Shown: piece by piece, positions 1 through 64,000 of the stretch
How the letters are laid out: each line of letters opens with the position of its first letter
Position numbering within the stretch: position 1 is the first letter of the stretch
Virus genome (UHGV): UHGV-0125199
Reading direction: 5' to 3' (one strand)
Origin: a virus
DNA length: 64,000 nt
Made by a program: the position numbers and the translations under genes
Notes under the pieces: generated by a model
Databases searched by the model: none
Told to the model about the DNA's origin: nothing
Seen by the model: the letters and a program-made list of their open reading frames with translations, nothing else

Positions 1-66
1 GCTACTGCAACAGCAACAGTCATTCCAACCATCGGATTGTTACCAAATACAAAAACGCAGCTTTTA

Positions 67-156
67 TTGTACTTATTTGTATCTATTCGTACTCAAATTC
101 CATGAAAATAGAGACTTAACACAGATTGTGCGTATTTATTTGTATCTATTTGTATC
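67..156. promoter_or_regulatory. Two direct copies of tatttgtatctatt[c/t]gta (about 20 bp each, at ~70-88 and ~134-153) upstream of the HTH gene; putative operator or iteron sites
   Basis: Repeated motif read directly in an AT-rich intergenic leader. Confidence 0.25.
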
Positions 157-223
157 CATAAATATTTATCGTATTTATATTTTGGTACACAAAATGTACA
201 CAACCTGTATACCATTTATAACG

Positions 224-406
224 CTAATCATTGCTCTGATATGATTCGTATTTTTCAAGGAACTTTTCGAGAGAAGATTTTCTAATTCTGAACGATTTAA
301 ATTTTAATACAGGAATCATTCCTTTGTCAATAAGTTCATATACATAATTTTTATTAACGTGAAGTATACTTGCAACTTGAGCAACTGTATATACCATTTC
401 TTCCAT
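224..406 (-). CDS. Small HTH DNA-binding protein (excisionase/MerR-like fold)
   Basis: 60 aa; 'YTVAQVASILHVNKNYVYELIDKGMIP' resembles Xis/AlpA/MerR helix-turn-helix. Confidence 0.4.
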   Translation of the reverse strand: MEEMVYTVAQVASILHVNKNYVYELIDKGMIPVLKFKSFRIRKSSLEKFLEKYESYQSND

Positions 407-625
407 TATATTACACCATCCTAAATTATTTATTAAATCATATTTCCAATAAAAATATCATAAAACTGTATTACCAAACAATAAATCATAATTACACTGA
501 TTATAAAATATGGAATATCATATCGATCTATTGTGTCGCCAGTCGCTTTAAAAAGAATAAAAGTAATACTAATTGATATGAATAATATGATTAGGTTTAC
601 AAGTATGTAACTTAACATATATCAC

Positions 626-1144
626 CTACTTTCCTGTTGAGCCAATACCGCCAGTGCGTTCAGTTGTAATTTCTTCTTCATCTGCAGCACCGAATGGAAC
701 AAATACAGCCTGTACAATTTTGTCGCCTTCTTCCAGTTCAAGCGTGTCCTCTCCGTTGTTCTTAATGCAGATAAAAATATGTCCTTCGTTATCCGCATAG
801 GCATAATCGGCATCTACAACTGGAACAGTATTGGCGATCATCATTCCTTTCTTAATCCCAAGACTACTACGCGGGAAAATCAGCATTACGTAATCTCTAT
901 CCATTTCGCACCTAAGACCAGTTGGAATTGTAATACTTTGATGCGGAGTCATTTTAATATTGAAAGGCGTACTAATATCATGACCGGCACTACATGCTGT
1001 GCTTCTCTTTGGAATATTAATATTCTTATATTTTTCTGATAAGTATTCCATTTTGTTTTCAATGTAGACATCTCCTAAAATACCTTTGCAATCTTCTACA
1101 AACTGTTCAAAACTCACTTTGCTAAACTTCGCTACTTTTCTCAT
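626..1144 (-). CDS. dut: dUTP diphosphatase (trimeric dUTPase)
   Basis: Motifs PRSSLG, VVDADYAY..G and C-terminal RTGGIGSTGK match dUTPase motifs III-V. Confidence 0.85.
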   Translation of the reverse strand: MRKVAKFSKVSFEQFVEDCKGILGDVYIENKMEYLSEKYKNINIPKRSTACSAGHDISTPFNIKMTPHQSITIPTGLRCEMDRDYVMLIFPRSSLGIKKGMMIANTVPVVDADYAYADNEGHIFICIKNNGEDTLELEEGDKIVQAVFVPFGAADEEEITTERTGGIGSTGK

Positions 1145-1147
1145 AAA

Positions 1148-1480
1148 TTAAATCACTCTCTTTCTAATAATTTTTGCTTTTACCATGTCATCCATAATGT
1201 CAGACAGTCTCGTATATACTGTTCTATAGACATCGTTCTTTCCTTCGTTTGTATATTCTCTGTCGTAAAATGCTGTATACAATGTATCGTTACACACATC
1301 CATGACATCATATCCAATATAGTTATCTAAAGATGAGACAAGAAATTCTGCAGCAATTACTGTCTTTGACTTGTTCTCATATAGAGGAAGAAACAACTTA
1401 TAATTTAAGCCGTACTTCCTGAATCCAAAATTGGTTAATTTACTATGCGTACATTGTCTATGTAATTTAAGCTGTTTCAT
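1148..1480 (-). CDS. hypothetical protein
   Basis: 110-aa ORF in the co-directional chain, 3 nt from dut. Confidence 0.3.
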   Translation of the reverse strand: MKQLKLHRQCTHSKLTNFGFRKYGLNYKLFLPLYENKSKTVIAAEFLVSSLDNYIGYDVMDVCNDTLYTAFYDREYTNEGKNDVYRTVYTRLSDIMDDMVKAKIIRKRVI

Positions 1481-1649
1481 AATTTATTACTCCTCTGACT
1501 TGTCTTTATTTTTGAAATCATCGTATTGTTTGTCAAATCTGCTATAAAATTCGTCTGACCGTTTTGACGTTACACACAACGACATTATTACAACAGAAAA
1601 AATTGACCCTAAAAAGAATCCTGCTACAATACCAATTAATGCATCCATA

Positions 1650-1925
1650 TCAATACTCCTCGTAAAATGTCTCTTTACTTATTTTCTTTTTATTATTCGC
1701 CTCTGCAGCAAGAACTTTATTTAATGCTTGTTTACGATCGTGAAACACGACTTCTCCTAAATCAGAATAATTAAATAGATAAGCATGTTTGTCTACTTTG
1801 TCGCATCCAACAAAATAATCTTTTCTTACTGTTCTGATTATAAGTTGGCATACATCAAATATGCCAACCGTAGGAATGATTCTTGCATAATACAGAATAT
1901 CTTTTACTTTTACTGATTCTCCCAT
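1650..1925 (-). CDS. hypothetical protein
   Basis: 91-aa ORF overlapping the nrdG end by 16 nt. Confidence 0.3.
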   Translation of the reverse strand: MGESVKVKDILYYARIIPTVGIFDVCQLIIRTVRKDYFVGCDKVDKHAYLFNYSDLGEVVFHDRKQALNKVLAAEANNKKKISKETFYEEY

Positions 1926-2458
1926 AGAATCACACTTCCTTGCTCTAATGTTTTCTTGACATCAATCACTCTCTGGTTTGTACTGCCTGCCCAGTGATAT
2001 GTAACGTCTCTCTTGTCTTCTTCATAGCGCCCATCTACAAGTACATCACACTGTTTTACAATTTCTCGGCGCATTTTCAGGAACTTGTCTCTTTCTGGAT
2101 TAAAATCATTAGTAACAACTGGATACATGATTTGTTCCCATGTGTATCCGGAATACAGCCAGATTGTTTTTTCTGGATATGAAAGACGAATTTCATTAAC
2201 CAAATCCAGAACGGATTCAAGATTTTTTTGATGAAGTGGATCGCCACCAGTCAAAGTAATTCCAGAAATATAATCTTTTGATAGTTCATTGAATATTTCA
2301 TTTTTAGCTTTTATATCAAATTTAGCTCCATCATTCGGATCCCAAGTAATAGGATTCTGACAATTTTTACAATGGTGATCACAGCCAGAACACCATAAAC
2401 AAACCCTTAATCCTGTTCCGTTCATCATGTCATCGTGAGTTATATCATGATATTTCAA
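1910..2458 (-). CDS. nrdG: Anaerobic ribonucleotide reductase activating protein (radical SAM)
   Basis: 'LWCSGCDHHCKNCQNPITW' matches the NrdG Cys cluster (E. coli SGCVHECPGCYNKSTW); lies next to nrdD. Confidence 0.8.
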   Translation of the reverse strand: MKYHDITHDDMMNGTGLRVCLWCSGCDHHCKNCQNPITWDPNDGAKFDIKAKNEIFNELSKDYISGITLTGGDPLHQKNLESVLDLVNEIRLSYPEKTIWLYSGYTWEQIMYPVVTNDFNPERDKFLKMRREIVKQCDVLVDGRYEEDKRDVTYHWAGSTNQRVIDVKKTLEQGSVILWENQ

Positions 2459-2516
2459 ATTAAATTACCACCCTTTCTTTTGTGGGTTATCATTTGAGAC
2501 AACCCACAATATTGTT

Positions 2517-3476
2517 TTACATACTCTTTCTGTCTGCAATTTCAGCCATCTTTGCGTCATTCAATCTTGTATCCCCATGAACTCTTGAATACGACAGATA
2601 TCCATTCATTCTTTCAATCTTTGTCAAATCGTTACTTCCACAATTCGGACAAATATCCATATTTAATTCTTCATGCCCGCAATTATTGCAGTACGCAAGT
2701 GATAAATTTACACCTTCATAAAACCCCATTGACATTGCCCGTCTTACAAGTGTCTTAATCGCTTCAATATTATATCCAATCGGGTACTTACAGTACTGAA
2801 TACGTCCACCTTCGATATAATTCCAAAATCTATGTTCTAAGTCCTGTTTCTGAATTGGCGTAATATCCTCCCAAACACCACAATGAAAACTGTTGCTTAC
2901 ATATTCTCTATCTGATACACCAGGAATGATTCCATATTTTTTACGAAACTGTTTTACCTGAAGTCCACATAAGTTTTCTGCTGGGGTACCATAAATTGCA
3001 TACAACCAGCCATCTTCTTTTTTATACTCTTTTACTTTCATATCAATATATTTCAATGTTTCAACTGCAAATTCACCATCCTCAACAAGAGATTTACCAT
3101 TGTATAACTGCTGTAGTTCATTTAATGCTGTAATGCCAAATGACGCAGTCATAGGTTTTAATAATGGTTTAATCTTATCTGTTGGATTCAAATGTCCACC
3201 CAGAAATCCGCCCTCACAATATCCAAGCGGATTAGTTGACGCTTTCATCTCTCCTAAGTAATCATAAGTTCTCTGATGTAATTTACGAATCATTTCAAGA
3301 TAATAATCAAGAACTTTATGAAAATCTTTATTTTCTTGTCTTGCCTTTGCAAGAATCATCGGGAGATGTAATGATACTGCACCGATATTGAACCTTGAAA
3401 CAAAAATCGGTTCATCATTTTCATCCGCCGGCTCCATTCCCCCTCGTTCATACCAAGGAGAAAGAAATGCTCTACA
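2517..3476 (-). CDS. nrdD: Anaerobic ribonucleoside-triphosphate reductase NrdD, exon 3 (CRAFL... to the glycyl-radical C-terminus)
   Basis: Begins 'CRAFLSPWYE' (E. coli PMG|CRSFLGVWE). Zn ribbon 'CNNCGHEE..CPNCGS' and glycyl-radical motif 'RMNGYLSY'. Annotated ORF start codons are intronic. Confidence 0.8.
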   Translation of the reverse strand, partial: CRAFLSPWYERGGMEPADENDEPIFVSRFNIGAVSLHLPMILAKARQENKDFHKVLDYYLEMIRKLHQRTYDYLGEMKASTNPLGYCEGGFLGGHLNPTDKIKPLLKPMTASFGITALNELQQLYNGKSLVEDGEFAVETLKYIDMKVKEYKKEDGWLYAIYGTPAENLCGLQVKQFRKKYGIIPGVSDREYVSNSFHCGVWEDITPIQKQDLEHRFWNYIEGGRIQYCKYPIGYNIEAIKTLVRRAMSMGFYEGVNLSLAYCNNCGHEELNMDICPNCGSNDLTKIERMNGYLSYSRVHGDTRLNDAKMAEIADRKSM

Positions 3477-3751
3477 CATATTCATCAATTGTCACCAATT
3501 GTACTGACTAGCTTTTCCCTCTGAGATGTCCTAATTCTCGTCATCAGGCGGTATCTTTGGAAACAGTGCTTATCTCTGTTTCTACGACGCTACACTCATC
3601 ACGTCTAGTCGATTGACCTTGTATAAAAGGCACAGCTTCATCTATAGTACAAACGATCTCTCTCCTATAGACCTATCTGTTAGCAATTCAAACGAATCAC
3701 ACCCACTAAGCAAGTGGTTTAATACCGTTTTACATGGGCTGATTTGCACTT
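3477..3751 (-). other. Group I intron 2 in nrdD (no ORF, ~275 nt)
   Basis: Breaks the conserved ISPMG|CRAFL motif. 5' exon ends in U (GGT|), intron ends in G (atG|TGT). R-like 'ATCGACTAGACG' and S-like 'AAAGATACCGCC' core elements. Stop codons in all frames. Confidence 0.55.
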
Positions 3752-4291
3752 ACCCATAGGACTAATAACTTTTCCGTATTTATGGTACATTTTAGACACT
3801 GTTGTATCTCCATCTAAACTTAACCAGTCTGGATACATTGTTTTTGCAGAAGTTTTAATTCCTTCTTCAAACAATTCTTCGTTTACTTTGCCTTTTCCGT
3901 GCAGCTCTTCTGTATAAAGAAATACAAGTTTTGGGAACAATACAGGCTTTTTATTTCCGTCTTTTCCTTGTCCTTCTCTATGTACTCTAAGAAATGTTTT
4001 TGAAGCCATTTTAGCAAAAGAATCTGTTCCCAGACCAAATGTAATGGTGATGAAGGGATAGTCCCCTCTGCTGGATGAGACAGTATTAAATTTGTATTCG
4101 AGTCCTTGATAACCTTGTGCCATATCACGTTCTACTTTTCTCATAGCGTAGTCATGAGCTTTCTGTTCAAAATCTGAATGTCTATAATCCAGTAAGTTAT
4201 CTGCAATATCATAAAATTCGTGTTTGTATTTTTCATAACTTTTTTCAGCATATGGCACTAACACCTCATCAATCTGCGGAAGTGTAAAACC
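3752..4291 (-). CDS. nrdD: NrdD exon 2 (GFTLPQIDEVL ... KVISPMG)
   Basis: Aligns to E. coli NrdD 'IYGGTTINRIDEVLAPF...TPMG'. ORF ends KCKSAHVKRY* and start TTG are intronic. Confidence 0.75.
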
Positions 4292-5196
4292 CAAGTGTGT
4301 TTACACACACATGCACTATTTCTTCAATGATTGCTAATCATTGCCTTGCGCTTCGATGCAGGATTTTCACCTATACATCTACTCTACTCACTTCTTCATA
4401 TTCATTCTCGCTATATCGAATGAATATTATGTTTTCGATAGTCTCTGAACCTTCACATAAATCTTCTGTTGATATTTATTTAATTATTTATCCCTTCTAT
4501 AAGAAAATAGAAATTTTTATTCTCGGATTCATTTTTTGCTATTCTTCTTATTTGCGTACAAGAAACATTTGTTCCTCTTGACGCAGCCTCAATACTTTCA
4601 TATACTGTATGTACATTGGTTTGTTTATCAATGCTAATACACCGTCTTTTCATTAACTTTGGTCGGTTTATGGGGCGGTGTAATTTATCATAGGCATGTT
4701 TTTCGTTTTCTGAATATGTAGCCCATTCTAAATTGTCTACTCTGTTATTTTTTCTATTTCCATCTATATGATTTACGGTTGTTTTATTAGTTGGATCATC
4801 ATTTTCTAAAAATGCTTCTGCAACTAATCTATGAATCTTAAAACATTTTCTTTTGTTATTTTTTCTCAAATGTATCTCACATACTTCTACTCTTTTGTTG
4901 TAGCATATTGACAGAATTTTGCCTCTTATTAGTTGCATATTATCGTATCGTCCTTTTACATATCTGTCTAAACTTCTGATTCTACCAAATGTACTTACTT
5001 GATACATTCCTTCATAATCTCTAATATCTTTCCAAATTTCTTCTATATATAACACTCTCCTTGTTTTATACAGAAGATTTATGTGCTTGGCACACCGTTC
5101 CGTTTCCGGTTCAGTGTTAGCAGTCTTTTAAATTTTGACCACACCGCTTATTTAAGCGTTCACAAGGTTTTTAAGTACGGCAGTCGGATTATTTTT
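4292..5196 (-). mobile_element. Group I intron 1 in nrdD carrying an HNH homing endonuclease gene
   Basis: Splits QQYG|GFTL (E. coli HIYGG|TT). 5' exon ends in U and intron ends in G (ttG|GGT). Contains the 191-aa HNH ORF. Confidence 0.6.
4480..5055 (-). CDS. HNH homing endonuclease (intron-encoded)
   Basis: 'NHIDGNRKNNRVDNLEWAT' HNH motif plus N-terminal 'EGMYQVSTFGRIRS' NUMOD4-like motif, inside the nrdD intron. Confidence 0.8.
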   Translation of the reverse strand: MLYIEEIWKDIRDYEGMYQVSTFGRIRSLDRYVKGRYDNMQLIRGKILSICYNKRVEVCEIHLRKNNKRKCFKIHRLVAEAFLENDDPTNKTTVNHIDGNRKNNRVDNLEWATYSENEKHAYDKLHRPINRPKLMKRRCISIDKQTNVHTVYESIEAASRGTNVSCTQIRRIAKNESENKNFYFLIEGINN

Positions 5197-5847
5197 ACCG
5201 TACTGTTGACTCGCAGCGCTTAATGTAATATCACCAATCACATCAAATGCTGTGTCTAATGTTTTTGGCTCGTTATACCACACATTACCCATTTCGAATC
5301 CACCACGCATTACTTCTGCGACATTAAACAAGCAACAGTTCATCGTATCCCTTCTAGCTGACATGTCATGAATATAAATATATCCATCATTGATAGCCTG
5401 CCTTTCTTCTACTGTCAGGAAGAATTTCTTATACAACTGCTTGTTCAATTCATTAAATACAAGACTTCGCTTTGTAGATACGAGAGCACTATCAGTGTTA
5501 CTGTTTTCCTTATCCCCGATGTACATAATTTTCTGACTCTCTTCGTATACCGTATCCATCATATGTACAAAATCAAGTTTATAATTACGATATTGCTGAT
5601 ATTGATATCCTACTTTTGGAAACAAATCAAGAAGTGTTTTTTCTACAATATTATGAATAAAACCTACAGGAACTTCATCATTCTCAAAGTCTTCTTCATC
5701 AACCTCGTTAAGAACTCTGTTGCAGATCATTCCATATTCATCTTGTGAAAATGTAAAATTTTCTCTCTGTGCAGATTTATCAATAGCATTAATAATTTTC
5801 TGTTCGTTATACTCTTCTAGTGTTCCATCCTTCTTAATTACCTTCAT
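5197..5847 (-). CDS. nrdD: NrdD exon 1 (ATP-cone N-terminus to ...SQQYG)
   Basis: 'MKVIKKDGTLEEYNEQKIINAI' ATP-cone; body aligns to the NrdD N-terminal half. Confidence 0.75.
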
Positions 5848-5865
5848 TAATCACATCATCCTTTC

Positions 5866-6081
5866 TTACTTCTGAGAACTATCTTTTGCTGTCTTCGTTG
5901 TAGTTCTAGTTCTTTTGGTTTTCTGTTCCGTTGCATTATTCGCTTCTTTCGGTTCGTTTTCTTCCAAATCTTCATCATCAGAATCAGACCATTCATCATG
6001 ACTTTTGTTACTTCTAGTCACATCTGTGCCTTTGAGTGCACGAATACATTTTGTGTTACAACGCATTTTATTTGATGCCAT
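5866..6081 (-). CDS. hypothetical Ser/acidic-rich small protein
   Basis: 71-aa ORF in chain. Confidence 0.3.
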   Translation of the reverse strand: MASNKMRCNTKCIRALKGTDVTRSNKSHDEWSDSDDEDLEENEPKEANNATEQKTKRTRTTTKTAKDSSQK

Positions 6082-6211
6082 AATTTGCAGAATTCGGAAA
6101 ATTAAAACATCCCATTTTTAGCCTTGTTATAACGGTAATAATTTTTTCTATTACTGTTATAACAAGGATTCCAGGGGTTCGGGGATGGAAGATCCCCGTA
6201 TTATTTCTGCA

Positions 6212-6355
6212 CTATTTATTTTTCTGAAAATGGCATATTATAATGTGCTGATCAACACATTTTGCAACACCCTCAAACAGCGCCCAGATTGGGATCCACA
6301 TTGTTGTACCGATTGCGAAAATCACTGTACCCAGTTGATTAAAATCCATGTTCAT
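6212..6355 (-). CDS. small hydrophobic protein (47 aa; not in the ORF track)
   Basis: Strong RBS GGAGGTGAG immediately upstream of ATG; MNMDFNQLGTVIFAIGTTMWIPIWALFEG... has a single TM-like segment. Confidence 0.35.
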   Translation of the reverse strand: MNMDFNQLGTVIFAIGTTMWIPIWALFEGVAKCVDQHIIICHFQKNK

Positions 6356-6356
6356 C

Positions 6357-6548
6357 TCACCTCCTAACAAAACCACTACCACCATCTCTCACGTTTAAAC
6401 ATAAATGAGAGGTATCATCAATATTTCCATGTGTTTTCGTGTGTCCAATACTATCAATTACATATTCTTCTTCTCCTAATCTAACTGTGACGAAATCATC
6501 AGGATACATACCCAATTCTCGCATCAACATGCCACTTGTTCTAATCAA
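6357..6548 (-). CDS. hypothetical protein
   Basis: 63-aa ORF in chain. Confidence 0.25.
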   Translation of the reverse strand: MIRTSGMLMRELGMYPDDFVTVRLGEEEYVIDSIGHTKTHGNIDDTSHLCLNVRDGGSGFVRR

Positions 6549-6553
6549 TTTAT

Positions 6554-7108
6554 CTATTCTCCCTCTCTCGTTTTTAAATATTCAAATATTTCATCTACTA
6601 AATCATCGATATTTTTACCGTCGTTGTTATAAAAGATTCTATCTGCTAATTCTTCCGCACCTTTAAAATCTTTATTGTCATGTAAAATCCTACGATCAGC
6701 TTCTTCTTTTTTATCTCCACGTTTGGATAATCTGTTTCGAATTGTCTTATTATTTGCGTATATATAAATAGAAATGTGTTCATCTAACTCGTCCTTGATG
6801 TCTCTATAACCATCCGGAGTTAGAATCACGATTGATTTGTTATCAGATCTGGATATTTCATCTAGGGGAGAACCATAATACCACGTCCCGTCTACTGTGT
6901 TATATTTCTTCCACTCTGCAAAATATCTTGTATTAGTAAGCTCTTTAAATTCATCAACGGTAATAAACTTGTAATCAACTCCATCAACTTCACTTTTTCT
7001 TGCCGGTCGTGTTGTGGTGGTAACAATTTTCTTAAATCCTCTTTTTACAAGTTCATCAACAATTCTGCTTTTCCCGCTTGCTGTTTTACCAAAAATAATA
7101 ATCGCCAT
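6554..7108 (-). CDS. Guanylate kinase-like nucleoside monophosphate kinase
   Basis: P-loop 'GKTASGKS' and 'TTTTRPARKSEVDGVDYKF' guanylate-kinase signature. Confidence 0.7.
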   Translation of the reverse strand: MAIIIFGKTASGKSRIVDELVKRGFKKIVTTTTRPARKSEVDGVDYKFITVDEFKELTNTRYFAEWKKYNTVDGTWYYGSPLDEISRSDNKSIVILTPDGYRDIKDELDEHISIYIYANNKTIRNRLSKRGDKKEEADRRILHDNKDFKGAEELADRIFYNNDGKNIDDLVDEIFEYLKTREGE

Positions 7109-7308
7109 TATTCAGACTTCACCTCTGTTTCTTCTGCAATAATTGGTGTTTTATTAATAAATAATACTCGTCCATTATCGTCTACGCACATTGCTTTATA
7201 TAATGTAACTTTGCATTGGTGCTGTTCTGCATCCACATATCTTTCACATGTATCTTTTACAGGACAATCATTTTCTTCATGTTTACAATAATAAATCATA
7301 TCTGACAT
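7108..7308 (-). CDS. hypothetical Cys-rich small protein
   Basis: 66 aa; start overlaps neighbouring stop. Confidence 0.3.
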   Translation of the reverse strand: MSDMIYYCKHEENDCPVKDTCERYVDAEQHQCKVTLYKAMCVDDNGRVLFINKTPIIAEETEVKSE

Positions 7309-7931
7309 TATTCATTTGTTCCTTTTCTGATATTCGTTTTATCACAGATTTGACTCTCAAATCCTTTAATATATTCCATTAGTTCCTCTTCAAAAGCATC
7401 TGTTTTGTTATACCCACATGGGAACATCTCAGGACAAAGACCATTTCTATACACGCATTCTCTAACCATTCTGCTTGCTGCTTCCGGCTCAAACTTAACA
7501 ATTTCATCTTTAACCATCTTAAATGCTTTTCTTGTCTCATAACTAGCACAATTACACAATCTCTTTCTTGCCACGTTGATTAATGCTTGGAAATTGAAAT
7601 AATATGTAGCACTCTGCAATGTATTTCTATCAGGAACTTCATCATAGTCATTCCTGTCACTTCTAAGAGATGATACAAACGGAATAACCCAATTTGAATG
7701 ACGCACTAAATGTCCATGTACAAATTGCGGCGCATCATAGATTTTTAAAATTACAAATCCGAGTCTAATTGGGGAATGTTCTGCCATTAAAAGTTTCAAT
7801 TTCCAATCATGATCAGGATAAGAACCTTTGTCTTTTCCAATCGTAGTCATTGTTGCATCTTTAATCTGCTGCCACATATCTTCAGCCCATTTGATTTCTA
7901 CTCGCATTTTTGTTAAATCTGGTTTATTCAT
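7308..7931 (-). CDS. thyX: Flavin-dependent thymidylate synthase ThyX-like
   Basis: 'AEHSPIRLGFVILKIYDAPQFVHGHLVRH...SSLRS' resembles the ThyX HxSPxEH..F.F.I...SR....QLxRHR...S core (RHS instead of RHR). Confidence 0.5.
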   Translation of the reverse strand: MNKPDLTKMRVEIKWAEDMWQQIKDATMTTIGKDKGSYPDHDWKLKLLMAEHSPIRLGFVILKIYDAPQFVHGHLVRHSNWVIPFVSSLRSDRNDYDEVPDRNTLQSATYYFNFQALINVARKRLCNCASYETRKAFKMVKDEIVKFEPEAASRMVRECVYRNGLCPEMFPCGYNKTDAFEEELMEYIKGFESQICDKTNIRKGTNE

Positions 7932-7932
7932 G

Positions 7933-8172
7933 TTAGTCCTCCAAAGCCCACAGTTTCATATCTTCTTTGAATTTATTTTTTACATACTCATCTTCCGAGT
8001 GGAGCACAACTGTGCATTCTCTTTCGAGTCCAATTCCCATAATCCCAAGAATTGATTTAGCATCAATCTGATATCTCCCACAAATATAATCAATATCTTC
8101 TTCATAATTGTCACAAACCGTTGCAAATAGCATTGCATTTTTTACAGTATTTAATTTAATTCTGATTTCCAT
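7933..8172 (-). CDS. hypothetical protein
   Basis: 79-aa ORF. Confidence 0.3.
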   Translation of the reverse strand: MEIRIKLNTVKNAMLFATVCDNYEEDIDYICGRYQIDAKSILGIMGIGLERECTVVLHSEDEYVKNKFKEDMKLWALED

Positions 8173-8219
8173 AATTTTAGTTCCTTCCTATTATAATGTT
8201 GTTTCGGTATGCAGAATAA

Positions 8220-10223
8220 CTACATGCCCAACATCTCAATTAATTGTTCTTCATTAATAATCTGAACACCCAGTTCTTTTGCTTTTTTATTTTTACTGCT
8301 ATTGGATTCTATATCGTTATTGATTAAAGCAAATGTGGATTTTGTTACAGAACCTGTTACTTTCCCACCGAATTTTTCAATAGCTTCTTTTACTTCATCA
8401 CGATTTTTGAATTTATATACTTTTCCGGTAACAACAAATGATTTGCCATTCAAAGAATTGTTTGTTTTAGAATTGTCTTCTGATTCAAACGTCATAAGAG
8501 AAGCAAGATAATCTGCAATATTACTCATATCTTCAAACCAAGAATGAATATTGTTATTTAATACATCTCCAAAACCGTCAAGCTGCGTAAAGTCATAATA
8601 ACCAATGCTTGCATCTCTAAACTTGTCCCATGTACCAAAAGCTTTAACCAACTCTTTTGACTGTGATGTTCCAATCCCAGGAATACTTAATGATGCAATA
8701 AATTTATCCAATCTTACGGTTTTACTATTTTCAATTGATGTTCTTAACTTGTCTACTGACTTCTTTCCAAATCCACTCATCGTAGAAAGCCTATCATAAT
8801 ACTGGTCAAGATTGTAGATGTCTGTAATCTCTGCAATCCATCCAAGTTCAATGAGTTTCTTAATTGTTTCTTCTGACAAACCTGAGATATCCATACCTTT
8901 CTTGGAAACAAAATGAGAAACTCTTCCTAGTAGCTTGCCTTTACAATGAGGATTAACACACATTAAAACTTCTGAATCGTTTTCTTTTACAATCCGAGTT
9001 GGTGATTCGCAGACAGGACACTGTGATGGAATCCGGATATAAGCTGATTCTCTATTTTTTGCAGATAAGTTTTCTTTTACTTGTGGGATAATTTGATTTG
9101 CTTTATATACAGTAATTGTATCTCCAATTTGTAAATCTAATTTAGTAAGAATACTTACATTGTGAAGGCTGGCTCTTTCCACCATAGTCCCATCAATTTC
9201 TACAGGATCGAAAATTGCTACCGGTGTTAATGAACCAATCTTACCCATTGACCATTCAATATTCTTCAATACCGTTTCGGCTTCTTCATCGTAAAATTTA
9301 AATGCAATAGAATGTTTAGGATGATGACCTGTCATTCCAAGTGACTCTCCGTATGTAATATCATTGTACGTTGCCACTAAGCCATCAATCGGGAAGCTCT
9401 TTTCCTTTGCACGTTTTCGTAATTGTTCTACCACAATATTAATAAATTCAGCATTGCAATTTCCACGAATAGGTAAAAATGGAACTGTATCAAATCCCAA
9501 ATTTGAAGCATACTGCAATCTATTGATAAAACTACTTGACGCAATATCTGTTGGCACTTTCCACGCAATAAATTTAATATGGCGCTGTGCTGCAATTTTA
9601 CTGTCTAATTGTCGTACAGATCCAGAAGCTAAATTTCTTGGATTCTTATATTTTTTGTCTTCTGGTAAAAACTCGTTGATTTTATTAAAATCGTCATATG
9701 TAATAATCGCCTCTCCTTCGATTTCAAAATGACCTTTATAATCAATCGATAACGGAATATTTTCAAACACTTTTGCATTATGTGTAATCAATTCACCAAT
9801 CTCTCCATCTCCGCGTGTTTCTCCTTGAACCAATTCGCCGTTTTCATACGTTAAAAGACATGTCAATCCATCCATTTTCAGACTTAAAATACAGTCTTTA
9901 TCTCCAGCAAATTTTACCAAATCATCTACAGATTTTGTTTTATCTAATGACAACATCGGATGAGAGTGCTCTACTTTTTCTAATTCAGATTTCACCTCGT
10001 ATCCAACGGTTTGTGTTGGCGAATTCGTGTACACGACACCAGTTTCATTTTCAAGTTCTGATAATTCATCGAATAATCTATCGTATTCTGCATCAGAAAC
10101 ATCAGATCTTGCTTCATTATAATAGACATCCCGATATTCATTTAGCTGCTTTACAAGCTCTTGAATTCTTTTAACCTTATACATCAAATCACTCCTTTGC
10201 ATTTTTTCTTCGTTCATAATCAT
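8220..10223 (-). CDS. ligA: NAD-dependent DNA ligase
   Basis: Adenylation motif 'KMDGL', Zn finger 'CPVCESPTRIV..CVNPHCKGK', HhH and C-terminal BRCT; 667 aa. Confidence 0.9.
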   Translation of the reverse strand: MIMNEEKMQRSDLMYKVKRIQELVKQLNEYRDVYYNEARSDVSDAEYDRLFDELSELENETGVVYTNSPTQTVGYEVKSELEKVEHSHPMLSLDKTKSVDDLVKFAGDKDCILSLKMDGLTCLLTYENGELVQGETRGDGEIGELITHNAKVFENIPLSIDYKGHFEIEGEAIITYDDFNKINEFLPEDKKYKNPRNLASGSVRQLDSKIAAQRHIKFIAWKVPTDIASSSFINRLQYASNLGFDTVPFLPIRGNCNAEFINIVVEQLRKRAKEKSFPIDGLVATYNDITYGESLGMTGHHPKHSIAFKFYDEEAETVLKNIEWSMGKIGSLTPVAIFDPVEIDGTMVERASLHNVSILTKLDLQIGDTITVYKANQIIPQVKENLSAKNRESAYIRIPSQCPVCESPTRIVKENDSEVLMCVNPHCKGKLLGRVSHFVSKKGMDISGLSEETIKKLIELGWIAEITDIYNLDQYYDRLSTMSGFGKKSVDKLRTSIENSKTVRLDKFIASLSIPGIGTSQSKELVKAFGTWDKFRDASIGYYDFTQLDGFGDVLNNNIHSWFEDMSNIADYLASLMTFESEDNSKTNNSLNGKSFVVTGKVYKFKNRDEVKEAIEKFGGKVTGSVTKSTFALINNDIESNSSKNKKAKELGVQIINEEQLIEMLGM

Positions 10224-10467
10224 CCAACATGAAGTTTAATTTTGGACAAAACCCTCTATCTTCTAATGTTTGAATCACATCATCAACTTCGTATTCTGAA
10301 TTTGAAGAAATAGTTTCTTCATATACAACATCAGATTTTCGTTCTCCACAAACTGTACATTCGGATACGGAAACAGCCATAATATGTTTACACTCATAAT
10401 CCATTACGATTGTGTAATATTTGCCGACTTCTTTATATTCGTGATTACATTTAAAAAATTTAAACAT
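10189..10467 (-). CDS. hypothetical Zn-ribbon protein
   Basis: 92 aa with CNHE..C / CTVCG Cys pairs. Confidence 0.3.
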   Translation of the reverse strand: MFKFFKCNHEYKEVGKYYTIVMDYECKHIMAVSVSECTVCGERKSDVVYEETISSNSEYEVDDVIQTLEDRGFCPKLNFMLDDYERRKNAKE

Positions 10468-10471
10468 TAAA

Positions 10472-11302
10472 TCATCCCTTCATTTTCTGAACTTTATATG
10501 CATCTACAACGTTTTGCATTAATGTCAATCTTGTGAGTAATCCTACCCCGCCGGGTACCGGCGTAACATATGTATCATTTAAACTACTCTCAAAACCAGC
10601 ATTGTTTACATCACCACATAATTTTCCATTCTCATCTCGATTAATTCCAATATCTACAACAAGTTCACAGAAATCTTGGAAGTCTGAAAAATCAAAATAG
10701 TTTGGAACTCCAACTGCAGAAAAAACATAATCTGCGTGTCTAGTGTAGTACCATGTACTCGGAGTCGTACTATTGCAGCATGTAACTGTTGCTCCTTTTT
10801 CGATCAGCATATTAGTCAATGGAAGCCCAACAATTCTACTTCTGCCTAATACACAGCAATCTTTGCCTTTAAATTCAAAGGCATTGTATTCCATCCAATC
10901 GATAATTCCTTTTGGCGTACATGGTTTGAAACAACTATCTCTTCTAAATCCATCCACATCTTTTTCTGGTGGAATCAGATTCTGTAATCTTTCCAAATTA
11001 TATTTACCTGGAATTGGAAGTTGAATAATTATTCCATCTGCATCAGAATTTGCAATATCTGTGATAACACATTCAACCTCCTTTTGTTCTGTTGTATTAG
11101 AATAAATATTTACATGACGCATTTCAATTCCAATTTCATCACAATCTTTTTGCTTACCTTTAATATAGGAATTTGAAGCCTGATCATCATCAATCTGAAT
11201 TACAGCGAGGACTGGTTTTTTATCAAGATGTTTGATCTCTTCTTTTAGTTCCTTCTTTTTAATTTCTACATAGTCTTTGCATGATACAATATCAGTTCTC
11301 AT
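10472..11302 (-). CDS. folD: Bifunctional methylene-THF dehydrogenase / methenyl-THF cyclohydrolase
   Basis: 'VLGRSRIVGLPL' and 'VTPVPGGVGLLT' FolD signatures; 276 aa. Confidence 0.85.
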   Translation of the reverse strand: MRTDIVSCKDYVEIKKKELKEEIKHLDKKPVLAVIQIDDDQASNSYIKGKQKDCDEIGIEMRHVNIYSNTTEQKEVECVITDIANSDADGIIIQLPIPGKYNLERLQNLIPPEKDVDGFRRDSCFKPCTPKGIIDWMEYNAFEFKGKDCCVLGRSRIVGLPLTNMLIEKGATVTCCNSTTPSTWYYTRHADYVFSAVGVPNYFDFSDFQDFCELVVDIGINRDENGKLCGDVNNAGFESSLNDTYVTPVPGGVGLLTRLTLMQNVVDAYKVQKMKG

Positions 11303-11306
11303 AACT

Positions 11307-13580
11307 TCAATCTCCTTTTACTCTCCTTTTTAATAATTTCTGCATAGATGTATTTCTCGCTAAATTAGCTTTTTTCTTAATAGCTCTGTTCACAGTTGTT
11401 ACATCTCCAAAATGAAAACACCGTTCTTTCATTCGTGTGAGTCCTACATAAATCAAATTAGAATTTAACATATATGTATGCGCTGATGGAGTAAGCAAAA
11501 TAACTACTTTTATACTACTTCCTTGAGATTTATGAATAGTAATACAGTATCCCAATCCACACATTTGCATTGCACTTCTATCGTACTCAACCAGAACATC
11601 GTCAAATTCAATAACAACCTTGTTTTGAGTTATCTCTCTAATTTTTCCGGTTTCACCATTTGCAATAAAAGTTTCTTTCGGAGCATCTTCTGAAACAAAA
11701 TCATCTTCGTAATAAATCATTGCGTGATAATTATTTACATTTTGAATAATTATGTCATCTTTATAGTAGACTACATCACCTATTTTCATATAAGATTGGC
11801 TTCCATAATTTTTATTCGCTATTTTCTGTAGCTGATTATTAATTTCTACCTGACCAAAATCGCCTTTTTTATAAGAAGTCAACACTTGAATATCATCCAC
11901 TGTGTAATTTGTAGACAATAGTTTCTTATATAAAGCTATTACATTTTTTACAAGTACGCTTGAGCCAACATTAATAAAAGCATAGTCTTTGTTTTCTCCA
12001 AAATATGTACACTGCTGTTTTACATCTTCAAGATATGTCTTACATTGTCTTACATCTGTTGCAATTTTCATCAAACCACCTTCGCCATATCTAAACACTT
12101 TAGTAAGCGTGACCGTTGGAATCAATTTTGACTGCATAAAATCATGTAACAAATTTCCACATGAAACAGATGGTAACTGTGCGTTGTCTCCAATCATAAG
12201 TAATTTTGTATGTTTAAAGTCAACCGCATCTACAACATGCTTAAACAGATTTAAATCAACCATAGAAAACTCGTCTATAATCAGAACATCACAAGTCATT
12301 TTCGCCTCTTCGTTGTATCCCCAATTGTTAGGCGGCATATACCCAAGACCTCTATGAATTGTACTTGCATGTTCATTTGTATTTTCTGACAAGACTTTCG
12401 CAGCTTTTCCAGTAGGGGAAAACAGTTCATATGATTTATTATTGTCTTTTAACATATGTATAATTGCTTGTGTAGAAAATGTTTTTCCTGTACCACCGGA
12501 TCCATTTAGAATACAAATATTATATTTACATATGTATTCAAGAATCTTTATTTGTTCATCTGATAATTCACAATCATTATCAATGATTCTATATTTCTCG
12601 ATATCGTAATCCCATGAAATATTGTTCTTTAATCCATCAATTATCGTTTCTGCAATAGCGCTCTCTGTTTCGTATGTAGATTTCAATGATACACACATTG
12701 TATCTTTATCGTAAATAATGCTTTCATGTTTGATGCAATCAACAAACAAGTCAGAACAAGCTGGAGTTAATTTCATACATTGATTTCTTAAATCAACAAT
12801 ATTCATTACTGTATGTCCATCATTTTCATTCTCTTCCAATAAATACAACACACATGACAAACATCTTTGCTTGCTCGTTTTTAAATCACAAGAAAATTCT
12901 ATAATCGGGGTTTTACCATTTTTAATGTTGTTTATAGATTCTCTTTCTAGCTCTAGCAGAATAGAATCCGCTGTTTTAAAACCAACTCTTGCTAATCCAC
13001 ATAAACACTTATACGGATCTTCTCTCATTTTTTGTTTTATCATTTGTACAGACGAGTATTTTTCATGCAGTTTTTTTACCATAGATAGAGTTAGCATTCC
13101 TTGAAATTCCGTAACAATTTCTGCAAGACAAAAATTCTCAACAATCTTATTTTTGATTACTTCAAACGTATACTCTTTGATACCTGGCGTTTTGTTTAAA
13201 TCAATATCCTCTAATCTATTATTGATTACCCTATCTACAATGTCTGGATAAACCTCGCATAGAACATCGGCTTGATTTTCTGTGAGAATTTCTCTTAAAA
13301 AGATATATGTTTCTTCGGCGCTCGTTGGTCTATCTCTCTTAATGTTTGTTACCTTGTAACCGTATCCATATTTAGATAACTGTTCAACTGCAGCAACTTC
13401 ATAATTTGATCCAATACCAAGTTCGTGAATCTCACCTGTTAAAGTAACATTGCCATATTTTGTGAGCTTTATATCCGGATATTTATTTTTGTCAACATCA
13501 ACGGCGTAGATTTTAAAATCTCCACCGTCATATGTCTTTCTAACCACAGAACATTTAAATTTAACTTCTTTTTTATCCAT
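11307..13580 (-). CDS. SF1B Dda/RecD-like DNA helicase
   Basis: Walker A 'GSGGTGKTF', 'SPTGKAAKVL', C-terminal 'YVGLTRMKERC' helicase motif; 757 aa. Confidence 0.75.
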   Translation of the reverse strand: MDKKEVKFKCSVVRKTYDGGDFKIYAVDVDKNKYPDIKLTKYGNVTLTGEIHELGIGSNYEVAAVEQLSKYGYGYKVTNIKRDRPTSAEETYIFLREILTENQADVLCEVYPDIVDRVINNRLEDIDLNKTPGIKEYTFEVIKNKIVENFCLAEIVTEFQGMLTLSMVKKLHEKYSSVQMIKQKMREDPYKCLCGLARVGFKTADSILLELERESINNIKNGKTPIIEFSCDLKTSKQRCLSCVLYLLEENENDGHTVMNIVDLRNQCMKLTPACSDLFVDCIKHESIIYDKDTMCVSLKSTYETESAIAETIIDGLKNNISWDYDIEKYRIIDNDCELSDEQIKILEYICKYNICILNGSGGTGKTFSTQAIIHMLKDNNKSYELFSPTGKAAKVLSENTNEHASTIHRGLGYMPPNNWGYNEEAKMTCDVLIIDEFSMVDLNLFKHVVDAVDFKHTKLLMIGDNAQLPSVSCGNLLHDFMQSKLIPTVTLTKVFRYGEGGLMKIATDVRQCKTYLEDVKQQCTYFGENKDYAFINVGSSVLVKNVIALYKKLLSTNYTVDDIQVLTSYKKGDFGQVEINNQLQKIANKNYGSQSYMKIGDVVYYKDDIIIQNVNNYHAMIYYEDDFVSEDAPKETFIANGETGKIREITQNKVVIEFDDVLVEYDRSAMQMCGLGYCITIHKSQGSSIKVVILLTPSAHTYMLNSNLIYVGLTRMKERCFHFGDVTTVNRAIKKKANLARNTSMQKLLKRRVKGD

Positions 13581-13589
13581 AATTTTTCA

Positions 13590-16500
13590 TCACCTAATCA
13601 CCTCATACTCTGTAAGGATATCTTCTAATTCGTCTGTCGCTTCCCACTTACCTTCTGCATTTGGTCGTTTCTTAAACTCTTGAGCGAAGTCATTTATTTT
13701 AAGAACAGACCACTGACCAAATGGGTCTTCCTTGAAAATTCTTCCTTGCTTAATTCGGGTTTTAATTTCTTTGCCAGTTCTAATTTGTCTCGCTGTAATA
13801 TATGGTTTTGTCGTATCTTTGTAAGTTTTGAAATCTGTAACCATATAATACAGTGGAGAAACTTGTGAATTAGTATATAAAATTGAACCAAGATATTCTT
13901 TTTCAAATTTCATAGACTCTATAATCCCCATTGCTTTATTCTCTGCTTGTCTACTTAATTCACATAGCAATCCAATATTATCTAATTCCTTAAACAACGT
14001 AGCGGTTTCTTTTCCTGAATATTTTTTCATCAAAAATTCTGTTACTCCAAGTTCTTCGAGCTTCTTTTTGTTAATTTGTTTTTTACGAGCAAATTTATCA
14101 AAATATTGTATTAATTTCAAAAGATATTTATTTTCACCAAACTCCTTAAAGAAATTTAAACCTGTTAAAATCATAAGCTGTTTTGAATTGACAGAAGTTT
14201 TTTCATCGATATCAAATAACAACTCAAAGAAATTGCTATATTCATTATTCCCTAATTCGTACAATTCATCTGCAATTTTTTCATTACAGAATTTAATGGA
14301 AGATATTCCTTGATATATCGAATTGCTATTTTTGTCAAACTGATATTCAGCTTTTGATTTTCTGAACTGAATTGGAAGAATTTCATAACCTTTTGATATA
14401 ACATATTCTTTGATTTTTAGAGATTTTTCGTCGTCAGATGCATATATATTTAAAGCCGTTGTGAGAGTCTCTAACGGGTAATAATGTCGTAAATATCCAC
14501 ATGCAAATCCTAAAAATGAATATGGGTCGGCATGATTCTTTGAAAACAAATAATTAGATGCGTCAATAATAACTTGTAAAAATGATTCAATAATCTGTTC
14601 TGCATCTTCTTGTTCTACATCATAATCATCTTTCATTGTCTTTATAAAACCTTTAATATAGTGTTCAGATTTTTTACCATCTATATTGGTCATATATCCT
14701 CCGTCTTTTATAATCGGAATATCTGTTTCAGTTCCAGTTTTCTTACTAAAGTGACGACGTACAATATCAGCTTCTCCCATTGTAAATCCACAAAACCTAT
14801 GTAAGAATTCAATAATCTGTTCTTGGTACACCAAAAATCCGAGTGTAGGTGCCAAGAATTTGTTTAACTCATCATTCCCATTGTCTCGATAAATACCTGC
14901 TGCCAATTTTGTTCTGTATGATTCACCAGCCGGTCGAATTGCTCCATTAGCCATACTCATCAGATCGATGTATGATAAATCAGGATTTTTCTCTTTAATT
15001 TTTTCAATAACCTGTGGTCGTAGAATATCTCTAAGATACGATCCAGCAAAATCAGATTCAAACTGAAATATTAAAGTTGTATCTTTTGCAATATCTTCCC
15101 ATACTCCTTTATCCTCAAAATCCAGATTATCAGGTGTCAAAAACGGAATTCCTACCGCATCACATGTCTTGTAGATAAGCCCAACACAATCTAATCCCAA
15201 TACATCAAGTTTTACGAAATTTAACGAGTCGATTTCTTTCATATTAATTTGCGAAATAGGTTTTTCGTCTGATGAAATATATAACGTCCCAAATACATCA
15301 TCTACTGGATAAGGGGCTACAACTAACCCAGCCGCATGTCTACCTAAACTTGTGATCGTGCCAACTACGATATCCACATACTCAAACAGCTCTGAGTATT
15401 GCAAGCGATATTTTTCTTCTACAAATTCATGTTTATTCTCATCTTCCTGAACAAGATTTGACAATACCTGTGTTTCTTGTGGAGTCATCCCTAACGCACG
15501 TCCAACATCTTTGATTGCACCTTTCATCTTGACAGTATTAAATGTAATGATGTTACAACAATGTAATTTTTCTCTATTGAATAGATATTCTCTTACTTTC
15601 CATCTATCTTCTTTAAACCAATCTGAATCGATATCGGCAAGACTAACTCTCTCCTCATTCATGAATCGCTCGAAGTTCAGATTAAATCTTATTGGATCAA
15701 CTTCTGTAATTCCTAATAAATATGCAATTAAGCTTCCAGAAACAGAACCTCTTGAATATCCATATTTAACTCCATTTTTTCTTAATTCCGTTTTATAATC
15801 TTCCTCTAGAAGCATAAAGTCTAATGCATTGTTATGGATATATGTTTTCAATTCATATACAATTCTGTCTTGGTATTCTTTATAATTCTTCTTTTTGTCA
15901 ATACCTCTCCATTTAATCCCTGATGATATTTTCTTTTTTATTTCTAACAAAGAATCGTCATACAACTTTGGATATTTATATGAATAATCAAGCTTGAATT
16001 CTTCAATTCTGTCAGCCATTTTATTTGTTTCTTCTATTGCTTTTATATAAACATCTTTTGCAATAGCAAATTGTTTTTCATATGCAGATACTAATTCATC
16101 GTAACTTTTAAAGGTCATATCCCATGCAGATTCACTATCAAATTTAACATCTTTGCTTTTCTGCATAATAGCTCGTCCACGCATATGCTCATCATTTAAG
16201 GAATGCGTGTCTGTTCCTGCAATAAGCGGAATGCCATACTGTTCAGAGATTTTCACAAGATATTGATTATACTTTATCTGCATATCATCACAATGATGTT
16301 GAATTTCTAAATAGCATCTATCTTTATTTTTGATAAGAAAGTTCAGAAAATCTTCTTGAATATCAGGTGTTCCACTTGCTAAAATCCCTCCAATGCAAGC
16401 TGTTGTGATTAAAATATTTTCAGAAGTATTTATTAGCTCTTCAAACGAAATTCTAGGTTGATAATAAAAATGACCATCTCTTACAAAAGCCTTTGAAGAT

Positions 16501-16910
16501 AAAGTATTCAGTTCCTTTACACCTTCATAATTTTTAGCAATTAGCACACAATGATAATTATCACGAACTTGGAATTTATTTTCTTCTAAAAACTCATATA
16601 TTTTATTCTGCGCTTCTTCTGGATCAGTACCCAATAATGATTCACATAATTCAGTATCATCAGGATATTGATACAATTCTTTTGTTACATAGAATTCTTC
16701 TGCATGAATATATTTCATACCAGCCTTTTCAATCGCGTTTTTCTTGTGAACCCATTCAAGAACACTTCCATGTTCTGAGAACGCCATCGCTTTCATACCA
16801 AGAGATTTTGCATAGTCAATATATTCGTTGTATTTTGTAACACTATCGATATTTGTGACTCCATTCGATAAATCACTATGTAAATGATAAACCACATAAT
16901 TCTTCTCCAC
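13590..16910 (-). CDS. DNA polymerase III alpha subunit (PHP domain, DnaE/PolC family)
   Basis: N-terminal PHP 'VYHLHSDLSNG...AFSEHG'; 1106 aa with polymerase core. Confidence 0.85.
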   Translation of the reverse strand: MEKNYVVYHLHSDLSNGVTNIDSVTKYNEYIDYAKSLGMKAMAFSEHGSVLEWVHKKNAIEKAGMKYIHAEEFYVTKELYQYPDDTELCESLLGTDPEEAQNKIYEFLEENKFQVRDNYHCVLIAKNYEGVKELNTLSSKAFVRDGHFYYQPRISFEELINTSENILITTACIGGILASGTPDIQEDFLNFLIKNKDRCYLEIQHHCDDMQIKYNQYLVKISEQYGIPLIAGTDTHSLNDEHMRGRAIMQKSKDVKFDSESAWDMTFKSYDELVSAYEKQFAIAKDVYIKAIEETNKMADRIEEFKLDYSYKYPKLYDDSLLEIKKKISSGIKWRGIDKKKNYKEYQDRIVYELKTYIHNNALDFMLLEEDYKTELRKNGVKYGYSRGSVSGSLIAYLLGITEVDPIRFNLNFERFMNEERVSLADIDSDWFKEDRWKVREYLFNREKLHCCNIITFNTVKMKGAIKDVGRALGMTPQETQVLSNLVQEDENKHEFVEEKYRLQYSELFEYVDIVVGTITSLGRHAAGLVVAPYPVDDVFGTLYISSDEKPISQINMKEIDSLNFVKLDVLGLDCVGLIYKTCDAVGIPFLTPDNLDFEDKGVWEDIAKDTTLIFQFESDFAGSYLRDILRPQVIEKIKEKNPDLSYIDLMSMANGAIRPAGESYRTKLAAGIYRDNGNDELNKFLAPTLGFLVYQEQIIEFLHRFCGFTMGEADIVRRHFSKKTGTETDIPIIKDGGYMTNIDGKKSEHYIKGFIKTMKDDYDVEQEDAEQIIESFLQVIIDASNYLFSKNHADPYSFLGFACGYLRHYYPLETLTTALNIYASDDEKSLKIKEYVISKGYEILPIQFRKSKAEYQFDKNSNSIYQGISSIKFCNEKIADELYELGNNEYSNFFELLFDIDEKTSVNSKQLMILTGLNFFKEFGENKYLLKLIQYFDKFARKKQINKKKLEELGVTEFLMKKYSGKETATLFKELDNIGLLCELSRQAENKAMGIIESMKFEKEYLGSILYTNSQVSPLYYMVTDFKTYKDTTKPYITARQIRTGKEIKTRIKQGRIFKEDPFGQWSVLKINDFAQEFKKRPNAEGKWEATDELEDILTEYEVIR

Positions 16911-16925
16911 TTACTCACCTCAGTT

Positions 16926-18137
16926 CTATAAATCATTTAACCAAGACATATCATCCTCGCCCAGTATTTCGCCCGGTGTATTAGATGTAATGTCCGCCCC
17001 AACACCTGCAAAAATATTATCTTGCTGCTCTTTCTTAGCATTTAGCTTATCCAAATATTTTTTATATGGTAGATGTACATTCGGAGAGTAAGCACACAAT
17101 GTAGAAAAGTAATAGCTTTGTTTCTCTACTTGATCGTCTGAGTCCCAGAATTCATTTTCTGCTTCTGACAAATTATTGTCTTTCAGCTTCTGATATTTAT
17201 TTTCTTTTTCTTCAATTTCGCAAATTGTGTCAATGATATCTGTCGTCCATTTATTCAAAAGCTCATCTGTAATCGGAACTGTTACAATACAATCATTCAT
17301 TTTATATTTTTCTTGCACCTCTTCCGGAAGACATTTGATGTCATTTGTTTGCATAAGAAGATCAAGATACTCCAACTGTTTCTCCTCGTATCCACATTTT
17401 TTTAACCACATCTTCACACTGGTCTGCAATTTCACACCAATCTGATTTCTTTCAATTTCTCTCGTTGTCCATTTCCCATTTGCTTGCTGACAATCAATTG
17501 AGACATACTTTAGAAAATCCCATGAGATGCGAATCTTATCCATTGGAATCCCCATTTGATTCAGAGCAATTGCATACACAATTAACTGTCCGCATTCGTT
17601 TTCTGCTTTTTTACCTTTGTAAATGGAACTTGTTTTCCAATCTAAGATATGATAATTACCGTCATCATCCTTATAAACAGCATCAATATATCCCTGGAAT
17701 ACGTTGTTTCCAATTTTTGCAGTAACAAATCTTTCGATTTCCATATGCTGTTTAAACATTTTGTGATGATTAAAGAAATGCTTTAGACATTCATAATATT
17801 TTTGTTTGACACTTTCATTTTTCTTTTCGTCATTTCTGTCAAATTTTAGATCCGCCACTTCTGCGGTTAACCAAGAATCTTCAAATTTTTCATCCATTTC
17901 TTCATATTTAATATGTCCTAAATACAAGTTTTCCATAATATCATGTGACATCCCACCAGTTACCACATAAATACAATCATCTCTGTCTTCTGGAACATGC
18001 TTAATATATTTTAGATAGTACTCATATGGAGATGTATGGTATGCATTGAATTTAGACCAACTCCATAATCGATCAGTTTTGTAATAAGACATAATCTCTT
18101 TTAATTCTTCTCTTGTTTTTCTTCCTATGATAAACAC
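16926..18137 (-). CDS. PD-(D/E)XK (RecB/Cas4-like) nuclease
   Basis: 'YIDAVYKDDDGNYHILDWKTS' D..D/ExK motif. C-terminal 'DDMSWLNDL' tail shared with the SSB-like protein. Confidence 0.6.
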   Translation of the reverse strand: MFIIGRKTREELKEIMSYYKTDRLWSWSKFNAYHTSPYEYYLKYIKHVPEDRDDCIYVVTGGMSHDIMENLYLGHIKYEEMDEKFEDSWLTAEVADLKFDRNDEKKNESVKQKYYECLKHFFNHHKMFKQHMEIERFVTAKIGNNVFQGYIDAVYKDDDGNYHILDWKTSSIYKGKKAENECGQLIVYAIALNQMGIPMDKIRISWDFLKYVSIDCQQANGKWTTREIERNQIGVKLQTSVKMWLKKCGYEEKQLEYLDLLMQTNDIKCLPEEVQEKYKMNDCIVTVPITDELLNKWTTDIIDTICEIEEKENKYQKLKDNNLSEAENEFWDSDDQVEKQSYYFSTLCAYSPNVHLPYKKYLDKLNAKKEQQDNIFAGVGADITSNTPGEILGEDDMSWLNDL

Positions 18138-19220
18138 CTACTTTCGTAACGATTTTAAATATTCTTTGTGTTCATGATCGTCATATACAGTCCTGTATTT
18201 CACCATGAACTCATATATCTGATTTCGCGCATCTGCTGGCGAATCTTTATCACCTATGATTCCCCATCTGTCGTACATATAGCTCACTTTTCTAATATGA
18301 TAGAATTTCTCGCAGCAATGTCTTACATGATTAATATCAATATCCTTATCAAAACAGATAATTATTTCCTTATTTAAACCGATTAATATCCTTGCCTGTT
18401 CATCTGATATTTCATGTCCAGAAACAGCAACGCATGTCGAATCACAAAGACTGTCTCTTTTTAATACAGATTTTTCACTTTCTACAACCACGACATAATT
18501 TGATTTTTCAATCGACTCTCTATTTTCATATAAACCATATAAGTTGATTTGCTTTGGATATCCTGGAGTAATGTAATATTTTTTGATATCGAATAGATCA
18601 TAATTTTCAACCGTTGTCCTCATGTTGTATCCCATTAACTCGCCGGTAAGCCAATACCGTAATGGAATTACATTTCTCTTGTATTTATAGCTGTATCCAA
18701 GACTAAATTTTTTGACCGTCCACGGCATGACGCCTTCTTTATACCAGTCTATATGTATATAAGGAACAAATGTATCAAGCTCTTTCTCATCGCGCACTTC
18801 AAAGTCAAGTACATTAACCTTTTTTCGCCTTGTTTTAACCTTTTTAAATATCTGTAATGGGTCTATTTTTTCTTTTTTCTTTTCTTCCTTTTTGAATGAA
18901 AGTTCAAGATCTAAAATCTTATGTAAATTTTTCACAGCTTCCCATGTTGTATGCTTCTTATGTTTGGCATATAAATTGTATTGAACGAGTGTGATTATGT
19001 CTGATTTATCATCAAAAAATGTTTCCCTTGTATAATCTGTGACATTTAAATATTCGTTATTTTTTACAGTCACGCATGATTTGTTGTCGCCATCTATATT
19101 TCCGCACGAATAATATTCTTTGTTTTGATGGTAAACAATGTGGTGACAACCTATCTCCTGTAACACAAACTCAATCTTGTTTTCTTTATATATGTAAGTT
19201 TTTAATTCGCTAATCGTCAC
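18138..19220 (-). CDS. DnaG-like DNA primase (Zn-binding plus Toprim)
   Basis: 'GCHHIVYHQ..SCGN' Zn motif. Toprim 'VVVVESEKSV' ... 'ICFDKDID' (E, DxD). Confidence 0.6.
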   Translation of the reverse strand: MTISELKTYIYKENKIEFVLQEIGCHHIVYHQNKEYYSCGNIDGDNKSCVTVKNNEYLNVTDYTRETFFDDKSDIITLVQYNLYAKHKKHTTWEAVKNLHKILDLELSFKKEEKKKEKIDPLQIFKKVKTRRKKVNVLDFEVRDEKELDTFVPYIHIDWYKEGVMPWTVKKFSLGYSYKYKRNVIPLRYWLTGELMGYNMRTTVENYDLFDIKKYYITPGYPKQINLYGLYENRESIEKSNYVVVVESEKSVLKRDSLCDSTCVAVSGHEISDEQARILIGLNKEIIICFDKDIDINHVRHCCEKFYHIRKVSYMYDRWGIIGDKDSPADARNQIYEFMVKYRTVYDDHEHKEYLKSLRK

Positions 19221-19239
19221 AACACTGTTTACCGCCTTT

Positions 19240-20739
19240 CTAAAAGTCTACTGGAACATTTGTTATTCCAACCTCTTTGATAATATTTCTGGACATATCA
19301 TGCTCGATTACTACCTGATATCTATTTGCTGAACCTTCACGATTCTTAATAATAAATAGAATCTGATAATGTTTGTCCTTATCTAGTTTTACCGGAATTT
19401 TCGTCTTTCCATTTTTACCTTCTAATTTATATACTCTTAATTCTCTCTTTTCCCCTGTATATTCATCATCGTATAAATCACGAATCATGATACATGTTGA
19501 TGCAACATCAATGATATTTTTAGACATCCCGATATTATCCTGTGTATAATACCTTTGCTTCACACTACCCTTTGCCAGCTGAAATGTAATTAAAATATGA
19601 AGGTTTTTCGCCTCTGGCTTAATAACATCATTAATCTTTACCATGTTCTGTTGCATTTCAAGCCATGATTTTTCACTTACATTACCTGCGTCAAGTTTAA
19701 ATGTATCTAAAAGAAAATACTTAACTCCCATACTTGAGTATTTCTTTATTGTTTTTATCGCATTTTCTGTTTTATATTGTTGGAATGGAAGAATTGTAAT
19801 GATATGATTGTCTGTTTGCTCTTTTAGCCAATCTGCTGCCTTGTATAGAATTTCTTTTGTTCCTTTTTCAAAATGTCCATCTCTTACAACATGCTTCTGT
19901 AGATCATCTTTAATGATGTTATTTGCTACAAATACAAGAAGTTCCCTCTGCCACTTTCCTAAACCGTCCTCATTAACAATGATTACAATTCTTTCTTTTT
20001 CTTTTATGGCTGTTGGGATAACTGCATTTCTTGCAAACGTTGATTTGCCGACATTACTCAAACCGCCAACCAAAGTAATACTCCCCAGATATTGACCACC
20101 GGTTTCTTTCGTAATAATATCCATATTATTATATGGAAGACCGACTGCATACCCCTCGTCCAATTTATCAATCAACTCGTATATTCCGTCACAAATGTCG
20201 TAGCTTTTTACATCGTAATCAATGTTTGAAAAAATATCGTTGAGCTGTGCTTCCCACTCATTGTAAATTTCCTCTGCGGTCATATCGCAATAATCACTTA
20301 ATCTATCATTAACAGCGCAACGCATCTTTGCCAATTTAATTACGCTATTCCATTTTCGAAGTTCATCAATATATCCGTAAAGATTTTCTGATTTTACATA
20401 TCCTCCTGCCGCTTCGATAGTTTCATATCCACCATACTCATCATATTTTTCTCTTAACTTTGGATGCTTTTCAAGATACAAACCAACAGTAATTTCATCT
20501 AATGTTTTTTTCTTTTCTACCTTTATAATGTCATCCGCAATTGTCCAGTAAACTCTCCAAACATTATTGCCAAACTCTTCTAAATGTAAATTTGTCTCAT
20601 AAATCAAATCTGAATTTTTGTATAAAATCGCAACAATATTTGCCTCATCAGCTTCTTTATATTTGTTTACTTGTTTGATAGTTTCAATTAATTCCTTTTC
20701 AAATGGTGTTAATTTTTTTGCGTTTGTTTTTGTTGCCAT
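19240..20739 (-). CDS. DnaB-like replicative helicase
   Basis: RecA-fold Walker A 'GGLSNVGKSTFARN' in the C-terminal domain; 499 aa; adjacent to primase. Confidence 0.55.
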   Translation of the reverse strand: MATKTNAKKLTPFEKELIETIKQVNKYKEADEANIVAILYKNSDLIYETNLHLEEFGNNVWRVYWTIADDIIKVEKKKTLDEITVGLYLEKHPKLREKYDEYGGYETIEAAGGYVKSENLYGYIDELRKWNSVIKLAKMRCAVNDRLSDYCDMTAEEIYNEWEAQLNDIFSNIDYDVKSYDICDGIYELIDKLDEGYAVGLPYNNMDIITKETGGQYLGSITLVGGLSNVGKSTFARNAVIPTAIKEKERIVIIVNEDGLGKWQRELLVFVANNIIKDDLQKHVVRDGHFEKGTKEILYKAADWLKEQTDNHIITILPFQQYKTENAIKTIKKYSSMGVKYFLLDTFKLDAGNVSEKSWLEMQQNMVKINDVIKPEAKNLHILITFQLAKGSVKQRYYTQDNIGMSKNIIDVASTCIMIRDLYDDEYTGEKRELRVYKLEGKNGKTKIPVKLDKDKHYQILFIIKNREGSANRYQVVIEHDMSRNIIKEVGITNVPVDF

Positions 20740-20754
20740 TTGTTACTACGCTCC

Positions 20755-21228
20755 TTACCATAAATTTTTCAATTTGTCGTTCTTCAATTCTTTGGTCTTT
20801 GTTTGGTAATGAGCCGCTTTATGTGTCAGAATTTCAGTATCCATATTTTCGACTTTTTCATCGTTGCGTTCTTTTCTTTTAACCATCTCATAAACGTCAT
20901 TAATATTGTTTTTTACAATTGCACAAATGTAATTAACCTTTTGCATTTCTGACTCAAATGTTTTTCCAGATAATGCAGCCAATATTCTTGGTCTGCATAT
21001 CTGGAATGTGTATAAAATGATTTTGTATGGATACTCAGCCTGATTTTCAATAAGTCTATTTTCGATAAACTTTCCCGTTCTTATCCCTTTTAATTTTCTG
21101 CAAATGTTTTGCGGAATGTTTTGATTATCGTCGTAAAATAAGATCTCTTTTTTTACATAGTCATACAATTCACTCCACTCTTTTTTCTCAACTTCTGTCA
21201 TCTTTATCGGTTCAGGCTTTACTCTCAT
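20755..21228 (-). CDS. hypothetical protein
   Basis: 157-aa ORF between helicase and AAA ATPase. Confidence 0.3.
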   Translation of the reverse strand: MRVKPEPIKMTEVEKKEWSELYDYVKKEILFYDDNQNIPQNICRKLKGIRTGKFIENRLIENQAEYPYKIILYTFQICRPRILAALSGKTFESEMQKVNYICAIVKNNINDVYEMVKRKERNDEKVENMDTEILTHKAAHYQTKTKELKNDKLKNLW

Positions 21229-21240
21229 TACATCACCACC

Positions 21241-22356
21241 TTAAGCAACAATACTTAACGCCTGTTCAGCAATCGATAAATCATCAATCAAAGTTGGATT
21301 TGTATATCCGTGTTCTTTTGAAAACTCAAGAAGAGGCTTGATTGCTTCCATATTTCCTTTGTTATCTTTAATAAAATCTTTAATCTGTTCGATTACAGAT
21401 TCGATTTTTTTCTCTTCCTTTTTCTCAGCCTCTTTTTTCGCAAGCTCTTTCAGCACTTCCGCTTCTTTTTCAGCCTGTTCTTTTTCGGACTGTTCAAATG
21501 TTTTCCCAGATTTAGCCTGCTCTGCTTTAATTGCATCTGTAATCGCCTGGATAAATTCATCTGTATCAAATGCAACCTCATCAACAATATCTGCAAAACG
21601 GGATCCGCTGTCTAACGCCATATTGTCATCTCTAAACTTGATTTTTCTATGCTGATCAACAATTTTATTTACAGTGATATCTTTTTTTGTTACAATGTTT
21701 TTCTTTCCGGTTTTTTCTGTAACAATTGTTCTGTCATAGTACCCAAGCCCAAGGAAATGCATTTTCTTTTTCAGTAGATTGAAATAAACCTTTTCAACAT
21801 CTGATGTTAATGTCTGATAAGTTGTTCCTGTTGCAATATCTGTTACTTCTTTGTTCTTTACATGTCCAATAACAATTGTTGCTACACCAACTTTTCTTAA
21901 ATCTTTAATGATATTGAACATAAGCTCAAATGCTTTTGCCTGACCTTTCTGGAATCCATTCCATGCTCCATCAATTGTATCTGCCTTTTTATCCATGTGG
22001 TCTTTGTTCCACAATCTAATCGCTTCCTGCTCTGCCAACTTAATCCAACCATCGTATGTATCCACCACAATTGCTCTTAAATCTGCATAATCTGTCGTTT
22101 TATTATCAATAATATCTTCTACGATATCTTCTACATCTGCCCATTCATCACAATCTTCATACACAATTCCTTCGATTGCATCTGCACCGGCTTCTCCATT
22201 CATCTCAAGAAAAATGTATCCTTCTTCTCCTGCTAACTTTTCACATACTTCTTTAATAAGTGTTGTCTTTCCAATTTTAGGTTCCCCTAATAAACAAATG
22301 TTATATTTAAGCGGATCAATTTTTACTTCATTTTTCTTTCCAAATCTTCTTGCCAT
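21241..22356 (-). CDS. AAA_24/Sak4-like phage ATPase
   Basis: 'ICLLGEPKIGKTTL' Walker A near the N-terminus and a KE-rich C-terminus, typical of phage RecA-like AAA_24. Confidence 0.6.
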   Translation of the reverse strand: MARRFGKKNEVKIDPLKYNICLLGEPKIGKTTLIKEVCEKLAGEEGYIFLEMNGEAGADAIEGIVYEDCDEWADVEDIVEDIIDNKTTDYADLRAIVVDTYDGWIKLAEQEAIRLWNKDHMDKKADTIDGAWNGFQKGQAKAFELMFNIIKDLRKVGVATIVIGHVKNKEVTDIATGTTYQTLTSDVEKVYFNLLKKKMHFLGLGYYDRTIVTEKTGKKNIVTKKDITVNKIVDQHRKIKFRDDNMALDSGSRFADIVDEVAFDTDEFIQAITDAIKAEQAKSGKTFEQSEKEQAEKEAEVLKELAKKEAEKKEEKKIESVIEQIKDFIKDNKGNMEAIKPLLEFSKEHGYTNPTLIDDLSIAEQALSIVA

Positions 22357-22488
22357 AAGTTGTTGTCCTCCAAAATTAAATGTATTGTGTTTTGTATTAT
22401 TTTCTGTCTATGCAGTTATGTACTGCATAGACTTGTTTGCAATTCATATTTATAGTTTCTTATTTGTGTTTATCTTAAGTTGTGTATT

Positions 22489-23676
22489 TTAACCAAGTGC
22501 ATCAAGCCAAGACATATCGTTTGGATTTGTTGCCTCCTCATTTGTCTCATCTTCTCCATGAGTATCTTCAACTGCATCTTCTGATTCTTCTTCATACATA
22601 AAATCAAGAGTTAAATCATCTTCATCATATTTCTGTTCAAACTTCTGAAGCACTGGTGTTTTTGTCCCGTCTTTCCCTTCAACATTTTTAATCAATGGTC
22701 TTCTAATAACCATTCTCTTTTCTTTTCCTGAATTCACTGTACATTTCTGAAGAGCTTCTTCCAATGTAAATACTCCAATCTCAATAAGGGCTTTAACATC
22801 GTCAGGGATATCATCTTCTGTTGCTGTTACAAGTGCGCCACCCTCAATCAGATCTCCTTCAAATGTAATCTCTGTAACTCCTCTTTTTACCTTGAAAAGT
22901 TTTTCAATTACTTTCTGTGAAATTTCTGGTTTAGTTAGGTCAAGTTCATACTCAAATGCTTTGTCATATGGGATATTGCATCTAACCTCTTTACCTTTGT
23001 ACTCTTTTACATAATCGAGAATCTTTGCATAGATAGGTAAAATTCCTGTTGATTTGTCCGACTTTCCAACGCTATCTCTTGTAAGTAACATTGTCTGTGT
23101 GAAGTTGGCATGATACTTACTTCTGTCATCTACTTTGGAAAGCACAAGACTAGAAATCTCTTTTCTTACTTTTACATTTCCTTCATATGAAGAATATTTA
23201 AGCTGTCCTTTTACATTAACAACCATTCCGTCCTCAAGGTTTTCATTGATATAAGCAATCATGTCGTATGGTGTTAAGAATTTCTTATAAAATACTTTTC
23301 CATTTTTGTCTTTTTCAAGACCAACAGTCATAAAGCATAAATCACCTACAGATTCCAGAATTTTTTCATCAAATCTATCATCCCAATCAATTGTGAATCT
23401 GTTTTCGAAATCGTCTTTTCCGTCTTCGTCTTTTCCATGCACATAAACAACATTGTCACGTTCTGCACCATATCCACCCATGAGTTCTGCATAAACTGTT
23501 CCACACACATCACCACAATCAACTCCAAGATTTAATGAGTTATAAACCCAATCAGATTTTTCGGAACGCTCGTCCAATTTGTATGTATAATCAGCACTAA
23601 TCTTTGCCTCTCCAACTAACACAAATGAATTTGCCCATCCTTTTTTCTCTAATACTGCCTTTTCTTTTCTTGCCAT
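22489..23676 (-). CDS. Putative ssDNA-binding/recombination-associated protein with acidic C-terminal tail
   Basis: 395 aa ending '...EESEDAVEDTHGEDETNEEATNPNDMSWLDALG'. Context beside AAA_24 ATPase. Function inferred. Confidence 0.3.
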   Translation of the reverse strand: MARKEKAVLEKKGWANSFVLVGEAKISADYTYKLDERSEKSDWVYNSLNLGVDCGDVCGTVYAELMGGYGAERDNVVYVHGKDEDGKDDFENRFTIDWDDRFDEKILESVGDLCFMTVGLEKDKNGKVFYKKFLTPYDMIAYINENLEDGMVVNVKGQLKYSSYEGNVKVRKEISSLVLSKVDDRSKYHANFTQTMLLTRDSVGKSDKSTGILPIYAKILDYVKEYKGKEVRCNIPYDKAFEYELDLTKPEISQKVIEKLFKVKRGVTEITFEGDLIEGGALVTATEDDIPDDVKALIEIGVFTLEEALQKCTVNSGKEKRMVIRRPLIKNVEGKDGTKTPVLQKFEQKYDEDDLTLDFMYEEESEDAVEDTHGEDETNEEATNPNDMSWLDALG

Positions 23677-23890
23677 AAATTCAATCTCCTTCTAAATGTA
23701 TATTTTTTATATGTGAACGACCGCGTAGCAGCCGGAACATAGAGTTACTAATATGTAAATTTCTATGTAAACCCCGAAAATGGGTGCATTTAAGAAACTG
23801 TCGCTCTTTCACGACAAATTTTTAAAATATTCAATTCTATAATTGTGATTTATAGAAACTATTGATTTGCAATTTTATATGTGAATTATC

Positions 23891-24160
23891 TTACTCAATT
23901 GATAATTCTCTTAGATCTGCAACTGTCAAATCAGTTACATAGAAGAATTCTGTGTGTGATCCAAAATCTATTTTTAATTTATCATTCTCAAGATATAATC
24001 GTTGGTAATATGTCTTGAATCCTCTGTCTTCTAATACTTTATGTATATCTCTCCAAAGCTCTTTTTTGTTCCTCGGATGAGATATGCCCTTGATCTCGTT
24101 TTTGTTTGTATGAAATTCCAGTTTCATTCGATTTTTACCCCCAACAAACGTAGCAACCAT
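23891..24160 (-). CDS. hypothetical protein
   Basis: 89-aa ORF. Confidence 0.3.
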   Translation of the reverse strand: MVATFVGGKNRMKLEFHTNKNEIKGISHPRNKKELWRDIHKVLEDRGFKTYYQRLYLENDKLKIDFGSHTEFFYVTDLTVADLRELSIE

Positions 24161-24220
24161 GCGGGTTCGTGAAATACAAATTTTTGAATTTTTAAATTGT
24201 TGTATCTCTTATTCGCCATT

Positions 24221-24556
24221 TTATTCTAATTCCCTCCTGTCAATTCTTTGTCCACATTTCGGACAAAAATCATATTCATCATAATCAATTTCATAATGTT
24301 CATTACAGTTTGGACAGATCCATGTATCCCATATAAATGTTCCATCTGGAGCATACCCGTCTCCCTCGATACTTGGTTTCTTCGCTGTATCACGGGATTC
24401 CAATTCATGTATATGTTCTGTTGTAGTCCCCGGCATGACTCTGACAAAACGGATAATGTCTAACAATGTTCCATAATTTTTAGGAACCTCATCATCATCT
24501 TTGAAGCCATACAAAAGATTCAATACATCTTCTTTTTTTATTAACTCATTTCCCAT
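24221..24556 (-). CDS. hypothetical Zn-ribbon protein
   Basis: 'CPNC...CPKCG' motif. Confidence 0.3.
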   Translation of the reverse strand: MGNELIKKEDVLNLLYGFKDDDEVPKNYGTLLDIIRFVRVMPGTTTEHIHELESRDTAKKPSIEGDGYAPDGTFIWDTWICPNCNEHYEIDYDEYDFCPKCGQRIDRRELE

Positions 24557-24612
24557 TTCTTATTCTCCACAATCAAATGCCCAATTCTGTTTTATATGTA
24601 AACCTGTCCATA

Positions 24613-24969
24613 TTACACATCCTGTCTTTCTGGTAGATTTGCAATCTGTCTTGCTAATTTTGCTTGTTCTCTCCAATCTGATTCGTAACAACATAATGCA
24701 TACAATCCTTTGCAATCATTGTCTTCATATTTATCAAGACACATAAAATATTCAACCTCACTTTTCCACTCAATAGGACAATAATCACAAATGTATTTTG
24801 TATTTTCACAACAAAAACAATTGTTTCTTATATAATATCCTTCTCTGTCACAATATTCTTCTTTTAAACCTTCGATATATTGATCTCTCTTTTCTTCTTC
24901 AATTCTATCTGCAATCCAATTCCACATTTTTCTATGCCATAAAATTGCTTCTTCTCTTGTTAATTTCAT
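24613..24969 (-). CDS. hypothetical Cys-rich protein
   Basis: 118 aa with many Cys. Confidence 0.3.
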   Translation of the reverse strand: MKLTREEAILWHRKMWNWIADRIEEEKRDQYIEGLKEEYCDREGYYIRNNCFCCENTKYICDYCPIEWKSEVEYFMCLDKYEDNDCKGLYALCCYESDWREQAKLARQIANLPERQDV

Positions 24970-25015
24970 ATTTCTTATTCTCCTTATGAAATAATGCTTC
25001 TTTCAATTTTTACTA

Positions 25016-25297
25016 TCAAAAAGCCAAGTAAATAAATGCAATCACATAATGTATAATTTGATCCTGAGTATAAGTTATTTTATTCCATCTTGCTTTTAAT
25101 GCATCTGTTACTACATGAACAATAAAAATGATTGGTAGCTGCCATGTAAATCCAAACACAATATAAAATGGGAAACAATACAGAAAGCAATGTACAAACA
25201 AGTGATACCAGTTCTGACCTTTCGTCTTTGCAATAAAGTCACATTGTAAAACGTAATCACCAATCAAATGACACATGATAATATTTAATATCGTCAT
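25016..25297 (-). CDS. small membrane protein
   Basis: 93 aa, hydrophobic helices. Confidence 0.3.
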   Translation of the reverse strand: MTILNIIMCHLIGDYVLQCDFIAKTKGQNWYHLFVHCFLYCFPFYIVFGFTWQLPIIFIVHVVTDALKARWNKITYTQDQIIHYVIAFIYLAF

Positions 25298-25312
25298 ATT
25301 TCTTATTCTCCT

Positions 25313-26221
25313 CTAATCTAATAATTCATCAAGAAATCTTGCAAGTTTATAAACATCAAATTTTGATCCTGCTGCTTTTGGATGACCACCTCCTCCATAT
25401 TTCTTTGCAATCATACCCATGTCAACATCATCTTTGATAGTTCTATAAGAAACTGAACGTGTACTCATATTTACAATTGCAATATAATCAAGTTCTCTAT
25501 TCAATTTACATAATTCATTACCTAATTCACTGATATATTTATCTGCAAAAACAACACCATACATATATTCTCCATTGCACTTAACAATAATTGTCTTATC
25601 TTTTTCTTTGATATATTTTTCAATTTCATTCCTATTAAATGACAACATCAAACTTGACTCTTGGTCAAAATGAGGAAATTTGCCAGATTCAATACTTCTA
25701 ATACACCACGTTTCAAATCTTTCTCTTCCATATAAATACATCAAGTCGTTTACATCTTTTGAAACTTGTCCTTCTTTACCAAGTGTTGACCATCTCCATG
25801 AGTCGTAATCTGTTACAATTCTTACAAAATCACTTACATCCACATCTAAATATTTATGGTCAATCAGATATTTACTAAATAATTCTGTACCGCTTGTCAT
25901 AAGACCTGTATCATTATTCTCTGTTTCAACAGTACACCAATCATATTTATTGAGTTCTAATGCTGTTTTGTGATGATCAAATAATTTAAAATTATTTTTA
26001 TAATCATTATCAATCACAGAAGCCAAATCATCCTTAATACTAATGTCTGTTATAAAACATGTATCATGACTTTTATCCATTTTAGTGATATATTCTCTTA
26101 CAAGTGTATCTACTTCATCATAGTTACAATATGTAATGTCTACATTTTCACTAAATGTCAATCGTGCCAGAACCGCACAACTAACGCCATCCAAATCCAG
26201 GTGTGTGAATAATTTAATCAA
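25313..26221 (-). CDS. DHH/DHHA1 phosphoesterase (NrnA-like nanoRNase / pAp phosphatase family)
   Basis: 'HLDLDGVSCAVL' (DxD), 'FDHHK' (DHH) and 'GGGHPKAAG' (DHHA1 GGGH). Confidence 0.8.
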   Translation of the reverse strand: MIKLFTHLDLDGVSCAVLARLTFSENVDITYCNYDEVDTLVREYITKMDKSHDTCFITDISIKDDLASVIDNDYKNNFKLFDHHKTALELNKYDWCTVETENNDTGLMTSGTELFSKYLIDHKYLDVDVSDFVRIVTDYDSWRWSTLGKEGQVSKDVNDLMYLYGRERFETWCIRSIESGKFPHFDQESSLMLSFNRNEIEKYIKEKDKTIIVKCNGEYMYGVVFADKYISELGNELCKLNRELDYIAIVNMSTRSVSYRTIKDDVDMGMIAKKYGGGGHPKAAGSKFDVYKLARFLDELLD

Positions 26222-27613
26222 TTACATTCTCCTTTCAATTGCTACTTCTAATAATTTTTCTTTTTTATTAGGGCATTCTTCATCAATTACTAATCGTAAT
26301 AATTCATTTAGTGTATTGCCTAATTCTTTGTTTTCTTTATAACCAATACTCATTAAATCGTTGCCATTGACAGCTAAATCTTTAAGTGTAAAACATGTTT
26401 CTTCTCGTAGAACTTCTTCAAGAATTTGTTTAATATTATTAACTTTGTTAATCCTATACTGCTCATAAGATTCTTTCTGCCCTAAAATATCTGCTTTCCT
26501 AACTTCCAATAGTCTTCTAAACTGTTCTACTCCAATCTTATTGATCCATCTTCTCACATATTTTTTACCAACCTCAAAGGTTGCATCATGGTAATACACC
26601 AATTCAACCACATTATTTCTTGTCTCATTGTCAAATTTGAGACGTTTCATAATATTGTCTGTAATGTCTGCACTAACTTTTCCATGTCCTTTAAAGTGTC
26701 TAATACCGTCTTCGCCATCTTGAAATGAATGAGGTTTTCCAATATCATGAAAGAAAACCGCCAATCTAACAGCCAAATTATCGGATTTACAATGTTCAAT
26801 TGAATGTACTGTATGACTGTAAACATCATAATCGTGATATGGGTTATTCTGTTGGAATTCAAACATATCTTTTAATTCCGGTATAAACAATGCAAACACA
26901 TCTTTATATAAAACCATTTCTACACAGAAATCTCTTGATGCGGCGATTTTGCAAAACTCACTATTTATTCTCTCAATCGAAATATTCTTCAAATTTTTGT
27001 ATTGTTTATTGATTTCATAACTTGTTTCCGGGGTCATCACAAATTCAAGTTGAGAAGCAAAACGAATTGCTCTCAAGATCCTTAAAGCATCTTCTCCAAA
27101 TCTATCTTTTGCAGAACCTACACATTGAATTTTTTTATATTCAATATCTTCTAATCCCCCAAATGGATCAATTAATCCTTCGTCATCATTATATGCCATA
27201 GCATTTATCGTGAAATCCCGTCTCTTTAAATCTTCAACTAAATTACTTGTAAAAGTTACTGAGTCAGGTCTACGACTGTCAGAATAGTTTCCATCAATAC
27301 GAAATGTTGTTAATTCATATGGCTCTCCATTAACCACAACAGTTATAGTTCCATGTTGTAAGCCAGTTTCAATTACTTTTTTATCTTTGAAAATCTCTAA
27401 CATTTCGCTTGGTGTTGCAGATGTACAAATATCCCAATCGTGAATTGATCTACCTATAATACTATCTCTTACACAGCCACCTACTACATAAGCGGAATGT
27501 CCGTGATTTTGAAGTGTATTAATCAACTCATTTGCGTTAGACGGGATGTTTATTTTCAATGGAATATTACATTCTTTACAGAAACGACCTTTCAGTTTTC
27601 CAGAAATTTCCAT
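26222..27613 (-). CDS. cca: tRNA nucleotidyltransferase (CCA-adding enzyme) with HD domain
   Basis: 'VGGCVRDSIIGRSIHDWDI' Pol-beta NTase head and 'FFHDIGKP' HD motif. Confidence 0.85.
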   Translation of the reverse strand: MEISGKLKGRFCKECNIPLKINIPSNANELINTLQNHGHSAYVVGGCVRDSIIGRSIHDWDICTSATPSEMLEIFKDKKVIETGLQHGTITVVVNGEPYELTTFRIDGNYSDSRRPDSVTFTSNLVEDLKRRDFTINAMAYNDDEGLIDPFGGLEDIEYKKIQCVGSAKDRFGEDALRILRAIRFASQLEFVMTPETSYEINKQYKNLKNISIERINSEFCKIAASRDFCVEMVLYKDVFALFIPELKDMFEFQQNNPYHDYDVYSHTVHSIEHCKSDNLAVRLAVFFHDIGKPHSFQDGEDGIRHFKGHGKVSADITDNIMKRLKFDNETRNNVVELVYYHDATFEVGKKYVRRWINKIGVEQFRRLLEVRKADILGQKESYEQYRINKVNNIKQILEEVLREETCFTLKDLAVNGNDLMSIGYKENKELGNTLNELLRLVIDEECPNKKEKLLEVAIERRM

Positions 27614-28641
27614 TAAATATCTCCTTTCACAATTCTTTCATTTACATACATTTTAAACTCTTCAATTCTCTTGTAATCCGGCACATCTGGCAGTGAAGTA
27701 TTCTCTTTAGCATAATCGAATCGTTTTTCGTATTCATTTAACAAGTCATAAAATTCAGAAGTTGGTTGCCTGTTACTATCTAAATATTCTCCGTTTCGTA
27801 TGCTCATAAGTAAATCATGTTCGTTTTCTCGATAAGTAATAATTTCTTCTTTTTCAAGAATATCAATGCACATCATATATAATCTAATCAAATGAGCCAT
27901 ATGCTTTCCAAGTTTGTCCTTGTTCATTGCTTTTTCGTTTCGTCTACCGATTTTGTTATAGCTGCTTACAATTGCTTTCATTTCATTCCACATACCAGTC
28001 CAATCTCTTAGTGGATAATGCTTTAAATCAATGTCCATAAAAATTTCAGTATCATAGCCTTCCTGTACTGCTTTATCTGTATAAAGATTGAGCGATCCAT
28101 CATTCATTGGGAAGTAACGGTTTTTAAAATCATAGCTTGCATTATTGATTGATTTTAAAATGTACTCTTCGTTTTGTGCCTGTCCAACTAATCTAGCAGC
28201 TTTGTTCTCCATACGCCTTAATTGACTTGAAGCGTATCCGGCAAAAGAATTAATACAAATCTTGGATAAGAACATTTTTCTATTATTCAATAATTCTCTT
28301 CCAACATCAGACAAATATAAATAATGTTCAGGTTTACATCCTAAAATTTCAATAGTGTTAGGATTATTTGATTTTAGTAATTGTAAAATTTTATTGAATG
28401 AATAAACTGTCGTATCTGTATTTGTTTCCACAACCTGTTCAAAGTCCTTTCCAAGAAGGATTTCTTTTTTACTGTTTAACGCAATTCCTCTTACGTCTAA
28501 ATCACTATCCTCTTTATCCATTCCATATGCGTGACTACCTCCTAATGTAAGTAAAATAGTATTGCTACCCAAGTGTTTATTCTCTTTTAAAAAATCATAT
28601 TCTTTTTGTTTTACTGCTTCTTTAATTTCCCATAGATTCAT
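27613..28641 (-). CDS. Predicted nucleotidyltransferase (Pol-beta superfamily)
   Basis: 'LTLGGSHAYGMDKEDSDLDVRGI' matches the GS..YG...SDxD NTase motif. Confidence 0.5.
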   Translation of the reverse strand: MNLWEIKEAVKQKEYDFLKENKHLGSNTILLTLGGSHAYGMDKEDSDLDVRGIALNSKKEILLGKDFEQVVETNTDTTVYSFNKILQLLKSNNPNTIEILGCKPEHYLYLSDVGRELLNNRKMFLSKICINSFAGYASSQLRRMENKAARLVGQAQNEEYILKSINNASYDFKNRYFPMNDGSLNLYTDKAVQEGYDTEIFMDIDLKHYPLRDWTGMWNEMKAIVSSYNKIGRRNEKAMNKDKLGKHMAHLIRLYMMCIDILEKEEIITYRENEHDLLMSIRNGEYLDSNRQPTSEFYDLLNEYEKRFDYAKENTSLPDVPDYKRIEEFKMYVNERIVKGDI

Positions 28642-28711
28642 ATTAAACCTCTTTTATAATAAAACTAAATTTTCAAATCTTCTGAATTTATTTCTATCTT
28701 TCCACCAGATT

Positions 28712-29032
28712 TTAAATCAACAAGATAACATTTTTTACGGAGAGATTTCCAAAACATTTAATTTTAATAATCTCATCTTGTCCATCGATTTTTTCTAAAT
28801 CATATATACAAAAATAGTCTGGGATTTTTAATTGATACTCTTTCCCATTAATATACACGTAATATTCACCATCACTATATGATCTACATGTTATTTCTCC
28901 ATCTGAATGTTCTAAAATTCTTTCGATACGATTATACTTTTCTTCTAGCTCCTTATACTTTTTTTCTAGCTCCTCAAATCTATCCTTGCTAACCCACACT
29001 TCTTTTAACACCTCTTTCATTTTTATTCCCAT
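28712..29032 (-). CDS. hypothetical protein
   Basis: ORF in chain. Confidence 0.3.
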   Translation of the reverse strand: MGIKMKEVLKEVWVSKDRFEELEKKYKELEEKYNRIERILEHSDGEITCRSYSDGEYYVYINGKEYQLKIPDYFCIYDLEKIDGQDEIIKIKCFGNLSVKNVILLI

Positions 29033-29232
29033 CTAAATCCAACAGAATATCCAATAATCTGAAATGCTTTGATTACTACAAATGTCACAACTGTTAATTC
29101 CAAGTTAAAGTCAATAGGCAAAATCAACGTTAATAATTTCATCGCTCCACATACAAGCAAACACTGAATGGAATACAGAATGTTGAAAAATATAAGCGCT
29201 GAGAATCCTGTAATTTTAAAGTTCTTTTTCAT
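29023..29232 (-). CDS. small membrane protein
   Basis: 69 aa, hydrophobic. Confidence 0.25.
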   Translation of the reverse strand: MKKNFKITGFSALIFFNILYSIQCLLVCGAMKLLTLILPIDFNLELTVVTFVVIKAFQIIGYSVGFRWE

Positions 29233-29245
29233 ATCATTCTCCGTT

Positions 29246-29707
29246 TTAAATCTTTACACAACTGCAGCTTTTTAAATTAATTACATATTTATTGACATTC
29301 TTCTCTCTATACTTATCCATGTAGGTTTCTTTCAACTTAATAATATCTTCGTCATCTTTATCCTGCTCTGCTTCAAAAACAGCTCCTGGATCATTATCTT
29401 TTCCACCCAAAAGAACGCCTTTTACTTTATATTCTCTACCATTCTTATAGATATAAAAACAATCATGAACGCATTTTCTTCCTTTGTCAGTATCTACAAA
29501 ATGATCTCCTTTTGGATTAACAACAACTATACCTTTTTCGTTTCCATATTTAAAATGTCTGTTAATTTCATCAAACTGCTCTTTTAAATCTTCGTAAAGA
29601 TGAGTATAGTACCAAATATCACTATAAATTTCTCTAACTAATTTATTTGTATCTTCTACTGTTTGAAGTAATGCATCATATTCCATCTTGCTAACCCACA
29701 TAATCAA
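29246..29707 (-). CDS. hypothetical protein
   Basis: ORF in chain. Confidence 0.3.
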   Translation of the reverse strand: MIMWVSKMEYDALLQTVEDTNKLVREIYSDIWYYTHLYEDLKEQFDEINRHFKYGNEKGIVVVNPKGDHFVDTDKGRKCVHDCFYIYKNGREYKVKGVLLGGKDNDPGAVFEAEQDKDDEDIIKLKETYMDKYREKNVNKYVINLKSCSCVKI

Positions 29708-30213
29708 TCCTCAACTTCAAAATAATATTTCTTTAAGCGTTCCTTCCCAATAGAGTTAACCGCTTGTGCCCCGATCTTTTTGGATGAAAAATAAATATCA
29801 TTCCTCTTGTGACAATATGCATCTGTAAAATATACGTCTCCATCCATATAAGAATAGTACATACACCATTTTTCTTGATTCTTATCTGCCCAATCAATTT
29901 CGTATTCATTATTCTCTTCTGCGAATCGTCGTAATTCTGTTTCTACTTTTGCTTTTTCTAGGGTAAACTTTGCTTCTTCTTCAGTTTTAAAGCAATTACC
30001 AATTCCATAACAACCATTATCTATATGATCATTTTCCCATATACTGTTCCTGACAGCACCGTACTCAGATATACAGAAATAAATTTCATTATATTCTGGT
30101 TTCAAAATCTTTCTTTTAGATCCATTGGATTTCTTAATCAACTTCATCAATTGTTCTCTTTCTTCCTCTGAAAGATTCTCCATATTTACTGTAATATTAT
30201 TCTCCATAAACAC
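29704..30213 (-). CDS. hypothetical protein
   Basis: ORF with overlapping start/stop. Confidence 0.3.
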   Translation of the reverse strand: MFMENNITVNMENLSEEEREQLMKLIKKSNGSKRKILKPEYNEIYFCISEYGAVRNSIWENDHIDNGCYGIGNCFKTEEEAKFTLEKAKVETELRRFAEENNEYEIDWADKNQEKWCMYYSYMDGDVYFTDAYCHKRNDIYFSSKKIGAQAVNSIGKERLKKYYFEVED

Positions 30214-30750
30214 CTACTCCTCTTCGTTTAAATCAATTTTTACATTCTTCCATTTCTTGTAAGCATCCAAATATAATTCATTTTTATCACCATTATATGT
30301 AAGCTCGTAATACATTCCATCAGAAATATTTGTACTTAATAATGCTTTATGATTCTGTAGCGTTTTGCAATACCACACAAGATAGACATCTTCCTGTGTA
30401 ATAAGTACGTTGTCTGTTTTGTCTGAATGCTCATTGAAATACTTCACCACGTTTTCTTTGCATAATCCAATAAATTTTTCACTACTCATAATCTTATTCT
30501 CCTTTTTCTTTTCTAGCTTTTTTACAATTTCTCTTGTATCTTCTAATAATTTTTTTAATTCTAAATATGATTCACTCGGTTTGCATTCCTCATCATGATC
30601 TCTTGTAAACGATACACATTTGCCATTAGTCTTATCTTCTACAATTAAGAATTCACCTTTATTTTTAATAGCTTCAAACTGTTCATGCCAAACTCTTACA
30701 TGTCTTACATTACTAAAATCTAACCCTGATGGTACTGACATATTATTCAC
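30214..30750 (-). CDS. hypothetical protein
   Basis: ORF in chain. Confidence 0.3.
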   Translation of the reverse strand: MNNMSVPSGLDFSNVRHVRVWHEQFEAIKNKGEFLIVEDKTNGKCVSFTRDHDEECKPSESYLELKKLLEDTREIVKKLEKKKENKIMSSEKFIGLCKENVVKYFNEHSDKTDNVLITQEDVYLVWYCKTLQNHKALLSTNISDGMYYELTYNGDKNELYLDAYKKWKNVKIDLNEEE

Positions 30751-30773
30751 CTCCTACGAAACGAAAGTTTCAT

Positions 30774-31163
30774 TTAAAAAATCTTTTGATCCTGCTCCCT
30801 TAAATACTCAACAAACTCATCTAATGGCAATTTCTTTTTTGCATCTTCAAATGTAAAGACTTTATTCCTTTTACTAAAAAGAGTGTGTATATATGCATTT
30901 TGTATTTTTTTACTTTTTATCTTAACGACAAACTCGTCCCAAAAACTAAATACTTCTTCCTTTTTTATAAGAGATTTTTTTATTTTTGACCAAGGTATAA
31001 TTTCATCAATTATCATTTTTCTAATAGAATCAACATCAACAACCTCTTTCGTATCGTACATATCACCTTTGTCCTCTATGTATCTCAAATCACCATCAGA
31101 TATGTAAACAAACATTTCTTCATTTATTACCAATCTTTTACTCACTTCATAAATAGATTTCAA
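30774..31163 (-). CDS. hypothetical protein
   Basis: ORF in chain. Confidence 0.3.
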   Translation of the reverse strand: MKSIYEVSKRLVINEEMFVYISDGDLRYIEDKGDMYDTKEVVDVDSIRKMIIDEIIPWSKIKKSLIKKEEVFSFWDEFVVKIKSKKIQNAYIHTLFSKRNKVFTFEDAKKKLPLDEFVEYLREQDQKIF

Positions 31164-31241
31164 ATCTCATTCTCCTTTTACTTGCCATTTTGGAATACTG
31201 CATATAGCTGTGACACCATATGCAGCTAATATATTATTCTC

Positions 31242-32102
31242 TTATTTGTCCGTTACAACAGTATTCGCTCCATTGACTGTTACAAATCCATGTTCCATAT
31301 GAGCTTCTGCTTCTTTCATTCTGATCAGTTCGTCTGTAATCGATTCTGATTTTAATCTGTTAGCCTCCGCTTCAGCTTTCGCCTTTGTAATTTCAATCTG
31401 AGCATCTGCTTCTGCCTGAATTTTTTCAGTCTCTTTCTGAACTTTTACCTTCTCCTGCTCCGCCTCTGCTTGCTGTTTCTCCTGAAGCGCTTTAACTCTA
31501 GCATCGATAGATTCCTTTAATTTGTCATCCGGATGAACATCAATAATAGACGCGTCAAGCACTTCAATTCCGAATGATTTTGTAAATTCATCATTTAAGT
31601 ATTCTGTCAATTTATTATTGATTTCAGATCTATTCCCGCTATATATTTGCATCATACTGTAATCCGTTGTAACTTCTGAAATTTTTGATTTTAATACTGT
31701 TTTTACTCTTTGTTCAACAATATCTTCTCCGTTCATCCCTTTAAATTTTTTATATGTATTGACAACTTCTTCTGGTCTGTATCTATATGACATCTGAAAA
31801 CTAATTGAAATACTTGCATCATCTGATGTCGCTACCTTAAACGAATCATCTTCCTCACTTCCATCTCTTTTGTCTTTTGAAAGAATCAGCTGTTCATTCC
31901 CAATTGTGAATTCTTTTACTTTTAAAAATGGATTGATAAAATGATATCCTTGACTAAGTGTTTCATCTTTTACTCCACCTTTCATGGAATATACAACCCC
32001 AACTTTACCCGTATCTATTTTTTCAAATGATTTGATTGTAAATACTCCTCCTACAACCGCTGCAGTTAAAACAATTCCTACTACTAATCCTTCTTTACTC
32101 AT
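31242..32102 (-). CDS. SPFH/band-7 (HflK/C-like) membrane protein
   Basis: N-terminal TM, 'VGVVYSMKGGV...GYHFINPFL' SPFH core, Ala/Glu/Gln-rich coiled-coil tail. Confidence 0.7.
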   Translation of the reverse strand: MSKEGLVVGIVLTAAVVGGVFTIKSFEKIDTGKVGVVYSMKGGVKDETLSQGYHFINPFLKVKEFTIGNEQLILSKDKRDGSEEDDSFKVATSDDASISISFQMSYRYRPEEVVNTYKKFKGMNGEDIVEQRVKTVLKSKISEVTTDYSMMQIYSGNRSEINNKLTEYLNDEFTKSFGIEVLDASIIDVHPDDKLKESIDARVKALQEKQQAEAEQEKVKVQKETEKIQAEADAQIEITKAKAEAEANRLKSESITDELIRMKEAEAHMEHGFVTVNGANTVVTDK

Positions 32103-32262
32103 GTTTTTCTTTCTCCTTCTCGTTTGTTTTTTCTTTATTAATATCCTTGTCCAGTTTTACATCATCTCTTTTCATTGCATTCACAACTTTATTTCCGATG
32201 TAAATTACCAACAAGGTAGCAACCGCAAATCCCATTGCTGCAAGTAAAAATACTACCCACAT
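32095..32262 (-). CDS. small single-TM protein overlapping the SPFH start (possible NfeD-like partner; not in the ORF track)
   Basis: 55-aa ORF 'MWVVFLLAAMGFAVATLLVIYIG...KEKEKHE*' overlaps SPFH start by 8 nt. Confidence 0.3.
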   Translation of the reverse strand: MWVVFLLAAMGFAVATLLVIYIGNKVVNAMKRDDVKLDKDINKEKTNEKEKEKHE

Positions 32263-32333
32263 TTTCTATTCTCCTTTTATCTATATGTTTTATAATATAT
32301 ATAACAAAAATTATTCAAAAAATAATAAGGTTA

Positions 32334-32747
32334 TCATAATTCCGAAAAATCAAAGTGCTCACCGCAGCTACACTCAACTGTTCCAAACACTCCAATTGAT
32401 GTTGGCGTAAATTTATATGTATAGCTTCCGCCAATTGTCCCACTATATCTCATCTTTTTAGAAGATTTTGTAATTCCATGAACTTTTCCTTCGTGTTCAT
32501 TCTTCCATTTCTTAATTCTCTCATTTTCAATCTTTGTAATTGGAAATCCACGCCGAAGATCTTCTCTCATATTATCTAACTGTTGATTCATCTTCTGAAT
32601 TTCTTCATCTTTGCTATATTCGTCCGTTAGTCTTTTATTCTCTTTTACAAGACGGTCAATGCGCATATCTTTGTTTTTACATTCATCCATAATAAAATCA
32701 ACTGCGTCATGAACTGTCCTACACGTTTTCTCTGATCTCACCAGCAT
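32334..32747 (-). CDS. hypothetical protein
   Basis: ORF in chain. Confidence 0.3.
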   Translation of the reverse strand: MLVRSEKTCRTVHDAVDFIMDECKNKDMRIDRLVKENKRLTDEYSKDEEIQKMNQQLDNMREDLRRGFPITKIENERIKKWKNEHEGKVHGITKSSKKMRYSGTIGGSYTYKFTPTSIGVFGTVECSCGEHFDFSEL

Positions 32748-32749
32748 AA

Positions 32750-33094
32750 TTAATCCTCTTTTTTCTTATTCTCTTCTTGATTCACTCCAACATTCGCTAT
32801 TTTATAAAGAATATCGTATAACCATTCACGAAAACTACACTTTCGTGATTCAAATTTATCAGCTATGAAACAAAGTAATATAATTACAAATATAATTACA
32901 GGTGAAAACCATCCGCATAAACATATACATAATAAATCTCTTACATTAAAATAGTCCTTTAAATCTTCTTTGTTATATTCACTTTTCCTTAAAGTACTAA
33001 GAAGCAAAAACAGCCATGAAAGAAAACCTACAAAAATCCACGATGCAATAATAAAAATAATTACCACCTCCGTTCTGCTACGATATAAAACCAA
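32750..33094 (-). CDS. membrane protein
   Basis: two hydrophobic helices. Confidence 0.3.
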   Translation of the reverse strand: MVLYRSRTEVVIIFIIASWIFVGFLSWLFLLLSTLRKSEYNKEDLKDYFNVRDLLCICLCGWFSPVIIFVIILLCFIADKFESRKCSFREWLYDILYKIANVGVNQEENKKKED

Positions 33095-33097
33095 GAT

Positions 33098-33340
33098 TTA
33101 ATTTATATTAATAAACGATTCTCCATTTTGATTCATAATACTGATAGTATGACTTCCTTTTAATAGTCGCATGATACTAGCAATTTCTTTTTCACATTTA
33201 GGGCATAAATCTTTTTGCTTAGAATTAGTTGTTACAGTTTGAAAAGATCCAACGGATAGTTCCGGCAACACATAATCAGGCGTATGTTCACACTCTTTAC
33301 CGCATAGATCACAATAGTATTTTTCTTCAACTTTTTTCAT
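33098..33340 (-). CDS. Zn-ribbon protein
   Basis: 'CDLCGKEC...CPKC'. Confidence 0.3.
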   Translation of the reverse strand: MKKVEEKYYCDLCGKECEHTPDYVLPELSVGSFQTVTTNSKQKDLCPKCEKEIASIMRLLKGSHTISIMNQNGESFININ

Positions 33341-33343
33341 AAT

Positions 33344-33544
33344 TTAATTCTCCATTTCTTCAAGTATTTCTCTTATCTCTTTATTTTGTTCTTGTCTTAA
33401 TTTCGATTTAAACATTCTTCGGTTTTTCTTTTTCATTTTAGACCATCCATTATGATTATTCGCCCAACATGCATACCGTTTGCTAAACCACGACTGACCA
33501 TATTCTGAAAACTGTCTTCGAGAGACTTCATTCGACTTCTTCAT
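33344..33544 (-). CDS. small basic protein
   Basis: 66 aa, K/R-rich. Confidence 0.25.
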   Translation of the reverse strand: MKKSNEVSRRQFSEYGQSWFSKRYACWANNHNGWSKMKKKNRRMFKSKLRQEQNKEIREILEEMEN

Positions 33545-33554
33545 TTATTCTCCC

Positions 33555-34310
33555 TTACAATTCAATATAATTCCATCTTTTCTTATCTTCATATTTCCAC
33601 TGGATCTGTCCTTGGTAAATTCTGGTTTCTATATTCTCTACATTATCCATACCAAGGATAAATTCTCTATAAGAATCAATATCTCTCTCGGATAAACCAT
33701 GAATTGCTTTAAAAATGTCTAAATTCTTACAAATATGCTCTACTGACCATTCATAATCCGTTAACGATAATTGTCTTTTAAACTCTTTTACATTTTTGTC
33801 TACTTCGGATTTTGCTTCTTCATATGTAAAATAGACTTTATCAGGACGAATTGAAACATGATCAATATGATGCTGCCACATAGGATATTTCTTTAAAATT
33901 CTATATCCTTCTTTAGTAATATCTTCTCCAATAACACCATGAAAAATCGTATTGTCTTTCACTAAAATTCCTTTATCGTATGCATGTTTTATATTTTCAG
34001 GATTTTCAATATCAATAAGACCAAACTCTTTTTCTTCTTCTGTTAGATCAGAATATGTCATTTCAAACAACTTCGTATTATACGCCCAGCCTTTCGGCAA
34101 CTTCTTGTATTTGGTTTCACTTTCAAATTCATCAATAGGAATTCCATTCACTAATCTTCTTTCTCTTAAAACAAGATAGTCGATAACAATTGCATCAGAA
34201 AACTGCTCGTCCACTATTCCATACCTTACTGTATACCCACCATTACCTTCACTATGACACCAATAAACAATATCTCCATTTTTAAATCTTTTCTCAAATC
34301 CCTGTTTCAT
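33555..34310 (-). CDS. hypothetical protein
   Basis: 251-aa ORF. Confidence 0.3.
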   Translation of the reverse strand: MKQGFEKRFKNGDIVYWCHSEGNGGYTVRYGIVDEQFSDAIVIDYLVLRERRLVNGIPIDEFESETKYKKLPKGWAYNTKLFEMTYSDLTEEEKEFGLIDIENPENIKHAYDKGILVKDNTIFHGVIGEDITKEGYRILKKYPMWQHHIDHVSIRPDKVYFTYEEAKSEVDKNVKEFKRQLSLTDYEWSVEHICKNLDIFKAIHGLSERDIDSYREFILGMDNVENIETRIYQGQIQWKYEDKKRWNYIEL

Positions 34311-34324
34311 ATTTTACTTTTCTC

Positions 34325-34867
34325 CTACAAAATTCTGTCCAATTCATCATCTGAAGCTACAATTCTTTCCACTTCATATCCGAGATTGTTTAGAAGCATT
34401 ATCCAATCCCAATTAGACAATCCATGTCCACATATATCGAAATCATCTCCATATCTTAAAACGCTGAAACTATCTGATTCATTTGTAATAACTCTGATCT
34501 TCTTCGATTTATCACCATATTTTTTATGATATCCTTTTAAAACATCCTTGCATTCTTGAATTACTCCTTCCATAAATTCAATATCACCTTCAACGCTTTC
34601 CATTGCTTCCGAAAGTATATAATTAAAATCGTTTGAAGAACATTTTCCAGCTAATGAATTGTCGCTGCTTCTGGTTTCCATATAATAAGAATCATCTTTT
34701 AACTTTTTAATATCAATGGTATATCCGATAAATTTTGCAATAAAATGATCATCATTTTTTAAATCTTCATTTACAAGTTTCACTTCTTCATTTTTAAACT
34801 TTGCAATGGCTTCTCTCATCTGCACACACCTACTTTCTAAAAAACTTATAAGGATCTCCAATTCCAC
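34325..34867 (-). CDS. hypothetical protein
   Basis: 180-aa ORF. Confidence 0.3.
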   Translation of the reverse strand: MELEILISFLESRCVQMREAIAKFKNEEVKLVNEDLKNDDHFIAKFIGYTIDIKKLKDDSYYMETRSSDNSLAGKCSSNDFNYILSEAMESVEGDIEFMEGVIQECKDVLKGYHKKYGDKSKKIRVITNESDSFSVLRYGDDFDICGHGLSNWDWIMLLNNLGYEVERIVASDDELDRIL

Positions 34868-35123
34868 ATGACTTTACAATCTCAATAGCAATATCAGCCG
34901 GAATATAAACAGCTTCATCAGATGAATTGTCTCCGCAAATATATTCTCCATTTAATGCTGCGTATAATCGTAATTGATCAATAACCATATCCATATCAAA
35001 AGCTACCGGCTGTTTATCAATCAAATCGTCAATGTATCCAACTCCAACTTGACCAGGAGAAAATCCTGTTTCTTTTGCAAACTGTTTTGCTAGTTTTTGC
35101 TTATCAATAAATTCTGTACTCAT
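34830..35123 (-). CDS. hypothetical protein
   Basis: 97-aa ORF. Confidence 0.3.
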   Translation of the reverse strand: MSTEFIDKQKLAKQFAKETGFSPGQVGVGYIDDLIDKQPVAFDMDMVIDQLRLYAALNGEYICGDNSSDEAVYIPADIAIEIVKSCGIGDPYKFFRK

Positions 35124-35129
35124 ACTTTA

Positions 35130-35558
35130 TTATCTTTCTCTGTATTCCAAGTTATCTATTTCTAAACTGCTAATATATTCCATTAAAATATTTTTAGCAG
35201 TTGCTTCATCAAAAATAATATTTCTCGTTGGAATTTCTCCAGCAATAAAAACCGTCGGTTTAGATGATACTAGAGCATTCATTTTATAAGCAATGGGTTC
35301 AATAGGGGCTTTTCTAAATATAGAACGAAAACCCATATAGTCATTGGTATATGCTTCACAATCAAAAGCTAATCCTGTATAAACTTCGTCCCATTCAAAA
35401 TCATTTTCATTAAATAGGCATGTGTCTTCTATATATAAGTAGTCATCATCGCTTATTGCACAGTATTTTTTAGCAGCATTCAAATTTGTGAATACCCCTT
35501 CTACTGAATAATCATCTCCACCCTTAGTTCCACTTGTAACCATATACACATTCTTCAT
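35130..35558 (-). CDS. hypothetical protein
   Basis: 142-aa ORF. Confidence 0.3.
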   Translation of the reverse strand: MKNVYMVTSGTKGGDDYSVEGVFTNLNAAKKYCAISDDDYLYIEDTCLFNENDFEWDEVYTGLAFDCEAYTNDYMGFRSIFRKAPIEPIAYKMNALVSSKPTVFIAGEIPTRNIIFDEATAKNILMEYISSLEIDNLEYRER

Positions 35559-35590
35559 TTTTATTCTCCCAATGAAAGTTCTCTTTCAAA

Positions 35591-35872
35591 TTATTTCTCC
35601 ACAACTACATTATTATCTTTAGGATTATTTGCAATGTGCAATTCTGCATAAACTTCATAGACATCCGACTTAAAGAATGAGTTGCTGTAAACAAGTCCAT
35701 CTAATAAATTCACCGCACAATTTTCTCCGATATCTGAAAGTTTCATATAGTAAGTTTCTCTGAAGCAAAATACATGTCCTGATTTAATATTCATTACATT
35801 TGTCATCATTTTCTTATTCGATACAATTTTCATATAATCAGTCATCCTTCCTATTTTTATAAATGACACCAT
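35591..35872 (-). CDS. hypothetical protein
   Basis: 93-aa ORF. Confidence 0.3.
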   Translation of the reverse strand: MVSFIKIGRMTDYMKIVSNKKMMTNVMNIKSGHVFCFRETYYMKLSDIGENCAVNLLDGLVYSNSFFKSDVYEVYAELHIANNPKDNNVVVEK

Positions 35873-36001
35873 TTATTTACTAAGTCCGCCTGCTTTTCTG
35901 TGAGTTCTGTAAGAAGAATCTCATTTAATAAATCAAGCTGCAATTCAGCCATCTCTCTGCAAATCTCTCCACACTCTGGCTCTGGTTTTTCGATACAATT
36001 T

Positions 36002-36304
36002 TTACATGCTCCGGTACAAATCTTCATATTTAAATCGCTCCATTTCTTTCTTCTGTTTCTGAATCTTAATTGCCTGATCACAAATAATCTCGCGTAACAT
36101 TTCAATGTCTTGTTTATGCATATCAGTAGACGTATTAGCCATTGTATTTGTTTTTATCAATGAACAAATACACTCCATACATTCTGTCATATCATCAACA
36201 GTAATATCTGATTGACATCCGTTTTCTACCATCAAATATAATTCACTCAAATTTTTGTTATATTGTCTAATTGTATCGAAATTTTCTTCAGATAATTTTC
36301 TCAT
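36002..36304 (-). CDS. hypothetical protein
   Basis: 100-aa ORF; downstream 35857..36105 ORF overlaps and is probably shorter (Cys-rich, from internal Met ~36027). Confidence 0.3.
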   Translation of the reverse strand: MRKLSEENFDTIRQYNKNLSELYLMVENGCQSDITVDDMTECMECICSLIKTNTMANTSTDMHKQDIEMLREIICDQAIKIQKQKKEMERFKYEDLYRSM

Positions 36305-37230
36305 TATTCACACCTCGCTTTATCACACTCATGAAATCTTAATAACATGTTATATTTTTCTTTGCCAAATATGTTTTTCCATTTATTTTTAGTTTTTTCC
36401 GTGTTCCAATTAAAAGGCATCATGTGATAATTAATTAAAAAACAACAATCTAACAAAAAATCATCGGTATTATATTCTTCAAATGGATTATGTAATGTTG
36501 TTAAAACACAATACGATCCGACGTTTTCATGTCCAAAATAATGAGCAATCCCATTTTCATCAATCGTCTGTGTGCACAATTTACCAAAATCATGTATTTT
36601 TGCACCAAGAAGAAAACCGCTTTTATATACATCATAAGGATGAGCCAAATCTGAAAACTTGTTATATGTAAAATCACAATGGTCTTCTAAATACATATTG
36701 TGGTGCGGATTTTTTTGATCAAATCCTGTCATTGATATCATAACTGCATTTGGAAGGATTTTTTCAGCATATGAATATCCCATATCATGAATAATAATTT
36801 CACTAAATCCTTCTTCTTTAAAAGGAATTTGAAATCTTCTTAACTGCTTTTCGAGTACATATTCTGGTACTGTATGTTCTCTATTCTTATTATCTTTAAC
36901 ACAATCTTTGTATTTCTTAGGTACAATATAACAAATCTTCTCAACATCCAATTTTTTCACGTGCTCAACAATCGCGCGTCGTGACTTTATCGTGATATTC
37001 GTTGCATCTGCAATTACATTTTTATTCTTATTTAATGATTCTCTTATTCTCTTATTAAAAATATTAAACACTTTTTCATTATCAGATTGATTTTGGCATG
37101 ATCCAAATAATTCTTCTCTAATTGCATCTGAAGATACAATCTCTGCATTATATTTGATAGCTAAATCTTTTGCAATGCTGGACTTTCCGCTTCCAGAAAG
37201 TCCACACATAATAAATAATTTTGGCTTCAT
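36304..37230 (-). CDS. Polynucleotide kinase (P-loop) fused to HD phosphohydrolase; putative RNA end-healing enzyme
   Basis: N-terminal 'FIMCGLSGSGKSSIAKDL' Walker A kinase. C-terminal 'PHHNMYLEDH','AKIHDFGK','FGHENVG','RFHECDKAR' HD-domain residues. Confidence 0.6.
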   Translation of the reverse strand: MKPKLFIMCGLSGSGKSSIAKDLAIKYNAEIVSSDAIREELFGSCQNQSDNEKVFNIFNKRIRESLNKNKNVIADATNITIKSRRAIVEHVKKLDVEKICYIVPKKYKDCVKDNKNREHTVPEYVLEKQLRRFQIPFKEEGFSEIIIHDMGYSYAEKILPNAVMISMTGFDQKNPHHNMYLEDHCDFTYNKFSDLAHPYDVYKSGFLLGAKIHDFGKLCTQTIDENGIAHYFGHENVGSYCVLTTLHNPFEEYNTDDFLLDCCFLINYHMMPFNWNTEKTKNKWKNIFGKEKYNMLLRFHECDKARCE

Positions 37231-38535
37231 TTACATTGCTTCCTCCATCAGTTCTTCAGCCTCTTCCATATCCGGAACATCTGAAGTATCTTTAATAATT
37301 GATTCAATTACCTTAAACTCAAACACTTTGTCCTTATAAGCTGTAAATGATTCTCTATTGTCAATACGTACAACCACACCTTCAGCAATGTGCGTTCTTC
37401 CAATTTCGTCTGCCGGCATACCAGATAAATATTTATTCACTCTTTCCATTAGATCTTCTTTTGTTGTATAAATAAATTTTTCTAATTCTGGAACATATTT
37501 TACACCAAGTTTATCACACCAAATTTTAACCACTTCCCAAGGAACTTCCATTACTGTTCCATCACCGGTTGTCATAGTCATACGATAAACATACATCTCA
37601 GATTCTCCTGGCTGACAACCATAAGAAAATGTTGTCTCTTTCCCAAACTTCTTTGTAAACTCTTTATCTTTGACTTTTGAATTTGATGCAGAACCCATAA
37701 TTGGTGTAGTCTCATTTACATATCCTACAATTTCGTAAAACACTTCACATCCTTCAGGTAATTTATCCTTTAATAAATCATGATATTTTTTTCTGAATGC
37801 ATTATCAGAATAATATCCATCTGTGCTATTCAAATCTTTAATTACAACTCTTCTACTTCCAGACACAACAGAAATTTCTTTTGTCTGTTTCTGTTTCATA
37901 TGTAATAATTCTCTCAATTTATTGTTCTTCTTTGTGATTTTTAATGTCTTAGCAGTACGAGCAGAAGTTCCATGAAGCTTACGTGTAATATAGATCGTAT
38001 CGCCAGGCTTAAAAGAATTTAAATTATATGCAAGCTGCGCAGTATCTTTATGTTCTTCAAAAAATGGATAGGAAATATTTTCTTTATACTTCTCTTTCTT
38101 TTTATTAGAGTTAATATTACTCCTTTTATTTCCTCTTGGAATATACTTTTTACAAATCTCATGTCCTCCAAGAACTGTAATTTGATCTCCATCTTTCAGT
38201 TTATTAATATCAGTATATTTCGAAAGTGTATCAATTGGTAAAATCAGTCCTTCAGATTTTTCACCTCTTAATCTGATTGCGGTTACATTTCTCTTATTTG
38301 GATCCATATAACCACCAACGTTATTACCGTTTTCATCCTTTGCTCTCACAAGTTTGTTGTCATTTGCATACTCTTCAGAAAGCTGTCCATCAGACGGAAA
38401 GAATACAACCCTCTGTCCATCTTTATAACTCAAATCCACAATTACATTCTGTCCGAATACCTCTACACACTGTAAACGGTCAGCATTGCTATGTTTTCTT
38501 AATCCTTTAAGTGTTGTAATATATCCACAATACAT
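37231..38535 (-). CDS. RNA ligase (Rnl2/Rnl5-like KxHG nucleotidyltransferase) with N-terminal tRNA-binding OB-like domain
   Basis: N-terminal 'RKHSNADRLQCVEVFGQ' resembles Trbp111/CsaA tRNA-binding OB. 'ITRKLHGTSAR' matches RNA ligase motif I KxHG[TS]. Confidence 0.55.
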   Translation of the reverse strand: MYCGYITTLKGLRKHSNADRLQCVEVFGQNVIVDLSYKDGQRVVFFPSDGQLSEEYANDNKLVRAKDENGNNVGGYMDPNKRNVTAIRLRGEKSEGLILPIDTLSKYTDINKLKDGDQITVLGGHEICKKYIPRGNKRSNINSNKKKEKYKENISYPFFEEHKDTAQLAYNLNSFKPGDTIYITRKLHGTSARTAKTLKITKKNNKLRELLHMKQKQTKEISVVSGSRRVVIKDLNSTDGYYSDNAFRKKYHDLLKDKLPEGCEVFYEIVGYVNETTPIMGSASNSKVKDKEFTKKFGKETTFSYGCQPGESEMYVYRMTMTTGDGTVMEVPWEVVKIWCDKLGVKYVPELEKFIYTTKEDLMERVNKYLSGMPADEIGRTHIAEGVVVRIDNRESFTAYKDKVFEFKVIESIIKDTSDVPDMEEAEELMEEAM

Positions 38536-38540
38536 AATTA

Positions 38541-39092
38541 CTATTCCTCTCTTTCATATTCGTCTACTTCTCTACATATCTCCCTATAATAATCAGATGT
38601 TCCATTTTCATATTTATCTCCATCATCTACATCTTTACAATATGGACATATATATCCTTCTCCGTTTTTAATAAGGATATCTGTTCGCATTAGCATCCCG
38701 CATTTATCACACACATCTACATCTTCAAATTCAACATCAAGTTCTCTTTTGATAATATCAATCTTATATCCTAGGATGAATTCTTTCTCAATTAAAACCC
38801 CAATTATTTCTGAATCAAAAATATCTGAATCATACCATTCCAGTGAATTTCTATAATCAAATAATTTCTTATTATCTGTGTCAATACAAGCTTTTCCAAA
38901 AGCTGCATACCACGAGCACGTTCCCGTCACATACTCAATTCCTTCGTCTGCAAAGTCATACGGTGATATTCCAGTAATTCGAATAAGTTGATATAAAAAT
39001 TCATTCAAAAAATCATCTGTGATCAAAATTTTAATATCTGATGGAATTGTATATTCAATATGTACACTATCTACACTTCTTACTATTGGCAT
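38541..39092 (-). CDS. hypothetical Zn-binding protein
   Basis: 'CDKCG..CPYC'. Confidence 0.3.
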   Translation of the reverse strand: MPIVRSVDSVHIEYTIPSDIKILITDDFLNEFLYQLIRITGISPYDFADEGIEYVTGTCSWYAAFGKACIDTDNKKLFDYRNSLEWYDSDIFDSEIIGVLIEKEFILGYKIDIIKRELDVEFEDVDVCDKCGMLMRTDILIKNGEGYICPYCKDVDDGDKYENGTSDYYREICREVDEYEREE

Positions 39093-39110
39093 AAATTGAT
39101 TCTCCTTATC

Positions 39111-39626
39111 TCAACATCTCGCATATTCATCTACAAATTTCTTCATTACTCTCGAAACATGTGGCTGAGAACATCCGGCAATTTTCATTATTTCCACTTG
39201 TTTATATCCTTGTAAAAATAATGAGATGATAGGTTTATGTTTTTCTTTCATTTTATTAAATGCATTTCGAATAGCAACTTTATGAATACAATCGTTTTCA
39301 ACATTTTGATCCGATTGAATTTTATCAATAAATTCTACCTTGTTTCCGGATTCATTCTCGTACTCTGTGTTATAATATAGAATCTCATTTTTTGGAATTG
39401 TCCTTTGACGTAACTCTTTTTTCTTTTCGCTATACACTTCATTAAACATACATTTGAATGCATATGTAGAAAATTTGGACGTTCCTTCATTAAATGTTTT
39501 CGCTGCTTTACACATTCCAATTGCAGCCAAATCATACCAATCTTCCATATTTAATTTTTCTTTTTGTAAAAATCTATAGATCAAATTATGATTGTCAGTT
39601 ACTAACTGCCTCTGATAATCTGTCAA
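39111..39626 (-). CDS. RNA polymerase sigma factor (sigma-70 family, regions 2 and 4)
   Basis: 'YKQVEIMKIAGCSQPHVSRV' region-4 HTH; N-terminal region-2-like 'DWYDLAAIGMCKAAKTF'. Confidence 0.6.
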   Translation of the reverse strand: MTDYQRQLVTDNHNLIYRFLQKEKLNMEDWYDLAAIGMCKAAKTFNEGTSKFSTYAFKCMFNEVYSEKKKELRQRTIPKNEILYYNTEYENESGNKVEFIDKIQSDQNVENDCIHKVAIRNAFNKMKEKHKPIISLFLQGYKQVEIMKIAGCSQPHVSRVMKKFVDEYARC

Positions 39627-39738
39627 TTTATCACCTCATTTATAACAAAATTTTTAAATAAGATATTTATCTCCTTTTAATTCACTCATTTTCACTATAC
39701 AATCTGTAATTTTTACAATAGTAAAAAGACATTTATTC

Positions 39739-40167
39739 TCATTGGTCAGAATTAATTAAATTACATACAAGTTCGTTTAGTTCATTCTTTTTACTTTTTG
39801 GTATGTAACACACAAATTCTGTATACATATCTAAACCTTCCTTATATCTATTAATTTCATTTTCTTCTTTACAAAAATCAATATTATGTTCATTGCATAC
39901 CTTAACTAAAACGTCCCTTAAATGATACCCATCGCAACTATCCGATCCTGTTTTCTGAATATCAATATCTTTGCTTATAACATTATCAACTTCAATGTTC
40001 GTATAACAATTATTCCCTTTTCCGTCTAAATCAGTTATGCAAACCTTATTGTTAATTAGGTTATACCATATCTTTTCGAACGTTTCACTCTTGACTAGTC
40101 TATTTTCTTCATACCTTGAAAAACTATAATATCCTACGGCTCTTACCCTTAAATTAACCAAATTCAT
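39739..40167 (-). CDS. hypothetical protein
   Basis: ORF. Confidence 0.3.
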   Translation of the reverse strand: MNLVNLRVRAVGYYSFSRYEENRLVKSETFEKIWYNLINNKVCITDLDGKGNNCYTNIEVDNVISKDIDIQKTGSDSCDGYHLRDVLVKVCNEHNIDFCKEENEINRYKEGLDMYTEFVCYIPKSKKNELNELVCNLINSDQ

Positions 40168-40193
40168 AGTCTATATTCCTCCTATTATTGTTG

Positions 40194-40439
40194 TCAATCT
40201 ACCACCACAGTTAATCCACTCTTTATATTCTCTTCTGGTTTACTCCACTCTTCATATTCCAAGACTGTATCATCTTCTTCATAGGTGTCTCCATCCATGG
40301 AAATCAGTTTCCCATTCTTACTCGCAGCGCAACCAATGAATATGGATTTTCCGTAATATTTTTCTTTATCTTTTGGAATCTTTAATCTATATGAGATGTA
40401 ATCGTAATCTTTATTTTTAATCAGATCTTTAACTGTCAA
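40194..40439 (-). CDS. hypothetical protein
   Basis: ORF. Confidence 0.25.
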   Translation of the reverse strand: MTVKDLIKNKDYDYISYRLKIPKDKEKYYGKSIFIGCAASKNGKLISMDGDTYEEDDTVLEYEEWSKPEENIKSGLTVVVD

Positions 40440-40770
40440 AATATTCTTTCACCTCATCGAATCCTTTATAAGTTATTCCTTCTTCAATTGGTTTTAAAAA
40501 ATCGCATAAAAATTTTAAAATTTTCTTACAGTCATCAACTGTTTCCACCTTATCCAAATTCAACTTTGGAGTATAATATGTTCTTGTATTGGACAAACCT
40601 TTTATATTCTCTTCCTCTATATCTTTGCTATGATCAAATGCTCTTAATTCTTCTTTTGATAACCATTTAATCCATGCACCACAATCACTACAATACAATC
40701 CCGTATTGTTACCCTTTTGATCAGTATATAAATCTGTGCTGCCACATTTTTTACAACAATTTTGATACAT
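40429..40770 (-). CDS. Zn-ribbon protein
   Basis: 'CKKCGS...CSDCG'. Confidence 0.3.
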   Translation of the reverse strand: MYQNCCKKCGSTDLYTDQKGNNTGLYCSDCGAWIKWLSKEELRAFDHSKDIEEENIKGLSNTRTYYTPKLNLDKVETVDDCKKILKFLCDFLKPIEEGITYKGFDEVKEYFDS

Positions 40771-40815
40771 TTATTTTCCTCTTTTTTTTATGAAACTATT
40801 CTTTCATTCATCTTA

Positions 40816-41130
40816 TTACAAAAAAATAATATCTTCGTATTCTCCTGTATAACATGGCATGATTACTGTATTAAAAAACTTTTTATCAATCCTCTCATCA
40901 CACCACATTTTCCCGGATCTAAATCCTATGAATGATTTTGATGCTTCCACCCAGATTAATTTTGTTCCGTCTGTAAATTCTGTTCGTAATTCATATTTAC
41001 TATGAAATTTTTTAGAAACAATTTTACCACATGTTTTCTCAATTCCTGACATAATATCAATCGCTCTATAATAATCAAACTCAACAACAGCCCATTTTTT
41101 TATCAAACATTTTTTTAAATCCTGGTTCAT
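40816..41130 (-). CDS. hypothetical protein
   Basis: ORF. Confidence 0.3.
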   Translation of the reverse strand: MNQDLKKCLIKKWAVVEFDYYRAIDIMSGIEKTCGKIVSKKFHSKYELRTEFTDGTKLIWVEASKSFIGFRSGKMWCDERIDKKFFNTVIMPCYTGEYEDIIFL

Positions 41131-41148
41131 TATCTTACTACATCTCCA

Positions 41149-41547
41149 TTACTTATTTTGGAATATCTTTGTTCCAACTCCTTCGACTTCAACTTGACAA
41201 ACTGCTTGTCTTACAAAAAATTTATCGCAGCACTTATTAAACCATTTCTCAATTTCATCAAAGTTTCCATAATCTCTCAAATCGCCAAATACTGACACAG
41301 TTGTTGAAGCCATACATGATTTATCAGGATTATGCCATATGCTCATCTCCAACGTTCCTTCTGATCCCATTGGAAGATATTTATGTTTGTCTTTTACCTC
41401 ATAATTCTCATCATATTCAATATTGCTCATACCTCTGTAATCAACTTGTTTTCCAAAGATATCAATAATTTCTTCATCTGGTATTTCGCCAATACTATTT
41501 AATCGGAAACTTGCATTCACATGTGTCCACTGACTCATAATTTTCAC
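41149..41547 (-). CDS. hypothetical protein
   Basis: ORF. Confidence 0.3.
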   Translation of the reverse strand: MKIMSQWTHVNASFRLNSIGEIPDEEIIDIFGKQVDYRGMSNIEYDENYEVKDKHKYLPMGSEGTLEMSIWHNPDKSCMASTTVSVFGDLRDYGNFDEIEKWFNKCCDKFFVRQAVCQVEVEGVGTKIFQNK

Positions 41548-41824
41548 CTCTTAAAATTAACCTTTCATATATTTGCTCAAACAACAAGTGTCTTTTCCAA
41601 TATTTTTGTCATCATTCTGATATATAATTTTTTCCACCACGTAAGCTTTATACCCAAATAATCTTCTACAAAATCTTCTGTTCTCATGTTTCTAAATTTC
41701 AATATTAGTGAAACTTTTTCATCATTTACATTCAATCTCAATTCACCATAGTAGCTGCGCAGCTTTACTCACATGTGAACGTTTGTCCTTCCTTTTGTTT
41801 TATAATTACTGTTTAAATATTCTC

Positions 41825-42166
41825 TTACAAATTAAAAAGTTTATAGTCTTCCCACTGATATCCACTTCCACACGGAACAATATTCAAATACAATTGAGAA
41901 ATAGTCGTGTTATTCGCATCAATCCACGCTTTTCTCCATCTATATCCTCTTGCTCCGGCATTAGGATTAATTATGATCCACTCTTCGCCGTCACTAAATC
42001 TTATTTCTGAACGGATATAGTCTGATTTTGAAATACGTTTAAATACAGTTTCAATCCCAGATTCGTTTTTCTCGTTTTCAATTTCTAATAATTTATTTAT
42101 TCCAACTTCTATATCACTCGTATAGATAATACATTTTACGATTTGATTACTACATGCTCCTTTCAC
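41825..42166 (-). CDS. hypothetical protein
   Basis: ORF with AAAGGAG RBS. Confidence 0.3.
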   Translation of the reverse strand: MKGACSNQIVKCIIYTSDIEVGINKLLEIENEKNESGIETVFKRISKSDYIRSEIRFSDGEEWIIINPNAGARGYRWRKAWIDANNTTISQLYLNIVPCGSGYQWEDYKLFNL

Positions 42167-42328
42167 TTAATTTATCCTCCACTCCTTCCCATGTAAATTG
42201 ACTTGTAATAAACTCATGGGTATATTTTTCCCCCAAGTTGTTTTATAATCAGTACGCATAAATTTGCCCATTTCGATTAAAGCATCGACAACTTTATTGA
42301 TATTAATTTCTATCATTTTCTTCTCCAT
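42167..42328 (-). CDS. small hypothetical protein (53 aa; not in the ORF track)
   Basis: ATG ORF 'MEKKMIEINI...HGKEWRIN*' abutting the next gene. Confidence 0.25.
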   Translation of the reverse strand: MEKKMIEININKVVDALIEMGKFMRTDYKTTWGKNIPMSLLQVNLHGKEWRIN

Positions 42329-42542
42329 TTGAAACGTGAGTTTCAATCAAATATCTCTGCAATATAATTATCTTTTTGAACTGTTGTTATTGTATTGCTA
42401 CATCCGTCTGTCCTAAATGTATATTCTCTCATATTGCATCTGCGCTCTTTTATTATTCCGGATTCGTATTCTTTTCGTATCTTCTTTGCATATTCTGTTC
42501 TTTGATATTTAAGACAGAAATATTCTTTCCCACAAACAGATT

Positions 42543-44237
42543 TTACTCTGTCTGTGGATTTATAAAATTTCCGGAATTAATATCCTCATATAACCTATCA
42601 AGTGCAATCTCAAATGCGCCAACACCTGAGAAAAAACTACTCAATTTCAAATTATCAAACAAATAAGGCATAGCTTTATAAAGCTCTACATATATGTAAT
42701 AAAGAACATCTACCACAATTGAATTGCCTGCCTGCTTATACAATTGACTATTTGAAACTCCTACTTTGTGTGCTGCGTCAAAATCTTTATCAGAAAATCC
42801 CATAAGTCTGAAGCACTCCTTTGGAGTTAGTTTGCGAATACGGATTGGAGATTCAATCTTACAAATACCAGTTTCTGTCGCAGTAATAGTTGGACTAATA
42901 TTCCCATCATCCTGGACTCTACCTCTTCTCGTTTTGCTATCTGGATAAGACAAATCTGCAACACCACCAATTTCACATTCGATATATCCCTGTTTTGTTG
43001 CTTGTTTGATTGCAACTTTGTTTCCTTCTCCTTTATTCGTAGTTAATGTTGGAGACAATCCATTTTCCGAATAAACAGACCCATTCATACCATTACCAGA
43101 TGGGTTGATATTCCCAATTTTTAGAACAGCAGTTCCTTCAGATTTTCTGTTGCTAATTCCTCTATCCTCTCTCGCTGCAATGCAATTTGCATATTCGATT
43201 AACTCTGGTTTATTATATGATTTATCAATTCCACATAATACATGTGGCTGTCTTCCACCACCTTGCATAGTCGTTAAAGTAGGACTAATATGACTATCAT
43301 CCCACACGCCTCCGGCATATCCTGTTCCGAAATCTTCTCGATTTACATTTCCAATAAATTTAGGTTGGTCAATTTCTACAACTCTTTTATCACCACATGA
43401 ATCAATTGTTCTTAATGCACCACATACATCATTTTTATAAGTTCGAAGCCCCTCATCTTCTCTTTCTTCACACACAAATTTATCATTTTGACTTTTCTCA
43501 TATTTACTTTCAATACTCGATATAAATTTTTGGGTTTTCTCATCAGAAATATAGAACTTCTCATCGACTTCATCTTCCAATAAATCCTTCAATCTTAATC
43601 CATTATCAAAAGGTTCTGGAAATTCAAACTTACCATTATCCAAATCCTTTTTAATAAATAACAGATACACACGTTCTCTGTTCTGTGGAATTCCATAATT
43701 TTTAGCATTCAGAACCTTCCAATATACGTTATATCCATATTCTTCTAATTCATCAGTAAATAATTTAAATGTTGTGTCTTTAAACTGTTTTCCAACGATA
43801 TTCTTTACATTTTCATAAATTCCAAAATTAGGTCTATTTGATCTAACTACTCGTAAATATTCAACAAGAAGAGATGATCTTGTCTTTTCAATATTTTTAC
43901 TTCCACAATTCGGACAACAATCTCTTTTACTCCAATGAACTGTTAATGGATTATATTCAAAATGCTTTCCATTATCATCCACACAATCTTTACAAGTCCA
44001 CACAGAGCCTTTTTGTTTACCAGCCACACTGAAATCCTGGCACGGTGATCCTCCACAAATCATATTAAAATTATCTAACTCAGTTTCATCAACCTTTGTA
44101 ATATCGCCAAGATTTTTACTTTCATCAACATTATGAATAGCACAATAACTTTTTGTTGCATATTTATCAAATTCACAAAAATTTACAAGTTCCCACTGTT
44201 TATCTGAATTATATTTTTTATCCTTATTTTCTACCAT
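42543..44237 (-). CDS. DNA (cytosine-5)-methyltransferase, apparently circularly permuted (motif I at C-terminus), with Zn-ribbon insertion
   Basis: PCQDFS (IV), YENVKN (VI), QNRERVY (VIII), 'RKLTPKECFRLMGF' (IX), 'GNSIVVDVL' (X), then C-terminal 'FFSGVGAFE' (motif I). N-terminus starts at motif II 'CEFDKYATKSY' with in-frame TAA and AGAGG RBS just upstream. Confidence 0.8.
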   Translation of the reverse strand: MVENKDKKYNSDKQWELVNFCEFDKYATKSYCAIHNVDESKNLGDITKVDETELDNFNMICGGSPCQDFSVAGKQKGSVWTCKDCVDDNGKHFEYNPLTVHWSKRDCCPNCGSKNIEKTRSSLLVEYLRVVRSNRPNFGIYENVKNIVGKQFKDTTFKLFTDELEEYGYNVYWKVLNAKNYGIPQNRERVYLLFIKKDLDNGKFEFPEPFDNGLRLKDLLEDEVDEKFYISDEKTQKFISSIESKYEKSQNDKFVCEEREDEGLRTYKNDVCGALRTIDSCGDKRVVEIDQPKFIGNVNREDFGTGYAGGVWDDSHISPTLTTMQGGGRQPHVLCGIDKSYNKPELIEYANCIAAREDRGISNRKSEGTAVLKIGNINPSGNGMNGSVYSENGLSPTLTTNKGEGNKVAIKQATKQGYIECEIGGVADLSYPDSKTRRGRVQDDGNISPTITATETGICKIESPIRIRKLTPKECFRLMGFSDKDFDAAHKVGVSNSQLYKQAGNSIVVDVLYYIYVELYKAMPYLFDNLKLSSFFSGVGAFEIALDRLYEDINSGNFINPQTE

Positions 44238-44384
44238 TTACCTCTATATAAGAGGTGTGTACACACATTTTACCTAGGATTACTCATTTGTCCTTTCTTA
44301 AATATCTATGTAATAAGACCATTTGCAACTGATCTGATTCAAATGAAAAATATATTTCAAATGACGTTCGCGACCGTCAATATA

Positions 44385-44762
44385 TTATTCTCTGTTGCTA
44401 TTTATTTTTTTCAGAATTTTATTTAACAATTCTGTAACTTCATCAAAATCACCACTTAATGATTCACCTGTTGTTTTAATTTGATAATTCCATTCATCCT
44501 TACGAGCCAATTCAATAGGTCTTCCATAATATAAAACAGTTCCTTGAGCCACTGTTACATCTTCATACTTTGAATAATAATCTTCTTTCAGAATCTTTAA
44601 CTGTTTCTGGCATCCTTTGTTGTATGATTTAACTTTTGGATCAAACAATGAAACATACTTATCTTTCCCATAATTAATTGGTTTGAATTTGTTTACAACA
44701 AGTAGAACTCCATCTGTTATTCTATATAAATCTTGATATTCTGTTTCTGCTAATACCTGCAA
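44385..44762 (-). CDS. hypothetical protein
   Basis: ORF. Confidence 0.3.
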   Translation of the reverse strand: MQVLAETEYQDLYRITDGVLLVVNKFKPINYGKDKYVSLFDPKVKSYNKGCQKQLKILKEDYYSKYEDVTVAQGTVLYYGRPIELARKDEWNYQIKTTGESLSGDFDEVTELLNKILKKINSNRE

Positions 44763-44840
44763 ATTTTATACGACCAAATCTCGCAATTTAATTCCCACTT
44801 ATTTAATTCAAATTCTGTTGTCTTTGAAACCATGAAAAAA

Positions 44841-45035
44841 TTATTCATCTACTTTTCTTCCACAAATAGGGCAATAATTGATTTCAAGCTGCTTATTTCT
44901 CCATGGTTCTGGAATCATCCCCAATGGTCTTTCTATATCCAAAGCGTAATATTTCCTGTTGTCTATATCTTCACATTCATACATGTTAATTTCCTTTAAT
45001 TTTGGACTTATACGATTGCAAAATTCACAACACAT
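44841..45035 (-). CDS. Zn-ribbon protein
   Basis: 'CCEFCN...CPICG'. Confidence 0.3.
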   Translation of the reverse strand: MCCEFCNRISPKLKEINMYECEDIDNRKYYALDIERPLGMIPEPWRNKQLEINYCPICGRKVDE

Positions 45036-45055
45036 TATTTACATCACCACCCTTT

Positions 45056-45745
45056 CTAAAATCCAGTTTGATAAGTTTCAAAATTTATATTTCCTTTTCC
45101 AACAACACTTACAGAATTATCTTCCCATTTTTCACCTTTACTGTAAAACTTCGTGTCATCTTCATACACACCTTCTGTATGGATAACTTCAAAATCAATT
45201 TCTCCATCAAAGTCTTTAATCAATGTGGTTGTCCATGGACGCTCAATATGATAATTAAAGTCTGGATTATACTTCAAAACTTCATCTAGTAAAAATACTC
45301 CAACCATCCCAGCATCTGCACAGAACTCTCCAAGCTTTTCATGCGTATCAGAATTATAAGTTGTGCAAGACCAATCACCATACAACGTATCTCTACAGAT
45401 ATAGTTTTTAATCCCTAACTCTTCCATGTCTTCTCCATAGTTGCATAGTTTCCAATCATCAACATTATTTTTTCTATATTCCTGAATGGCTGCTTCATAT
45501 TTTTTATTCTCTTCTTCATACTGTTCAGATTTATGAACCCATTCTTCTAATAAAAACTCTTTTGGAAAACCAGTATCTTCTTCTAACGCTTTAATTTCGT
45601 TTTCATCCATTTTTCTGTAATCTGGATAATATTTCTCTCTACTATGAGAAAAATAATCTTTTGCTTTAGGATATTCTCCTACCTCTTTCTTTTCTTTGCA
45701 GATATAACATGGATCTGTGATAATAATATTTCCTTTAAATCTCAT
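45056..45745 (-). CDS. hypothetical protein
   Basis: 229-aa ORF. Confidence 0.3.
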   Translation of the reverse strand: MRFKGNIIITDPCYICKEKKEVGEYPKAKDYFSHSREKYYPDYRKMDENEIKALEEDTGFPKEFLLEEWVHKSEQYEEENKKYEAAIQEYRKNNVDDWKLCNYGEDMEELGIKNYICRDTLYGDWSCTTYNSDTHEKLGEFCADAGMVGVFLLDEVLKYNPDFNYHIERPWTTTLIKDFDGEIDFEVIHTEGVYEDDTKFYSKGEKWEDNSVSVVGKGNINFETYQTGF

Positions 45746-46020
45746 CTTCTCTCCTTCTCACACCATTCAAAAAAGTCATACATACCGTGATTTCTAATAC
45801 CATCTGATTTTCTTTTCAAAAACGGTATTAACTCATGCATAAAACTATTTACCCCACCAATATTCAATTCATAAACATAATTTGAGAGCGCATAAAAGAT
45901 ATACTCTGCAACATCTTTTCTACCGGCTGCTCTTGATTCCGCTTTCATTTCATCAAGTTCTTCTTCTGATAGCTCGTAAAACACCTTAGAACTAACAACA
46001 TTTTTCTCTATCTTTTTCAA
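45742..46020 (-). CDS. hypothetical protein
   Basis: ORF, overlapping start. Confidence 0.3.
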   Translation of the reverse strand: MKKIEKNVVSSKVFYELSEEELDEMKAESRAAGRKDVAEYIFYALSNYVYELNIGGVNSFMHELIPFLKRKSDGIRNHGMYDFFEWCEKERR

Positions 46021-46071
46021 AACAAAAATTACCTCAACATACTATTTGAAAATTGTATTTTATCAGTCATG

Positions 46072-46659
46072 TTATTCTTCTTTCAGTTTACTAATCTGTT
46101 CTTCCAATTCTTTAATTTGCATCTGTTTTCTTCTGGTGGCATAATTTTTAAAAAACTTATCATATGTATTTTTATAATGAACATATGCCTCATCTCCATT
46201 ATCCACTGAATAATACAATGCGTGATTCAACACATCTTCGTATTTAGGTTTTACATTATGTAGCTCTTTATAAAACTCTTCAAAATATTCAACATCATAA
46301 TAATCGCCAAAAATATAACCTCCAGTTGGGAAAGATATTTTTAATAATTCTTCCTCGTCAATATCACCATAATTTGTAATATTTTTAAAACTGAAAATTC
46401 CTATTCCATATTCAATTTCTTTAAAACCTTTATACGCCATAACATTTTTATCAATGTTCCATTTTTTGTATTTATATGCAATACTCAATAACTTCTTCGT
46501 TAGAGCATATAAGTCTGACAAGTCACTGTTATATATCCCTTTATTAAATCCATTTTCTTCTAAAATCTGCTGTACTTCTATCAGTACGTCTAATACTTTT
46601 AAATACTCTTCTTTGTAACTTTTCATTTTATTTTTCACCTCATGAAGCAGACATTTCAT
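46072..46659 (-). CDS. hypothetical protein
   Basis: ORF. Confidence 0.3.
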   Translation of the reverse strand: MKCLLHEVKNKMKSYKEEYLKVLDVLIEVQQILEENGFNKGIYNSDLSDLYALTKKLLSIAYKYKKWNIDKNVMAYKGFKEIEYGIGIFSFKNITNYGDIDEEELLKISFPTGGYIFGDYYDVEYFEEFYKELHNVKPKYEDVLNHALYYSVDNGDEAYVHYKNTYDKFFKNYATRRKQMQIKELEEQISKLKEE

Positions 46660-46750
46660 CTACAGCAGTATCCATTCCATATTTAACGCCTGGTTTTAAA
46701 TCTGGTCGCACTCTGACTTGATTACCAACTTTATATTTCATGCGTCTCTC

Positions 46751-47590
46751 CTATTCTTCAAACTCTGTTTCTTCTGTTACCGTTGAATTGTCACAAATTG
46801 TTACCATTGTATTTTCATTTGGAATAATGGTCACTTCTTCATCTTTCAAATTCCAAAACGAAATCTGGTGCCCTTCTCCATGCAACAATTCACCATCCCA
46901 CTGAAGAATGTCTGTTGACAATTCAACTTTTCCAGGAAGAAGTGTCATTAACTTTGCTCTCTTGCCTGTATAATCAATATTCTCTACCAATGACCTGATT
47001 TCCGGATAAATTTCACACACTCTTGTATACATATCAGGCATAAATCTTTTAAGTTGATCACAGAACTTTGGGATATATTCTTTCTGATAAGAAGATATTT
47101 CTCCGCCCATGAGTGCATATGGTCTATATTTAATAAGTTCCACAATAAATTCAGGTGTAAAATCTTCTTTCTTAATCATGTCATTATCTACAAAGAAATC
47201 ACTATTTCGAATCGGATTATTATATCCATTAAGATGTGGCAATCCAAGATAAACATAATCTCCAATTTCGCATACAAAATTTAATGGTTTTAACGCATAT
47301 TCAACATCTCCGTATTTTCCTTTATATTCCATTACTAAACATCCACATTTCCGCGCTGCTTTTGTAAACCCTTCTTTCTTTTCAATTGTGCCGTAAGGAC
47401 ACTTATGCCGCCATAATCCATTCAGCATCACACAACATTTGCGCTTATAAGCATCGCAATTTTCGCAATTATTACACTTATAAACAGAAATACGTTCTCT
47501 GTCACTTTTTCCAGATTTAAAAATGCTGGTTCTCGGATTATAATATGTAAAATTAATTGGCTTGTACTCTTCTATAATAATCACTCCCAC
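46751..47590 (-). CDS. hypothetical Cys-rich protein
   Basis: 'CNNCENCDAYKRKCC' cluster. Confidence 0.3.
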   Translation of the reverse strand: MGVIIIEEYKPINFTYYNPRTSIFKSGKSDRERISVYKCNNCENCDAYKRKCCVMLNGLWRHKCPYGTIEKKEGFTKAARKCGCLVMEYKGKYGDVEYALKPLNFVCEIGDYVYLGLPHLNGYNNPIRNSDFFVDNDMIKKEDFTPEFIVELIKYRPYALMGGEISSYQKEYIPKFCDQLKRFMPDMYTRVCEIYPEIRSLVENIDYTGKRAKLMTLLPGKVELSTDILQWDGELLHGEGHQISFWNLKDEEVTIIPNENTMVTICDNSTVTEETEFEE

Positions 47591-47694
47591 CTATATTTAA
47601 TTTTGTAAATTTGGAATCCATGCTTGACTAAACATGTAAAGATATGTAATATATTAGTTGCGTTGGATTCCTAATTGTCCAATGTATTGTGTTT

Positions 47695-48057
47695 TCAGAC
47701 ACCCATCAAAGTTTGGTCGCGGAGATGAGTGTCTGTTTTATTATTCACTTGTCTTCTATGTTTCATTATGTATCTTCTTCTGGATACTTCTCTCAGAGCA
47801 TATCCATCATGCAATCTTCTGTAATTATTTGTAATACCATATAACATTTGATAGAGTTTCTTTGTATTCAAATACTTAAGTTCAAATGTGAAAGTTGTGT
47901 CTTCAAATTCTAATCTTCTAAAATTTGATTTATCATTATTACAGTCTTCTTTTTCATATTCAATTGATATAGAAGCGTTTTCTATATTTATTTTCTTACC
48001 AGTTTCCAGATTGATGAAACTTGCATCTCCAATTTTATACGTGTTAATATTTTCCAC
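47695..48057 (-). CDS. hypothetical protein
   Basis: ORF. Confidence 0.3.
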   Translation of the reverse strand: MENINTYKIGDASFINLETGKKINIENASISIEYEKEDCNNDKSNFRRLEFEDTTFTFELKYLNTKKLYQMLYGITNNYRRLHDGYALREVSRRRYIMKHRRQVNNKTDTHLRDQTLMGV

Positions 48058-48059
48058 CT

Positions 48060-48470
48060 CTATTCTTCCGGAAATATCAATGTTCTTCCGACAAATCGTT
48101 TCAGTCGCTCATTAATGTCTTTAGAAAAGCAATTATTCTTCGACATAGCATAAGCGTCAATGCAACACTCTACAATTACATTTCTATCATCAAATTTAAT
48201 ACATCCAATTGTTGATCCTGGCATACGAATTACAATTGTGTTGCCCCAAATGCTTCTTGAGTCATATATGTAACATAAAGAATATGGATGAACATCTCCA
48301 AAATTATATCTAACATTGTTGTTAAGATATTCTGTAATTTCGCATACACATTCTTCAGCAATTATGTTTGGTTTTCTTTTAGTTAAAATAATTTCATCAC
48401 CGATGTTACCACCTCCAAAAATTGAAATCACGGTTTCATATTTTAAACTTACGAATATCATGAATACCAT
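48060..48470 (-). CDS. hypothetical protein
   Basis: ORF. Confidence 0.3.
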   Translation of the reverse strand: MVFMIFVSLKYETVISIFGGGNIGDEIILTKRKPNIIAEECVCEITEYLNNNVRYNFGDVHPYSLCYIYDSRSIWGNTIVIRMPGSTIGCIKFDDRNVIVECCIDAYAMSKNNCFSKDINERLKRFVGRTLIFPEE

Positions 48471-48940
48471 TTAGGAACTTCTCTGTATGCTTTTACAACA
48501 TCTGCATATCCTAAATCAGATAATAATTTTAATAGTGTATTATCCGCGTGTTCCTGATATTTTATTGATCTACATTCTTTTAATATCTCTATATATTTAT
48601 CAGATAGTCCTTTTATAAAAGTAGATTTTTCATTTTTACTAAAATGCTCTGTTTCATGATCAAAAATCCATTCACCGACTTCATCAATATCACAATATGA
48701 ATAAAACCCGAAGTAGTCTGCGCCATATTGTAAATCAGATAATTCTTCTTCTGAATGAAGAATAATTCTTTCACAATTATCATATGCATCTTCATCCAAG
48801 AGATCTGTTATTTTTTCTCCGTCTTTATTGTAGGCTTCAATTGTTTGAAGATGTGGATGTTTCAACTCAAATTCATGATGTTCGCATTCATACTCATCTT
48901 CAAACTGTTTTCCATCGTCTGCAATATATACTGTTCTCAT
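48458..48940 (-). CDS. hypothetical protein
   Basis: ORF. Confidence 0.3.
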   Translation of the reverse strand: MRTVYIADDGKQFEDEYECEHHEFELKHPHLQTIEAYNKDGEKITDLLDEDAYDNCERIILHSEEELSDLQYGADYFGFYSYCDIDEVGEWIFDHETEHFSKNEKSTFIKGLSDKYIEILKECRSIKYQEHADNTLLKLLSDLGYADVVKAYREVPKWYS

Positions 48941-48972
48941 ATTTAATCTACTCCATTATTTTATTTTTGTTA

Positions 48973-49725
48973 TCAACTTTTATCACTCTCGTGTTTAAAA
49001 CTAAACGACGGCATCATTTGCAATTTAAACAAATTCTTTTCGTGCATCTGGTCAATTTTCTTCTTTAATTGTTTATCATCAATTAGACCTGTTCTGATAT
49101 ATTTATCGAGAACATCATATGTAAATCCCAAGTTATCTTCATCTGTTTTATCACAAAGACCATCGGATGGAATTTTCTCAATGAACTCTTTCGGAAGTCC
49201 TAATGCATATCCGACTTCCTTAACTTCCGTAACAGTCAGATTAGACAATGGACTGAAATCACCAACACTATCTCCCCACCTTGTACTATATCCAATCCAA
49301 TCTTCAGATAAATTACATGTATTCGCAACTCTTCCATTTACAGTCTGAGACACAGCATATAATGTAGCCATTCTAATTCGCGCCGGCAGATTGATAGAAG
49401 ACTGTCTGCTCCAGTGATCGTCCAATTCAGACTTCACTTCATGTTTAATATCTCTTACTGCATTGAAAATATTCACCTCAATATTTTCAATTCCAAGATG
49501 ATCAACCACCTTCTTTGCAACATCAATATCTTTTTGTTTACCGTTTGGCATTAGGACTCCAAGCACTCTTTCTTTTCCTAGAGCTTCAACGCAGAGTGCA
49601 GCAACAATCGTCGAATCCTTCCCTCCTGAAATACCAACAACTGCTTTACAACCACTTCCGTTCTCTTTAAAGAAGTTCTGGATCCATTCAATAATTTCAG
49701 TTTTAATTTCATTTGCATTAAACAT
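48973..49725 (-). CDS. nadE: NH3-dependent NAD+ synthetase
   Basis: PP-loop 'VVGISGGKDSTIV'; 250 aa. Confidence 0.85.
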   Translation of the reverse strand: MFNANEIKTEIIEWIQNFFKENGSGCKAVVGISGGKDSTIVAALCVEALGKERVLGVLMPNGKQKDIDVAKKVVDHLGIENIEVNIFNAVRDIKHEVKSELDDHWSRQSSINLPARIRMATLYAVSQTVNGRVANTCNLSEDWIGYSTRWGDSVGDFSPLSNLTVTEVKEVGYALGLPKEFIEKIPSDGLCDKTDEDNLGFTYDVLDKYIRTGLIDDKQLKKKIDQMHEKNLFKLQMMPSFSFKHESDKS

Positions 49726-51215
49726 TAAAATTCTCCTCCATGTAGTCTATCTCTAATTTCTTTTAACGATTGTTCTTTTAATAATTCTCCATCTTTAAAG
49801 ACTGTAATTAACATATTTCCACGTTTTTCATAATCAGTAGCCTGTTTCCATGTAAGCTCATCCTCGTAATAAATACTTCCATCATATCGTGTATATACTC
49901 TGCAGCATCCTTTCTGTGATTTCTTAAAACCACCGTCCTTAGGATTTTTAAAAATTGGAGTAGCTTTTCCATCAATCTCACAATATGTTGCTTTAATACA
50001 AGAACTAAAAGTGTCTCTTGTAAATGGTTTTAATACTCCGTCTTCTTCGATGCACTGAAATGAAAACGACCCAACTCCTAATGCTACATTTGAACACGCA
50101 AATCCATTTTTCATAAGAATTCTGTAAATTTCTTCACATCTCTGTACTGTAATTGAGTCACCGTAAATTGCTTTTACATGTGGATCTAACACTTTATACC
50201 CCTTGCTATTAACTGTCCCACCAAATTCTTCCCATAATTTAAATACAGTTTTTGTTACAACTTCTACACAATCTCCAGAATCTCCACGCATCAACATGCA
50301 TCCGTTATGATTCATGATTTCTGTTTTTAATTGAGGAAGAATATTATCGATGATATTCCAATAATCATAAGAGTCAAGAACTGCTGAAAAACTTGTGTTT
50401 GGATAGATTTCAGTAAGTAATCTTCTTAATAATGTAATCTCGTCTCCATCTACCGCATAATTACTGCACATTACAGAATGTTCTGTGCTAGGACTTCCAT
50501 ATGCAACAGGTTCTTTTGTACAATCACAAAAATAATTCTTTTCAAGATAAGGAATAGTTGGAACGGTTGCTGTATTCAAAAATGATAAACACCACCCAGC
50601 GCCTGCTTTTACCGCTGATTCCAAACACTCTTCTCCCCGGAAGTCAAAGGCACCAAGAGCTTTTGATCTTGGAATATAGTCATCACAAGTTAGACCATAA
50701 TAGTGATTAACGATGCTACGATAGGTCATTCCTACTGTTGCTGCTAACATTGGATGCCACATTTCTGCCGAGATAAGACTTTCTAAACTCTGAGGTAACC
50801 ATGCAAAATCTTTATGTGTATTTGTAATACCAAACATAGGCACATGCATTGGAACAATTGTACCTTCTGGCAATGAAACAATCTCAATTGGCAAATATCC
50901 CAATTTATGTAGACTTTCAATCTTGTCAATTTTATACGCATCCTTACCAAGTGATGCATCCATAATTCTTTTATATTCATAAATAATTTCTTCAAAAGGT
51001 TTGTCAAAAAATTCTTCATTGAAATAATCAATCAGATACGTTTTAATAAACCCCTGTAATCCAAACATTACTACTTTATCCCATCGTTTTACACGACTCA
51101 TTCTAGGAGTAAAATAGGAAACTGATTTTGTAATATTTTCAGGTAGCATTTCTGCATGAACCGCTTTATAAAAGTCAATTAATAACATTGGATTTGTCTT
51201 ATTCGTCATATTCAA
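49725..51215 (-). CDS. Nicotinamide/nicotinate phosphoribosyltransferase (type II PRTase; NAMPT/NadV or PncB family)
   Basis: 496 aa, size and composition typical of NAMPT/PncB. Between prs and nadE. Family-level call only. Confidence 0.65.
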   Translation of the reverse strand: MNMTNKTNPMLLIDFYKAVHAEMLPENITKSVSYFTPRMSRVKRWDKVVMFGLQGFIKTYLIDYFNEEFFDKPFEEIIYEYKRIMDASLGKDAYKIDKIESLHKLGYLPIEIVSLPEGTIVPMHVPMFGITNTHKDFAWLPQSLESLISAEMWHPMLAATVGMTYRSIVNHYYGLTCDDYIPRSKALGAFDFRGEECLESAVKAGAGWCLSFLNTATVPTIPYLEKNYFCDCTKEPVAYGSPSTEHSVMCSNYAVDGDEITLLRRLLTEIYPNTSFSAVLDSYDYWNIIDNILPQLKTEIMNHNGCMLMRGDSGDCVEVVTKTVFKLWEEFGGTVNSKGYKVLDPHVKAIYGDSITVQRCEEIYRILMKNGFACSNVALGVGSFSFQCIEEDGVLKPFTRDTFSSCIKATYCEIDGKATPIFKNPKDGGFKKSQKGCCRVYTRYDGSIYYEDELTWKQATDYEKRGNMLITVFKDGELLKEQSLKEIRDRLHGGEF

Positions 51216-52029
51216 ATACCTCTACTTTCTCATGTTCTTTTGTAAAAATACTATTTGTCGTGAACACTCTGTCAATCAATCCACTACTCAATACTTCTCC
51301 TTCGAGGATTGTATTTTCACAATGAGATACATATAGATAAATCTCCTTTGCTCCCAGTTCCTTTAACTTAATAGCTGAATGATAAAATGTTCCGCCACGA
51401 CTTGAAATATCATCTACAATTAAAATTTTTCTTCCTTTAATCAGATTTGTCATGCCTGAAACATCTAGTCCTTTAATCTCCCCTGTTTCCCAATCGCGCT
51501 TTTTAATACCAAAAGCATAAGGAAGATCAAACATTGTAGAATAACGTTTCATAGCTCCTTCGTCCGGATAGAACATTGTAAGATTATTTGTGCCACCAAT
51601 GTATTCACTTTCAATCGCTTTCCACACATATTTGTCTGGATATTTAATTAAAACTCTATCAATAAGAGCTTCGCTTACAGATGAATGTGGATCTAATACT
51701 GTTACAGAATCAAAATTCAGCCAATTAATAACTTCTGCAAAATACTTTAATGTAAATACATCTTCTGTTGTTTTAACACGATCTTGACGACTGTTTGGAA
51801 TATATGGCATATTCAAGTACAAATTTGTAATACCATGAGAATTAAGGTGTTTGACAATATAAATCAATGTCACCAATTCTTCATTATCTTCAAACAACCA
51901 GGTAATAGTTGCTTCTCTGTAATTTTTAAAATCATAAGAAACATCCTCTTTAAGCAAGAGAGTTCCATCTGGAAATTTCTTTGTATTTACTACTTCTCCA
52001 TTAATTTTAATCATAAGACTTTTCTCCAA
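51199..52029 (-). CDS. prs: Ribose-phosphate pyrophosphokinase (PRPP synthetase)
   Basis: PRPP-binding 'ILIVDDISSRGGTF' motif. Confidence 0.85.
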   Translation of the reverse strand: MEKSLMIKINGEVVNTKKFPDGTLLLKEDVSYDFKNYREATITWLFEDNEELVTLIYIVKHLNSHGITNLYLNMPYIPNSRQDRVKTTEDVFTLKYFAEVINWLNFDSVTVLDPHSSVSEALIDRVLIKYPDKYVWKAIESEYIGGTNNLTMFYPDEGAMKRYSTMFDLPYAFGIKKRDWETGEIKGLDVSGMTNLIKGRKILIVDDISSRGGTFYHSAIKLKELGAKEIYLYVSHCENTILEGEVLSSGLIDRVFTTNSIFTKEHEKVEVFEYDE

Positions 52030-52579
52030 TCACATTAATTTGACAAGATTTCATCACTTCTAACGCAGCTCTATGCTTTTCAGGAGTGACACCAGCGCAG
52101 CACGACGCATCGACTGTAATTTCCATTTCTGGCACCCATGCTTTAATTAATAGAGCATTCGACACTACACAAATATCAGTACATACACCAACAAGTTCAA
52201 CGCTATCATAATCATTACTAGCAAAACCGCCATGGATACATTCTGCAAGGTAATTACTTCCAAATCTATTTTTATTAATTACGTGTTTTGCGTAAGATTT
52301 TAATTCGTCTACAATTTCCCATCCATTTGTTCCAATAACACAATGCTCTACAGGCAATTTTTTACCTTCCTGAGTATCTAAATAACCATCCAAATGTGTG
52401 TCTTTTGTGAAGAAAACTACATCACCGTTATTGTAATATTCTTCAATTTTTTTCTTTACATCCGGAACAATTGCAACTGCTTCTTTTGTTCCCAAATTTC
52501 CACTCACAAAATCGTTTTGCATATCTACTACAACTAAAACCTTCATATTCCCTATTCTCCTTCTACCAATTCCAAGCAT
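52007..52579 (-). CDS. pncA: Nicotinamidase / isochorismatase-family hydrolase
   Basis: 'VVVDMQNDF' and catalytic-Cys 'VGVCTDICV' motifs. Confidence 0.7.
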   Translation of the reverse strand: MLGIGRRRIGNMKVLVVVDMQNDFVSGNLGTKEAVAIVPDVKKKIEEYYNNGDVVFFTKDTHLDGYLDTQEGKKLPVEHCVIGTNGWEIVDELKSYAKHVINKNRFGSNYLAECIHGGFASNDYDSVELVGVCTDICVVSNALLIKAWVPEMEITVDASCCAGVTPEKHRAALEVMKSCQINVIGEKSYD

Positions 52580-52833
52580 TCTTTCAGAAAGTTTCTTACT
52601 CTATCACGCCCACTTTCGCAATATATACCTGTATAACATACCGGCTTATTCCAGAACGCCATCCATGCTCTTTTAAATCTTCCAATAATTCCTTTAAAAT
52701 CTCCACCGCAATATGAATCCTCAAAAGAGATTTCAAAATCAGTTGAATTTTCCGTTGTATATTTAGAAAACACAACTGCTTCTGCATTATCATCACATCT
52801 GATGGTGGCTGTTTTTACATTGTTTTTCTTCAT
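52552..52833 (-). CDS. hypothetical protein
   Basis: ORF. Confidence 0.3.
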   Translation of the reverse strand: MKKNNVKTATIRCDDNAEAVVFSKYTTENSTDFEISFEDSYCGGDFKGIIGRFKRAWMAFWNKPVCYTGIYCESGRDRVRNFLKECLELVEGE

Positions 52834-52873
52834 ATATTAGCTCTCTCTTTCTCCGTTTGAATTTCTGCTTTCA

Positions 52874-53056
52874 TTATTTAACTAAGCTATCAATATTTAC
52901 AGAAAATCCATCAAACTTTCCTGTTGATAAATATTTTTCTGTATCAAAAAACATTATTTTCTTTCCTGATATCCCCATAGAAACACCATTATCTATCAAT
53001 GATTTTCTCAATAATTCAAGAATAATTTCTATTTGTTCTTTCGCAGCTTCTGACAT
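52874..53056 (-). CDS. hypothetical protein
   Basis: ORF. Confidence 0.25.
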   Translation of the reverse strand: MSEAAKEQIEIILELLRKSLIDNGVSMGISGKKIMFFDTEKYLSTGKFDGFSVNIDSLVK

Positions 53057-53508
53057 TATTTATTCTCCTTCATTTTGTATGGTTCTGGAAGTGGCTGCCA
53101 TGCAAATATTACTCCGTCATAAATCCCATGTTCGTCATACCAAAGACCGTACTCGTCTTCCTTTTTAAACCTCATTCTCTTTACCGGATATTCTTCATCG
53201 TCACACGTTACAAGATATACACCTTCTTTCTTAGGCATATTTTGTTCTGTGTAAGGAATCCAGTCATTGTCTTTCTTTCCGTCCTCGTATCCTTTTTGAT
53301 ACCATTTTCTTCGGCTGCAATCTCCACAATTTGGAATATCATCCATGTGAGAACGTATGGTGTCAACTACATATTCCATTGCTCTTGCATATCCTTTTAC
53401 TTCATCAAATTGCAAAGGATTTCCTCTTACACATCTTCGCATTTCTTCATGCGCTAATTGTGATTCATTCTCCATCTCTTCCAAAATCTTTTCTAATACG
53501 TTCATCAC
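53056..53508 (-). CDS. hypothetical protein
   Basis: ORF. Confidence 0.3.
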   Translation of the reverse strand: MMNVLEKILEEMENESQLAHEEMRRCVRGNPLQFDEVKGYARAMEYVVDTIRSHMDDIPNCGDCSRRKWYQKGYEDGKKDNDWIPYTEQNMPKKEGVYLVTCDDEEYPVKRMRFKKEDEYGLWYDEHGIYDGVIFAWQPLPEPYKMKENK

Positions 53509-53690
53509 TCCACCTCCAAATCACCTTTTATTAATCTGTTATACGTCCAATCAAGCAGCATCAATAAATCATCTTTCGTAGTTCTGTCGTGTGTTTCAAG
53601 TGCTAATTCTTCCTTTACAATTCGCAACTTTTCTTTGTCGCTACAATCGCAAAACTTTTGTCTGTTATACTTCAGCCTGTTATACTTCAT
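53505..53690 (-). CDS. hypothetical protein
   Basis: ORF. Confidence 0.25.
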   Translation of the reverse strand: MKYNRLKYNRQKFCDCSDKEKLRIVKEELALETHDRTTKDDLLMLLDWTYNRLIKGDLEVE

Positions 53691-53905
53691 TACTCTTCTC
53701 CCAACAAGCGGACTCCCAAAATACTTTCCTGTGTCTCAACATATTCCTTCGCTTTTCTCAATACGTATTCTGGAATTTTTCTCTGCATTGCTCTCTTGCC
53801 ATTTAAAATATCACATACATCTAATATTGATCTTACACCTGCACGAAGAATATAATTGTAAGTCATAGTGTCCACTCCTAAATATTCCATTTTTAGATCC
53901 ATCAC
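53690..53905 (-). CDS. small HhH protein resembling RNA polymerase alpha-CTD
   Basis: 'YNYILRAGVRSILDVCDILNG' alpha-CTD-like helix-hairpin-helix. Confidence 0.25.
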   Translation of the reverse strand: MMDLKMEYLGVDTMTYNYILRAGVRSILDVCDILNGKRAMQRKIPEYVLRKAKEYVETQESILGVRLLGEE

Positions 53906-54309
53906 TCCACCTCCAACAACTCTGAATTATCAAAAAAATTCCCACAAACTTCATAATTCCTTTGATTTACTGCACCTATTCCATATCTTGCACCGGATTT
54001 TGTTTCAAGCATCCATGCAGATTCTTCTAAATCAAATACAACACGATATTTTACAGTGACAATACCTTTGTGTTTTTCTACAACAATATCATCCTCCCAA
54101 ATCTTCTTACCATTCTTGTCGGTAAGTCCGGTGTACTGGCAGAGGGTGTCGGGGTCAATCAAGTCATTAAATATATTAGTTCCGTTACAAATCAGATGTT
54201 TTATCGGCTTACCATCTTCTGTTAGCGGATTGGTAATATATGCATATTGACCTTCCCCCCATTCACCATTATCTATTCTCTTCGCTTTAAAAAGGATTTC
54301 TCTACTCAT
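53902..54309 (-). CDS. YopX-family phage protein
   Basis: 'FKAKRIDNGEWGEGQY...TGLTDKNGKKIWEDDIV' YopX signature. Confidence 0.5.
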   Translation of the reverse strand: MSREILFKAKRIDNGEWGEGQYAYITNPLTEDGKPIKHLICNGTNIFNDLIDPDTLCQYTGLTDKNGKKIWEDDIVVEKHKGIVTVKYRVVFDLEESAWMLETKSGARYGIGAVNQRNYEVCGNFFDNSELLEVE

Positions 54310-54469
54310 TTTCCTTTCCTCCGTTCTGTCGCATCTGCTCTATGTAAATATTTGTGGCGCATCTTACAATCTCTGGTTTCATTCCATCGTAAACAGTTCC
54401 TTGTGTAAAATGTTTGTCACACGATCTTTTAATCATGTATAGGATATCTTCAAATGCCTGTTCTTTCAT
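54302..54469 (-). CDS. small hypothetical protein (55 aa; not in the ORF track)
   Basis: ATGA overlap with upstream gene stop, and own stop overlapping the YopX start. Confidence 0.3.
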   Translation of the reverse strand: MKEQAFEDILYMIKRSCDKHFTQGTVYDGMKPEIVRCATNIYIEQMRQNGGKENE

Positions 54470-54693
54470 TCTTCCACTCTCCTATTCCACATTCCCCTAG
54501 CCGTAGCTTCTAAAGCACAATTTCGTGTTGCAACTCCGCATTCTTTGCAGTACACAAAAGCTGATATAACTTTTCCATCAAATCCGTAATTGATTTTCAG
54601 CATTGCTTCTCCACCACAAAATGGACATTTCTTCAATTCTTCCATGCTATTCACTCCAATCCAATCTCTGACCGCAATGATTGCAGCAATCAA
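54466..54693 (-). CDS. Lar-family (restriction-alleviation-like) Zn-ribbon protein
   Basis: 'LKKCPFCGGEAML......CKECG' matches the Lar_restr_allev pattern. Confidence 0.4.
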   Translation of the reverse strand: MIAAIIAVRDWIGVNSMEELKKCPFCGGEAMLKINYGFDGKVISAFVYCKECGVATRNCALEATARGMWNRRVEE

Positions 54694-54940
54694 AATCCCA
54701 ATAACGAAGCATTTTTATATCTGCCATATTTCCAAACAGTTTTTTGCATCCAGGACACGATGCTTGTCCATTCCAGTTTTCTACTTTCTTCGGCAACTGC
54801 TTTTCCAGTGCTTCGATTGCGATATCTAATGATTCTCGCAACATATAATATCCGCTTGTAGGATAATTCGCTTTTATTACTTCTATCGCTTCTCTAACTT
54901 TCTTTTCGTCCACTTTCTGTACCCTTTCTAACCCTAACAA
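54647..54940 (-). CDS. Cys-rich hypothetical protein
   Basis: 'CPGCKK...CCNHCG'. Confidence 0.3.
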   Translation of the reverse strand: MLGLERVQKVDEKKVREAIEVIKANYPTSGYYMLRESLDIAIEALEKQLPKKVENWNGQASCPGCKKLFGNMADIKMLRYWDFDCCNHCGQRLDWSE

Positions 54941-55091
54941 CCTCTTTGTCTGTCTCTTTTACTACTCTTCCACTTGCACATTTCACGCATTTTATTCTCC
55001 AACCGCCATTGTGTCTTTCAAAGTGTCCAAATCCAGGTTCTATACATTGACCACAACAATAACAACGCCCTGCATATTTATTTCTTGCCAT
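54894..55091 (-). CDS. Cys-rich small protein
   Basis: 'CYCCGQC...CVKC'. Confidence 0.25.
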   Translation of the reverse strand: MARNKYAGRCYCCGQCIEPGFGHFERHNGGWRIKCVKCASGRVVKETDKEVVRVRKGTESGRKES

Positions 55092-55476
55092 CTTCCATCA
55101 CCAAAATCCCTTCATCAATCAAATTATTTACTGTTTTCAACAAGTCTTCCTGTACTTTTAAATCATTTTCGTGCTCGATATCTTCAGATCTAAAAAACTT
55201 GTTAAATTTATAAGTACTCATTCCTCCCAAACAATTACAATAAACACGAATTCTACTATTGTAATATGGCTTATCATATATACCTATCCAAAACTCGTTA
55301 TCAGTGCCGTACTGTATATCTTTATCAGTCCCAACCGTTCCACTAATACACCATGCATTGATAACATTATTTCTCCAAAATAAAGGTTCCTTAATTTGGG
55401 ACTCATCACCAACTTTGAGTTTTTTAATTTTCTTCATTGTTAAGTTGTATTTATTTTCTACTTTAGTTTTCCTCAT
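55078..55476 (-). CDS. hypothetical protein
   Basis: ORF. Confidence 0.3.
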   Translation of the reverse strand: MRKTKVENKYNLTMKKIKKLKVGDESQIKEPLFWRNNVINAWCISGTVGTDKDIQYGTDNEFWIGIYDKPYYNSRIRVYCNCLGGMSTYKFNKFFRSEDIEHENDLKVQEDLLKTVNNLIDEGILVMEDGKK

Positions 55477-56024
55477 TGCTTTTCCCTATTCGTAGGTTTC
55501 CCACCTAACAAATTTCCTTCTTCGTCTCTGTCATATTTCCACATCAAATAATCACACCAATTATCATTGTTAAAATCACTCATGTTGTAAAACGGATCAG
55601 GATCATCTATAACATATTGCTTGTCAAATCCTTTAATTTTCACATTTACATCATCTACAATAACTCTTTTTGATAATCTACAAATCCATTTCATAAATTC
55701 CTGAAATGTATCTTCAAATTCTCTATCACGTAATGCACCATCAACAACAAGAATATATTCGTCTTGTGTATGTAACCAACCACGTTTATAACTTCTTCTT
55801 CCTCTTGAATCTCTTAAGTTATTTGTTCCCTCAAAAAATTCATCGCTACTGCTTGAGCTGTTATATCCTCTTTTTTGAATCACATATACTTCCATATCTC
55901 TTTCTGATCCGGTAACAACCGGAAGATGATCAAGTACTGTTTCGAGAATATATCTCTTTTCATGTTCTGTCCTACCTAGAGGAGAAACAACAATTGTCCC
56001 ATGTACATATGTCCAACTACTCAT
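55473..56024 (-). CDS. hypothetical protein
   Basis: ORF. Confidence 0.3.
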   Translation of the reverse strand: MSSWTYVHGTIVVSPLGRTEHEKRYILETVLDHLPVVTGSERDMEVYVIQKRGYNSSSSSDEFFEGTNNLRDSRGRRSYKRGWLHTQDEYILVVDGALRDREFEDTFQEFMKWICRLSKRVIVDDVNVKIKGFDKQYVIDDPDPFYNMSDFNNDNWCDYLMWKYDRDEEGNLLGGKPTNREKQ

Positions 56025-56270
56025 TTTATTTACCTCTTTTGATATTAATCACATCGGTATTTACAATCTTATATCACATGCAGCTCACAAACATTTTCAA
56101 ATAGCGACAAATGAAATAGTTTGTTGAATCAACGTTTACAGTTTCTAAATATTCGATTTACTGTAGGTGATATTTGATTATAAACACCGATGAAAATCAT
56201 ATGCAGAACTTTATGTATCTTATTTTATTGGAGGTATGAAACATGTATAGAAATTTATTCCGCATATGAA

Positions 56271-56341
56271 TTGTAGATAAAGGATTTGAACCTTTTCTTA
56301 TGCGCCACACTACATCGTGCTACCATTTACACTAATCTACA
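56271..56341 (-). other. tRNA-like element (good acceptor, D and T arms; no canonical anticodon stem), possibly a tRNA pseudogene
   Basis: Minus-strand TGTAGAT..GTGT-AAATGGTA-GCAC..AAAGG-TTCAAAT-CCTTT-ATCTACA-A. The 21-nt anticodon region cannot form a 5-bp stem. Confidence 0.25.
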
Positions 56342-56465
56342 ACTTTTAGGATATTATTATGAAAACTAGATCATTACTATTTAAGGAGAGCAATATTACT
56401 ATGAGAACCAAAAAAACAATAAAAAATATTATTTAAAATCCAATACAAAATAGTAATAACCTAAA

Positions 56466-56538
56466 TGGATCATTCGGGACTCGAACCCGAAACCGATCGG
56501 TTATGAGCCGATTGCGCTCACCATTGCGCCAATGATCC
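56466..56538 (-). tRNA. tRNA-Met(CAU) (or fMet/Ile2-lysidine); CCA not encoded
   Basis: Minus-strand cloverleaf: acceptor GGATCAT/ATGATCC, D GCGC/GCGC, anticodon stem ATCGG/CCGAT with loop CTCATAA, T stem TCGGG-TTCGAGT-CCCGA, discriminator A followed by TTT. Confidence 0.8.
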
Positions 56539-56570
56539 TTATTCTGTGCCGCTCGTAGCAGCACATTTTT

Positions 56571-56753
56571 TTAATTGAAACTTCTATAAAAATCTCCTGT
56601 TTTATCAATGCTTCTGCAAACCATAGATTCAATTTCTCGTTTCATTTCTTCGCCACATTCAGGACACATATGTCCATCTCCTGTATACTCTTTCATCGAC
56701 ATCGTGATAATTTTTTTGTGTCCACATTTTGGACATTGAAATGGATAATTCAT
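56571..56753 (-). CDS. Zn-ribbon small protein
   Basis: 'CPKCGH...CPECGEE'. Confidence 0.3.
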   Translation of the reverse strand: MNYPFQCPKCGHKKIITMSMKEYTGDGHMCPECGEEMKREIESMVCRSIDKTGDFYRSFN

Positions 56754-56772
56754 ATTATTTATTTCTCTCCTT

Positions 56773-57144
56773 TTAGCCTTCTAATTTTCTTAGTTCTGTC
56801 ATTAAATTCACTAACTCTCTATTGTTCTTATTAATTAAACGATTGATTTCTTTGATTCTATCAATACGTTCTTCTTCCTCTTTACGTTTTGAATATGCCT
56901 CCATATTAACAACGCCGACTACCTGAGCTGTAGGATTTTCGCCATATACACTCACAGGTAAAATTACTTTTACCTTTCCTAATACTCTCCTATCTTTGTT
57001 TCTTGCATTTACAACCACAAGTGTATTATTCAAATTTGCTGTTCTAAGTAATTCATATTCTTCCTTATATAATGCAAATCCATAATCTTTTTTGTTATGG
57101 TCTTCTAGTAAGTTCACAATTGCAACTAAATCACATACTGTCAT
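56773..57144 (-). CDS. hypothetical protein
   Basis: 123-aa ORF. Confidence 0.3.
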   Translation of the reverse strand: MTVCDLVAIVNLLEDHNKKDYGFALYKEEYELLRTANLNNTLVVVNARNKDRRVLGKVKVILPVSVYGENPTAQVVGVVNMEAYSKRKEEEERIDRIKEINRLINKNNRELVNLMTELRKLEG

Positions 57145-57190
57145 AGTTTTATTCTCCTTTTTAATCTAATAATTCTTTATCGATAATCTG

Positions 57191-57555
57191 TTTCCATCCT
57201 TATATTTGTATAAATTACATCTTCTTTTTCTATTTTTTATAATGCAGCTTTTCGCTCGCATTTCAATCATCATACTAATGTAAATTACATCCATTTCGTG
57301 ACGTATCTCTGATACAAAACATATAATTTCAATCCTCATACTTATGTAAACTACATCTTTATAAAAGTCTTTGGTGTTACTATTGTCTTTTATTTCAATC
57401 CTCATACTTATGTAAACTACATCGAGGTATTGAAATGGTTGACTTTGGTATCACATTATTTCAATCCTCATACTTATGTAAACTACATCCTCTCTTACAA
57501 AAATCTGCATTTTAAGCATTTCAATTTCAATCCTCATACTTATGTAAACTACATC
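57191..57555 (-). CRISPR. CRISPR-like array: four perfect 32-nt repeats (ATTTCAATCCTCATACTTATGTAAACTACATC on + strand) with 34-nt unique spacers, plus two degenerate distal repeats; lies downstream of and co-oriented with tnpB
   Basis: Perfect repeats at 57326-57357, 57392-57423, 57458-57489, 57524-57555 (period 66). Degenerate copies at 57191-57221 and 57261-57291 (3 and ~8 mismatches). Repeat contains 5-bp hairpin ATGTA-aac-TACAT. Spacers all different. Confidence 0.75.
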
Positions 57556-57762
57556 ATCAAAAATACACAAATATGACATATCTATTTTATGTAACTTACA
57601 CAATTCTAAGGTTACAAAAGCGTTATCCGTTTTCGTATATGTAAATAAATGATTACTACTCACTGATTTCTTTTATCTACTTTAGTGCGAATAAACCGTA
57701 TAACTTATGTTCACTTCATATTCGCACATGGCGGCGTTGAACCTGCAACCATGTATATGTAT
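57556..57762 (-). ncRNA. Structured non-coding scaffold between tnpB stop and the array (omega-RNA/tracr-like candidate)
   Basis: Perfect 9-bp inverted repeat GTGCGAATA...TATTCGCAC (57675-57727), second stem CATGG..CCATG, and a repeat-like segment 'ttatgtaacttacaca' (~57587-57602). Confidence 0.3.
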
Positions 57763-58062
57763 TTAAGCTATTTGCTTCTTATATTCTTTCTCTTTAGCCA
57801 TGTTCAAAATATTAATTGCAGCATTAATGTCTCTATCATGAATCGCTCCACATTCAGGACAAATCCAGCCTCTTATTTTTGTATCTTTTGTATTTACGTT
57901 CACAAAACCACATTTACTGCATGTTTGTGTTGATTTTTTATATTGTCCAATTGCAACAACCGGTACACCATATTCTTCACCTTTTCTTTTTAACAAAGTA
58001 AGAATTTCTCCCATCGCTGCATCAGATAAATTATCATTTCTCACTCTTGTTTTTCTTGACAT
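57763..58062 (-). CDS. tnpB: TnpB/Cas12-like RuvC nuclease, C-terminal part (Zn finger plus RuvC-III), separated from the N-terminal part by a frameshift
   Basis: 'CSKCG...[19 protein letters not shown]' is the canonical TnpB C-terminus. Overlaps upstream ORF by 29 nt at gtcaagAAAAAcaag. Confidence 0.75.
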   Translation of the reverse strand: MSRKTRVRNDNLSDAAMGEILTLLKRKGEEYGVPVVAIGQYKKSTQTCSKCGFVNVNTKDTKIRGWICPECGAIHDRDINAAINILNMAKEKEYKKQIA

Positions 58063-59167
58063 ACATATCTTTAACCGACAAAGTTTCTATTCCAATAAAG
58101 TCTGATCTTTTTATAACTTCTAACACCATATTCTCCATATGATATTTTCTTTGTCGTGTTACCTTTCTTTCTAATTTTGCTTTTTTAAATTTTGTTTCTA
58201 TGTATCTTTTAGAAGGCTTTAATTCAACATTTTCTTTTCTTAATTCACTTAATCTTTTCCTAAACTCAATATTGCTATACCCTTGTCTTCTGGATAATTG
58301 CCTATTTAACATCTCACGATGTTGACGAACACTTCCGTCTCTACCATTTTTGAATCTAGGATTATCATATTTTGTTCCGTCTGATAAAGTCATCAAAGTT
58401 GAAATTCCAACGTCAATTCCTATTTCTCTTTTCTCTTCTTCTACTTTCACAATCCTATAAATATCTTTCATACATAGCTGTAAAAAGTAATCGCCACAAT
58501 TATCTTTTTTTACAGTTGTTAATATTTGTTGTTTCTTATGTAAATTCACATATTCTTCAAAATTCATCATGCATGATGAATCAAACCAGACATTTTTTAG
58601 ATATCCTTTAATCCCCCTAATCTTTACCTTTCCGATTTTAGCTAAATTAAAATATGCTACATTTTTATTCTCCTCATTAAAGCTCATTTTTCTCAGAAAT
58701 TCTTGATATGTATAACTTGTTCTCGGATGTTTCTTTGAATAATATGGAGGTTTACTGTTCTCAATCGGTCTTTTAACTCCCTTTCCATTTGTTTTCTTAT
58801 TAGAATTTTCTCCACTCACTTGAGCATCCAATCGCTTCGACAAATCACACAAGAAAACTCCATTCTCACCAGACAAAGCACCCGCTGGAATCAATTTAAT
58901 GTCTTCTCTCCTACTTCTTAACACATCCAAATACTGTTTCTTTGCAATAGACTTTACATCCGGAAAATGAACAGTTTGTCCTGCATTCTTTTGGTCTGGT
59001 CTTTCAATTGTATTAACTTTATTTTCAAACATATCGTAAACAGCCATATTACACGCCTTATGTAAAGCCAAAATAATTCTATCTATTAATTCACTCTGCT
59101 CTTTATTCGGATACATTCTAAAATTGAAAGTATATACCGGTATTTTTATAACTTTTTCAACTAGCAT
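58034..59167 (-). CDS. tnpB: TnpB/Cas12-like RuvC nuclease, N-terminal part (WED/REC-like region, RuvC-I, RuvC-II)
   Basis: N-terminus 'YTFNFRMYPNKEQSELIDRIILALHKACNMAVYDMF' (TnpB 'rlyPt.eQ...fg..r.vyN'). RuvC-I 'IGIDVGIS', RuvC-II 'FIGIETLSVKDM'. AAGGAGG RBS and TTGACA upstream. Confidence 0.75.
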   Translation of the reverse strand: MLVEKVIKIPVYTFNFRMYPNKEQSELIDRIILALHKACNMAVYDMFENKVNTIERPDQKNAGQTVHFPDVKSIAKKQYLDVLRSRREDIKLIPAGALSGENGVFLCDLSKRLDAQVSGENSNKKTNGKGVKRPIENSKPPYYSKKHPRTSYTYQEFLRKMSFNEENKNVAYFNLAKIGKVKIRGIKGYLKNVWFDSSCMMNFEEYVNLHKKQQILTTVKKDNCGDYFLQLCMKDIYRIVKVEEEKREIGIDVGISTLMTLSDGTKYDNPRFKNGRDGSVRQHREMLNRQLSRRQGYSNIEFRKRLSELRKENVELKPSKRYIETKFKKAKLERKVTRQRKYHMENMVLEVIKRSDFIGIETLSVKDMYVKKNKSEK

Positions 59168-59274
59168 TTAACCAGACCTCCTTTTGCTACATTTCATACC
59201 ATATACTGTATTTTTATATCAACTAACGCACTATATAATGTGTCAAATTCCAAATGAAATCGAGATTTAATTAT

Positions 59275-60039
59275 TTAAGATTCGGTGATAAAAAACGGAC
59301 GAACACCATAATCGCCCCAAACGCAACCGCCGTAGCACACGTTACCACCACCGTAAACAACCTGAACACAGGAAGCATCTTTTCTTGATTTCGTCTGATT
59401 TGGAGTTGACAGCCAGTATGGATAATTGATTAGTGGAAGTTTTTCACCACATTTTCTGAATAAATCAAAAGTCGGAATAGACAATACATCATCTTTTACA
59501 ACACCATAATCATTAAATCCATCCATACTAAGCAAGTTATTTTCAACTGGAGTAATACTATTTCCATATTTACATTTAATGTCTTTTGCAAGCTTGCACT
59601 CTTTAAGATACTTTCTTACAGAAGATTCTGCGTAGTTATTATTGCTGCCAAAACTCATATTCGTAAGAACTCCATACATAAAATGATATATCTTTCCATA
59701 CATTCGAATGTTTGTCCAATAATATCCAAATTCCTCTTTAAAGTGCTTGTTCATAAAATCTTTAACGGATTCTCTAAATTCATCTTCATATCTCTCTGGA
59801 TCGTTACTATACCATTCTGGTACAATATCCTGATCGACTTTATAAGTCCACTTTGAAATATCGGAAGTGATAATATATTTCTCTGGCGGAATTAATTCTG
59901 CTCTCACAAATTTCTTAGAAGCATTAAATTCATTATCTTCTACATCCAATTTTTCAAGCAAACTTGAATGACTTTCATTTCCTAACGGAGCAAGTTCCAC
60001 CCTATTCTTAAAAATAATTCCACTTTTAAACTCACACAT
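59275..60039 (-). CDS. hypothetical protein
   Basis: 254-aa ORF upstream of tnpB. Confidence 0.3.
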   Translation of the reverse strand: MCEFKSGIIFKNRVELAPLGNESHSSLLEKLDVEDNEFNASKKFVRAELIPPEKYIITSDISKWTYKVDQDIVPEWYSNDPERYEDEFRESVKDFMNKHFKEEFGYYWTNIRMYGKIYHFMYGVLTNMSFGSNNNYAESSVRKYLKECKLAKDIKCKYGNSITPVENNLLSMDGFNDYGVVKDDVLSIPTFDLFRKCGEKLPLINYPYWLSTPNQTKSRKDASCVQVVYGGGNVCYGGCVWGDYGVRPFFITES

Positions 60040-60071
60040 AATTTATTTCTCCTATTTTTTACTTGTTCCAT

Positions 60072-60656
60072 CTAAACAATCTCGATCTGTTCTCCTGTTA
60101 GCTCTTCCAACTTCTTCCGCATTTCCTCCACGGTCATTTTCTTCGATTCGGCGCGTTCCCAAATGAGTTCGAGGTTGTCATCGTCTAATATGCTCTCTAA
60201 AATTGCTCTTCGGCAAATCTTAAATACCTTCATGATAGTCAATCTAGGATATTCGTTTTCCAAGTTTTCGTTGTATGCACTTAATTCATAATGAGAATCC
60301 TTCCCGACCAAACATTCATCAATTACTAATCTTCTATCTCCGTCTCTGTATTCCACTACCATCCCATCTCTCAAATCTGCCTTTTTAAATTCTTTCTGCA
60401 TGTAATCACCCCATTCCAGGATTTTATACCCTTTGATTTTGTAGTACTCATTGCGTGAGTACTCACCATATCCTGTATAGCATGGTTCACTGAGATGTTT
60501 TCCATATTCTGTACATTCTAAATAACTCTCTCCATTTCTCCACTTCATCCCGTGCTCATGCATTCTCTTGCAAAAGTCTTTCGCCTCTTTCTCGGTCTTG
60601 CAGTGCACCGCAATCTTATTGTCTGTATCCTTAAATTCGTCCCAGTTAAATCTCAT
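60072..60656 (-). CDS. hypothetical protein
   Basis: 194-aa ORF. Confidence 0.3.
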   Translation of the reverse strand: MRFNWDEFKDTDNKIAVHCKTEKEAKDFCKRMHEHGMKWRNGESYLECTEYGKHLSEPCYTGYGEYSRNEYYKIKGYKILEWGDYMQKEFKKADLRDGMVVEYRDGDRRLVIDECLVGKDSHYELSAYNENLENEYPRLTIMKVFKICRRAILESILDDDNLELIWERAESKKMTVEEMRKKLEELTGEQIEIV

Positions 60657-60846
60657 CTTTCTTACCTCATTCTTCCTCTTTTATATATTTTGCTACAAAC
60701 ATCAATGCTCCAACTCCTAGTACAAACCCGTAGAAAAATGCCTCTTCTCCAAGTTCATATAATCTGGCACCGGCTAAACAGGATGTAATCAACCCACCAA
60801 TTGACATTATGTTCCAAAAAGTTTTCTCCATATGTAATTCACCACC

Positions 60847-62328
60847 TTATCCTACAAGTTCATACTTGTTCCTTAAAAATTCACCAATATCATTTACCAT
60901 GTATGTATAATTTTCTTTTTGATCTTTAATATATGTAGAATTTCTGTTAAAGAAACTTCCCATCCACTCAGGAATTTCTAAATCTATGTTTGTTTCAAAG
61001 CTGTACGCAACAACAGCAAGTAAAGAATTCATGTTTTCAGGCTCAAGAAGCTTAGATGAACCGTCAATTTTTTTGTCCTTCCGTAGTTTTTTTACCCAAT
61101 CATTTAAAGAAATCTTGTAAATTTCAACATCTTCACCAATCACATCTTCTTTAACATTTTCTTTGATAAATTCAAGAGCGTTCTGGTCTGAAGAAGCATT
61201 ATCTATTACATTATTCTCTCCCACTTCGACAAGACTTTCTTCATCTTCTTTAATATGTAAATACTCTTTCATAAGAGCAGTTAAGATGTTAATTTTCTCT
61301 TTTAAAATAGCCTTACCTTTTGTATGACGATCCTCATTTAATTTGTCAAATGTTGCTCCATTTACATCTTTTTTATATAAAGACTTTTCAAATTCTTCTA
61401 CAAAATCCTTAAACTTAATATCATCTAATCCAAATTTAGCAAACTCTTTAAACACAGGGATCCAAACAATAACATTTTTTGGCACAAACACTTCTGTGAA
61501 ATTATCTTTGCACACAGATTCAATCCTGCTAAAATATTCATTTACAGTATCAAAGTGTTCTTCCGTTGCGTTCTCATTTAGATATTTGCTCATGTTCTTT
61601 ATTGCACTTTTCCAGTTATCAAAGAAAAACGTTGTCATGACAGATTCACATACAAGTCTTTCTCTAATACCTTTCGATTGCTGCTTACCGGAACAAGACA
61701 TACAATTTTTAAAGAATTTATTTTTCTCAGATATTGTCCTTATTTTTCTTGCATGTAAATCAATATAAGTAAATGCTTTCTGAGATGTATTCATTCCCAA
61801 ATGATTGTTGTATCTTCTCACCAATTTACTAATCTGTGACATCGTACAATGCTGATGTATTGTAATGTCAATCTGATAATCATCAAACATTTTTTTCAAT
61901 TCTGGCGGTAACATTTCATATGTTTTTCTTCTCAAATCATATTCAACAGATTCCCAAATAACTTTTCCGTATTCATCTTTACAGATTTTATTATTTTCAT
62001 CTTTCTTTTTTCTCTGATATTGGATAATTGGATCTTCTAAAGCAGCTGTAATTTTATAGTTTTCATGCTTAAATTTAATCAACGCAGAACTTCTTTGCAT
62101 TCCATCAACAATGTATTGCTGCACAACGTCTTCGTCCAAATCTTCTTCTCCTAAGATAATTGGGGGAATATAATCATCAGTTAATACAGTTTTGATTAAC
62201 TCATTCACCATTCCATTTTCCCAACAAAACAGTCTTTGAACGTCCTGATTATCACTAATATCTTCTTCCACAATCTTTTCTAAATAAGAATCTAGCGATA
62301 ATGTCTTTTTTCTAATTTTCTTTGCCAT
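60847..62328 (-). CDS. DUF262 (ParB/Srx-like, GmrSD N-terminal-type) domain protein
   Basis: 'QRLFCWENGMVNELIKTVLTDDYIPPIILGE...YIVDGMQRSSAL' matches the DUF262 core (DGQQR-type motif). No obvious HNH/DUF1524 C-terminal half. Confidence 0.5.
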   Translation of the reverse strand: MAKKIRKKTLSLDSYLEKIVEEDISDNQDVQRLFCWENGMVNELIKTVLTDDYIPPIILGEEDLDEDVVQQYIVDGMQRSSALIKFKHENYKITAALEDPIIQYQRKKKDENNKICKDEYGKVIWESVEYDLRRKTYEMLPPELKKMFDDYQIDITIHQHCTMSQISKLVRRYNNHLGMNTSQKAFTYIDLHARKIRTISEKNKFFKNCMSCSGKQQSKGIRERLVCESVMTTFFFDNWKSAIKNMSKYLNENATEEHFDTVNEYFSRIESVCKDNFTEVFVPKNVIVWIPVFKEFAKFGLDDIKFKDFVEEFEKSLYKKDVNGATFDKLNEDRHTKGKAILKEKINILTALMKEYLHIKEDEESLVEVGENNVIDNASSDQNALEFIKENVKEDVIGEDVEIYKISLNDWVKKLRKDKKIDGSSKLLEPENMNSLLAVVAYSFETNIDLEIPEWMGSFFNRNSTYIKDQKENYTYMVNDIGEFLRNKYELVG

Positions 62329-62348
62329 GATTATATTCCTCCAATTTT

Positions 62349-62975
62349 TTATTCACACAATAACACTTTTACATTTTCATAAAGACGCATAGTCCCAAGT
62401 ATATTGTCTTTATATTCTCTTTCTGTTATGTTTAATTCTTCAATAATTTCATCTTGAGTGTATCCATCGCATATGAGATCGACCGCCTTTTGTTGCTTAT
62501 AAGATAAATTGCTCTTATACATTTCAATTTTATCTGTTGTGGGGTGAAGTCTATTTATAATTTCCCCTTCTAAATTAAAACCAGAAGAAATGCCTTCTTC
62601 CAACGTGTAATCTTCATCTGGATCAACTTTCATATGTATGGATATATCTGGAATAACTATAGGATTTCCGTCCTTATCTCTCATAATTTTTCCTTTACTA
62701 TCTGTTACAAGATTACATCTTTTAAACCTTATACAATCTCTTTTCCACGTTTCTTTTCTTCTTACAAGGTTTCCATAGAAATATGTACTAAATTTACAAT
62801 TTTTCGACTCATCATATGTATCCATACTCTTCAGAAGAATATCGACAGCTTTATCATAATAATCATCCCAATACATTTTCGGGATATTTGTTTTGGAAAT
62901 GATTTTGTCGCATATTTTACGAATTTTTTTCATGTCATTTCCGATATAATCTTCGAGAATTTTATTCTTGTCCAT
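62349..62975 (-). CDS. sigma-factor-like protein (region-4 HTH)
   Basis: C-terminal 'LSYKQQKAVDLICDGYTQDEIIEELNITEREY' sigma region 4/LuxR-like HTH. Confidence 0.35.
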   Translation of the reverse strand: MDKNKILEDYIGNDMKKIRKICDKIISKTNIPKMYWDDYYDKAVDILLKSMDTYDESKNCKFSTYFYGNLVRRKETWKRDCIRFKRCNLVTDSKGKIMRDKDGNPIVIPDISIHMKVDPDEDYTLEEGISSGFNLEGEIINRLHPTTDKIEMYKSNLSYKQQKAVDLICDGYTQDEIIEELNITEREYKDNILGTMRLYENVKVLLCE

Positions 62976-63005
62976 CTTTATAAACCTCTCACAATGTCAC
63001 AATAT

Positions 63006-63704
63006 TTATGTATGTTCCTCATCAAAGAAGTCATCGTCTTCAATGATTCTTATCTCAAATCTTCTAGTACCAAGACGATTAAAAGTTTTTTCGATGTTCT
63101 TAATCCCAATCGTACATTTTGTATTATCCAGGACGGATTGAATAATTACCAACTCATCTTTAATCTGTCTTCGTTTTTCAAGAATTTCTTTTTCCAACTT
63201 ATATAATTTGTATCCATCACAGCCTGACTTCCACTTTTCTAATTCAATCTGATGCATACAGTTTGACAATTCACGATCAACATTTGCCAATTTTTTATGT
63301 AATACTGTTCTTCTTCTCGTAGCGCCTTCCACAAATTCGCTACACTGTCTTGATTTTTCGATCCACTGTACAACCTCATCGCACGGTATGTACGAATCTT
63401 TTCTTATGTATTTCTTCTCTTCTGATTGCACATTATCTGTTTTTGTTTTGTCCTGAAGAACTTCCTGTTCAGATTGTGGAGCAGGTTTTACTTTAAAATG
63501 AAAGTTCTTCAATACTTTTGGAAGATTCTTTAGAATATTATCAGCTTTATCCTTTTCAAATACTTGAGCGTTGCGTTTAGAACAAGTTACCGGAGAACCT
63601 TCAGGACTTAACCTGATGTACAATTTGTCGTTTGTCACGACATAATTCATTTCAACCACCCTTCCTTTTTTACTTTTCATTGCGTTATTCACTACATTTG
63701 ACAT
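63006..63704 (-). CDS. hypothetical protein
   Basis: 232-aa ORF. Confidence 0.3.
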   Translation of the reverse strand: MSNVVNNAMKSKKGRVVEMNYVVTNDKLYIRLSPEGSPVTCSKRNAQVFEKDKADNILKNLPKVLKNFHFKVKPAPQSEQEVLQDKTKTDNVQSEEKKYIRKDSYIPCDEVVQWIEKSRQCSEFVEGATRRRTVLHKKLANVDRELSNCMHQIELEKWKSGCDGYKLYKLEKEILEKRRQIKDELVIIQSVLDNTKCTIGIKNIEKTFNRLGTRRFEIRIIEDDDFFDEEHT

Positions 63705-63862
63705 GATTTTCTAAAAAATTGCATCAGAAATAAGCGTTTAGAAACTTGTCCACACGATTGAACTTCTCATGGCTAAAGCCACGAGATTCTTGGGAACTCT
63801 TTTCTATTGAAAAGATATTTACCAAGCTAACTCGATAGTTCCTACCGTTATTATTTATTTCG
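63705..63862 (-). ncRNA. Putative omega-RNA / right-end region of a second TnpB element
   Basis: Follows tnpB-2 stop; contains 8-bp hairpin CTCATGGC-taaa-GCCACGAG; no ORF. Confidence 0.3.
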
Positions 63863-64000
63863 TTACGCTACTTCTAATATCCTTAATCCTTCATTTAGAA
63901 TATTTATCGCAGCATTTATATCTCTATCGTGATGAGTATGGCAACAAGGACAATCCCATTCTCTAACATTAAGATTTTTAGTTTCTTTATTCACATATCC
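63863..64000 (-). CDS. tnpB: Second TnpB-like protein, C-terminal fragment (gene continues past the window edge)
   Basis: Minus-strand translation '...[33 protein letters not shown]' is a canonical TnpB Zn finger plus RuvC-III. No Met start inside the window, so absent from the ORF track. Confidence 0.6.

Follow-up and report, generated by a model that had tools for sequence, protein, structure and literature searches.

The 64,000-nt stretch of viral DNA analysed here (UHGV virus genome UHGV-0125199; hereafter the window) contains an open reading frame at 42543..44237 in which an earlier note, made from the sequence alone, had seen a C5-cytosine methyltransferase with motif I relocated to its C-terminus. 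Among DNA methyltransferases the C5 enzymes count as the most uniform group, and the locus raises the question of whether such a rearranged protein is a natural enzyme, and where its product ends. With a probability of roughly 70%, we read it as an orphan phage multi-TRD C5 methyltransferase that is circularly permuted and has a -1 frameshift extension adding a further target-recognition (TRD) module. All features described below lie on the minus strand (-).

A methyltransferase gene that begins at motif II

The 0-frame ORF, taken from the ORF listing, occupies 42543..44237, ends with a TAA stop codon (42545..42543) and encodes a permuted C5-cytosine DNA methyltransferase of 564 aa. The product matches PF00145 (DNA_methylase) in a Pfam search with E = 2.5e-60, and its best solved relative is M.HhaI. 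Directly 5' of the ATG, at 44238..44244, we read a GAGG ribosome-binding site (44244..44241) and an in-frame TAA (44240..44238), as had been described, and a second in-frame stop lies two codons upstream of this TAA. The start of the protein precedes motif II by 14 residues, and that of full-length relatives by about 10. The upstream frames contain stops, and the 147-nt spacer upstream shows no motif I in any of them, so the claim that no N-terminal motif I had been missed holds. An upstream intron or exon carrying motif I was also considered, and rejected on the in-frame stops, the lack of an upstream motif I in any frame and the use of the same start in all relatives; with it falls the scenario by which the earlier note thought it might be refuted, namely a missed frameshift joining an upstream exon with motif I. 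A megablast search of the GenBank phage collection found no near-identical phage DNA. Current annotation labels genes of this family simply 'DNA (cytosine-5-)-methyltransferase' and leaves their -1 frame extensions uncalled.

Motif I lies behind motif X

The order II-IV-VI-VIII-TRD-IX-X-I given in the earlier note was borne out both by the motif positions and by the alignment with M.HhaI, which runs from HhaI residue 35 (motif II) to 318 (motif X). In full, the 564-aa protein contains motifs II and IV, a zinc-ribbon-like insert, motifs VI and VIII, three TRD-like modules, motifs IX and X and lastly motif I with its helix, and does not show the canonical linear order I to X. Motif II (FCEFDKYA, residues 20-27, 44157..44180) is the first conserved motif and aligns to M.HhaI 35-45. 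It is followed by motif IV (GGSPCQDFS, residues 62-70, 44028..44054), which holds the catalytic Cys66 and in which P65 and C66 are invariant in 31 sequences. Motif VI (IYENVKN, residues 140-146, 43800..43820) has invariant E142, N143 and V144, and motif VIII (QNRER, residues 185-189, 43671..43685) has invariant Q185, R187 and R189. Beyond the variable region, motif IX (IRIRKLTPKECFRLMGF, residues 465-481, 42795..42845) aligns to M.HhaI 270-285, and motif X (QAGNSIVV, residues 502-509, with GNSIV at 504-508; 42711..42734) has invariant G504 and N505.

The relocated motif I unit, recognised from its invariance, an AlphaFold model and a re-permuted alignment, spans residues 532-555 (42573..42644) and consists of strand beta-1 (LSSFF), the FSGVGAFE loop and helix alpha-A; FFSGVGAFE itself occupies residues 535-543, 21 residues before the stop. 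Six of its residues, F536, S537, G538, G540, A541 and E543, are invariant in the 31 sequences, which reach down to 44% identity, so that motif I is as invariant as the catalytic residues in this comparison. Both AdoMet-binding motifs, FSGVG (536-540) and GNS (504-506), are present and invariant. Indeed, when the sequence was re-permuted in silico it aligned collinearly with M.HhaI 11-209 in one stretch, with the motif I unit falling on HhaI 11-34. The earlier note had suggested a structure prediction, and had considered that the C-terminal segment might prove unable to reach the cofactor site. AlphaFold modelled a C-terminal strand (530-535) and helix (541-555) at a pLDDT of 90-96, and DSSP assigned strand or bridge to residues 530-535; the predicted structure thus speaks against such a failure.

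The arrangement is common to all 120 closest database proteins, and to about 145 of the best 150 representatives at 50% identity when the last 110 residues served as query; because it is shared this widely, chance is excluded. Clustered at 50% identity, the phage and prophage proteins from Clostridia that have the permuted order form at least about 145 clusters. The identical protein (P0002) has 93 member sequences, and NCBI isolate and MAG genomes, like ENA, Logan and IMG/VR assemblies, show this architecture too. One relative (P0192) has a contiguous IX-X-I-II-IV-VI-VIII, the order expected of a duplication intermediate. Many relatives have broken frames in the TRD region, and some family members keep inteins at the catalytic Cys, a sign that selection acts on the host protein. 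These comparisons support the assignment of 42543..44237 as a C5-cytosine methyltransferase with a natural circular permutation between motifs I and II.

The zinc-ribbon-like insert and the variable region

Between motifs IV and VI the protein carries an insert of about 36 aa (43899..44006) with the pattern C82-x2-C85 ... C108-x2-C111, the CxxC...CxxC element noticed earlier. It sits exactly at the break in the M.HhaI alignment, at about HhaI 91-93, which is the catalytic loop. All four Cys are invariant among close relatives, and AlphaFold models the insert as beta-hairpins with a pLDDT of about 90. The insert is present at 20 viral loci that have no motif I upstream; none of the 36 loci of canonical order carries it.

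The variable region that separates motif VIII from motif IX (42846..43535, about 230 aa) contains three tandem [ST]PT[LI]T modules (ISPTLTT, LSPTLTT and ISPTITA), which we regard as TRD-like on account of the similarity of the protein as a whole to the multispecific H2, rho11s, SPR and phi3T enzymes and of a module content that varies, modules being gained or lost among otherwise near-identical relatives. AlphaFold gives this region a pLDDT below 50. In one relative (P0197, a singleton cluster in the homologue search) the sole TRD is C-terminal; standing alone, it is weak evidence that C-terminal TRDs suffice.

A further TRD module in the -1 frame

According to the earlier note, the downstream frames held no continuation of a methyltransferase. 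Here our result differs: the -1 frame is open from 42570 to a TGA at 42345..42343, and this ORF (42343..42570; 75 codons plus the TGA, without a start codon) encodes one further TRD module (…CLKYQRTEYAKKIRKEYESGIIKERRCNMREYTFRTDGCSNTITTVQKDNYIAEIFD), as judged from its translation, its homology to internal TRD modules and its dN/dS. Of the earlier observations, therefore, those on motif order, start and insert stand and that on the downstream frames does not; likewise, the interpretation as a natural permutation with motif I behind motif X and a zinc-ribbon-like insert is retained, and that of a gene ending simply after motif I is given up. The predicted trans-frame product has 558 + 73 = 631 aa, with the predicted junction peptide …INSGNFYKSTDR… (…SGNF-YKSTDR…).

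The -1 peptide is 54-66% identical to the TRD modules between motifs VIII and IX of relatives (E = 5e-18, 1e-19 and 2.5e-20), and in BLAST searches -1 peptides matched internal TRDs of relatives with E values down to 6e-21. Used alone as queries, -1 frame peptides had no match in Pfam or the PDB; TRD modules are too variable for these libraries, and the identity of the -1 peptide therefore rests on the BLAST matches to the variable regions of relatives. Similarly, a phmmer comparison of the gene product with all frames of the window left the downstream module undetected, because none of the in-frame TRDs of the protein is of its type.

The viral scan gave 46 distinct contexts, 45 of them with a -1 frame open for 50-199 codons, and the same holds for eight of nine genome matches, the ninth being an unrelated chance match with 3 codons and no hairpin. 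By comparison, the background probability of a -1 run of at least 75 codons is 0.0023, with a mean run of 6.7 codons. The -1 module has a dN/dS of 0.01-0.16 at a dS of 0.4-3, in a set selected by amino-acid pattern, which biases dN downwards. Module content is shuffled among relatives with the frame kept, and in several of them the modules are in frame (P0272, P0273-77, P0154 and P0188; loci L012, L016-18, L036, L041, L052 and L055). In the window and in the relatives inspected, no ATG, GTG or TTG follows the upstream -1 stop ahead of the module.

A candidate frameshift signal at the gene's 3' end

The -1 ORF opens on a slippery heptamer, A_AAT_TTT (42564..42570), which lies at the conserved 'SGNF' codons, reads Asn557-Phe558 in the 0 frame and AAA TTT in the -1 frame, and is unchanged in all 13 GNF-tailed relatives that protein similarity brought up. 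The H_HH.U_UU.Y class, which includes this heptamer, has been rated efficient in E. coli (PMC4066793). After a 6-nt spacer follows a hairpin of 11-12 bp (42530..42557), with CCACAGACAGA as 5' arm, a GTAAAA loop that holds the 0-frame TAA, and TCTGTTTGTGG as 3' arm. It was assigned on minimum free energy (MFE), pairing and covariation. The 76-nt stretch with the hairpin has an MFE of -23.3 kcal/mol (z = -5.67). Across relatives 94.4% of cells are paired, compared with at most 49% in slid controls, and four pairs show compensatory changes; part of the 5' arm was fixed by the pattern scan, and the conservation of the 3' arm is inflated because that arm is also coding in the -1 frame. An Rfam scan of 42200..44500 found no known recoding element; a sub-threshold SNORA72 match on the other strand was taken as chance.

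The site thus has what is asked of a -1 frameshift site: a heptamer in the 0 frame, a structure 5-9 nt downstream and a conserved -1 ORF that lacks a start. Taken together, the substitution pattern and the covariation show that the -1 module is under selection as protein and that the hairpin covaries, and a programmed -1 frameshift yielding a 631-aa isoform is the most likely explanation at the level of sequence. The same cassette follows motif X in two relatives of canonical order (L027, L153), and one locus (L106) has two cassettes in series. In two other loci (L001, L002) the -1 frame is open without a canonical heptamer and is opened by a TTG, and in L013-L015 the downstream modules are in the +1 frame.

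Relation to known enzymes and recoding sites

M.HhaI, the best match in both sequence and fold, shares all catalytic and cofactor motifs of canonical PF00145 enzymes with the phage protein, which differs in starting at motif II with motif I behind X, in the 36-aa insert and in the multi-module variable region of about 230 aa. The closest annotated phage relatives are the enzymes of Bacillus phages SPR, phi3T, rho11s and H2 (30-34% identity over residues 14-519, E down to 1e-82). Enzymes of the SPR/phi3T type are likewise phage orphans that carry TRD modules in tandem, several to a chain, but they have the canonical I-X order; to our knowledge these Bacillus phage enzymes have neither a zinc-ribbon insert nor a frameshift cassette. 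Modular exchange of TRDs is established for this multispecific group and matches the exchange among the relatives described here.

Among permuted enzymes, plant DRM2 and type H (M.BssHII, M.Alw26I, M2.Eco31I, M.Esp3I and M2.BsaI) have the same fold in circularly permuted form. In DRM2, motifs VI-X precede I-V; in the phage protein IV precedes VI, and its matches to DRM2 are weak (E ~1e-3). Type H is broken within the variable region, with IX-X before I-VIII, whereas the phage protein is broken between I and II, with IX-X after VIII, and does not begin in the variable region as M.BssHII-like enzymes do. The statement in the earlier note that permuted C5 methyltransferases are rare agrees with a 2018 survey of 20,677 REBASE entries, which found 27 natural ones, all permuted in the variable region; for type H an origin by duplication and truncation was proposed, as we propose here (PMC5944983). 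In the same source, a fusion of tandem methyltransferase duplicates was active, as were the engineered type A permutants cp35M.MpeI and cp33M.SssI in vivo (Slaska-Kiss et al., 2018; PMC5944983). These two would come closest to the phage topology in having a new N-terminus before motif II, a position deduced for cp35 because it precedes cp62, which lies between II and III, and because every inter-motif segment was represented. Both are artificial constructs of low solubility derived from monospecific CG enzymes, in contrast to the phage family, which is natural, diverse and evidently selected. Searches of the literature, with most subscription journals and REBASE itself outside their scope, found neither a natural I/II permutation of a C5 methyltransferase nor a frameshift in one.

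With dnaX, the IS3-family transposases and the phage tail-assembly chaperones G/GT, the phage cassette has in common an X_XXY_YYZ heptamer, a 6-nt spacer and a stem-loop, a C-terminally extended second product, which in its case is a prediction, and lineages with both frames fused. It differs from these in that the host gene encodes a DNA methyltransferase, that the added part is an exchangeable, putative DNA-recognition module and that serial cassettes are possible, as in L106.

Discussion

According to our preferred reading, the chain would start at strand beta-2 (motif II) and run as far as the motif X helix, which would lead into strand beta-1, the FxGxG AdoMet loop and helix alpha-A. This beta-1/alpha-A unit, N-terminal in canonical enzymes, would take its usual place in the Rossmann sheet and complete the cofactor pocket, since the termini of C5 methyltransferases adjoin. 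The family most likely arose by tandem duplication and subsequent truncation at both ends. Near the end of the gene, ribosomes would reach A_AAU_UUU six codons before the stop, followed by the 6-nt spacer and the hairpin; a fraction of them would slip to the -1 frame and add 73 residues with one more target-recognition module, giving two isoforms of 564 and 631 aa. We infer both that such frameshifting occurs and its efficiency. The protein is presumably an active methyltransferase, which would methylate phage DNA at several short sequences and so evade host restriction. The C-terminal module may recognise DNA, in which case the role of the extension in the long isoform would probably be to add or change a specificity. 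A counterpoint comes from the architecture of M.HhaI, by which the end of helix alpha-A, where the module is tethered, would face away from the DNA cleft.

Several other explanations have to be weighed against this one. A sequencing or assembly artefact, whether a missed frameshift or a misjoined contig, has next to no probability: we found nothing in its favour, and the architecture recurs in the 93 member sequences of P0002 and in independent NCBI, ENA, Logan and IMG/VR assemblies. It is also very improbable that a deletion fused to the gene what was left of a second, decayed methyltransferase, so that the C-terminal motif I would be a stump and the protein an inactive relic with no usable AdoMet loop. 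A TRD fragment downstream, as if from a degraded tandem copy, and the broken TRD-region frames of many relatives would fit such decay, but not the six motif I residues kept as strictly as the catalytic Cys and ENV, the persistence of the arrangement across clusters, the confidently modelled C-terminal unit or the inteins maintained at the catalytic Cys. The enzyme might instead be functional with its beta-1/alpha-A unit completing a second protomer, in a domain-swapped dimer or chain, so that C-terminal TRDs act on the catalytic domain of the partner. Such a swap would make it understandable that modules function although tethered far from the cleft, in this protein as in the canonical-order L027 and L153; we consider it unlikely, as the monomer model packs the unit with high confidence and engineered permutants work without evidence of obligate swapping.

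Two further alternatives accept the permuted enzyme and concern the -1 module. If permutation proceeded by duplication, leftovers of the second copy are to be expected, and the module could be an untranslated remnant of that event with no frameshift at all; the long form, indeed, is predicted from sequence and not known as a protein. Its chances are about as small as those of the domain swap, given that the -1 frame is open far beyond background in every true relative, that dN/dS stays low with dS up to saturation, that modules are shuffled yet keep their frame, that heptamer, spacer and hairpin are conserved with compensatory changes, and that relatives have in-frame fusions. Slightly less probable still is expression of the module by another route, be it independent or non-AUG initiation, termination-reinitiation, transcriptional slippage or DNA-level phase variation. 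The TTG-opened -1 frames of L001 and L002, which lack a canonical heptamer, and the +1 modules of L013-L015 point in that direction. Against it stand the missing start codons in the window and the relatives inspected, an AAATTTT run that is too short for polymerase slippage, and a geometry of heptamer, spacer and hairpin that is that of a classical -1 signal. Programmed frameshifting remains our preferred explanation for the module.

In the large and selected natural family described here the chain is interrupted between motifs I and II, as previously seen only in engineered enzymes; in the literature searched, the only natural type of permutation is opened within the variable region. A free C-terminus next to the original termini, which the permutation provides, may be the reason why it was fixed. 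As ready-made soluble templates, members of the family could serve in split or permuted methyltransferase tools. They also raise a structural question, namely by what route a C-terminally tethered TRD gets to the DNA, which is directly testable with this protein. We suggest only tentatively, and with somewhat more doubt than belief, that a large family of C5 methyltransferases from Clostridia phages, with permuted and canonical members alike, uses a portable -1 cassette to hang exchangeable TRDs on the C-terminus, outside the VIII-IX site. If true, a TRD would work from a position used by no solved C5 methyltransferase, one gene would give isoforms with different sets of methylation specificities, and phages would have in the cassette a novel means of varying, from a single gene, the methylation that counters restriction.

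Motif order of the methyltransferase and its conservation

The ORF listing places an ORF of 564 residues on the minus strand at window 42543..44237, and its product matches Pfam DNA_methylase (E = 2.5e-60) and has M.HhaI as its best relative among solved structures. Read from the sequence, motif II (residues 20–27) is followed by motif IV (residues 62–70), a 36-residue insert with C82-x2-C85 and C108-x2-C111, motif VI (residues 140–146), motif VIII (residues 185–189), a variable region of ~230 residues containing three [ST]PT[LI]T modules, motif IX (residues 465–481) and motif X (residues 502–509). Motif I, within LKLSSFFSGVGAFEIALDRLY (residues 530–550), lies behind motif X, and nine further residues precede the stop. 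In the M.HhaI alignment, HhaI residue 35 (motif II) is the first to be matched and residue 318 (motif X) the last, with a break between 92 and 91–93. An earlier note had described this permuted order, as well as a CxxC...CxxC insert between motifs IV and VI; the sequence reading, the Pfam match and the alignment from residue 35 bear out the former, and the four cysteines and the alignment break at this place the latter. Immediately 5' of the ATG we find GAGG and an in-frame TAA, with another in-frame stop two codons further up, and motif I is absent from all three frames of the 147-nt spacer upstream of the ORF, in agreement with the note's claim that no N-terminal motif I had been missed.

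The best 120 database proteins (74–100% identity), some carrying the NCBI names Mediterraneibacter gnavus or Coprococcus, all start near WELVNFCEFDKYA and all end …LKLSSFFSG[IV]GAFE…INSGNFxNPQTE. A query with the last 110 residues only, against 1.84 billion 50%-identity representatives, gave 8586 matches; in ~145 of the best 150 of these, motif I lies 32 residues behind motif X, and the complete proteins among the best 150 begin ~10 residues ahead of motif II. F536, S537, G538, G540, A541 and E543 do not vary across 31 aligned members, the most distant of them at 44% identity, and neither do P65, C66, E142, N143, V144, Q185, R187, R189, G504 and N505. IMG/VR contigs (87–204 kb), assemblies from ENA and Logan, and NCBI genomes also share the permuted architecture; since these assemblies are independent, a sequencing or assembly artefact is ruled out. 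Judged by these sequences, the permuted order is no accident of the window.

Modelled fold of the C-terminal motif I

An AlphaFold2 model built with the 31-member alignment has pLDDT values of 85–98 in the catalytic domain and, in the tail, of 88–97 for the motif X helices, 90–95 for strand 530–535 (strand or bridge by DSSP) and 96 for helix 541–555. Foldseek placed the model beside M.HhaI with a TM normalised to target of 0.65. When residues 524–553 were set in silico ahead of residue 13 and the insert was taken out, the re-permuted sequence aligned with M.HhaI residues 11–209 in one collinear stretch, including beta-1, FxGxG and alpha-A. Linking helix X to beta-1 restores the alphaZ-beta1 connection that is usual in folds of class I methyltransferases.

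Permuted enzymes of this kind have been made in the laboratory. Tandem-fused and permuted versions of M.MpeI and of M.SssI showed activity, including cp35M.MpeI and cp33M.SssI, whose new N-termini lie ahead of the II/III site of cp62 and cp58, and the authors note that the two termini of a C5 methyltransferase are spatially close (Slaska-Kiss et al., 2018, PMC5944983). These permutants provide independent experimental support for the feasibility of a C-terminal motif I. The same study screened 20,677 REBASE entries for a motif X located ahead of motif I; the 27 natural enzymes detected all had their permutation in the variable region (type H, M.BssHII-like), and the authors remark that the other laboratory-made topologies are seemingly absent from nature (PMC5944983). 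These counts agree with the earlier note's view that permuted C5 methyltransferases are rare and this order unusual: the break of the present family lies between motifs I and II, whereas that of type H lies in the variable region. In the literature, mainly openly accessible papers, we found no later report of a natural I/II permutation; an earlier description is possible. As to origin, the gene call of the homologue P0192 has an unbroken IX-X-I-II-IV-Zn-VI-VIII order, with an I-to-II junction reading '…FSGIGAFESALDRLFADVGGGYELVNFCEFDKYA…'. It has the look of a tandem duplicate, or of a truncated copy followed by a canonical one, and its order fits an origin of the permutation by duplication and truncation. 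Taken together, these findings support a natural circular permutation between motifs I and II in a C5 methyltransferase.

The zinc-ribbon-like insert

The insert takes the place of one or two catalytic-loop residues in the M.HhaI alignment, and is modelled by AlphaFold2 as beta-hairpins with pLDDT ~90. Its four cysteines are invariant among close relatives, and Pfam gives weak zinc-ribbon matches only. It is optional in the family (missing in 8 of 31 aligned members), and among 80 viral loci, 20 genes lacking an upstream motif I had it, as against none of the 36 canonical genes. An extra DNA contact or stabilisation of the loop is only a guess at its role.

Other insertions were seen in homologues. 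P0051, P0052, P0070–P0072, P0084, P0154 and P0191 carry inteins (Pfam Intein_splicing and Hint_2) exactly at the motif IV catalytic cysteine (GGSP|C…N|CQDF), so that the +1 extein residue is the methyltransferase nucleophile. The homologue P0157 (629 aa) has, in frame, an inserted domain of ~230 residues similar to a homing endonuclease of the HNH or AP2 type; it separates helix alpha-A from the conserved '…INTGNFTKPQVE' end and lies just 5' of the would-be frameshift cassette.

A probable frameshift cassette and a module in the -1 frame

The earlier note had found no methyltransferase continuation in the downstream frames. This is not borne out: frame translation shows that, starting at the SGNF codons, the -1 frame meets no stop before a TGA at 42345..42343 (minus strand) and encodes …KFYKSTDRVKSVCGKEYFCLKYQRTEYAKKIRKEYESGIIKERRCNMREYTFRTDGCSNTITTVQKDNYIAEIFD. 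The encoded peptide has homologues in the stretch that separates motif VIII from motif IX in other members, namely P0263 (54% identity, E = 5e-18), P0266 (55%, E = 1e-19) and P0237 (66%, E = 2.5e-20), and is thus a target-recognition (TRD) module. It contains no ATG, GTG or TTG start codon. The 0-frame sequence at the junction, GGA AAT TTT ATA AAT CCA CAG ACA GAG TAA AAT CTG TTT GTG G, holds a slippery heptamer A_AAT_TTT (42570..42564, minus strand), a 6-nt spacer and a stem CCACAGACAGA/TCTGTTTGTGG (42557..42547 with 42540..42530, minus strand) whose loop contains the stop codon. In E. coli, heptamers of the form H_HH.U_UU.Y, the class to which A_AA.U_UU.U belongs, count as efficient (Sharma et al., 2014, PMC4066793). 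A 76-nt stretch has a folding energy of -23.3 kcal/mol, against -9.6 ± 2.4 in shuffles (z = -5.67). In window 42500–42575 (minus strand) there is also an outer helix, in which CCGGAAAU, overlapping the slippery site, pairs with AUUUCUGU 3' of the hairpin. The near-identical protein P0001 (594 aa) has CAA in place of the TAA stop and reads through 30 apparently meaningless residues in the 0-frame, so that normal termination within the hairpin loop would be lost in this natural variant.

The heptamer is exact in 13 of 13 distinct GNF/ENF-tailed relatives found by protein similarity, with the stop six codons later. A pattern scan of IMG/VR gave 63 loci in 46 distinct contexts; in all those of enough length, the -1 frame is open for 50–199 codons and encodes one to four modules of ~ten recurring types. 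In the window's own genes, the mean -1 run is 6.7 codons, and 75 codons are reached at 0.23% of positions. Across 29 distinct sequences, 94.4% of stem cells are paired, versus 38–49% with a slid partner, both sides change at 4 of 11 stem pairs (e.g. G-C to A-U six times at one pair), and none of 500 shuffles reached the observed covariation score, with the caveats that part of the 5' arm was set by the scan pattern itself and that the 3' arm is coding. Among species-representative genomes, the pattern matched eight Clostridia (Lachnospiraceae, Oscillospiraceae, Lacrimispora, Angelakisella and others), all eight with open -1 TRD frames. A ninth match, an unrelated gene in a Thermodesulfobacteriaceae MAG whose -1 frame closes after three codons and which has no hairpin, serves as a built-in negative control.

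For ten distinct nucleotide versions of the window module, dN/dS is 0.01–0.16 at dS 0.4–3; picking the set by amino-acid pattern depresses dN. At such dS values, neutral evolution would have left no set of this kind. IMG/VR contig L128 (87 kb) carries a cassette and a -1 peptide that are both identical to those of the window. Selection on the modules, as read from these comparisons, shows that they function as protein. That they may recognise DNA we infer from their homology to internal TRDs and from the architecture of P0197, a singleton with ~25 residues at the internal TRD place and one module at its C-terminus.

As in other frameshifted genes, both parts share one frame in some lineages. 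In P0272, …SENFTQPQQKVKSNSGCGENK… runs straight into two modules in a single frame; P0273–77 and others have one in-frame module between '…INSEN' and a second '…NENFTQPQQK' end; and in P0154, P0188 and the loci L012, L016–18, L036, L041, L052 and L055, alpha-A continues into modules without a cassette. Locus L106 (313–545, minus strand) has two complete heptamer-hairpin cassettes in series with a module after each, the first -1 module ending '…NDENFTKPQMD*' before the second begins, which implies either two frameshifts in succession or three isoforms forming a ladder. The canonical-order multi-TRD enzymes of L027 (3629–5266) and L153 (5730–7403), with an N-terminal motif I, carry the same cassette and -1 TRD modules directly behind the motif X helix; the cassette and its trailing modules are therefore a portable unit, independent of the permutation.

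In the L012–L018 subgroup, the II-VIII and IX-X-I halves lie in different frames (e.g. L013 3980–5830, L016 3965–6195) and TRD-like modules are spread over all three frames, between and behind the two halves; the ending of L013–L015 is '…DRLYAEI[QN]*', and their modules are in the +1 frame. Possible readings of these loci are pseudogenes, enzymes split into two subunits, or additional recoding sites.

For the window gene, a programmed -1 frameshift appending a recognition module to a natural I/II permuted enzyme is probable. The 564-aa protein would be an active permuted methyltransferase, and a fraction of ribosomes would slip at Asn557-Phe558, adding a fourth module to give a 631-aa form. 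By the M.HhaI architecture, alpha-A is expected to end on the fold face opposite the DNA cleft, a distance that the ~20-residue linker could span; alternatively to such bridging, the enzyme could be domain-swapped or dimeric.

Genomic surroundings

All but two of the window's long ORFs are on the minus strand, and the neighbours of the gene are small proteins without family. Within 8 kb lie genes for a nicotinamide phosphoribosyl transferase (49728–51221, minus strand; PHROG 448, E = 1e-157) and an RNA ligase (37234–38553, minus strand; PHROG 968, E = 4e-65), auxiliary functions typical of large phages. In close relatives, Dam-type (MethyltransfD12) and N6/N4 methyltransferase genes lie a few kb upstream of the permuted gene (L081 and L082, 1–900) and a PAPS-reductase-like gene downstream (L081–L086, ~5600–6700), which suggests a DNA-modification gene cluster. 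No restriction enzyme gene is evident near the permuted methyltransferase. Judged by gene content, these surroundings fit an orphan methyltransferase with an anti-restriction role in a large phage or prophage of Clostridia.

Follow-up and report, generated by a model that had tools for sequence, protein, structure and literature searches.

The four genes found between positions 48,973 and 52,579 on the minus strand of the phage genome UHGV-0125199 probably encode a four-enzyme derivative of NARP1, which would make NAD+ from ADP-ribose (ADPR) and nicotinamide with the pyridine half passing through nicotinic acid; we give this sequence-based reading a probability of a little under 60%. NARP1 consists of Adps and Namat, reconstitutes NAD+ during phage infection from ADPR, nicotinamide and ATP and counters NADase defences (Osterman et al. 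2024). This pair is the known part of the operon, while the new part is an Ala/Ser signature in the pyridine pocket of the Namat, joined to a nicotinamidase (PncA) and an NAD synthetase (NadE). The earlier note had suggested an NAD+ reconstitution module of undescribed composition, and in this it was right, the composition being the NARP1 core with PncA and NadE. The chances seem about even that the Ala/Ser-215 Namat is a nicotinate:ADPR-PP transferase forming NaAD in one step, and that PncA-Adps-Namat*-NadE is a fourth phage NAD+ reconstitution pathway, found widely among large phages that infect gut Clostridia. If so, the pathway would go round both NaMN and the NaMN adenylyltransferase, which is universal otherwise, and the nicotinate:ADPR-PP transfer would be an enzyme activity so far undescribed. 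No description of such a route via nicotinic acid was found in the searchable literature.

Organization of the operon and its outer genes

In the window (the whole stretch of 64,000 nucleotides that was analysed) the four consecutive, overlapping genes of the earlier note were recovered on the minus strand at the positions given there, as ORFs at 52579..52007 (PncA, 190 aa), 52029..51199 (Adps-like, 276 aa), 51215..49725 (Namat-like, 496 aa) and 49725..48973 (NadE, 250 aa), and the motifs VVVDMQNDF, VDDISSRGGT and SGGKDS (as GISGGKDS) were all present. The likely starts of the first three genes lie slightly inside these mechanical ORFs. The pncA gene probably begins at ATG 52546, after a GGAG (52007..52546), and the Adps-like gene at ATG 52014 (51199..52014), from where the protein opens with MIKING, the same as the SPbetaL1 and FADO Adps. 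For the Namat-like gene the ATG at 51209 (49725..51209) fits the homologue length of 494 aa, and nadE starts with the ATG at 49725 (48973..49725). Since the neighbouring genes overlap by 8, 11 and 1 nt and no terminator-like site was found within the cluster, the four genes read as a single translationally coupled operon.

The first protein is an isochorismatase-fold enzyme (PF00857, E = 4.5e-27; 140 bits against phrog_19305), whose best solved relatives include the pyrazinamidase/nicotinamidase of P. horikoshii (1ILW/1IM5) and the nicotinamidase of S. pneumoniae (3O90). The catalytic Asp (VVVDMQNDF), Lys (VINK) and Cys (CTDICV), as well as the metal site formed by D-x-H (KDTH) and a further His (VEHC), are conserved among 130 distinct phage homologues, and these triad and metal-site residues align to those of 1ILW/1IM5. 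Since the protein scores 24.6 on the curated NCBIfam PncA equivalog, under the cutoff of 174, nicotinamide is its predicted substrate.

The last gene encodes a single-domain NAD synthetase of the NH3-dependent type, with the P-loop GISGGKDS in 250 aa and without a glutaminase (PF02540, E = 5.6e-55; TIGR00552 nadE, 184.9 bits vs a cutoff of 63.65), and for this protein, as for PncA, the family assignment made before was upheld. The first of its solved relatives is the P. horikoshii NADS 2E18 (139 bits) and the second the F. tularensis NMN synthetase 3FIU (102 bits). At three positions which we take to discriminate NaAD from NaMN the window enzyme has G, Q and K vs Y, Q and R in the Francisella enzyme, a mixed pattern. 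The preference between NaAD and NaMN is not readable from the sequence, and NaAD is the substrate that we infer; the M. jannaschii enzyme, of the archaeal subfamily to which 2E18 belongs, is NaAD-specific and has no NMN synthetase activity (PMC3376133).

The Adps-like and Namat-like proteins

The second gene had been taken for a PRPP synthetase, an identification which did not survive: the ribose-5-phosphate loop DD(I/M)xDT(G/A)GT is absent, DDISSRGGT standing in its place, and the score on the ribP_PPkin model TIGR01251 is 99.2 vs a cutoff of 113. The two biochemically validated Adps likewise fall below this cutoff, with 106 and 98. The protein is 43% identical to SPbetaL1 Adps, 36% to FADO Adps and 29% to ICP1 Adps vs 26% to B. 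subtilis Prs; the SPbetaL1 and ICP1 enzymes share 31% identity between them. The ICP1 residues F18, R87, H121, D161, K185, D212 and D213 are all kept, and the PP loop DDISSRGGTF resembles the DDLSSFGGTF of SPbetaL1, the Prs form being DDIIDTAGT. As is characteristic of Adps, the C-terminal alpha11-alpha12 is lacking, at a length of 271 to 276 aa, and the protein matches phrog_619 with 232 bits. Judged by these features, it belongs with the phage Adps, inside the range of sequence spanned by two validated members. Its gene adjoins the Namat-like gene on the same strand, and 97% of the Adps-clade genes adjoin a Namat.

The third protein carries the Pfam domains NAPRTase (PF04095) and NAMPT_N (PF18127). 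Its top PDB matches are 9W5W/9W5X (E = 2e-118, 399 bits), which are structures of SPbetaL1 Namat (PMC12774641); true Nampt reaches about 157 to 167 bits. Conserved are D13, Y15, R40, F189, R192, R306, D308, G360 and D361 with the catalytic H245, and also G390, S391, F392, T398, R399 and D400. In the tree, the Namat superclade including the window protein excludes the KVP40-like NadV in 100/100 bootstraps. By this evidence the transferase belongs with the phage Namat. The match to NF006629 (434.5 bits) is uninformative in spite of the name of that model, nicotinate PRT, because validated Namat and NadV match it too.

The earlier note had left the choice between a NAMPT and a PncB-type phosphoribosyltransferase to HMM classification, which pointed to neither. 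PncB-type enzymes were defined as those passing the TIGR01513, TIGR01514 or PRK09243 models, and the window transferase passed none of them; it reached 15.1 bits on NF009131, where the true PncB of phage G, gp277, scores 553 to 653, and Pfam gives NAMPT_N and no NAPRTase_N. A true Nampt (NadV) was rejected on account of the Ala at the Asp219-type site, the aromatic start of the SCH segment and the absence of an NMNAT motif in the window. The KVP40-like NadV, an outgroup here, has GGGLLQQSDRD as the SCH-equivalent, and the true Nampt form is Gly-rich (GSGGGLLQ..TRD).

The pyridine pocket and the gene neighbourhood

HMMER alignment to 9W5W and MAFFT alignments placed the pyridine-pocket segment SFLNTATVP at 50559..50585 (minus strand), where Ala216 of the ORF corresponds to Asp215 of SPbetaL1 Namat and Asn214 to Gly213. 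In the segment PSTEHS (50475..50492, minus strand) Ser243 occupies the position of the pocket residue Ala242, and His246 that of the catalytic His245. Among the seven residues of the nicotinamide pocket of 9W5X, just two are thus changed, Ala replacing D215 and Ser replacing A242, together with the neighbouring G213, which is replaced by N, while the ribose, phosphate and catalytic residues are all retained. In SPbetaL1 Namat the Asp215 hydrogen-bonds nicotinamide, its replacement by Ala results in 8.1-fold less NAD+ formation from nicotinamide, and Ala242 is among the nicotinamide-pocket residues (PMC12774641). Asp219, the counterpart of Asp215 in human NAMPT, determines the substrate specificity there; activity is lost in D219A, and D219S switches substrate affinity. 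The true PncB of phage G has Ser in the aligned column. Because the Asp215-type pocket is absent, the window Namat is regarded as a variant and not as a plain NARP1 member.

The adenine clamp (SCH) is remodelled as well. Namat proteins canonically have the motif GSxΦxΦxΦTRD, which reads GSFTYQYNTRD in SPbetaL1 (PMC12774641), vs GSFSFQC-IEEDGVLKP-FTRD in the window protein (50013..50072, minus strand), in which the aromatic of position 3 is retained and position 7 has Cys in place of its aromatic, with an insertion of 9 residues after it. The use of ADPR-PP by the window protein would therefore rest on F392, R40 and the Adps/Adpp context and not on an intact motif. The SCH is intact in sister proteins of the Ala/Ser type (GAYTYQYVTRD in Phass-1, GSYSFQYNTRD in L145).

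The pocket type was compared with the gene neighbourhood in 298 distinct Namat loci or ORFs, the context being counted only where the flank was at least 4 kb. On this basis PncA or NadE occurred within 8 kb of an Asp-type Namat in 0/106 loci, and PncA, NadE and Adps were all present at 129 of the 132 loci with an Ala/Ser-type Namat, with just two real exceptions to the rule. The same strict coupling (G-D-A vs x-[A/S]-S) was seen across 150 sequences representing 50%-identity clusters; the linkage persists down to about 35 to 45% identity and across two gene orders (133 + 7 loci), with variable inserted genes. Adps was found in 147 of 149 insertion-type loci, and 75 of 155 Ala/Ser-type loci had an Adpp-like macro-domain gene within them or close by; the window holds no macro-domain (Adpp) homologue. 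In one locus (L460) a single ORF of 865 aa encodes an Ala/Ser-type Namat fused to NadE, with PncA directly upstream. The change at D215/A242 is near-obligately linked to PncA and NadE. Since the Ala/Ser group, monophyletic in 52/100 bootstraps, may descend from very few evolutionary events, the 129-to-0 contrast is to be read as a count of lineages sharing ancestry.

The proposed pathway and its alternatives

NAD+-cleaving defence effectors leave two fragments, ADP-ribose and nicotinamide. In the proposed pathway PncA would deamidate nicotinamide to nicotinate, Adps would transfer the pyrophosphate of ATP onto ADP-ribose to give ADPR-PP, and the variant Namat would join nicotinate and ADPR-PP to NaAD and PPi, without a mononucleotide intermediate or an adenylyltransferase, after which NadE would convert NaAD, ATP and ammonia to NAD+. 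For the Namat and NadE steps the substrates given are the probable ones. The adenylyltransferase step, which had been noted as the only one missing, is not needed, because the NARP1 core starts from ADP-ribose and this supplies the AMP half. The search that had been suggested for it gave neither a homologue of NadD nor an NMNAT motif, be it in the window or in the flanks, and no adenylyltransferase was linked to the Ala/Ser-type operons among about 140 loci. From the Preiss-Handler-like route proposed earlier, the nicotinate flavour is probably correct in spirit, while the transfer would proceed via ADPR-PP and not via PRPP. If Namat depended on nicotinamide, a nicotinamidase transcribed along with it would remove its substrate; with nicotinate in this role, the four enzymes would make up a closed pathway, without host enzymes. 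A role in counter-defence, known for canonical NARP1, may be extended to this operon by analogy.

The operon could also be a canonical NARP1, working with ADPR and nicotinamide, to which an unrelated PncA and NadE were added that boost the host Preiss-Handler flux through PncB and NadD, the Ala/Ser changes being neutral or compensated. This is rather unlikely. The family placement of Adps and Namat is solid, NARP1 operons are known to gain accessory genes, e.g. Adpp and RyDEP, and the phages with the Ala/Ser-type operon have gut Clostridia as hosts; Clostridia usually have PncB, NadD and NadE. However, such an addition leaves the distribution of PncA and NadE over the two pocket types unexplained and gives no reason why precisely the nicotinamide-contacting residues change, with a roughly 8-fold loss of nicotinamide-dependent activity in D215A. 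The nicotinamidase made alongside would moreover compete for the Namat substrate, and the Namat-NadE fusion speaks for consecutive steps.

The same chemistry may serve a metabolic purpose, keeping NAD+ high for the NAD+-consuming enzymes of the phage in gut anaerobes. An NAD-dependent DNA ligase is coded in the same window (8220-10223), and the NAD+-using KptA/Tpt1 is found inside the clusters of relatives, which would suit such a role. We hold it improbable as the main purpose, since the ADPR-based Adps/Namat chemistry was shown to counter NADase defences, the clade is almost phage-specific and large amounts of ADPR come chiefly from the cleavage of NAD+; neither purpose excludes the other.

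A PRPP-based, Preiss-Handler-like route, in which the Prs-like protein makes PRPP, the transferase makes NaMN (or NMN) and host NadD and then NadE complete the synthesis, has a slight chance. SPbetaL1 Namat keeps about half of the PRPP-dependent activity of human Nampt in vitro (PMC12774641), the insertion disrupts the adenine clamp of the window protein, and Bacillus phage G, with its complete classical set PncA-PncB-NadD-NadE (gp275, gp277, gp281, gp283), shows that such a set is possible in phages. Against this stand the grouping of the Prs-like protein with validated Adps, its Adps-type PP loop and its score below the ribP_PPkin cutoff, as well as the perfect clamp of Phass-1 and L145, the ADPR-yielding Adpp-like macro genes in about half of the Ala/Ser-type operons and the lack of any linked adenylyltransferase.

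A NadD to NadM swap is not expected in Clostridia, and this weighs on the least probable reading, a route of the Francisella type in which the transferase would give NaMN, the NadE homologue would convert it to NMN and a host NMN adenylyltransferase would make NAD+. Although the NadE is short and has 3FIU as its second solved relative, its closest relative is the archaeal-type 2E18, the route requires PRPP chemistry and an NMNAT, both unsupported, and the Francisella case accompanies the replacement of NadD by NadM (PMC3376133).

Compared with known systems, the preferred NARP1-derived reading combines features of several. The classical Preiss-Handler pathway shares with it PncA as the first enzyme, NadE as the last and NaAD as the penultimate metabolite, but the window has neither a PncB-type NAPRT nor NadD, and PRPP-dependent NaMN formation and adenylylation would be replaced by ADPR pyrophosphorylation and a single transfer. 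NARP2 (Nampt and NMN adenylyltransferase, KVP40 type) and NARP3 (PnuC and NadR) are likewise phage-encoded means of NAD+ restoration; unlike these, the window has no NMNAT, NadR or PnuC, and its transferase groups with Namat, apart from the KVP40-like NadV. With NARP1 the operon has in common the phage-borne, adjacent and co-oriented homologues of Prs (Adps clade) and Nampt (Namat clade), the preserved catalytic His and residues for ribose and phosphate, and a portion of the adenine clamp; it differs in the two pocket substitutions and the SCH insertion, in the nicotinamidase and NAD synthetase that almost always flank the Ala/Ser pair and never the canonical one in our sample, and in the predicted immediate product of Namat, NaAD in place of NAD+. 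NARP1-AP, which is NARP1 with the macro-domain protein Adpp, an ADPR-1''-phosphate phosphatase (bioRxiv 10.64898/2026.01.28.702374), is also an extended NARP1 operon whose added enzymes supply the core pair or complete its work, and it resembles those Ala/Ser-type relatives, about half, that have an Adpp-like macro gene; in the window, the extension is on the pyridine half (PncA) and the product (NadE) and not on the ADPR half.

Gene organization of the cluster and its surroundings

The four consecutive ORFs of the cluster span 52579..48973 on the minus strand and their family matches are unambiguous, which bears out the four-gene cluster described in the earlier note. The first ORF, PncA (nicotinamidase), has its probable start at ATG 52546, where a GGAG precedes the ATG, and matched the isochorismatase fold with E = 4.5e-27. 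The Adps-like (ADP-ribose pyrophosphokinase) ORF probably starts at ATG 52014 and gave a Pribosyltran/Prs-like match, while NadE (NAD synthetase), with the probable start ATG 49725, matched NAD_synthase with E = 5.6e-55. Between these two lies the Namat-like transferase, which carries NAPRTase and NAMPT_N domains; its start at ATG 51209 is favoured since the homologues are 494 aa long. Since the neighbouring genes overlap by 8, 11 and 1 nt and the promoter/terminator scan found no terminator-like site inside the cluster, the four genes are predicted to form one translationally coupled operon. The promoter scan itself was uninformative (promoter-like sites were fewer than in shuffles, with no terminator).

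The window corresponds to a large-phage replication module, with every gene on the same strand and a GC content of 30 to 36%. Among the encoded proteins are a DNA polymerase, helicases, an RNA ligase, a tRNA nucleotidyltransferase and an NAD-dependent DNA ligase. The ligase (8220-10223, minus strand) is 667 aa long and matched phrog_3869 with 653 bits. Since this ligase is NAD-dependent, the phage spends NAD+ on its own replication and so depends directly on the NAD+ pool. Ten flanking ORFs were scanned with Pfam and showed no NAD-related match; a YopX protein turned up. The tRNA nucleotidyltransferase (26222-27613, minus strand) and the RNA ligase (37231-38535, minus strand) may serve in tRNA repair, and 58034-59167 (minus strand) contains a transposase-like gene (phrog_506). 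At 56270-56342 and 56466-56538 (both minus strand) a tRNA-Met gene stands beside an odd ARAGORN call with a two-base 'anticodon'.

Identity of the Adps-like protein and the transferase

The PRPP synthetase proposed in the earlier note was a mis-assignment, and the protein belongs with the phage Adps proteins. It is 43% identical to SPbetaL1 Adps, 29% to ICP1 Adps and 26% to B. subtilis Prs; the two validated Adps enzymes (SPbetaL1, ICP1) are 31% identical to each other. The residues F18, R87, H121, D161, K185, D212 and D213, described for ICP1 Adps (PMC13586617), are all kept. The PP loop, DDISSRGGTF, is of the Adps type and not the ribose-5-phosphate loop of Prs, and the protein scores just below the ribP_PPkin cutoff, the same as the validated Adps proteins. 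Phage "ribose-phosphate pyrophosphokinase" annotations adjoining such transferases are thus better read as Adps.

The transferase, taken previously for a phosphoribosyltransferase of NAMPT/PncB type, also had to be reassigned. Its best solved relatives were 9W5W and 9W5X (E = 2e-118, 399 bits), the structures of SPbetaL1 Namat (PMC12774641), while true Nampt structures all gave about 157 to 167 bits. A PncB-type identity was rejected, since the PncB model gave 15 bits for the window transferase as against 553 to 653 for the genuine PncB of Bacillus phage G. The transferase passed NF006629 ("nicotinate phosphoribosyltransferase"), but this name is uninformative because the model equally matches validated Namat proteins and the KVP40-like NadV. 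In NARP1, a phage NAD+-rebuilding pair, Adps makes ADPR-PP from ADP-ribose and Namat couples ADPR-PP to a pyridine (Osterman et al.). Since the transferase belongs to the Namat family and the Prs-like protein groups with Adps, the core of the cluster is, as judged from sequence, NARP1.

In the alignment with 9W5W, the numbering of which is used for the columns here, Asp215 was replaced by Ala, Ala242 by Ser and the neighbouring Gly213 by Asn. The ribose, phosphate, catalytic and remaining pocket positions were kept (D13, Y15, F189, R192, H245, R306, D308, G360, D361, G390, S391, F392, T398, R399 and D400). Asp215 of SPbetaL1 Namat hydrogen-bonds nicotinamide, and its D215A mutant makes 8.1-fold less NAD+ from nicotinamide (PMC12774641); the window transferase thus lacks the nicotinamide site that marks a Namat. 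The equivalent residue of human NAMPT, Asp219, has been described as setting substrate specificity, with lost activity recorded for D219A and switched substrate affinity for D219S. The latter switch runs toward nicotinic acid. True PncB has Ser in the column aligned to Asp215.

The adenine clamp of the window transferase was also altered: it reads GSFSFQ, then Cys, a 9-residue insertion and FTRD. Many Namat-like proteins are well over 500 aa long and their matches fall in 2 to 4 stretches; several representatives of 50%-identity clusters reach 800 to 1114 aa, and in one of these, P0176, an intein-like insertion starts within the clamp motif (GSF|CVTPDTKIL...). Positions 52-223 of the single profile phrog_12872 (547 positions) matched the Adps-like protein and positions 378-535 the Namat-like protein, which implies that Adps-Namat fusions exist in phages.

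Association of the pocket residues with PncA and NadE

With the cluster as query, megablast gave no match among 50,697 phage records, therefore protein-level searches were needed. The first of these yielded only relatives more than 94% identical and no outgroups, which were drawn instead from annotated phage records. Near-identical proteins abound in gut metagenomes, where their contigs are about 160 kb long, and the relatives share bins with Lachnospiraceae, Ruminococcus and other gut Clostridia. Altogether 390 loci were collected with flanks of up to 8 kb (298 distinct transferase ORFs), and each was scored for the residue at column 215 and for the neighbouring genes. Among the loci whose flank measured 4 kb or more, neither PncA nor NadE was present in any of the 106 with Asp, whereas PncA, NadE and Adps occurred together in 129 of the 132 with Ala or Ser. 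Genuine exceptions were two only (loci L016 and L054), the others lying at contig ends.

The two groups were separated by positions 215, 242 and 213, and by 184 to 187, which adjoin F189. Among 150 representatives (50%-identity clusters from 1.8 billion proteins) the 213/215/242 triplet was G-D-A in 96, x-[A/S]-S in about 50 and something else in a handful. A sequence rule follows, 215 Asp with 242 Ala against 215 Ala/Ser with 242 Ser, which would split thousands of proteins uniformly annotated "nicotinamide/nicotinate phosphoribosyltransferase" into two functional types. Several sequence types were found within the Ala/Ser group, among them the window type with the clamp insertion, the type of Phage Phass-1 with an intact clamp (GAYTYQYVTRD) and that of locus L145 with Ser and an intact clamp (GSYSFQYNTRD). 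The gene order was PncA-Adps-Namat-NadE in 133 loci and Adps-Namat-NadE-PncA in 7; the genes inserted between the four differ among loci, yet the four-gene association persists. In locus L460 (Logan SRR21150992, 6001-8598, plus strand) a single 865-aa ORF is an Ala/Ser-type Namat fused to NadE, with PncA (199 aa) directly upstream and a 510-aa Pribosyltran protein near. An apparent PncA-Namat chimera, P0208, looks like a deletion or an assembly artefact and was not used.

The neighbour-joining tree, with phage G PncB as its root, placed the KVP40-like NadV as outgroup and united all Adps-linked transferases of both types in one superclade (bootstrap 100/100 with the signature columns removed). 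Since monophyly of the Ala/Ser group appeared in 52/100 bootstraps, a single origin of this group is not claimed. The contrast of 129 to 0 stands for a strict association that has been maintained for long, and does not count 129 independent events.

The ADPR side appears to be retained in the Ala/Ser group: Adps accompanied 147 of 149 insertion-type proteins. An Adpp-like macro-domain gene was in or near 75 of 155 Ala/Ser-type loci; Adpp, an ADPR-1''-phosphate phosphatase, extends NARP1 against aRES. Some relatives carry NADAR and KptA/Tpt1, which are likewise linked to the chemistry of ADP-ribose. Inserts in related operons (for example L001 7549-8175, L312 12182-12700, L320 9903-10481 and L077 9476-10234) were, besides the macro type, NADAR (29 loci), the RNA 2'-phosphotransferase KptA/Tpt1 (14 loci) and a 251-aa protein with a DxDxT-like motif (37 loci).

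Proposed route and comparison with described systems

In the proposed route PncA would convert nicotinamide to nicotinate and Adps would make ADPR-PP from ADPR and ATP. The variant Namat would then join nicotinate and ADPR-PP to NaAD with release of PPi, and NadE would produce NAD+ from NaAD, ATP and NH3. Together the four enzymes would lead from the two NADase products to NAD+ as a self-contained path, independent of host enzymes. A Namat that used nicotinamide would have to compete for it with the co-expressed nicotinamidase. As ADP-ribose already carries the AMP half, no adenylyltransferase is needed, which removes the step listed earlier as missing; no NadD homologue, (H/T)xGH or ISSTxxR motif was found in the window, NadM/NadR types being covered by motif only. 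Three Francisella positions, candidate NaAD/NaMN discriminators, gave a mixed reading in the phage NadE and were dropped as evidence of its preference. The best solved relative of this NadE was the archaeal-type NADS 2E18, the Francisella NMN synthetase being second, and the M. jannaschii enzyme of the 2E18 subfamily is NaAD-specific (PMC3376133).

The reason for a detour through nicotinate is a matter of speculation: candidates are a plentiful supply of nicotinate in the gut, competition for nicotinamide from the host's nicotinamidase, irreversibility conferred by the ATP-driven NadE step, and resistance of the NaAD pool to NADase effectors. If the proposed chemistry is true, direct NaAD synthesis from nicotinate and ADPR-PP would be a new NAD reaction and the cluster a new branch of the phage-bacterium NAD+ conflict, found chiefly in phages that infect Lachnospiraceae and Ruminococcus of the human and animal gut.

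The systems described so far are NARP1, NARP1-AP, NARP1 with RyDEP, NARP2 and NARP3, and complete classical Preiss-Handler sets have been reported in jumbo phages. The ADPR side of the cluster is like that of NARP1, whereas its transferase does not have the nicotinamide site of a Namat; from the Preiss-Handler pathway it borrows the first (PncA) and the last (NadE) enzymes. In the searchable literature no description of NARP1 combined with a nicotinamidase was found, although papers outside it may exist, and the NARP papers examined are silent on nicotinate, PncA and NadE in this respect. By its gene content and residues the cluster differs from the described NARP systems in PncA/NadE and in the Ala/Ser pocket, a combination not found described in that literature.

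The same four genes are present in Phage Phass-1, a gut phage of the 'code 15 clade' (OQ749652.1 96860-101298), amid a large tRNA array, where the annotation calls NadE hypothetical, the transferase NAMPT and Adps Prs. Bacillus phage G has the full classical Preiss-Handler set within a single neighbourhood at NC_023719.1 200123-207372 (isochorismatase gp275, PncB-type NAPRT gp277, NadD gp281 and NadE gp283), with the Nudix hydrolase gp273 and KptA gp280 alongside.

Follow-up and report, generated by a model that had tools for sequence, protein, structure and literature searches.

The window, by which we mean the whole 64-kb stretch that was analyzed from a phage genome of roughly 90 kb, carries on its minus strand, at positions 57190-59167, a TnpB-like nuclease, a structured RNA segment of ~207 nt and a CRISPR mini-array. 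The nuclease is encoded by two overlapping ORFs of 377 and 99 aa. The putative large subunit (ORF1, 58034..59167) matches PF01385 (OrfB_IS605) and combines an N-terminal WED/REC-like part with RuvC-I (GIDVG, containing D252; codons 58406-58420) and RuvC-II (IGIETL, containing E361; 58079-58096). The putative small subunit (ORF2, 57763..58062) begins at its own ATG, which is preceded by a weak Shine-Dalgarno-like sequence, matches PF07282 (Cas12f1-like TNB, 74 bits) and provides a CxxC...CxxC zinc finger and RuvC-III (HDRDINAA, 57817-57840). The catalytic residues D252, E361 and the RuvC-III aspartate are intact, and the NCBIfam guided_TnpB model is divided between the two ORFs, its positions 2-305 being covered by ORF1 and 301-388 by ORF2. 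An earlier note on this DNA described one TnpB-like protein of ~460 aa; its motifs are all present, but a single protein results only when the two ORFs are joined, as the note acknowledged in speaking of joined ORFs and a repaired protein.

At the split junction, GATATGTATGTCAAG (58055..58069), ATGT is duplicated in tandem, the ORF1 frame ends 9 codons later and ORF2 gains its ATG in the +1 frame. Removal of 4 nt restores ...VKDMSRKTR..., matching unsplit homologues, and the split site is the least confident stretch in the C-terminal half of an AlphaFold model of the joined protein. The resemblance to a 4-nt tandem duplication could mark a frameshifted pseudogene in a decaying system, whose array would be a relic or act only through RNA binding by ORF1, a reading to which the deletion of most of the locus in a related phage (L010) and the loss of the RuvC-I aspartate, the zinc finger and the RuvC-III aspartate in a sister sublineage (the P0009 group) also lend themselves. 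However, a split at the same site is found in the window, L006/8, L117, L102, L011 and L118, in lineages down to ~51-54% identity, and both the size of the insert and the frame offset vary: in L102 there are 7 extra nt and ORF2 lies, as in the window, in the +1 frame, and in L011 there are 8 extra nt, an ATGA overlap and ORF2 in the -1 frame. Proteins of ORF1 length account for 37 of the 48 best protein clusters. Across six split lineages ORF2 has kept all four Cys and HDRD(I/V)NA in addition to its ATG, the arrays of split loci are still turning over, and both ORFs are under purifying selection, with dN/dS of 0.06-0.26 for ORF1 against five relatives and of 0.07-0.25 for ORF2, for which dS of 0.56 to >3 places synonymous sites near saturation. 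The two-ORF state is a conserved feature and not, as had been assumed earlier, damage in need of repair, and we consider a decaying pseudogene very improbable. Programmed ribosomal frameshifting was also ruled out as the basis of the two ORFs, because the frame of ORF2 (+1 or -1) and the length of the insert (4, 7 or 8 nt) vary and ORF2 always has its own ATG. The split appears to be functional, with both ORFs probably making one nuclease. A literature search outside the full text of Jin et al. (Cell 2025) found no precedent for a split TnpB or a split RuvC nuclease.

The mini-array (57190..57555, minus strand) contains six direct-repeat copies with start-to-start spacings of 70, 66, 66, 66 and 66 nt. 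The 32-mer GATGTAGTTTACATAAGTATGAGGATTGAAAT (minus strand) occurs exactly four times, at 57326-57357, 57392-57423, 57458-57489 and 57524-57555, and a fifth copy (57260-57291) has 3 mismatches to it; chance alone would give no such copies. A sixth (57190-57221) is more decayed. This repeat search reproduced the arrangement noted earlier, of four perfect 32-nt repeats, 34-nt spacers and two degenerate distal copies. The newest spacer adjoins the scaffold, and spacers 1 to 4, of 34 nt each, occupy 57490..57523, 57424..57457, 57358..57391 and 57292..57325 in order of increasing age. Spacer 5, the oldest (57222..57259, 38 nt), is flanked by the decayed repeats and is shared, with small differences, by L001 and L002. 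These two phages are near-identical to the phage studied here and have in common with it the 213-nt stretch from nuclease to array and, at the far end, the distal spacer along with the decayed repeat that closes the array, whereas the nuclease-proximal spacers differ among all three. The same polarized turnover is seen between L099 and L100 and among L102, L103 and L104. The array is live, with polarized spacer turnover at its nuclease-proximal end, and is a real CRISPR array co-oriented with the nuclease, as the variation of proximal spacers between shared flanks indicates. Neither Cas1-like nor other cas-family ORFs were found among those scanned in the window, in agreement with the original impression that no other cas genes lie nearby. 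Across the window Rfam matched two tRNAs only, a promoter and terminator scan of 57100-59300 gave nothing above background, and no near-identical DNA was found among cultured phages.

Several spacers match other phages. Spacer 1 is identical (34/34) to a sequence in IMGVR_UViG_3300045988_181040, where the 5′ flank is tTTC, and matches _180649 at 31/34 positions; spacer 2 is identical (34/34) to sequences in both UViG_3300045988_181040 and _180649, again with the 5′ flank tTTC, and its target overlaps the start of an HTH gene (Cro/CI-like by sequence) and the region upstream. Spacer 4 matches, at 31-32/34 positions, five contigs from the same group of target phages, with a TTT 5′ flank and PAM-distal mismatches. 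For spacer 3, the first 22 nt had no exact match in IMG/VR or the JGI metagenomes. Taken over three related arrays, six distinct protospacers are located in one group of 22-41 kb IMG/VR phages, and their 5′ flank is TTC in 5/6 and TTT in 1/6. Spacer 1 of L001 has a protospacer with 2 mismatches in one collected locus, and an exact search of IMG/VR with it returned the arrays themselves only. Comparison of all 39 spacers with the INPHARED phages (blastn, E up to 0.5) gave no matches, and comparison with the collected related loci, before target contigs were added, gave self-matches only. Searching phage databases with the spacers, as the earlier note had suggested, thus brought out protospacers and a conserved 5′ TTC, and the matches of three related arrays to one group of other phages bear out its proposal of inter-virus conflict: they support the view that the spacers are aimed at competing phages. 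The orientation inferred from the outset, repeat followed by spacer on the tnpB strand, places the TTC 5′ on the spacer-sense strand of the protospacers. A plus-strand (Cas12a-like) reading of the repeat was ruled out because the polarity of the spacers, like the side on which the PAM lies, indicates the minus strand.

Family placement used the joined ORF1+ORF2 protein, in sequence comparison with the PDB, in Foldseek searches with its AlphaFold model (pLDDT 87.4) and against NCBIfam. LaTranC was the best PDB sequence match (9jfo/9jfq, E 1.8e-66, residues 4-460), with weaker matches to ISDra2 TnpB (1e-25) and Cas12m/Cas12n (1e-10 to 1e-11), and was likewise the best fold match (TM 0.83/0.81, 32% identity), compared with TM values of 0.56/0.70 for ISDra2 TnpB, 0.56-0.62 for TnpBs and ~0.55 for Cas12f. 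LaTranC is the type member of the TranC class (Jin et al., Cell 2025, doi 10.1016/j.cell.2025.09.004; PDB 9jfo/9jfp/9jfq). It is reported to use a 5′-TTC PAM together with an sgRNA that forms stems and a triplex, and to be inactivated by the D253A mutation; TranC clades 3 and 11 reportedly have ~32-nt repeats and few spacers. A further mark of the class is dsDNA cleavage that can be guided by CRISPR RNA as well as by reRNA. D252 of the window nuclease aligns with D253 of LaTranC. As in TranC and LaTranC, a TnpB-sized effector in the window is accompanied by a downstream, co-oriented mini-array, a tracr-like scaffold with repeat and a 5′-TTC PAM, and the absence of adaptation genes among the scanned ORFs, the ~32-nt repeats and the small number of spacers (clades 3 and 11) are shared as well. 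The window system belongs to the TranC class, already described in 2025, and so does not constitute a novel kind of system. It differs from LaTranC, to which its protein is ~32% identical, in lacking a C-terminal extension of ~100 aa, in being encoded by two ORFs, in residing on a ~90-kb phage and in the ends of its array, where repeat tail and leader end copy type I-C motifs; the repeat tail of a LaTranC-like locus (L150) is GCAGAAG. That locus shares with the window the plan of the scaffold and a repeat length of 32 nt. At another LaTranC-like locus (L149) no array was seen and an rve-family integrase gene lies directly 3′ of the TranC-like gene, and in a distant member of the family (L106) one repeat-like unit runs directly into flanking DNA, in an omega-RNA-like arrangement. 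The suggestion that the locus represents an intermediate on the route from TnpB to Cas12 was apt, in that the nearest solved relative, LaTranC, serves as type member for this class of transposon-CRISPR intermediates, and comparison with TnpB and Cas12 proteins, as had been proposed, placed the protein nearest to LaTranC and apart from the usual multi-copy TnpBs of insertion sequences.

An ordinary IS200/IS605-type TnpB element, with subterminal repeats that mimic an array, would account for the assignment of both ORFs to the TnpB family by Pfam and NCBIfam. IS200/IS605 TnpB is also the second-best fold class for the protein, and ISDra2 TnpB (PDB 8h1j, 8exa) resembles it in its RuvC and zinc-finger plan, in an RNA located 3′ of the gene, in a guide at the 3′ end and in a 5′ TAM/PAM. 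Yet IS200_TnpB scored only 78-80 bits against a cut-off of 425, IS607_TnpB was also far under its cut-off, and the spacers vary between near-identical phages and match other phages next to a conserved PAM. No TnpA accompanies the locus, of which there is one copy, and related phages carry it at a conserved position. Its repeats are not IS ends, whereas recurrence of the repeats as IS ends is what, in the earlier note, would have counted against an array. A second tnpB fragment in the window (63863-64000) has a different 3′ flank without repeats. Furthermore, the window system is not mobile, has exchangeable guides in an array and a two-part guide RNA, and has a 3-nt PAM, as compared with 5-nt TAMs such as TTGAT in IS200/IS605 TnpB. 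We find such an element scarcely credible as an explanation and return to the TranC assignment.

Between the stop codon and the first repeat, and contiguous with the array, lies a candidate tracrRNA-like or omega-RNA-derived scaffold (57556..57762, minus strand). Its minimum free energy has a z of -3.65, and 0/200 shuffles fold as well. The scaffold is identical in L001 and L002 and conserved to ~37% protein identity; the order gene, scaffold, array is kept in every examined family member, from 98% down to that identity, and where relatives have extra arrays, each is accompanied by a separate scaffold copy whose anti-repeat fits the repeat of that array. In a consensus structure over 17 related units, the repeat pairs with the scaffold RNA at three places, 96.4% of cells being paired as compared with 34-43% when the sequences are slid, and 18 pairs are altered on both sides (55 cells), a level reached by 0/500 shuffles. 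The P1 hairpin (57727..57753; helix 1, 100% paired, 2 compensatory pairs) bears in its loop UUCAA, within GGTTCAAC (57736-57743), which is proposed to form a pseudoknot with the repeat tail UUGAA. This pseudoknot helix is 98.8% paired, with CCCAA:UUGGG in L122 and, as read from the sequences, CACAA:UUGUG in L123/124 and UCUGU:GCAGA in L150. The P2 hairpin, GTGCGAAT...ATTCGCAC (57685..57727; helix 3, 95.7% paired, 2 compensatory pairs), is also present in the minimum-free-energy fold. That fold also includes a 15-bp duplex of anti-repeat and repeat. Two anti-repeat segments (57587..57613) form helices 4-6: CCUU, within 57606-57613, pairs with GAGG of the repeat, and UGUGUAAGUUACAUAA (57587-57602) pairs with repeat nt ~2-14. 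All 10 anti-repeat pairs are altered on both sides, and in CC[UA]N:G[AU]GG the central position is occupied by an AU pair in 7 sequences and by a UA pair in 6. The earlier view that the non-coding segment after the stop codon is a scaffold is strengthened by this pairing, by its strong covariation and by a fold better than that of shuffles. Together these features support a guide that is split into a tracr-like scaffold and a crRNA of repeat plus spacer.

The array also resembles those of host type I-C systems. Host I-C arrays, in Lachnospiraceae and Oscillospiraceae, came to light when genomes were scanned with the terminal 12 nt of the repeat; a scan that used the last 16 nt twice was too specific and found nothing. 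Host arrays with the repeat GTCGCTCCCCTCGCGGGAGCGAGGATTGAAAT adjoin Cas4, Cas1c (TIGR03640, 437 bits) and Cas2. Phage and host arrays have in common a 32-nt repeat with G as its first base and GAGGATTGAAAT as its last 12 nt, spacers of 33-36 nt, and the leader end TTTGT(A/G)TATTTTTGCT. TTC is the type I-C PAM. The leader end of the window array, TTTGTGTATTTTTGAT (57556..57571), resembles a type I-C leader-repeat junction, the consensus for the last 16 nt of host I-C leaders being TTTGTATATTTTTGCT; it scores 13.5 bits on the host I-C profile, and no other 16-mer on either strand of the window matches that profile better. Because it sits in the loop between anti-repeat and repeat, this likeness is not explained by RNA pairing. 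This correspondence, which extends from the leader end and the PAM to the length of the spacers and, in the repeat, to its length, its first base and its last 12 nt, implies acquisition in trans, and we infer that the spacers are acquired by host type I-C machinery. The window differs from host I-C arrays in that no I-C cas genes adjoin it, cas3-cas5-cas8c-cas7-cas4-cas1-cas2 being absent from the scanned ORFs, and in that the GC-rich hairpin is replaced by an AT-rich sequence that pairs with the scaffold.

The same likeness raises the alternative of an orphan type I-C mini-array, from which host I-C Cascade-Cas3 would destroy rival phages, the TnpB-like genes being mere neighbors or serving in RNA binding or processing but having no part in interference; in a weaker form, the RNA would be loaded into both effectors. 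TTC, the 11-nt I-C 5′ handle included in the last 12 nt, and the leader are equally needed by host Cascade, so the PAM observed at the protospacers cannot tell the effectors apart. Some family arrays also keep more of the I-C repeat: the L099b repeat forms a hairpin of -10 kcal/mol whose dot-bracket register is that of the host repeat, and the repeats of L119/L120 start with GTCGC/GTTGC and end with GCGTGGATTGAAAT. In addition, the nuclease-dead P0009 group retains three arrays, and arrays can therefore be useful without the nuclease activity of the family. On the other hand, the I-C hairpin is gone from the repeat of the window array, which folds at -1.4 kcal/mol (z -0.05) versus -15 kcal/mol for the host repeat, and a Cascade-only array gives no reason for extensively covarying pairing of scaffold and repeat at three sites. 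Scaffold and array are linked to a TnpB-like gene down to ~37% identity, and both nuclease ORFs are under purifying selection with intact catalytic residues. The solved relative LaTranC is itself a TTC-dependent, CRISPR RNA-guided nuclease. An orphan I-C array is in our judgment unlikely, and we favor a TranC-type effector as the user of the array. The "Cas12 hacker" preprint, considered as a precedent for array hijacking, was set aside since it concerns thioredoxin activation instead.

Other small or phage-borne systems share parts of this organization. Type V-F Cas12f and V-U* systems have small TnpB-derived effectors, a downstream array and a tracrRNA, and lack cas1/cas2 (Altae-Tran et al., PNAS 2023, PMC10691335). 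The window likewise has such an effector, a downstream array, a tracr-like RNA and no cas1/cas2 among the scanned ORFs, although its fold match to Cas12f is weaker (TM ~0.55) and the NCBIfam Cas12f2 model gave 34.9 bits, under its cut-off of 450. Arrays associated with other CRISPR types were excluded from the 2023 survey (PMC10691335), and a two-piece gene may escape such screens. Cas-phi/Cas12j, Cas-lambda/Cas12n and CauTranC9 are also reported to be phage-borne, with mini-arrays, no adaptation module and a presumed role in superinfection exclusion, but they belong to different TnpB/Cas12 branches and give much weaker fold matches; within the portion of the literature covered by our search, none of them is reported to have a two-gene effector. 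Plasmid type IV-A3 systems are reported to acquire spacers in trans (bioRxiv 10.1101/2023.06.23.546257). They, too, reportedly reside on a mobile element, lack adaptation genes of their own, carry an array that imitates a co-resident host type I system, which allows host Cas1-Cas2 to fill it, and serve in conflict between elements; they are multi-subunit class 1 systems with a type I-E donor on plasmids, in contrast to the TnpB-derived class 2 system of the window, with a putative type I-C donor, on a phage. No prior description of the conserved split, of I-C-like array features or of a nuclease-dead three-array sublineage was found in a search outside the full text of Jin et al. (Cell 2025).

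We consider it likely that the locus is a phage-encoded TranC-type CRISPR system (a TnpB-to-Cas12 intermediate, type V-like) that is used against competing phage. The locus would be transcribed on the minus strand, with the ~207-nt scaffold RNA 3′ of the nuclease genes representing the 5′ part of a former omega RNA and the 32-nt repeat supplying the missing 3′ part through its contacts with the anti-repeat (nt ~2-14), CCUU (GAGG) and the P1 loop (tail UUGAA). The spacer would start 2 nt past the last contact, at the position of an omega-RNA guide. The first repeat would pair in cis and yield a natural single-guide RNA with the newest spacer, and later repeats would pair with the scaffold in trans. 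The two polypeptides may reconstitute one RuvC site, the 377-aa protein contributing RuvC-I and RuvC-II and the 99-aa protein the zinc finger and RuvC-III, in a complex predicted to cut DNA that has a 5′-TTC PAM beside the spacer match. New spacers would be added at the scaffold-proximal end by host type I-C Cas1-Cas2-Cas4, for which the array imitates the leader-repeat junction, the repeat length and the repeat ends. The transcription start, RNA processing, expression, subunit assembly, DNA cleavage and the provider of adaptation are the parts of this scheme that we infer. More tentatively, at somewhat short of an even chance, the two-subunit effector and chimeric array, in which the 5′ half of the repeats serves the scaffold and the I-C-like leader and repeat ends serve host Cas1-Cas2-Cas4 in loading TTC-flanked spacers, may represent a living example of a route to type V by which an array that already existed was captured or proved compatible, and of a phage that parasitizes the adaptive immunity of its host in order to fight other phages.

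Insertion beside a pre-existing array has not been ruled out, as against duplication of an omega-RNA segment, as the route to type V arrays (PMC10691335). In this family, omega-style scaffold pairing and the type I-C leader, length, handle and PAM are both found in one repeat, so a single locus and a single host system would be enough to put the question of array origin to the test. A borrowed host I-C integrase, if true, would explain how a phage CRISPR system that lacks adaptation genes stays current, and plasmid type IV-A3 systems would offer a parallel. If true, an RuvC effector conserved as two genes would provide a natural precedent for split compact editors and a warning that single-ORF screens miss split systems of this type. 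Three related gut phages of ~90 kb direct their spacers at a single group of phages of 22-41 kb, a Cro/CI-like switch region being among the targets, and these shared targets, as judged from sequence matches, provide direct evidence for phage-versus-phage CRISPR conflict in the gut.

The repeats described in the earlier note, together with its spacers, nuclease ORFs and structured stretch, were confirmed by direct reading of the sequence. Six direct repeats occupy 57189-57563, with start-to-start spacings of 70, 66, 66, 66 and 66 nt. The minus strand carries four exact copies of the 32-mer GATGTAGTTTACATAAGTATGAGGATTGAAAT and one with three mismatches (shuffled sequence gave none), a decayed sixth copy lies at 57190-57221, and four spacers of 34 nt and one of 38 nt fall between the repeats. 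Two IMG/VR contigs from phages near-identical to the window phage (L001 and L002) share with it the 213-nt gene-to-array stretch, the distal spacer and the decayed terminal repeat, but differ in gene-proximal spacers and repeat counts. Similar turnover of proximal spacers across samples distinguishes the related loci L099 and L100, as well as L102, L103 and L104. Because proximal spacers vary while the distal part is fixed among near-identical phages, new spacers must enter at the gene-proximal end, so that the 207-213 nt stretch doubles as the leader.

In exact scans of IMG/VR, a 41-kb contig (IMGVR_UViG_3300045988_181040) matched window spacers 1 and 2 at 34 of 34 positions, and spacer 2 was matched equally well in the related contig _180649. 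Spacer 4 matched five contigs of the same target phage group at 31-32 of 34 positions, and three spacers of L001/L002 also match this group. The 5′ flank of six distinct protospacers is TTC in five cases and TTT in one, and the motif lies on the spacer-sense strand for an array read from the minus strand, which fixes the orientation as repeat then spacer, with a 5′ PAM. The proposal that this is a real CRISPR array read on the tnpB strand is therefore borne out by spacer turnover and by the protospacer/PAM side, and the protospacer and flanking-motif search that the earlier note suggested found targets in other phages with a conserved 5′-TTC. At the level of sequence, these matches show phage-against-phage targeting by the array spacers; together with spacer turnover, they contradict the view that the locus is an ordinary IS element. 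The spacer 2 protospacer overlaps the start and upstream region of an HTH gene that is Cro/CI-like by sequence. Cultured-phage records held no spacer matches, and spacer 3 is an orphan, no target having been found in the exact-match scans. In all five contigs matched by spacer 4 (57292-57325; contigs L151-L155), the flank is TTT rather than TTC and 2-3 mismatches are PAM-distal; these may be escape variants of a rival phage.

Upstream of the array, on the same minus strand, lie two overlapping ORFs: ORF1 (377 aa, 58034-59167), which matches OrfB_IS605, and ORF2 (99 aa, 57763-58062), which matches a Cas12f1-like TNB domain. Between them they span the NCBIfam guided_TnpB model end to end (positions 2-305 and 301-388, respectively). 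When the 466-aa joined protein was compared with solved structures by sequence and fold, the closest sequence was LaTranC (PDB 9jfo/9jfq; E 1.8e-66, residues 4-460), followed by ISDra2 TnpB (1e-25). An AlphaFold model built from a 17-sequence alignment (pLDDT 87.4, pTM 0.78) likewise had LaTranC as its top fold match (TM 0.83/0.81, 32% identity), with weaker matches to TnpBs (TM 0.56-0.62) and Cas12f (about 0.55). TranC effectors, a class first described in 2025 (Jin et al., Cell), are characterized in the portions of the literature consulted as TnpB-derived proteins of about 300-600 aa, with the function of the omega RNA divided between a tracrRNA and a crRNA and with mini-arrays of about 32-38 nt repeats lacking adaptation genes; the same sources give LaTranC a 5′-TTC PAM and report that D253A abolishes its activity. 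D252 of the window protein aligns with this residue, and E361, HDRDINAA and all four cysteines of the zinc finger are intact. Judged by sequence and modelled fold, the joined protein is a TranC, and the idea of an intermediate on the TnpB-to-Cas12 route proved right, LaTranC being the best match by both measures, for a class already published.

The 207 nt from stop codon to first repeat are more stably folded than shuffled versions (z -3.65), and the order gene, conserved RNA, array recurs in every family member examined, from 98% to about 37% protein identity. Additional arrays each come with their own scaffold copy, giving two tandem units in L102, L103 and L117 and three in L099-L101, and in multi-unit loci the anti-repeat of each unit matches that unit's own repeat. 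The paired units of L102/L103 (4375-5250) and L117 (4403-5210), whose repeats differ, follow a single split gene. RNAalifold analysis of 17 aligned units gave two 5′ hairpins (P1 and P2) and two long-range scaffold-repeat helices, to which we added a pseudoknot joining UUCAA in the P1 loop to UUGAA in the repeat tail. Across these units 96.4% of cells are paired, versus 34-43% with partners slid by 1-3 columns; both sides change in 18 pairs (55 cells), and the observed values were reached in 0 of 500 shuffles. Covariation extends to each of the ten anti-repeat pairs; at the centre of CC[UA]N:G[AU]GG, six sequences have UA and seven have AU. The pseudoknot becomes CCCAA:UUGGG in L122 and, by reading beyond the alignment, CACAA:UUGUG in L123/L124 and UCUGU:GCAGA in the LaTranC-like L150; 2 nt separate it from the spacer start. 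This covariation bears out the suggestion that the non-coding segment is a scaffold, and identifies it as a putative tracr-like RNA that is completed by the repeat. The window MFE fold shows the scaffold pairing in cis with the first repeat, and since the two are contiguous, the newest spacer would lie within a natural single-guide RNA; repeats beyond the first would need scaffold pairing in trans.

The division of the nuclease gene is not peculiar to the window. ORF1 length (361-386 aa, about 79% coverage) characterizes 37 of the 48 best protein clusters, with identities as low as about 46-51%; one of them comes from a Blautia caecimuris isolate genome, and strain GCA_042853845.1 of this species harbours the L011 prophage. 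ORF finding revealed a large ORF plus one of 92-101 aa in the window, L006/L008, L117, L102, L011 and L118. The break always follows (D/S)M, and ORF2 starts with M-S-(R/K). The junctions themselves differ among lineages: a 4-nt ATGT duplication with ORF2 in the +1 frame in the window, 7 extra nt and a +1 frame in L102, and 8 extra nt with an ATGA overlap and a -1 frame in L011. These differing inserts and frames rule out one conserved programmed-frameshift site. The sequences point to separate initiation or translational coupling for ORF2. Decay of the gene into a pseudogene is contradicted by the recurrence of the same split in several lineages and by purifying dN/dS on both ORFs (0.06-0.26 for ORF1; 0.07-0.25 for ORF2, whose dS runs from 0.56 to saturation). 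The least confidently modelled part of the C-terminal half contains the split site (residues 368/369), which falls after the RuvC-II strand and before the following helix. We infer a two-subunit nuclease, with subunit assembly predicted; no split TnpB turned up in a search of the literature.

The array also resembles those of type I-C systems. When genomes were scanned for GAGGATTGAAAT present twice at array spacing, 84 loci emerged, mostly long arrays in Lachnospiraceae, Oscillospiraceae and other Bacillota, with a 32-nt repeat (GTCGCTCCCCTCGCGGGAGCGAGGATTGAAAT or close variants) and a period of 66-68; at the host locus L053, Cas4, Cas1c (437 bits with the type I-C model, cut-off 385) and Cas2 precede the array. 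Phage and host repeats have in common their length, first G and last 12 nt, including the 11-nt 5′ handle, and spacer lengths are equal. The host leader end (consensus of 13, TTTGTATATTTTTGCT) has a window counterpart, TTTGTGTATTTTTGAT, which scores 13.5 bits on the host-leader profile and is the top 16-mer of the whole window on both strands; most family members score 10-17 bits. RNA pairing does not account for the conservation of this motif, since the loop that holds it, between anti-repeat and repeat, is unpaired. TTC is the type I-C PAM, so that the observed motif fits both type I-C and LaTranC. No cas genes were found among the scanned ORFs of the window, which covers all but ~26 kb of the phage genome. 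We infer that spacers are acquired in trans by host I-C Cas1-Cas2-Cas4, for which plasmid type IV-A3 systems would offer a parallel.

Handle, leader and PAM would likewise agree with an array used solely by host Cascade, but this reading fits only in part, since three-site scaffold covariation, the deep linkage of array to nuclease gene and selection on both ORFs disagree with it. The I-C hairpin, -15 kcal/mol in the host repeat, is lost in the window repeat (-1.4 kcal/mol), which argues against Cas5c processing; speculatively, such loss is expected if a cut 11 nt upstream of the spacer severs the guide from the anti-repeat duplex. Dual use, by host Cascade and the phage nuclease, is possible and is hinted at by a nuclease-dead sublineage that keeps three arrays, one with a hairpin in the I-C register. 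This unsplit sister group (~60% identity; ENA metagenome scaffolds L099-L101; proteins P0009, P0010, P0012, P0013, P0015 and P0016) has R or H for the RuvC-I D, a deleted zinc finger and HDK[A/T]V in place of the RuvC-III D motif. Its phage carry three scaffold-array units with spacers turning over, a consensus promoter and terminators, which suggests that the protein binds under RNA guidance without cutting, or that the phage depends on some other effector. The repeat of the L099 unit at 2466-2940 (GATGCAATCTACGGGATTGCATGGATTGAAAT) forms a hairpin of -10 kcal/mol in exact type I-C register, which the window repeat lacks.

Repeat types vary among distant members: those of L119/L120 are near-canonical for I-C, L105/L106 and L150 share the repeat start GAAACAAC, and the 39%-identical L106 (3834-4080) has a scaffold and one repeat-like unit before the next gene, resembling a classical omega RNA or a collapsed array. 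Given this range, evolution may have run in either direction, through capture of an array that belonged to a type I-C system or through convergence of an omega-derived repeat towards compatibility with I-C.

The window is a phage replication and nucleotide metabolism region (DNA polymerase, ligase, helicase, NAMPT, RNA ligase and CCA-adding enzyme), and the contigs of relatives measure about 90 kb or about 160 kb. In a related ~90-kb phage (L010, IMGVR_UViG_3300045988_153370, 3970-5101), only the first ~103 codons of ORF1 are left, the deletion extending to about window position 53517 and removing scaffold, array and tRNAs. Two minus-strand tRNA genes lie just downstream of the array (56270-56342 and 56466-56538); one is tRNA-Met (CAT), and the other has no ARAGORN anticodon (Rfam tRNA, 47 bits). 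About 1.7 kb upstream of the system, a 493-aa minus-strand ORF with a GmrSD N-terminal (DUF262-type) domain (60847-62328) may serve the phage in restriction or against competitors. A second minus-strand tnpB, cut by the window end so that only its 3′ part is visible (63705-64000; 43 aa, PF07282), has a different downstream flank without repeats, and looks by sequence like an ordinary omega-RNA-type TnpB.

On sequence and modelling, this phage does carry a genuine CRISPR system of the TranC type. In the sources consulted, the class, the tracr/crRNA split, the type member's TTC PAM, the absence of adaptation genes and carriage by some phages are known already. No description was found there of an effector conserved as two genes, of leaders and repeats that mimic type I-C and so imply trans-adaptation, of a newest spacer placed in a cis single guide, or of a dead sublineage with multiple arrays; these four features are provisionally new.

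In the LaTranC-like locus L150 (2501-4146), a 449-aa gene overlaps a 99-aa ORF downstream of it, and this ORF may be the LaTranC C-terminal extension encoded separately. If so, it would represent a second, different split in the wider family.
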